Below are positions 1 through 18,188 of a stretch of DNA of 18,188 bases, in pieces. The notes under the pieces were generated by a model, which did no database searches, was not told the origin of the DNA, and was given only the letters and a program-made list of their open reading frames with translations. The stretch spans positions 1 to 18,188 of the forward strand of contig CAXGUD010000063.1 of NCBI GenBank assembly GCA_964012805.1. Direction: 5' to 3'. The translations under genes were made by a program, and so were the position numbers. The stretch is from an uncultured Bacteriovoracaceae bacterium. Lineage in GTDB: Bacteria; Bdellovibrionota; Bacteriovoracia; Bacteriovoracales; Bacteriovoracaceae. Every line of letters starts with the position of its first letter. Within the stretch, counting starts at the first letter, position 1.

Positions 1-2
1 TG

Positions 3-893
3 GGTCGCTTAGCAATAACCGCAAAGCTTTTCTTTCCAAATATAAAAGTTGCTTCCATTGAAATTGTCAAAGAAAGATTAGACCTAGCAAAAGAGGCCCT
101 CACAAATATTGGTTGCACTGGATCCTTCAATCTTTACCATAAAAACCTTAATGAATTAGACTCAGATCTTGACAAAAAAGACCTTAAAGAATGGTTTGAA
201 ACTTTCGATTCTGCTTTTCTCTACCTCTCATCCAACCCAACCTTTAAAACCTTAATGACCAAACTTAAAAAGAGGGCCCTTAAAAAGCCATTCACTGCCA
301 TTGCTGTTGAATCTCATGGAGACCTTCTAACAACCCTTAAGAAAGATAACCCTTGGCTTACAGAAGAAAAGCAGAAATTAAAGTCGAACTCCAAAAGGTG
401 GTCAGAGGACATTTCCTTTTTTAAAAGCTTAAAAGTAGAAAAAATGCAATCACTGCAAAAAGAAGAAGACCTTCTTTTTCAAAAGCTTTTATCAACTCTT
501 AGCGATGTAGGCGTTTTATCAATGAACCAAGTTCCGCTTAAATGGAGGCATCTCTTTTTAAATAAACTCTCATCATCAAAAGACTTTGAACTCATTGTTG
601 AAGACCAGGACGTGGGAAGTAAAAACCCACACCACTATATGGCATCAACTTACCTTCTTCAAAATGCTCTTTACAAGCACCGCTATCAAACTCGTTTTCC
701 AGAAAGAGAGTTTGAACCTCAAAAGATTGTCTCCGTCATAAAGCCAGCAAAGAAATGGGATACCTGGCGGAAGGCCCGCTTTCAAAAGAAAAGAATCTCT
801 TCTCTAGGAGAAGTAAGAAAACTCATAATCTCCCCTAAGCCACAGGTTGAATTTTCCATGAAAGGTCGAATAGCACTTGATCAGCTTCACTAA
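3..893 (+). CDS. Class I SAM-dependent methyltransferase-like protein, 5'-truncated by the window edge
   Basis: The frame of the 255..893 ORF is open back to position 3: GRLAITAKLFFPNIKVASIEIVKERLDLAKEAL...FDSAFLYL. This fits the tail of motif I (GxGxGR), the acidic motif II (IE) and a later D-x-x-F-L-Y-L strand. ATG 255 is probably internal. Confidence 0.55.
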   Translation, partial: GRLAITAKLFFPNIKVASIEIVKERLDLAKEALTNIGCTGSFNLYHKNLNELDSDLDKKDLKEWFETFDSAFLYLSSNPTFKTLMTKLKKRALKKPFTAIAVESHGDLLTTLKKDNPWLTEEKQKLKSNSKRWSEDISFFKSLKVEKMQSLQKEEDLLFQKLLSTLSDVGVLSMNQVPLKWRHLFLNKLSSSKDFELIVEDQDVGSKNPHHYMASTYLLQNALYKHRYQTRFPEREFEPQKIVSVIKPAKKWDTWRKARFQKKRISSLGEVRKLIISPKPQVEFSMKGRIALDQLH

Positions 894-908
894 AGATTTT
901 AAGCTCCT

Positions 909-1118
909 CTACTCTTCTTCTAAGTAAAAGAGGGCCTTTTCAAAGTCTCCTTCTTTAACCCAAACTTTTACACCTATTGAAGAGTTCATAAATGATTGAA
1001 CACCTCCACAATCATCGGCCGTTGAAAAACTATAAATTCCATTGGAATTTAAAAGGCCTACGATAAAATCAGCCTCAATTTGAGAAGAAAGGGTTTTTAA
1101 AACGATTAGCTTTTTCAT
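909..1118 (-). CDS. DUF2007-like small putative signal-transducing protein
   Basis: LKTLSSQIEADFIVGLLNSNGI...GVKVWVKEGDFEKA matches the EA-x6-L-x3-GI and V-x-V-x3-D-x3-A pattern. ATG at 1118 overlaps the upstream TGA (ATGA coupling), so it is preferred over the 1130 start. Confidence 0.75.
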   Translation of the reverse strand: MKKLIVLKTLSSQIEADFIVGLLNSNGIYSFSTADDCGGVQSFMNSSIGVKVWVKEGDFEKALFYLEEE

Positions 1119-1507
1119 ACTGATTGACAATCCTCAAAAATATCTTTTTCTTCAAACCAAGTTCTATAAACAATGTATTCTGGTGAAGGTCCAATATCTT
1201 CACACCTTAAAAATAGCTTATTAAAAATAGCTTGTTTTGGTATTCCGCTGCTACTTATATCACAATTTAGTAAATCTGGTCTCGCCACTTTTTTTTCTCT
1301 TTCCACTACACAATGGATTCCTTCTTCTAACTCCTTTAAAAAAGCTTTCTCTAATAAGTAGAATTCATAAAGAGGTCTCCAATTGCAACGCGAATAGGCT
1401 TCTTTTTGGCTGAGGGTAGGTGAATCGTGATAAATAGTACACGCCTTTTCTTTTGAGAAAGAAAGGGTGCCATTCATTAAAAAAAATAGTACAAAAAATG
1501 TTTTCAA
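1115..1507 (-). CDS. Hypothetical secreted Cys-containing protein (130 aa)
   Basis: TTG start with AGGAGG SD (1513-1518), N-terminal signal peptide MKTFFVLFFLMNGTLSFS, six Cys, translationally coupled to the downstream ORF. Confidence 0.7.
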   Translation of the reverse strand: MKTFFVLFFLMNGTLSFSKEKACTIYHDSPTLSQKEAYSRCNWRPLYEFYLLEKAFLKELEEGIHCVVEREKKVARPDLLNCDISSSGIPKQAIFNKLFLRCEDIGPSPEYIVYRTWFEEKDIFEDCQSV

Positions 1508-1532
1508 TGAAACCTCCTAATAAATCGTTAAA

Positions 1533-1626
1533 GTGCAGCCTTTTGAATGAACAACGGGAGGCCACGACTCTTCGTCTATATAGGAAGAATCGTGGCAATT
1601 TGTTCTCGGGTTCATTTGACTCGCAC
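1533..1626. ncRNA. Candidate structured RNA or cis-regulatory leader (rod-like nested hairpin)
   Basis: Nested inverted repeats read on the minus strand: GTGC/GCAC, AGTC/GGCT, AATGAAC/GTTCATT, AAC/GTT and a 13-bp stem GCCACGATTCTTC/GAAGAGTCGTGGC (1561-1573 with 1584-1596). It is GC-rich within an AT-rich intergenic gap. Confidence 0.45.
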
Positions 1627-1685
1627 ATCCACTTAATAAGATAAAAAGAACTAAAGTCTTTAAAATCCTTTTCATTTTTAACCCT

Positions 1686-2234
1686 TTAAGGAAAAGTGAT
1701 TGTCACTCTTGCAGTGGTTGAAGTGTTTGTATTTCCTGATTGAGTCGTCGTAGTCGTATTGGAAATAGAGCCGCTAACTTTCACACCATTGACTTTCTTT
1801 GAGCCAGAAACAGAAATAGAAGCCCTTGACCTTCCATTACTATCTTTTGTTGTGCTTCCTGAAATTGACACACTTTTATTTAAAGAATTTAAATTATATG
1901 GATGGCTAAAAATTTCCACCATTTCATCCCTCAACCCTTCGAAGTTAAGGTCTCTCTTTTTTGCCTCTTTTTCCACTCTTTTTAAAAACTCCCAAGCATC
2001 TATTTTTTTGGTTTTTCCCCCGGTCTCTTTAATCATTTTATTTAAAATCAACTTCTGAAGTTCTTCTTCAAAAGGTGCTCTAAAAACATTTTCCGCAAAG
2101 TGAACGGCTTTTAAATTCTTAGGGAGTTCAAACCCATAAGACTCCTTAAAATCAACTCGATGAAAGTCTTTACTTTCACTGGCCTTAGCACTAAATCCAG
2201 TCATAATAAAAATAATCAGAAATAAATTTTTCAT
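1686..2234 (-). CDS. Hypothetical secreted protein with helical charged N-domain and Ser/Thr/Gly-rich beta-hairpin C-terminus
   Basis: AGGAG SD, signal peptide ending in AKA. Residues 121-182 have repeated SVSISGS/SISVSGS/VKVSGSIS segments and end VTITFP. Confidence 0.8.
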   Translation of the reverse strand: MKNLFLIIFIMTGFSAKASESKDFHRVDFKESYGFELPKNLKAVHFAENVFRAPFEEELQKLILNKMIKETGGKTKKIDAWEFLKRVEKEAKKRDLNFEGLRDEMVEIFSHPYNLNSLNKSVSISGSTTKDSNGRSRASISVSGSKKVNGVKVSGSISNTTTTTQSGNTNTSTTARVTITFP

Positions 2235-2247
2235 TTTTTCTCCTTTT

Positions 2248-2391
2248 TTAGATCATTTGTTTTTCAAAAAAATAATTTCTTCTGGGGTAAAAAGCGCTCG
2301 ATAAGCTTTTATCAGTGACCTTTTCTTTCCCCAAAAAAATAAGGTCGAAGTTCTTTAATTTTTTAAAAAATGATTTTAATTTTTTTTTCAT
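2248..2391 (-). CDS. Unannotated 47-aa Lys/Phe-rich small protein
   Basis: AAGGAGG SD shortly upstream of ATG 2391. Translates MKKKLKSFFKKLKNFDLIFLGKEKVTDKSLSSAFYPRRNYFFEKQMI*. TAA at 2250-2248 sits just before the SD of the next gene, and the ORF lies directly downstream of a sigma54 promoter. Confidence 0.6.
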   Translation of the reverse strand: MKKKLKSFFKKLKNFDLIFLGKEKVTDKSLSSAFYPRRNYFFEKQMI

Positions 2392-2426
2392 TTTTTCCTC
2401 CTTATGAATTCAAACGACTCTTCTAG

Positions 2427-2443
2427 AGCAATCCCGGTGCCAG
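2427..2443 (-). promoter_or_regulatory. Sigma54 (RpoN) -24/-12 promoter
   Basis: Minus strand CTGGCACCGGGATTGCT matches TGGCAC-N5-TTGCW with correct GG/GC spacing, about 35 nt upstream of the SD-preceded ATG at 2391. Confidence 0.8.
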
Positions 2444-2641
2444 TTTTTTAAATTTAGAGGTCAGTGGTGAAAAAATTTAGATAAAGGGCTGAAATTATAT
2501 AAAGATTTCTGATTTAAGTGTTTTTTTCTTTGATTCACTTAAAAGTAAAAGTGGCAAAGAAGGGCTTAAAATTTGCGAAAAAAGAGCATTTTTGACTTTT
2601 TTTAGTCAGGCCCTTAACTCATGACCACTTTCAAAACAAAT

Positions 2642-2668
2642 TTAATTTTAAGCGAAAGAAACCGACAA
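2642..2668 (+). promoter_or_regulatory. Possible sigma28 (FliA)-like promoter
   Basis: TTAA-N15-ACCGACAA versus consensus TAAA-N15-GCCGATAA, 37 nt upstream of the kinase/cyclase start. Confidence 0.35.
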
Positions 2669-2705
2669 GTTAACACTGGTATTATTGAAAAAATGAGTCT
2701 TTACT

Positions 2706-5700
2706 TTGAAGTTAATTTTTTTTATTTTTATTTTTATCTTTTTTAATACCTATTCTTTTTCCAAGGAAAATGTCCTCATTTTAAAAAATGGAATTGGTGA
2801 ATATCAAATTGGACCTTTTGTTGAGGTTCTAGAAGATAAAACAAACAAGCTCACCATTAAAGACATTGAAAATGGACAATATAAAAAAGAATTTAAAAGA
2901 AATAAGCTGGATACGATCGAGCTTAAAACAGGGACGTCAACTTACTGGCTAAAGATTAAAACTGAAAATAAAAGATTAAAGGAATCATATAAAAATGGAG
3001 AACCTTTAACCTGGTACTTTTATTTTAATCATTATGTTTTTGACAAAGTTACTTTTTTTAAAAAAAATTCAAAAGGAAATGAATGGCTTAAAAATTATTC
3101 AGGATTTGACATACCTGTAAAAAAAAGAGAGGTACAATCATTACTTCCTACGTTCATAGTTAACCTAAAAGAGAGTCAGACATTTTATTTTAAATTACAA
3201 AATGACTTATTTAAAACATATGAAACAATGATTCCTTTAAAAATTCATTTAAGCTCCCCAATAAATTATTATTATTTTAAAAGATTTTTATATATTGTTA
3301 GCTTCCTTTTCTGTGGGTTTTTATTAACCTTATTTATTTATAACTTATTAAATTTAATTGAAACCAAAAGCATAACAGACTCCTATTATACAGGATCTCT
3401 ATTATTTTGGTTTCTTTGGTGTTTCCACTTTTATGGCCACAGTCACCTTTACCTTTATCCAAATTATCGATTTTTATTTTGGGATTTCAGTTGGTATCTT
3501 GCGGCCGGCTTTAATCTTTTCTTTAGCCCTTTTTTGTATAGCTATTTATCTTTTAAAAATAACAAAGAGCGATATGCGGAAGTTATTAAATTTAAATGGT
3601 TTTTTGTTTACTTTGGATCGTATACCTTCCTTCAAATTATTTTATCTAAGGTTAACTATCTTGTGGGCTTTTATTTTGGTCTATCAAATACTATTTTATG
3701 TTGGGGAGCTCTTCTTTTAATTTTAATTTATTTTAAAAAGAAACAAGTTAAACCTGCCCAAATACTTTTACAAGCTATGTTAATTTTTTATTTACCTTTA
3801 GTCATTTGGATGCTTACTTTTTTAAATGTTATACCTTCCAATACTTTCACAGACAATATATGGATGTTAGGCAACGTAGGCTTACAATTGGCCCTTTCAA
3901 AAATACTTATCAATAGACATAAGAACCTCCAAGTAGAGTTAGTCAAAAAAGAATTTGAAGCAAAACAATTTGAAAGAGAGGCCGAAAAGAAACTAAAAGA
4001 TGAAGTGAGAAAAGTTCGTTTAATTATGAGTGAGCAAACTAGAACTCTTAAGACTCAAAATAATTTGCTCACCGAAGCTGATTCTAAGAAAACGGAATTC
4101 TTTAAAAATATTTCTCATGAATTAAGAACCCCCCTGACTCTTATTTTAAACCCCTTGGGAAAGCTCCTTGATCAGGATTCAAGAAATGAGGAATTGATCA
4201 TAGTAAATAGAAATGCTCAAAGGCTCTACAAGCTTGTCAATCAACTTCTTGATTTTCAAAAAGTTTCATCAGGTGAAGTGGAAGTTATTATCAAAAAGGT
4301 AAATCTTTTAAATTTTCTTGAAAAATGCGTAGAGAGTTTTAAAAATAATTTAGAACATAAAAAAATTCAATTTAGCTTTTTATTTAATAAAAAAGAAGTG
4401 ACTCCGTCTCTTTTAAGAAATAAAAAAATCTTTATTAAAGGAGACCTAGAATCCATAGAAAAGATCGTTCAAAATTTTCTTTCAAATGCTTTTTATCATA
4501 CCCAAGAAGGATCTTCTATAACATTAAGTTGTGACATAGGCGGCGAAATTCCTGAAGGAAAAGTAAGAATCTCAGTTATTGATGAAGGAACAGGAATTGC
4601 TAAAGAACAGCAAGCCTTTCTATCTGAAACCTTTTCCCACAATAGTACAGGAATAGGTCTTGCCGGAGGTGGAAAAGGACTTGGTCTACCGCTTGTAAAA
4701 GAATTGACGGAAAGGTTAAAAGGAGAAATGAACTTTACTAGCGAGGAAGGTAAAGGAAGCCATTTTTATGTCGAACTTCCAATTTACCATTACAACCTTA
4801 TTGATTGCCTTATTGTTGACGATGAAGAAGATATTAGAGTCATTTATAGTGACCTCTGTGAGCAAACAGACTTTATCGAAACTTTTAAAATTGCAAAAAG
4901 TGCAGATCAAGCCAGAGAGTTTATGGAAGCATTTTCTTTCCAGGTTATTCTTAGCGATGCAGCCATGCCCGGAGAATCAGGCATAGACTTTTTAAAATGG
5001 GCAAGTCAAGCTTCACCTGATTCCAAACGCTACCTTGTCACAGGGAAGGCTGATGAGAAAATTCTTCAAGATTCAGTCAATGAAGGAAAAGTGGATGGAG
5101 TGATTTTTAAACCGTGGTCAAAAAAAGAACTTCTAAGCAAAGTTAAATCAAGTTTAGAAGAAGAGGAATCTGCCAATATAGAAGACTATCTAATGACCAA
5201 CTGGAGCTTTAGTCAAGATAATGAAAATGATGATGATGACCTAGAAGAAGATCATTTTGATGGCGATTTAATGGAAGGCTATACAGAAGTCGTCCTCATT
5301 GTTGATGACCTAGGTGATATGAGAAAAATGATGGCCAATGCCTTAAAAAGCAGTAACTTTCAAACCATCGGTGCTAAAAATGGAAAAGATGGGTTAGAAA
5401 AGGCCCTCAAATATAAGCCTGACCTTATTGTCACAGACTGGGTTATGCCCATTATGTCTGGCCCGGACCTCATACGTAAACTAAGAGAACATAAAGAGTT
5501 TAAAAGTACTCCTATAGTTCTTTTAACTGCAAAAAGTGATGAAGAAAGTAAAATTCTTGGAAGTGAAATCGGTGCTGATGGTTTTTTAGGAAAACCCTTT
5601 AATGAACACGAATTAGTAAGCGTTGTAGGAAATCTTTTAAGTCTTAAATCGAAAGAAAAAGAAGTCATTAACTTAAATAAGCATATTACGGAAAATGTCC

Positions 5701-6335
5701 TTAAAAGATACCTTCCTCCTGCCCTAGTCGATGATATTGTCGCTGGAAAAGTAAGCCTTAATCAAGAACCAAAGGCCATCACAGGAACAATATTGTTTGC
5801 TGATCTCTGCCAATTTACGAAAACGACTCAGAGGCTAAGGTCCGTTAAGATGTCCAGGGTTTTAAACGAGTACCTTTCTTTTATGAATGAAATCATTTAC
5901 AAACACCATGGAACAATTGATAAATTTATTGGTGACGCTATCATGGTTATCTTTGGAGCACCTGTTGAAATTGTACCTCAAGAACAGGCAAAAAGGGCTA
6001 TCGCTTGTGCTATGGAAATGCAAAACCGAATGTGCGAACTTAATGATAAATGGGAAACAGAAAAAATTCCTAATATTAGTATGAGGATAGGGATTCATTT
6101 TGGACCTCTCATTGTTGGTAACTTTGGTGGAGAAAAAAGAAGTGATTATACAGCTATTGGCTCTACAGTGAACCTTGCTTCCAGAATTGAAACGGCTTGT
6201 GAGCCAGGTGAAATATATATGTCCGGTGAAATTTGTGACTTTCTTGGAGAAAATGAGTTTGAGGAAGCTGGATCTTTTTCTCTAAAAGGCCTTGATGGAA
6301 ATACATACCTCTATAGGCTTAAAAAAACTGCCTAA
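2706..6335 (+). CDS. Hybrid sensor: 7TMR-DISM extracellular + 7TM - HisKA - HATPase_c - REC - REC - class III adenylate cyclase
   Basis: Signal peptide, VLEDKTNKLTI and YWLKI (DISM extracellular-like), about 7 hydrophobic segments. H-box SHELRTPL, N-box NFLSNA, DEGTGI, GKGLGL. REC1 LIVDD/ILSDAAMP/KPW and REC2 LIVDD/IVTDWVMP/KPF. Cyclase TILFADL, DKFIGDA, RIGIHFG, DYTAIGSTVNLASR. Confidence 0.92.
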   Translation: MKLIFFIFIFIFFNTYSFSKENVLILKNGIGEYQIGPFVEVLEDKTNKLTIKDIENGQYKKEFKRNKLDTIELKTGTSTYWLKIKTENKRLKESYKNGEPLTWYFYFNHYVFDKVTFFKKNSKGNEWLKNYSGFDIPVKKREVQSLLPTFIVNLKESQTFYFKLQNDLFKTYETMIPLKIHLSSPINYYYFKRFLYIVSFLFCGFLLTLFIYNLLNLIETKSITDSYYTGSLLFWFLWCFHFYGHSHLYLYPNYRFLFWDFSWYLAAGFNLFFSPFLYSYLSFKNNKERYAEVIKFKWFFVYFGSYTFLQIILSKVNYLVGFYFGLSNTILCWGALLLILIYFKKKQVKPAQILLQAMLIFYLPLVIWMLTFLNVIPSNTFTDNIWMLGNVGLQLALSKILINRHKNLQVELVKKEFEAKQFEREAEKKLKDEVRKVRLIMSEQTRTLKTQNNLLTEADSKKTEFFKNISHELRTPLTLILNPLGKLLDQDSRNEELIIVNRNAQRLYKLVNQLLDFQKVSSGEVEVIIKKVNLLNFLEKCVESFKNNLEHKKIQFSFLFNKKEVTPSLLRNKKIFIKGDLESIEKIVQNFLSNAFYHTQEGSSITLSCDIGGEIPEGKVRISVIDEGTGIAKEQQAFLSETFSHNSTGIGLAGGGKGLGLPLVKELTERLKGEMNFTSEEGKGSHFYVELPIYHYNLIDCLIVDDEEDIRVIYSDLCEQTDFIETFKIAKSADQAREFMEAFSFQVILSDAAMPGESGIDFLKWASQASPDSKRYLVTGKADEKILQDSVNEGKVDGVIFKPWSKKELLSKVKSSLEEEESANIEDYLMTNWSFSQDNENDDDDLEEDHFDGDLMEGYTEVVLIVDDLGDMRKMMANALKSSNFQTIGAKNGKDGLEKALKYKPDLIVTDWVMPIMSGPDLIRKLREHKEFKSTPIVLLTAKSDEESKILGSEIGADGFLGKPFNEHELVSVVGNLLSLKSKEKEVINLNKHITENVLKRYLPPALVDDIVAGKVSLNQEPKAITGTILFADLCQFTKTTQRLRSVKMSRVLNEYLSFMNEIIYKHHGTIDKFIGDAIMVIFGAPVEIVPQEQAKRAIACAMEMQNRMCELNDKWETEKIPNISMRIGIHFGPLIVGNFGGEKRSDYTAIGSTVNLASRIETACEPGEIYMSGEICDFLGENEFEEAGSFSLKGLDGNTYLYRLKKTA

Positions 6336-7348
6336 GAAATTGAGTCTCCCCAAAAATTAATATTTTTTAAAAGGGACTTCCTCCCCGTTCTTTCAACGGC
6401 CGTCCCCTTAAAAACACGCCTAAATTCTCTATTACTCATGCTTTCTAGTTCATTTTTAATCTGGCTTTTAGGCCTTTTTAAAAAAAAGTTAAGAAGGTCA
6501 TTCTCTTTCAAAGTTTCAGCTATGAAACTGCCTTCCATTTCATTAACCTGAAGGGGCTTTTTATTCCAAGGACAAACATCCTGACAGATATCACAACCAA
6601 AAATTTCCCCATTAGCTTTCTCCATACCTAATGGAGAGACCTTATCCTCTTTAAAAAGTTCAATTGTATAGGTTGAAATACATTTTTCTGATTGAAGAGT
6701 TCTTGTTTCGGGATCAATGGCTTTAGTTGGACAAAGATCAATACAACGGGTGCAGGTTCCGCAGTGGTCTGTTTCAATTCTTCCTTCATTTAAAGGGAGT
6801 TTTGTTGAGAGAAAGAGAGAGCCTAGCATAACAAAGCTTCCCTCTTGGCGGCTTATAAACATTGAGTTTTTGCCAAACCAACCTAGTCCCGCCCTCGCTG
6901 CTAAGTCTCTTTCAAGAACTGGTTGAATATCAAGTGAGTGAGAAAAAATACAGTTTGGGTAGATTTTTTTAATTTCTAAAGAAATTTTTTGAAGAGAGTC
7001 CCTTAAAACATGATGGTAATCCATTCCCTCAAATCCTAGGGAATAAGAGGCCAATTTAAGACCATTCGCTTCCGGATCATCTTTATAAAAACTATCTAAA
7101 AAAGACTTTTCTTTAGCATAAGAAAAAAGAAAAACGAGAGAGGACTGAAACTCCGGAAAGAAATTGCGGACATCTTTTCTCTTTTCTTTTCTTTCATCGG
7201 CCAAATAACCTAAAGGACCATGACCATCGTTTTCCACCCAGTTTTCAAAACGGTCAAAACTTAGGGGTTTGGGGTTTTCTGTATAGCCCCAGTCGACAAT
7301 GCGAAATTGGTTTAAAAAGGAAGGTGAAAGAACATCATGAAGCGTCAT
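6332..7348 (-). CDS. queG: tRNA epoxyqueuosine(34) reductase QueG
   Basis: DYH, D-x2-PVLERDLAARAGLGWFGKNS and two Fe-S motifs (CGTCTRCIDLCPT; GCDICQDVCPWN). Confidence 0.93.
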   Translation of the reverse strand: MTLHDVLSPSFLNQFRIVDWGYTENPKPLSFDRFENWVENDGHGPLGYLADERKEKRKDVRNFFPEFQSSLVFLFSYAKEKSFLDSFYKDDPEANGLKLASYSLGFEGMDYHHVLRDSLQKISLEIKKIYPNCIFSHSLDIQPVLERDLAARAGLGWFGKNSMFISRQEGSFVMLGSLFLSTKLPLNEGRIETDHCGTCTRCIDLCPTKAIDPETRTLQSEKCISTYTIELFKEDKVSPLGMEKANGEIFGCDICQDVCPWNKKPLQVNEMEGSFIAETLKENDLLNFFLKRPKSQIKNELESMSNREFRRVFKGTAVERTGRKSLLKNINFWGDSIS

Positions 7349-7369
7349 AATGGGGCAAGCTACCCCATT
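7349..7369. promoter_or_regulatory. Hairpin abutting the queG start codon
   Basis: AATGGGG-CAAGCTA-CCCCATT perfect 7-bp stem ending directly before ATG 7348 on the minus strand. Confidence 0.35.
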
Positions 7370-7426
7370 TTGCTGCTTACATCAAGCTCAAGACCTAAGT
7401 TTCACTTTAGACTATAACTTTTAGAC

Positions 7427-8863
7427 CTATTTTTTGTTACTTTTAATGACTTCCACTCGAATGGAATTTGAAGAGCCCTTAGAGAAAAACTTCCCTTCAC
7501 CCCTTGTAAAAACAATCTTGTCCCCACTTTCGAGCCCTAGATCCTCTTTTATCATATAAACAACGTCATTTTGGAGGCCAAGGTTATCTTCATCGTAATC
7601 AGTTAGGTAAAAAGGATGGACTCCCCAGTAGAGGCATATCCTACGCACCGTTTCAATGTTATTGGTAATCCCTAAAACAGGAGTTGAAGGACGAAACCTG
7701 GACATCCTCAAACAAGAATTCCCACTTTCAGTCACACTTAAGATCCTCTTGGCCCCTACTTTTTCGGCCACAAGAGAAGCCGACAGCATAACAGCTGAAT
7801 CGACGTGGGAAAGGTCCATGTCTTTCAATTGGGGCCTTGGTTTTGGCGTTTTTTCTGCTTCCTTAATAATAGAAGACATCATTTTGACTGCCTCAACTGG
7901 AAACTTTCCAGAAGCCGTCTCTCCACTTAGCATTAGAGCATCTGCACCATCCCAAATGGCATTGGCAACGTCACTGGACTCCGCTCTCGTTGGAGTCACA
8001 TGAGAAATCATAGATTCAAGCATTTGTGTCGCCGTGATAACAGGGACTCCACGGTCATTACACTTATTAATAATTTCTTTTTGGATTGAAGGGACCAAGT
8101 GGTTCCCAACCTCAACACCCATATCACCTCTCGCCACCATAATGACATCGGCTACCTCTAATATATCGTCGAGGTTTTCAACGGCTTGAGGCTTTTCAAT
8201 TTTGGCGACAATAGGGATATGGAGGTGGAGTTTGTGAAGAATATTCATAACGTGAAGAATATCCTCTCTCTTCCTTACAAAGCTAAGGGCCACAAAGTCG
8301 ATACTTTGAGTCAGGCCAAACATGAGGTCCTCATGATCCTTTTTCGTAAAACTTGGAGCACTCACGTTAGCATCTGGAAGGTTTATACCTTTATTTGATT
8401 TAAGTATTCCACCCACTTCAATTTTTATTTTATAAACGTCCCTGTCCCTTTCAACAGCTTTGGCCGTAATATAACCATCATCAAAAAGGATTCTTGTTCC
8501 GTCTTCACAGTCATTAACAAGGTCTTCGTAAATTGTAGGTATAAAACAGTCTTTATATTCAGGATAACTATCTTTTTGATCACTATGACCTATGACCCAC
8601 TCAGAACCATCTTTTAAATCAAGAGGCTCTGGTAATTTATCGACTCTAATTTTAGGTCCCTGAAGGTCTAAAAGGACCGCAACTTCTCTATCCACAAGTC
8701 GGGAAGCTTCTCTGATATTTTTAATAGTTTGTTCATGCCCTTCATGGCTCCCATGACTCATATTGACTCTGGCCACGTTTAACCCGGCCCGGATAAGTTC
8801 TGCAATTTTATCAACGCTATCCGAGGAAGGACCCAACGTGCCCACTATTTTGGCCTTTCTCAT
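7427..8863 (-). CDS. pyk: Pyruvate kinase
   Basis: KIVGTLGPS, ARVNMSHG, DLQGPKIR, IVAKIEK, MVARGDMGVE, TATQMLESM, DALMLSGETA motifs. Confidence 0.98.
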   Translation of the reverse strand: MRKAKIVGTLGPSSDSVDKIAELIRAGLNVARVNMSHGSHEGHEQTIKNIREASRLVDREVAVLLDLQGPKIRVDKLPEPLDLKDGSEWVIGHSDQKDSYPEYKDCFIPTIYEDLVNDCEDGTRILFDDGYITAKAVERDRDVYKIKIEVGGILKSNKGINLPDANVSAPSFTKKDHEDLMFGLTQSIDFVALSFVRKREDILHVMNILHKLHLHIPIVAKIEKPQAVENLDDILEVADVIMVARGDMGVEVGNHLVPSIQKEIINKCNDRGVPVITATQMLESMISHVTPTRAESSDVANAIWDGADALMLSGETASGKFPVEAVKMMSSIIKEAEKTPKPRPQLKDMDLSHVDSAVMLSASLVAEKVGAKRILSVTESGNSCLRMSRFRPSTPVLGITNNIETVRRICLYWGVHPFYLTDYDEDNLGLQNDVVYMIKEDLGLESGDKIVFTRGEGKFFSKGSSNSIRVEVIKSNKK

Positions 8864-8977
8864 TAAAACTTCCTTCTTTCAATTAGAAAAAGATACTTTA
8901 AGACCCTTTTTCTACTCAATTCTATTAAAAACCGCAAAGTTTACCACTCTTTTTCGAATTGACCACCCCTTGACCCA

Positions 8978-10066
8978 TCATAAATCTTCATCAATTAAAT
9001 CGGTAAACACTTTAATCGGCTGAGCGCCAGTCACCATTTTTCCATTAACAAAAAAGGTCGGTGTTGATCTTACACCCACAGCTTTTCCATCTTCCATATC
9101 GGCCTTCACTTGTGCTGTGTAACGTCCAGCTTCTAAACACTTTTGAAAAGGTCCTTTTTTGAGACCTAACTTCCCAGCTGAGTTAATGAGGTCCTCTTTC
9201 TTAAGGAGGTTTTGATTTTCAAACATGTGATCATGAAGCTTCCAAAAGAGCTTTTGCCCCTGCTCATTGGCACAAAGTGAAGCTTCCGCTGCCACTTGAG
9301 CATGCTTGTGAAAAGGAAGGGGAAAGTTTTTAAACACAACTTTCACTTTATCCCCATACTTTTTCTTAATCTGTTTTATGAGAGTTGCACCCTTGGCGCA
9401 AAAGGGACATTGAAAGTCTGAAAATTCAACTAGGGTTACCTTAGCGTCCTTATTTCCTTGAAAAGGAGCTTTTCCTGTTTCAAGTTTAAAAACTGGCCTT
9501 TTTGGCTTAGGTAAAACAACTGAGATAAGTCCACTTTTTTGACTACTTTCAAGCCATTCATCAATTAACTCCTTTTTCTTTAAATGGCCCAAAAATTTCT
9601 TTATCCTATCTTTTGTATGATCATTAACTTGAGTCGCTGGAATATTCCTCTCTTTGATGAAGGCCTTTATATCGGACTCTGTTGGTTTTCCTTTTCCTTT
9701 TAAAATATATTTTTCAAGATATTGATCGTTACTCAACCCCATTTTCTTAGGGTCACTCTCCATTAGCTTTTCTAAAATAAGACCCTTCAACCTCTCTCTT
9801 TGAATTTCATAAACCTTCATCCTGGCCTCAAAAAGGTCACTTTCAATTCCCTTTTCAAGTTCAGCATTCGTGATTTTTATACCTTTTACCTCAGCAACGA
9901 CAGAAGGAGTTCCCGACACCTGAACAGAAACTTTTTTAACAGGACCATTTGAAGCATTACTGTTTTCATTGTGACAAGACCAAAGAAAGATCAAAAATGT
10001 GAAAAACAGAAAGGAAGGAGTTACTCTACCAAACGTCTTTAAATACCTTTGCATACTAAGCTCCAT
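8978..10066 (-). CDS. DsbA/thioredoxin-fold lipoprotein with N-terminal SurA-like helical region
   Basis: EFSDFQCPFC active site, FKNFPL, GVRSTPTFFVNG cis-Pro loop, lipobox-like FLWSC and VVAEVKG-x2-IT N-terminal pattern. Confidence 0.88.
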   Translation of the reverse strand: MELSMQRYLKTFGRVTPSFLFFTFLIFLWSCHNENSNASNGPVKKVSVQVSGTPSVVAEVKGIKITNAELEKGIESDLFEARMKVYEIQRERLKGLILEKLMESDPKKMGLSNDQYLEKYILKGKGKPTESDIKAFIKERNIPATQVNDHTKDRIKKFLGHLKKKELIDEWLESSQKSGLISVVLPKPKRPVFKLETGKAPFQGNKDAKVTLVEFSDFQCPFCAKGATLIKQIKKKYGDKVKVVFKNFPLPFHKHAQVAAEASLCANEQGQKLFWKLHDHMFENQNLLKKEDLINSAGKLGLKKGPFQKCLEAGRYTAQVKADMEDGKAVGVRSTPTFFVNGKMVTGAQPIKVFTDLIDEDL

Positions 10067-10127
10067 GGCAAAAAGGTGTTAATAATTTAAAGGATCGTCT
10101 TATTTTAACGATGTTGTGAAAGGTCTA

Positions 10128-11924
10128 TCAAGGTGAGAGCGTCATTTCTTCAATGAATTCTTGGTAAACTGGGCTATCTTTTAGGAGCTCAAAATGCTTG
10201 CCTGAAGAAACTAGTTTTCCTTCCTCTAAGACTAAAATAGTATCGGCTTCCATAATTGTTTCAAGGCGATGGGCAACAATAAAAGTGAGTGATTGTCCTT
10301 GAATAAGAAGGATCACTTCTCTTAAGGCACTTTCCAGGTGGGAATCTAGGCCAGAAGAAATTTCGTCAAAAAGAACGATGGTCTTTTTCAGATAGCAAGA
10401 TCTAATAGCGCAAATAAGTTGGTTTTGTCCAAGTGATAAGGACTTGGGGCTTATTTCATCTTCTGGTGCAATTCCCCAACTTTTTAAGTAAGGAATTTTT
10501 TCTTCAATCCATGTCCAAAAAGTATCAAAGTCAATAGGGTTAACTTCTTTTCCTAAATCAGTCAGGGTAATATTGAATCTTAAGCTTGCGGAAAAAATAT
10601 GGGAGTCTTGAGAAACAATTCCGACTTGTTCCCTATAGGTAGAAAAAAGTTCTTTATTATTTTCACTTAAAAAAAGATCATCTTCTTTTTTCTCTCCCTC
10701 AAAAGAGAGGTGGCCCTTTTTTAAAATAATATGCCCAGAAATAATATTAAGGAGGGTTGACTTTCCCGACCCTGACAAACCAACTACACCAATCAATTCT
10801 CCTCTTTGAGCCTTAAAGCTTATTTCTTTTAGAGAAAAAATTTCTTCAGCTTGATTCACATTCCTTGATTGATCATTGGAATAACTAAAATGGGGGACAT
10901 TCACGCCAAGAGCCTTAAAGCTTCTTTCCTTACCTAGCTTTCCTCCCCTCTGAGAAACATGACCTTTTTCCAGATCATCTGTAAATTCACCAATTCTATG
11001 AATTCCTGTTGCTGCCCTTTGAATGTTAGCAATTTTTCCAGCGATACTTTTTATGGGGTTAATAGACCTTTGAATAGACTCCACGAGGGCCAAAATGATA
11101 GCAGCTTCTGTAATTTTAGAGTATGGAAAGATAACGACAACCATAGCAAGAAAAACTGGATAAAGGGATTCTGCTAAAGAGTAATAACCAGCATCCCAGA
11201 CATTGGCCTTTAATTGCTTTTGAAGGAAGTCGTTAAAACTAAACTCGCTCGTTTTACTCGCATAGTTTTGATGATCAGTGTAGTACATCTCTTTAACTCC
11301 ACCCACCACATTGGCCACACTTTGTCCGACTTCTCCCTTGGCTTTTCTGACGCTATGGAAGACATTCCTCATATATTTTCCACCCCAAATAAGACCGAAA
11401 CTTGCCACGACCTCGCATATAACTAGAGCGGTTCCCGTAATTTGGCTAATTCTTACAAAGCTAATAAGAAAGGAGAAAACAAAGCAGACATCAATGAAAA
11501 TGGCCAAAGCACCTGAGGTAATAAGCTCCCTAATGGCCTGGGTATCACTCATTATTCGAGCAATAATTTCACCTTGGGGATATTCCCTTTCTGCCTGAGA
11601 CTCACCCTTCGTCTCAACGTGAAGGAGCCATTTTTCAAAGACAGTATTCCTCGTCTCTGCAATGACCTGTTTGATATATTTATTAAGACAAAGTTGGTAA
11701 ACCGCCCTAGTTCCGTAAATAGCAAAGAGGTAAAAAGTAAACTCACTCATCGTTTTAAAAAAGAGTTCTTCGTTCTCATAATGGCGAGGAAAATCAATGA
11801 GGAGTTCAGGAATCCTCATTCCTAAAAAGGCAGAGAGCCCAAGGCATACTAGGATAATAGCAAGGACTGGATAAACTGCCTTAAAAATAAAAAATTTAGA
11901 CCATTTGTTTTTCGAAATATTCAT
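10128..11924 (-). CDS. ABC exporter half-transporter (TMD+NBD), subunit B of a heterodimer
   Basis: TM helices with GEIIARIMSD, Walker A GLSGSGKST, Q-loop SQD, degenerate signature LSLGQ, Walker B IVLFDE, H-switch VAHR. Confidence 0.9.
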   Translation of the reverse strand: MNISKNKWSKFFIFKAVYPVLAIILVCLGLSAFLGMRIPELLIDFPRHYENEELFFKTMSEFTFYLFAIYGTRAVYQLCLNKYIKQVIAETRNTVFEKWLLHVETKGESQAEREYPQGEIIARIMSDTQAIRELITSGALAIFIDVCFVFSFLISFVRISQITGTALVICEVVASFGLIWGGKYMRNVFHSVRKAKGEVGQSVANVVGGVKEMYYTDHQNYASKTSEFSFNDFLQKQLKANVWDAGYYSLAESLYPVFLAMVVVIFPYSKITEAAIILALVESIQRSINPIKSIAGKIANIQRAATGIHRIGEFTDDLEKGHVSQRGGKLGKERSFKALGVNVPHFSYSNDQSRNVNQAEEIFSLKEISFKAQRGELIGVVGLSGSGKSTLLNIISGHIILKKGHLSFEGEKKEDDLFLSENNKELFSTYREQVGIVSQDSHIFSASLRFNITLTDLGKEVNPIDFDTFWTWIEEKIPYLKSWGIAPEDEISPKSLSLGQNQLICAIRSCYLKKTIVLFDEISSGLDSHLESALREVILLIQGQSLTFIVAHRLETIMEADTILVLEEGKLVSSGKHFELLKDSPVYQEFIEEMTLSP

Positions 11925-13578
11925 ATGTTTTACTTTTTGATCCTAAATGAAGAAGCCTTTCAGTTTCTCCACCCTCAATAATTCCCGTCTCTTTCTCAAA
12001 AAAGAGAAGCTCATCACAAAAGCGCACGGTAGAGATTCTATGAGTCGAAAGGATAAGAGTCTTTTTTCTTAGAATCTCCAATTCTTTTAATTTTTCAACA
12101 ATTTCTTTTTCTAACAAAACATCGATTGAGGAAAAAGGGTCGTCCCAAATAAACCAGTCTGCACCACTTAGAAGGCTTCTTACAAGACAAAGCCTTTTCG
12201 CTTGCCCTCCGCTTAATCTTTTACCATGTTCGCCGACTTTCAGCTTAAAAAGCTCTTCTCTTGTTGGCGCTAAAAAATCGAGACCAAATAAAGTTAAAAG
12301 GTCGTATCCTTCCTTTAATTCATTTTCATTGGGTGTTTTTCCAAGAAAAATATTCGCCAACAAAGTATCGTTATAAATATAGGGGCTTTGTGCAACCAAA
12401 GAAACTTTCTCACCTTTATTTCTTAATATGTGAGCCGCCTGAAAAAGCACAACGCTTTTACCACAACCAGTGTTTCCTATAAGAGCCGTCCACTTATTGG
12501 GATCCACCTTGAAAGATAATTTCTCTTCCCAAAACTTGACTGAGAAAGTGCCTTCATCCCAAAGTTTTCCTTCAGTTATTCCTGATGGGTTTTCATTTTT
12601 AAGAAAAACCTCTTCATCTGTTTCTTTTTTCAAATCAACCAAAAGCTCATCAATTCTTCCCCATGCAGCAAAGGAGCTGACAAACACAATCCCAATCCAT
12701 GAAATGAAGTGCAAAGGTTCAAGAAAAAGAAAAGCAAAACCAGAAAAAAGGACTAAAGAAGTGGCACCAAGCCCTTCAGAAAAAATGACGTAGGAACCCC
12801 AAATAAAAGAAAGACCAACACCCAAAGGTATCAAGGGAACGGAAAAGGATATCGCGACACCAGCTTTGTAAGATGAAAGGAGTTCTTTAAATGACTTATC
12901 TTTAAAGAGGCTTAAGAAGCTCTCCTCAGCGTGATAGTTCTTTATTGTCTTTTTACCCTCGTAAACTTCCATGATGTAGTTTTGAACATCACCCTGGTAG
13001 TCCAATGCTTTTCTATGATGATGCCTGGTTTTTCCAACAAAAAAGATAAAAAGAAGAGAGCTTACAAGCATTGGAATAATCGCCCAAACTAGGTTTGGGC
13101 TAAATTGATAAATCTTGGGGACCAACACCAAAATAGCAAACGTAACATTTCCTAGTTGAAGAAGTGCAAAGCCTACGAAGGCCCTCATTTGCTCAATATC
13201 AGTATAGAGGACTTGAAATAATTGTCCTGAAGAATAATTTCCGTATCTTTGAGGAGCACTGTTTTCAATCCTCTTTAAAATATCCATCCTCATATTTTTT
13301 TCAAAAACACGGGCGGGGTAGAAAAACAAAAGCCTTGAAGAAGTTCTAAAAGTTATTATTCCCAAAGCAACCCAAAAGAAAAGTGAGGTATCAATAGAGC
13401 CACTTTTATCTTTGACGAGGTCTGCAAGCTCCTTGGCCATAAAAGGTAACTCACTAGATATGCTATGAGTCAAATAAAGCATGACGAGGGCCCCGATGTA
13501 ATAGGGCCAGAAGTTTAGAAATTGCTGTAGGAGGACTTTTCCAAGACCGTCTTCTAATCTTAGTTTCATGAGGTCCAA
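11896..13578 (-). CDS. ABC exporter half-transporter (TMD+NBD), subunit A of a heterodimer
   Basis: TM helices, Walker A GNTGCGKS, signature LSGGQ, Walker B WFIWDD (Asp for catalytic Glu), STHR. ATG 13569 is an alternative start. Confidence 0.9.
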   Translation of the reverse strand: MDLMKLRLEDGLGKVLLQQFLNFWPYYIGALVMLYLTHSISSELPFMAKELADLVKDKSGSIDTSLFFWVALGIITFRTSSRLLFFYPARVFEKNMRMDILKRIENSAPQRYGNYSSGQLFQVLYTDIEQMRAFVGFALLQLGNVTFAILVLVPKIYQFSPNLVWAIIPMLVSSLLFIFFVGKTRHHHRKALDYQGDVQNYIMEVYEGKKTIKNYHAEESFLSLFKDKSFKELLSSYKAGVAISFSVPLIPLGVGLSFIWGSYVIFSEGLGATSLVLFSGFAFLFLEPLHFISWIGIVFVSSFAAWGRIDELLVDLKKETDEEVFLKNENPSGITEGKLWDEGTFSVKFWEEKLSFKVDPNKWTALIGNTGCGKSVVLFQAAHILRNKGEKVSLVAQSPYIYNDTLLANIFLGKTPNENELKEGYDLLTLFGLDFLAPTREELFKLKVGEHGKRLSGGQAKRLCLVRSLLSGADWFIWDDPFSSIDVLLEKEIVEKLKELEILRKKTLILSTHRISTVRFCDELLFFEKETGIIEGGETERLLHLGSKSKTYEYFEKQMV

Positions 13579-13696
13579 TATAGTTTATATATTGTGCACG
13601 GACAAATCACCTTTACACTAAAAACGACAAAAATTAGCTCTATTTCGTAAATAAAGAGTGTTCGAGGCGTTATTTTTCACCAAAAGGTCCACCTAT

Positions 13697-13725
13697 TTGA
13701 CAGTTCAACCTTCAAAGACTATAAA
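13697..13725 (+). promoter_or_regulatory. Sigma70 promoter of tRNA-Val
   Basis: TTGACA (13697-13702), 17-nt spacer, TATAAA (13720-13725), about 50 nt upstream of the tRNA. Confidence 0.75.
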
Positions 13726-13776
13726 TCTCTACCACAAATCATTTCACTTTTGATTTTGGATCTCGAATCTATCTAG

Positions 13777-13853
13777 AGGAGTGTAGCTCAGTTGGTTAGA
13801 GCGCTACGTTGACATCGTAGAGGTCCCCAGTTCGAATCTGGGCATTCCTACCA
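13777..13853 (+). tRNA. tRNA-Val(GAC)
   Basis: Acceptor AGGAGTG/CATTCCT, D-arm GCTC/GAGC, anticodon stem CTACG/CGTAG with loop TTGACAT (GAC at 13811-13813), T-loop TTCGAAT, encoded CCA. Confidence 0.97.
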
Positions 13854-13975
13854 TTACCGAACCAAATAAATTCTTCTAATTACTCACTCTATACATTGAA
13901 AATGCCCCAAAATAAAAGCTTTTGCTGGTTCGGGAACTGAATACTTACAATTTTGAACGTGCTTTTTTTCAAAAT

Positions 13976-14004
13976 AGGTTAGGAAAAACAAAGTGCCTTT
14001 TTTA
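13976..14004. repeat. 29-bp direct repeat, copy A
   Basis: AGGTTAGGAAAAACAAAGTGCCTTTTTTA, 27/29 identical to 15992-16020. Confidence 0.85.
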
Positions 14005-14015
14005 AAATTAAATAC

Positions 14016-15978
14016 TCATTTTAATTTTCCAGGTTTTTGGTGGAGGTCAGTATATTTAATAACTATAGTTGAGATACAAGAAATTTCTCTCCAAGCCTCA
14101 TTTCCTCCAGGTCTTGAAAATGTTCCTCCTCCTCCAGTCCAGGAGGATAAAAATCCAGCAGAACTCGAAGAAGATTCTGTACTTCCTTTTTTTGCCTTTG
14201 GAAATTGTTTTGAAGATATCCCATATAAATGATTCCATCTAGTAATTTGTTTTTTTTAATCCAAGTGCCAATAAATAAGGTGTCATATCATTAGAAAAAT
14301 ATGGTTCTTTTTTAGAAACCTCTTTTTTTAGAAAGTGCCTAGCTTGTTCAATTTTTTTTCTAATTTTAATTCTTTCTTTACTACTTTTACTTTTAGCTTT
14401 ATTGAACATACTACTTAATATAGTTAATTTGACGAACACTGCAGCTGGAATAAAGAGATGGTTTTCTGTATTTAATAAAATAAAATATAGGTGGATAAAA
14501 AACCCATATATAGCAACAATGTAAAAAAACCGCTTGTAGACTTTTTTGGATAAACTTATATTTCCTTTTAATTTATTTCCATACAAATAAATAGCGAATA
14601 GAATTACCCAGATTTTAATATCAATAAAAAAAGGTGGGAATGAATGAGTCAAGGCCAAACCTAAAATTAATAGTAAGCCTGCAACAAAAGAAAAGGAAAA
14701 AGTCCTTAGGTAGTAATTAATTGAAATATTTTCATTTTTTAGTTCGGGGTGTAATTTTGCCAAATCCTCAATGTTCTCATTTAATTCTTCTAAAATGGGT
14801 TTTTTATAATTGAAAATATGGTATCTTTTGATTTCATTTATAGTTACAGGAGCATCACCATTTATAAAAAAGTAATCTTTTATAATAACTTCTGTGCCTT
14901 TAAATTCTGAAATAGGTATCAAAGGTATTATTGTTATTACTTTTCTTCTAAACCAACTTTTTGACTTTTCTACTTTAATATCTATTTTATTATTACTAAT
15001 AAGTTTAGTTAAAATAACCATCACTTCATTTTTATCAATTTTTCCGTCCCAAACTGAAGCGACAAGCTCAGGCGGATAAATTTTAAGATTATTTTCAATC
15101 CAATTAGGATTGACATCATTGAATTTTTCTTCAATGAATCTATTTATTTTTTCTTCATGATTAATTAAATCCAAAAAGAAACGATGTATAGAGAAGATAA
15201 ATATAAAAAACAGGAATAAGCCGGTTAAGTATAAGTACTTCCCTCTAAATTTTTTTATATAAGGGAGGCCCTTTTTTACAGGAGTGACTTGCTCCAATCC
15301 TAGCTTTTTAATTATGTCAGGTTTTAAATAAAATGAAAGTTCAAATTTATCATCAACATTTAAATTATAAGAAAAGTATCTACCCTTTCCCTTTAAAGGG
15401 TTTTCCCACACATCATGAAAACTTATTTCAACATTTAATTTTAGAGTTTTTGAATAACTTTCGAGATAACCAGGACCACTTGTATTACGATCGAAAGGTG
15501 GATGGATAGCAAAATTATGCTTAAGATAATAATCAGAATCAATTTTGGTAATAACACTTTCGAAAATATAGTATATTCGATATCTTTTTACCTCATAGAC
15601 AAATTCTTTTTCCTCTGGGAAGGGGCGCTAAATGTATTGCCCTTTATTCCAAATCATATATTGGTTTACTTTACTAAGGTCTCCATAAGTTAAAAGAGTC
15701 CATGAATCATTTGAAGGGTTATACACTTCAAATTTTTTAAGTCTTATATCCTTATTTCCTGGTAAATGGAAAAAACGTGTAACACTATCAAAATTGCCCT
15801 TGAAAAAAGCTACTAACTCTTCTTTAATTTCAAGTTCACCCTTTTTATTTAGAAAAGCTTTTACCTTTATATCTTGCCAAAAAAATTCTCGTGCTTGGCA
15901 ATTAAAACTTAATGAAAAAAGTAAAATTATTGTTGCATATTTCAAAATTTTCCTTGATATATTTTTATAAATTATCAT
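14016..15978 (-). pseudogene. DUF2207-like predicted membrane protein, disrupted by an in-frame TAG and a frameshift
   Basis: The 116-aa and 390-aa ORFs are in the same frame, separated only by TAG at 15628-15630 (reads on as RPFPEEKEFVYEVKRYRIYY...FHDVWENP). Removing one A from the A8 run (14250-14257) extends PYLLALGLKK into QITRW...SSSSSAGFLSSWTGGGGTFS...W to TGA at 14016-14018, restoring about 653 aa. The N-terminal GELEIKEEL...F-x-G and the Ser/Gly tail fit DUF2207. Confidence 0.8.
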
Positions 15979-15991
15979 TTAAAACTTCTTA

Positions 15992-16020
15992 AGGTTAGGA
16001 AAAACAAAGCGCTTTTTTTA
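15992..16020. repeat. 29-bp direct repeat, copy B
   Basis: AGGTTAGGAAAAACAAAGCGCTTTTTTTA, first 18 nt identical to copy A, 2016 bp apart. Confidence 0.85.
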
Positions 16021-16098
16021 TCAAAGCTACATCGCTCATTAATCAAATATATTGCCAAAAAACTCAATATTGAAATTGAAAAGACTACCAGCGCGTCC

Positions 16099-16260
16099 CT
16101 ATTTCGCAACATACGCAATGTAAGAATAGTCAGTATCACAACAGTCATCGTATTCGTTTTGATATTCAAATTCGTGGTACTCATTAAGACTCCCACTTTC
16201 TTTTTCAGGTGGCATAATCTCGGCCATAGCTAATGAAGATTTATTGTTTTTATCATCCAT
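16099..16260 (-). CDS. Unannotated 53-aa acidic Tyr/Cys-containing small protein or gene remnant
   Basis: ATG 16260 to TAG 16101-16099: MDDKNNKSSLAMAEIMPPEKESGSLNEYHEFEYQNEYDDCCDTDYSYIAYVAK. Lies directly downstream of an extended -10 promoter. Confidence 0.4.
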   Translation of the reverse strand: MDDKNNKSSLAMAEIMPPEKESGSLNEYHEFEYQNEYDDCCDTDYSYIAYVAK

Positions 16261-16279
16261 TGGTCACCAACCAGGTGAC

Positions 16280-16307
16280 ATTATAACAAAGTACAATATT
16301 TAATCAA
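16280..16307 (-). promoter_or_regulatory. Sigma70 promoter with extended -10
   Basis: Minus strand TTGATT-N16-TATAAT with TG at the extended position (TGtTATAAT, 16288-16280). Confidence 0.55.
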
Positions 16308-16374
16308 AAGTATTGAGAAGAAACTCGTTTCTTAAAAATAATGTTCCTTTCATTTTTTTTGCAATTAGAATTAA

Positions 16375-16383
16375 TGGTATAAT
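16375..16383 (+). promoter_or_regulatory. Extended -10 promoter of the substrate-binding protein gene
   Basis: TGgTATAAT 33 nt upstream of ATG 16417, with a GAGG SD in between. Confidence 0.55.
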
Positions 16384-16416
16384 CACCACCTAGTACAACA
16401 CTAAGAGGTTTTAAAA

Positions 16417-17217
16417 ATGAAATCTTTCTTATTTATTTTCATTTCTACTCTTCTTTCTTTAACGGCCAATTCCAAGGTAATAACTATATGTTATGAAAAT
16501 AGGGAAGTTGCTCCTTATTGGATGGGAAATAGTGCGACAGTACCTACTCAACTACCTGGTTTGGGTGTTGAACAAATACAGTACCTAGATAAGCTTGAAA
16601 AAAATGCCAAGTTTACTTTTAAGCGGTTTCCCTGGAAAAGATGCCAAAAAATGCTTAAACGAGGCAAAGTTGATGGAATTATCGGGAGTTATAAAAGGAA
16701 AAGAGAAGACATTGGTGCTTATCCTAAAAATAACTTTGGGGGTATAGACGTAAATAGGTCTATTTCGAAAAGAAGTGCGTCACTTTTGTTTAAACTAAAA
16801 AATGATCCTATCAAATTTGAAAATGGAAAGTTTATAAACCTTAAAAACAGAAGGGTTGGCGGTGTTTTAGGTTATGGAAGTAATTCTAAGTTAAGAAAAT
16901 TAGCAAAAAATGTCTTAGAGGTAAGAGATATGGATAGCCTTTTTACTATGCTTGAAAAAAAGAGACTCGCTGCCGTTTTAGTAAAGGAACTTCCTTCAAA
17001 AGCTTATTTTTTACAAAAACCTCTCAAGGAAAAGATTTTTATTGAATTTGGTTATATTGAAAAAAAGAAAGCTGTCCCTGGAGCTTACCTCATTCTTTCC
17101 CACCAATTTTATAAAAATAATGAAAAGCTTTCTGAAAAACTATGGAATCATATGCCTGAAGTTAGAAAAGAGGTGCCAAAGATCGCACAAAAATATTTTT
17201 TAAATTTAAAAAAATAA
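16417..17217 (+). CDS. Periplasmic substrate-binding protein (SBP family 3 / polar amino-acid type), orphan
   Basis: Signal peptide, APY, G-x2-VE, PWKRC-x3-LKRGKVDG, GGVLGY and MLEKKRL motifs of the type II periplasmic binding fold. Confidence 0.85.
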   Translation: MKSFLFIFISTLLSLTANSKVITICYENREVAPYWMGNSATVPTQLPGLGVEQIQYLDKLEKNAKFTFKRFPWKRCQKMLKRGKVDGIIGSYKRKREDIGAYPKNNFGGIDVNRSISKRSASLLFKLKNDPIKFENGKFINLKNRRVGGVLGYGSNSKLRKLAKNVLEVRDMDSLFTMLEKKRLAAVLVKELPSKAYFLQKPLKEKIFIEFGYIEKKKAVPGAYLILSHQFYKNNEKLSEKLWNHMPEVRKEVPKIAQKYFLNLKK

Positions 17218-17254
17218 ATAAAACAAAAAGCCTATTGTTTTCATAAAGAACTTT

Positions 17255-17281
17255 TTAATATCTGCCATTAAAGACCGATAC
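17255..17281 (+). promoter_or_regulatory. Possible sigma28 (FliA)-like promoter
   Basis: TTAA-N15-ACCGATAC, same spacing as the motif at 2642-2668. Confidence 0.35.
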
Positions 17282-17344
17282 AGCTTTAAGATTCATGAAA
17301 CTAAATATAAATTATTAATAAAATAATTTTATAGGCTTATTTAG

Positions 17345-18188
17345 ATGATAAAAAAAGGTGAGAAAATTATTTTCGGTCATAACAACACCTTTAACGCTCC
17401 TTCTGTCTCCATTTCCTATAAAGGTAATCTTTTTTCAGAAAACTTCGATGTTTCAAAACAACTTCAAAACTCTTTCTTGTACTCAACAAAAAAAGATTCA
17501 TTGGAACACTTAAAAACGCTTCTTAATGAAAAAGGGATTTCCCTCTCGTACCCTACCAAGATATTTTTTAGAACAACTTGGAGACCATCTCTTAAAAATT
17601 TTCTTTTCAAAAAGAAGATTCACGAAAATAATTTCTCATTATTCTCTCAAAATGTTTACCTAAAAAGCCTTCCAATTGTTATGTTTCAAATTAGAAAAAA
17701 GTTTAAATCTAACTCAAAAATAATATTTCAACATTACAAAACTGATCACCACCTTTCCCATGCTGCTAATGCTGTCTATACCTCTACATTTGATAAATGT
17801 GCCGTTATGATTATTGACGATTTTGGTGAAAATTTTTCTACAACTTTTTATAGTTTTAAAAATAACTCATTTAAAGTCATCCAAAAAAATAAAGCAAGTC
17901 TTGGAAAGCTTTATACATCTATTACCAAGTTATGCAATTTACCATCTGATTACAGAGGTCATTTAAAAATGGCCGAACTAAGCTCAAGCGGTAAGTTTAT
18001 TCAGAGTCTATATGATTTTTTCTCAAAGAAAGTAAGACGAAGAGGACTTCGGTTTTCAATAGATTTCCGATCTGAGGACGCAGAAGAGTTAAAAAATAAT
18101 TTAAACTTATCTAAAGAAATAAATAAAGCGGACCTTGCCTATAATTTTCAAGAGTTTTTTACAGACACTATTATTGATTTGGCCACAA
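17345..18188 (+). CDS. NodU/CmcH-family carbamoyltransferase-like protein (Kae1-like N-terminal domain), 3'-truncated by the window edge
   Basis: Absent from the ORF track because no stop is reached. Open frame from ATG 17345 contains DHHLSHAANAVYTSTF, AVMIIDDFGE, SLGKLYTSITKLC and ADLAYNFQ. Confidence 0.82.
   Translation, partial: MIKKGEKIIFGHNNTFNAPSVSISYKGNLFSENFDVSKQLQNSFLYSTKKDSLEHLKTLLNEKGISLSYPTKIFFRTTWRPSLKNFLFKKKIHENNFSLFSQNVYLKSLPIVMFQIRKKFKSNSKIIFQHYKTDHHLSHAANAVYTSTFDKCAVMIIDDFGENFSTTFYSFKNNSFKVIQKNKASLGKLYTSITKLCNLPSDYRGHLKMAELSSSGKFIQSLYDFFSKKVRRRGLRFSIDFRSEDAEELKNNLNLSKEINKADLAYNFQEFFTDTIIDLAT

Follow-up and report, generated by a model that had tools for sequence, protein, structure and literature searches.

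Introduction

Rolling-circle insertion sequences of the IS91/ISCR type represent the closest described systems to the locus analyzed here. For IS91 and IS1294, the accessible parts of two publications report one-ended transposition at 1–14% (PMC13181058, PMC9330008), and in IS91, IS801 and IS1294 a host-derived target tetranucleotide is described to adjoin the ori (PMC13181058). Trapping of IS801 yielded, according to the available text of the respective study, miniatures and rare carriage of flanking DNA, with 290–1431 nt of adjacent DNA carried in 0.7% of the trapped insertions, and most genomic fragments were ascribed to reorganisation (PMC3189936). In ISCR1, variable genes are located behind the oriIS and are driven by outward promoters, as stated in the consulted sections of PMC6218425. 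Gene capture of the ISCR type is central to the spread of resistance and has mostly been inferred from sequence.

The window, i.e., the whole analyzed stretch of 18,188 nt (contig CAXGUD010000063.1 of assembly GCA_964012805.1) from an uncultured Bacteriovoracaceae bacterium, contains two direct repeats enclosing a gene next to a tRNA gene. A first-pass annotation had interpreted this arrangement as a single-gene cassette handled by a non-integron capture and excision system. Based on genome comparison, the repeats are considered here, with a probability of roughly 85%, to be right-hand ends of the oriIS type that belong to an undescribed rolling-circle insertion sequence of the IS91/ISCR family; the locus itself is the likely decayed product of this element's activity beside tRNA-Val.

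Datasets and Definitions

The genome harboring the window (G000; 4.5 Mb, rated 100% complete) was compared with two congeners, G001 and G002, showing completeness values of 72% and 68%, respectively. C-numbers denote contigs of these three genomes, L-numbers individual loci or contigs compared, and X-numbers sequencing runs, which were represented by their assembled contigs; eight of the 19 runs holding matching sequence were covered. Such contigs drop rare forms, and results on empty sites and circles rest on them; those of runs X12 and X19 do not reach the repeats. The set of repeat copies comprises 80 entries (65 from G002, ten from G000 and five from G001), obtained from 85 rows by removal of five low-scoring or duplicate ones. 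The motif matrix was trained on 34 congener copies, genes around copies were called by means of a dicodon scorer, and seven uninformative gaps were dropped from the synteny comparison.

Results and Discussion

Two Direct Repeats Enclose a Gene Beside tRNA-Val

The direct repeats at positions 13976–14004 and 15992–16020 are identical at 27 of 29 positions, lie 2016 bp apart and constitute the sole such pair in the window, confirming the first-pass coordinates. Shuffling the window 150 times with an order-3 Markov model yielded no direct pair of at least 27/29 identity, and the exact 18-mer of the repeat alone was reached in 18 of 300 shuffles. Since contigs of six runs (X2, X3, X7, X9, X10 and X14) span one or both junctions, the pair is not an assembly artefact, an option that had been raised earlier. 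The reported spacing was likewise reproduced, with 13 nt between the upper copy and the ATG at 15978 and 11 nt between the TGA at 14016–14018 and the lower copy. The neighboring tRNA gene was identified as tRNA-Val(GAC) (13777–13853, forward strand); it bounds on the left a variable region in which G000, G001 and G002 carry different genes. Next to this tRNA gene, both congeners have other genes and no repeat.

The previous description of a 29-bp repeat unit holds for the lower copy, which represents an isolated 29-bp stub of an IS91/ISCR-type oriIS end on the reverse strand without significant extension beyond 28–29 nt. In contrast, the upper copy comprises the last 126 bp of an IS91-type element (15991–16116, reverse strand) featuring the oriIS-type motif at its end, and then runs into a transposase stub. 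An 8-bp hairpin immediately outside the lower repeat (13950–13975) is no stronger than in shuffles (z 0.4–0.5), no attC-like or other stable fold was found at the repeats (z 0.6–0.9), and the Rfam search returned only tRNA and a chance-level ylbH match. Positions 14025–14050 (forward strand), located inside the non-homologous tail of the enclosed gene, weakly resemble an inverted piece of the element body (match 14025–14043, E 3.6).

The Repeat Corresponds to the End of an IS91/ISCR-Type Element

On the side of the upper copy, 91 bp of a transposase 3' end are retained (16123–16213, reverse strand), matching the C-terminus of a 500-aa transposase of G002 (residues 467–496) with 73% identity at the amino acid and 88–90% at the nucleotide level; approximately 100 bp between this stub and the element end are deleted relative to intact copies. 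The G002 transposase matches PF04986 (E 2e-31) and PF14319 (E 2e-15), both over cut-off, and the full protein reaches 117–118 bits on the NCBIfam IS91 model NF033538 (cut-off 125) and is far under ISCR clade Ia. Transposase matches were detected in 23 of 121 family genomes.

In the genome of the window itself, the 5' part of the transposase (90% identical) is located at a contig end. The whole gene is present in locus L095, which is 99.25% identical to contig C32 of G000 over 1736 nt and shows the order tRNA-Met, whole transposase, motif 208 nt after the stop codon, small gene and second copy of ~170 nt; the same arrangement was found on contig C91 of G000. Within L095:2290–5200 (C32 start, C91 start, L038, L002), the transposase lies directly behind tRNA-Met, being split by an assembly gap in G000, and an end, a 118-aa gene and a 170-nt miniature form a second end-gene-end tandem. 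On contig C149 of G002, the motif is located at +209 from the transposase stop codon, and in three plasmid records the ISCR oriIS was found 228–240 nt after it. Read on the transposase strand, the repeat consists of an A-tract, GCGC/GCAC and TTTGTTTTTCCTAACCT, and the ISCR records show an A-tract, GGCG/GTGG and TTTATACTTCCTATAC; common to both are the A-tract, GG/CG-TTT and a TTCCTA.AC pattern. The ISCR oriIS printed in the consulted portions of PMC8894482 and PMC13023784 agrees with the ISCR records. Applied to transposase loci of other genera, the genus matrix gave a clear score at one of 14.

Furthermore, the left and right ends of the 33 aligned miniatures do not resemble each other, the flanks differ beyond a common (C)TT and, as judged from the alignment, neither terminal inverted repeats nor target duplications are present. 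The upstream regions of five transposase copies, compared in the search for terIS, diverge at different points. Behind the motif, 67 of 80 copies carry CTT, although these bases had been included in the matrix; 22 of 24 left ends have NTT in front of them. At all eight junctions inspected (hand-picked, with homology starting within 14 nt), the right-hand CTT is absent from the orthologous host DNA; positions beyond CTT are near background and look random. At left junctions, the host supplies CT just before the miniature in two of four cases examined. Locus L094 has, in place of the terminal motif, a short inverted stretch similar to the left end of the miniature, and in G002 (L035:1500–1660) the transposase gene and a DEAD/Hrq1-like helicase gene start back to back.

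The Element Remnant Truncates a Thioesterase Gene

Next to the transposase stub, approximately 21 codons of the 5' end of a 4HBT thioesterase gene (16197–16260, reverse strand) are fused to it in frame over a 17-nt microhomology (16197–16213), and a 53-aa fusion ORF (16099–16260, reverse strand) combines the thioesterase N-terminus with the acidic C-terminus of the transposase. Contigs of X7 and X19 carry different sequence beyond 16197, which in X7 reads as an intact thioesterase gene. A promoter-like site at 16280–16307 (reverse strand) was found as annotated previously; it is not exceptional when considered alone, since 15 such sites were found versus 13.0 expected, and it is conserved before the intact gene in G001. 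Judged from this conservation, the putative promoter belongs to the thioesterase gene truncated by the IS remnant and does not represent a resident cassette promoter; transcription from it would continue through the remnant of the IS as far as the DUF2207 gene. A solute-binding-protein-like gene (16417–17217; PF00497, below cut-off), situated between the carbamoyltransferase and thioesterase promoters, is absent from the orthologous G001 locus and therefore represents a separate insertion or loss.

The Enclosed Gene Is a Pseudogene with Intact Sites in Sister Strains

The enclosed gene (14016–15978, reverse strand) probably derives from a DUF2207-family membrane protein gene: the window protein has no direct match in Pfam, but all 12 tested homologs match PF09972 and/or PF20990 (E ≤ 0.01). 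The family comprises 235 proteins at E ≤ 0.001, of 620–680 aa, the best being 36% identical; full-length alignment to homologs gave 18–34% identity. The frameshift near 14250, for which the first-pass annotation had corrected, is present, and an in-frame TAG at 15628–15630 interrupts the gene as well. Moreover, the two best homologs, of 653 and 645 residues, can be aligned only up to their residues 624 and 625, respectively, i.e., the alignment ends 20–29 residues early, and the Gly-rich C-terminal tail ending 109 of 111 homologs of 600–700 aa is missing, so that the 3' end of the gene looks clipped just before the lower repeat. Contrary to the earlier description, the bracketing by the repeats is consequently not precise, the gene being a pseudogene without its conserved C-terminal tail.

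The GC content of the gene amounts to 28% versus 39% in the core genes to its left. It has no match in 150 family genomes, the search for close homologs returned only the gene itself among 7997 candidates, and profile matches were obtained in two of 400 phylum genomes, neither accompanied by such ends. Based on these sequence features, the gene looks foreign or acquired, and an IS91/ISCR-type element likely brought in or rearranged it in the region.

In other runs, X10 shows TGG at the stop position 15628–15630, and X9 and X14 are without the extra base at 14250; thus, sister strains carry intact sites of the gene. In X9, owing to two changes, the lower and upper repeats agree at all 29 positions. 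This identity could be ancestral or result from later exchange, since X10 retains the 27/29 form. Among the contigs of the eight runs covered, neither a joint skipping the gene, corresponding to the one-repeat empty site that had been predicted, nor a joint of the 2016-nt circle was found; a joint 14365–15946 in X2 and X3, one side of which measures just 23 nt, was taken as foreign. Empty sites for three other loci of G000 were not found in G001 and G002 (72% and 68% complete).

Miniature Ends Are Dispersed and Clustered in Two Congeners

The repeat proved to be a dispersed genomic element, which the first-pass annotation had listed as an alternative. By profile search, eight long copies and two stubs were detected in G000, corresponding to ~10 copies in 4.5 Mb, and G002 contains at least 65 copies in both orientations. 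The matrix scan yielded 13 matches in G000 versus two in the reversed genome, and 75 matches in 257 kb of congener DNA, in stretches chosen for having matches, versus none in the reversed sequence. The motif is frequent in the two congeners and also clustered: in G002, 58 matches fall within 135 kb of eight contigs chosen for having matches, and none within 391 kb of other DNA of this genome. The family is narrow, since all 11 loci of the exact 28-letter pattern among 185,579 species genomes belong to one record, a "Bacteriovoracales bacterium". In the literature searched, to which subscription papers, supplements and ISfinder did not belong, no report on such miniatures in Bacteriovoracales was found.

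All 80 copies keep the right end, with 16 extending up to 50 nt, 29 extending 51–149 nt and 35 extending at least 150 nt. The 33 aligned long copies fall into subfamilies and share one left boundary ~170 nt from the end, which in full copies corresponds to a position ~48 nt behind the transposase stop codon. An internal deletion joining ter and ori ends, considered for the miniatures in view of a left end preceding a transposase 5' stub on contig C40 of G001, was rejected; a plain right-end fragment is the simpler origin because the left boundary is also found ~48 nt behind the stop codon in full copies.

Only two of the 80 copies lie inside called genes. Downstream, copies face 39 gene starts and 39 stops, and upstream 39 stops and 34 starts; neighboring copies within 6 kb are in the same orientation in 27 cases and in opposite orientation in 23. 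Of 47 G002 copies, 20 share a contig with their closest sequence relative, compared to 7.5 by permutation. These counts fit local spread of the miniatures and not a polarised cassette array. Regarding replication strands, no overall bias was observed (41 G-rich to 39 C-rich), although short contigs are weakly skewed.

Dense miniature clusters with inverted and stacked pairs are located on G002 contigs C79, C100, C136, C149, C15, C161 and C162 (L030–L033, L073–L080), and the orthologs of genes in these clusters are scattered over many G000 contigs. In G000, contig C85 (L003) holds a small graveyard of element pieces at 226–440, 2306–2413, 3126–3234 and 4132–4203, including a miniature with a second short end stacked directly behind it and a 616-aa gene whose end is fused to an internal fragment of the transposase. 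One end adjoins tRNA-Arg (L007, G000 C37, 22773–22804), and another adjoins sequence matching the upstream region of tRNA-Ala (L036, G001 C64, 5832). The occurrence of ends near tRNA-Val, tRNA-Met, tRNA-Arg and the tRNA-Ala region hints at tRNA-neighboring hot regions.

Origin of the Locus and Competing Explanations

The locus is a relic composed of a truncated IS, a truncated thioesterase gene and a pseudogenised passenger. In the proposed order of events, an IS91-type copy would have come to lie between the thioesterase gene and tRNA-Val, and its end would have become linked to foreign DNA at a point 13 nt ahead of the start codon of the DUF2207 gene, like the variable genes after oriIS in ISCR1. 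A second end may then have arisen 2 kb away by local one-ended transposition, or have arrived attached to the gene, the tail of which was clipped. Subsequently, a microhomology deletion would have connected the 5' end of the thioesterase gene with the 3' end of the transposase gene. Ends of this kind would be processed in trans by the HUH transposase, whose gene is located next to tRNA-Met in another part of the genome. No intermediate allele for this order was found at the locus.

As a possible, if doubtful, special case of this reading, the gene and the lower end could constitute an ISCR- or Helitron-like mobile module. TnpA acting in trans would nick one end and displace a strand across the gene; at the other end, this strand would be closed to a single-stranded circle of 2016 nt, which would then be inserted behind an end already present, and the mosaics of G002 would result from repetition of these steps. 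The direct orientation of the ends, their full identity in X9, the second end-gene-end tandem on C91 and three copies beginning directly behind the CTT of another copy are consistent with such a module, as is the IS801 precedent for carriage of adjacent DNA in the accessible text of PMC3189936. Among G002 gaps holding an end, 12 of 13 show a break in synteny with G000, compared to 38 of 119 control gaps, and, of 70 congener copies, 18 have both flanks mapped; nine of these involve another element piece, and in the other nine, unique on both sides in G000, the flanks map apart without exception. However, end-free gaps within the same dense contigs are also broken in three of six cases (Fisher p 0.07), so that ends may simply gather in plastic regions, and recombination between copies, end-promoted deletion or misassembly would yield an identical synteny and flank picture. 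The lack of circle and empty-site joints in the run contigs also argues against the module, as does the comparison of 49 orthologs with the ends of G000, in which no gene occurred at two places with the same end junction; moreover, the portions of PMC3189936 consulted attribute most IS801 fragments to reorganisation. The enzyme acting in trans postulated in the first-pass annotation survives only as plausible, unproven ISCR-type mobilisation by the IS91 transposase, through which a 2016-nt circle could still be made between the two ends, and not as an unknown recombinase, the repeat being an oriIS-type end.

Two unrelated insertions are rather unlikely. In that case, the gene would already have been present, two independent insertions would have placed an end on each of its sides, the lower end would have been eroded to 29 bp, and the direct repeat would be incidental. 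Strong conservation of the end throughout the family, with two of 83 other copies differing from the upper 29-mer at two positions, as well as the frequency of stubs of up to 50 nt (16 of 80) and the few copies inside called genes, agree with this scenario. Against it, none of the 83 other copies equals the upper 29-mer, but the lower copy of X9 does, and two independent landings 2 kb apart in a genome with so few copies would need local spread or a hot region.

A genus-wide, Helitron-like gene shuffler would be a far-reaching extension of the module and is regarded as unlikely. Here, self-propagating, transposase-less IS91 ends of ~170 nt would have the DNA between neighboring ends copied by TnpA in trans into single-stranded circles that insert behind existing ends, building mosaics of accessory genes, with the window as a one-gene module; the CTT-ended terminus may follow a polarity or target rule unlike that of canonical IS91.

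The original model of an unknown site-specific recombinase acting on 29-bp att-like sites, with a dedicated resident promoter, is largely refuted and hardly credible. It drew on the tight spacing to start and stop codons, the tRNA neighbor and the foreign-looking gene, but the repeat forms the terminus of a longer element derived from an IS, the promoter belongs, as far as conservation tells, to the thioesterase, neighboring genes show no polarity and the gene's two family homologs lack such ends. Its non-integron character was upheld (TIGR02249 best 26.5 bits versus a cut-off of 265; no attC-like fold). The co-occurring recombinases it called for did not emerge: G000 contains one PF00589 tyrosine recombinase match (369-aa frame, C2), and an integron integrase, a resolvase or a second tyrosine recombinase was searched for in this genome and not found. 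Finally, a duplicated leader or promoter is highly unlikely. The end contains a -10-like hexamer 13 nt before the ATG, but no promoter was called there, the lower copy is directed into the 3' end of the tRNA gene and half of all copies face a stop codon.

If the preferred reading of decayed IS91/ISCR-type ends is taken at face value, the lesson for annotation is that orphan IS91 ends can appear as short direct repeats closely flanking a single gene. If the miniatures carry genes, they would provide a natural, non-clinical system with dozens of copies for testing ISCR-type gene capture.

Comparison with Known Systems

As in integron cassettes, similar sites enclose one gene that is almost devoid of a leader; the locus differs from them in that IntI, an attC-like fold (z 0.6–0.9) and polarity are lacking. 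An HUH transposase with a zinc-binding N-domain, two unlike ends and the absence of inverted repeats and target duplication are features in common with IS91 and IS1294 as described in the available text of PMC13181058, whereas no target tetranucleotide is evident here outside the conserved CTT.

The transposase is 36–39% identical to those of ISCR1, ISVsa3/ISCR2 and ISCR27 over 93–97% of its length, and the terminal motif, its distance from the stop codon and variable genes directly behind the oriIS (PMC6218425, consulted in part) also resemble ISCR elements. Unlike these, the motif is one base short of TTCCTATAC, a T-run replaces the ISCR middle, and no integron 3'-CS or resistance gene is present; moreover, ISCR1 neighbors are 84% co-oriented according to the same portions of PMC6218425, compared to 39 of 78 here.

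The right-end miniatures of IS801 in Pseudomonas syringae (229, 360 and 679 nt) are, as far as the accessible text of PMC3189936 extends, similar in being 5'-truncated, in all keeping the right end and in forming discrete length classes, as well as in the use of a transposase in trans and the occasional carriage of adjacent DNA. The family described here differs in that one congener contains at least 65 copies, which have diverged, fall into subfamilies and show local kinship. These sequence relationships suggest copy-to-copy spread of the miniatures in this genus, whereas those of IS801 were judged, in the same text (PMC3189936), to arise afresh from full-length elements.
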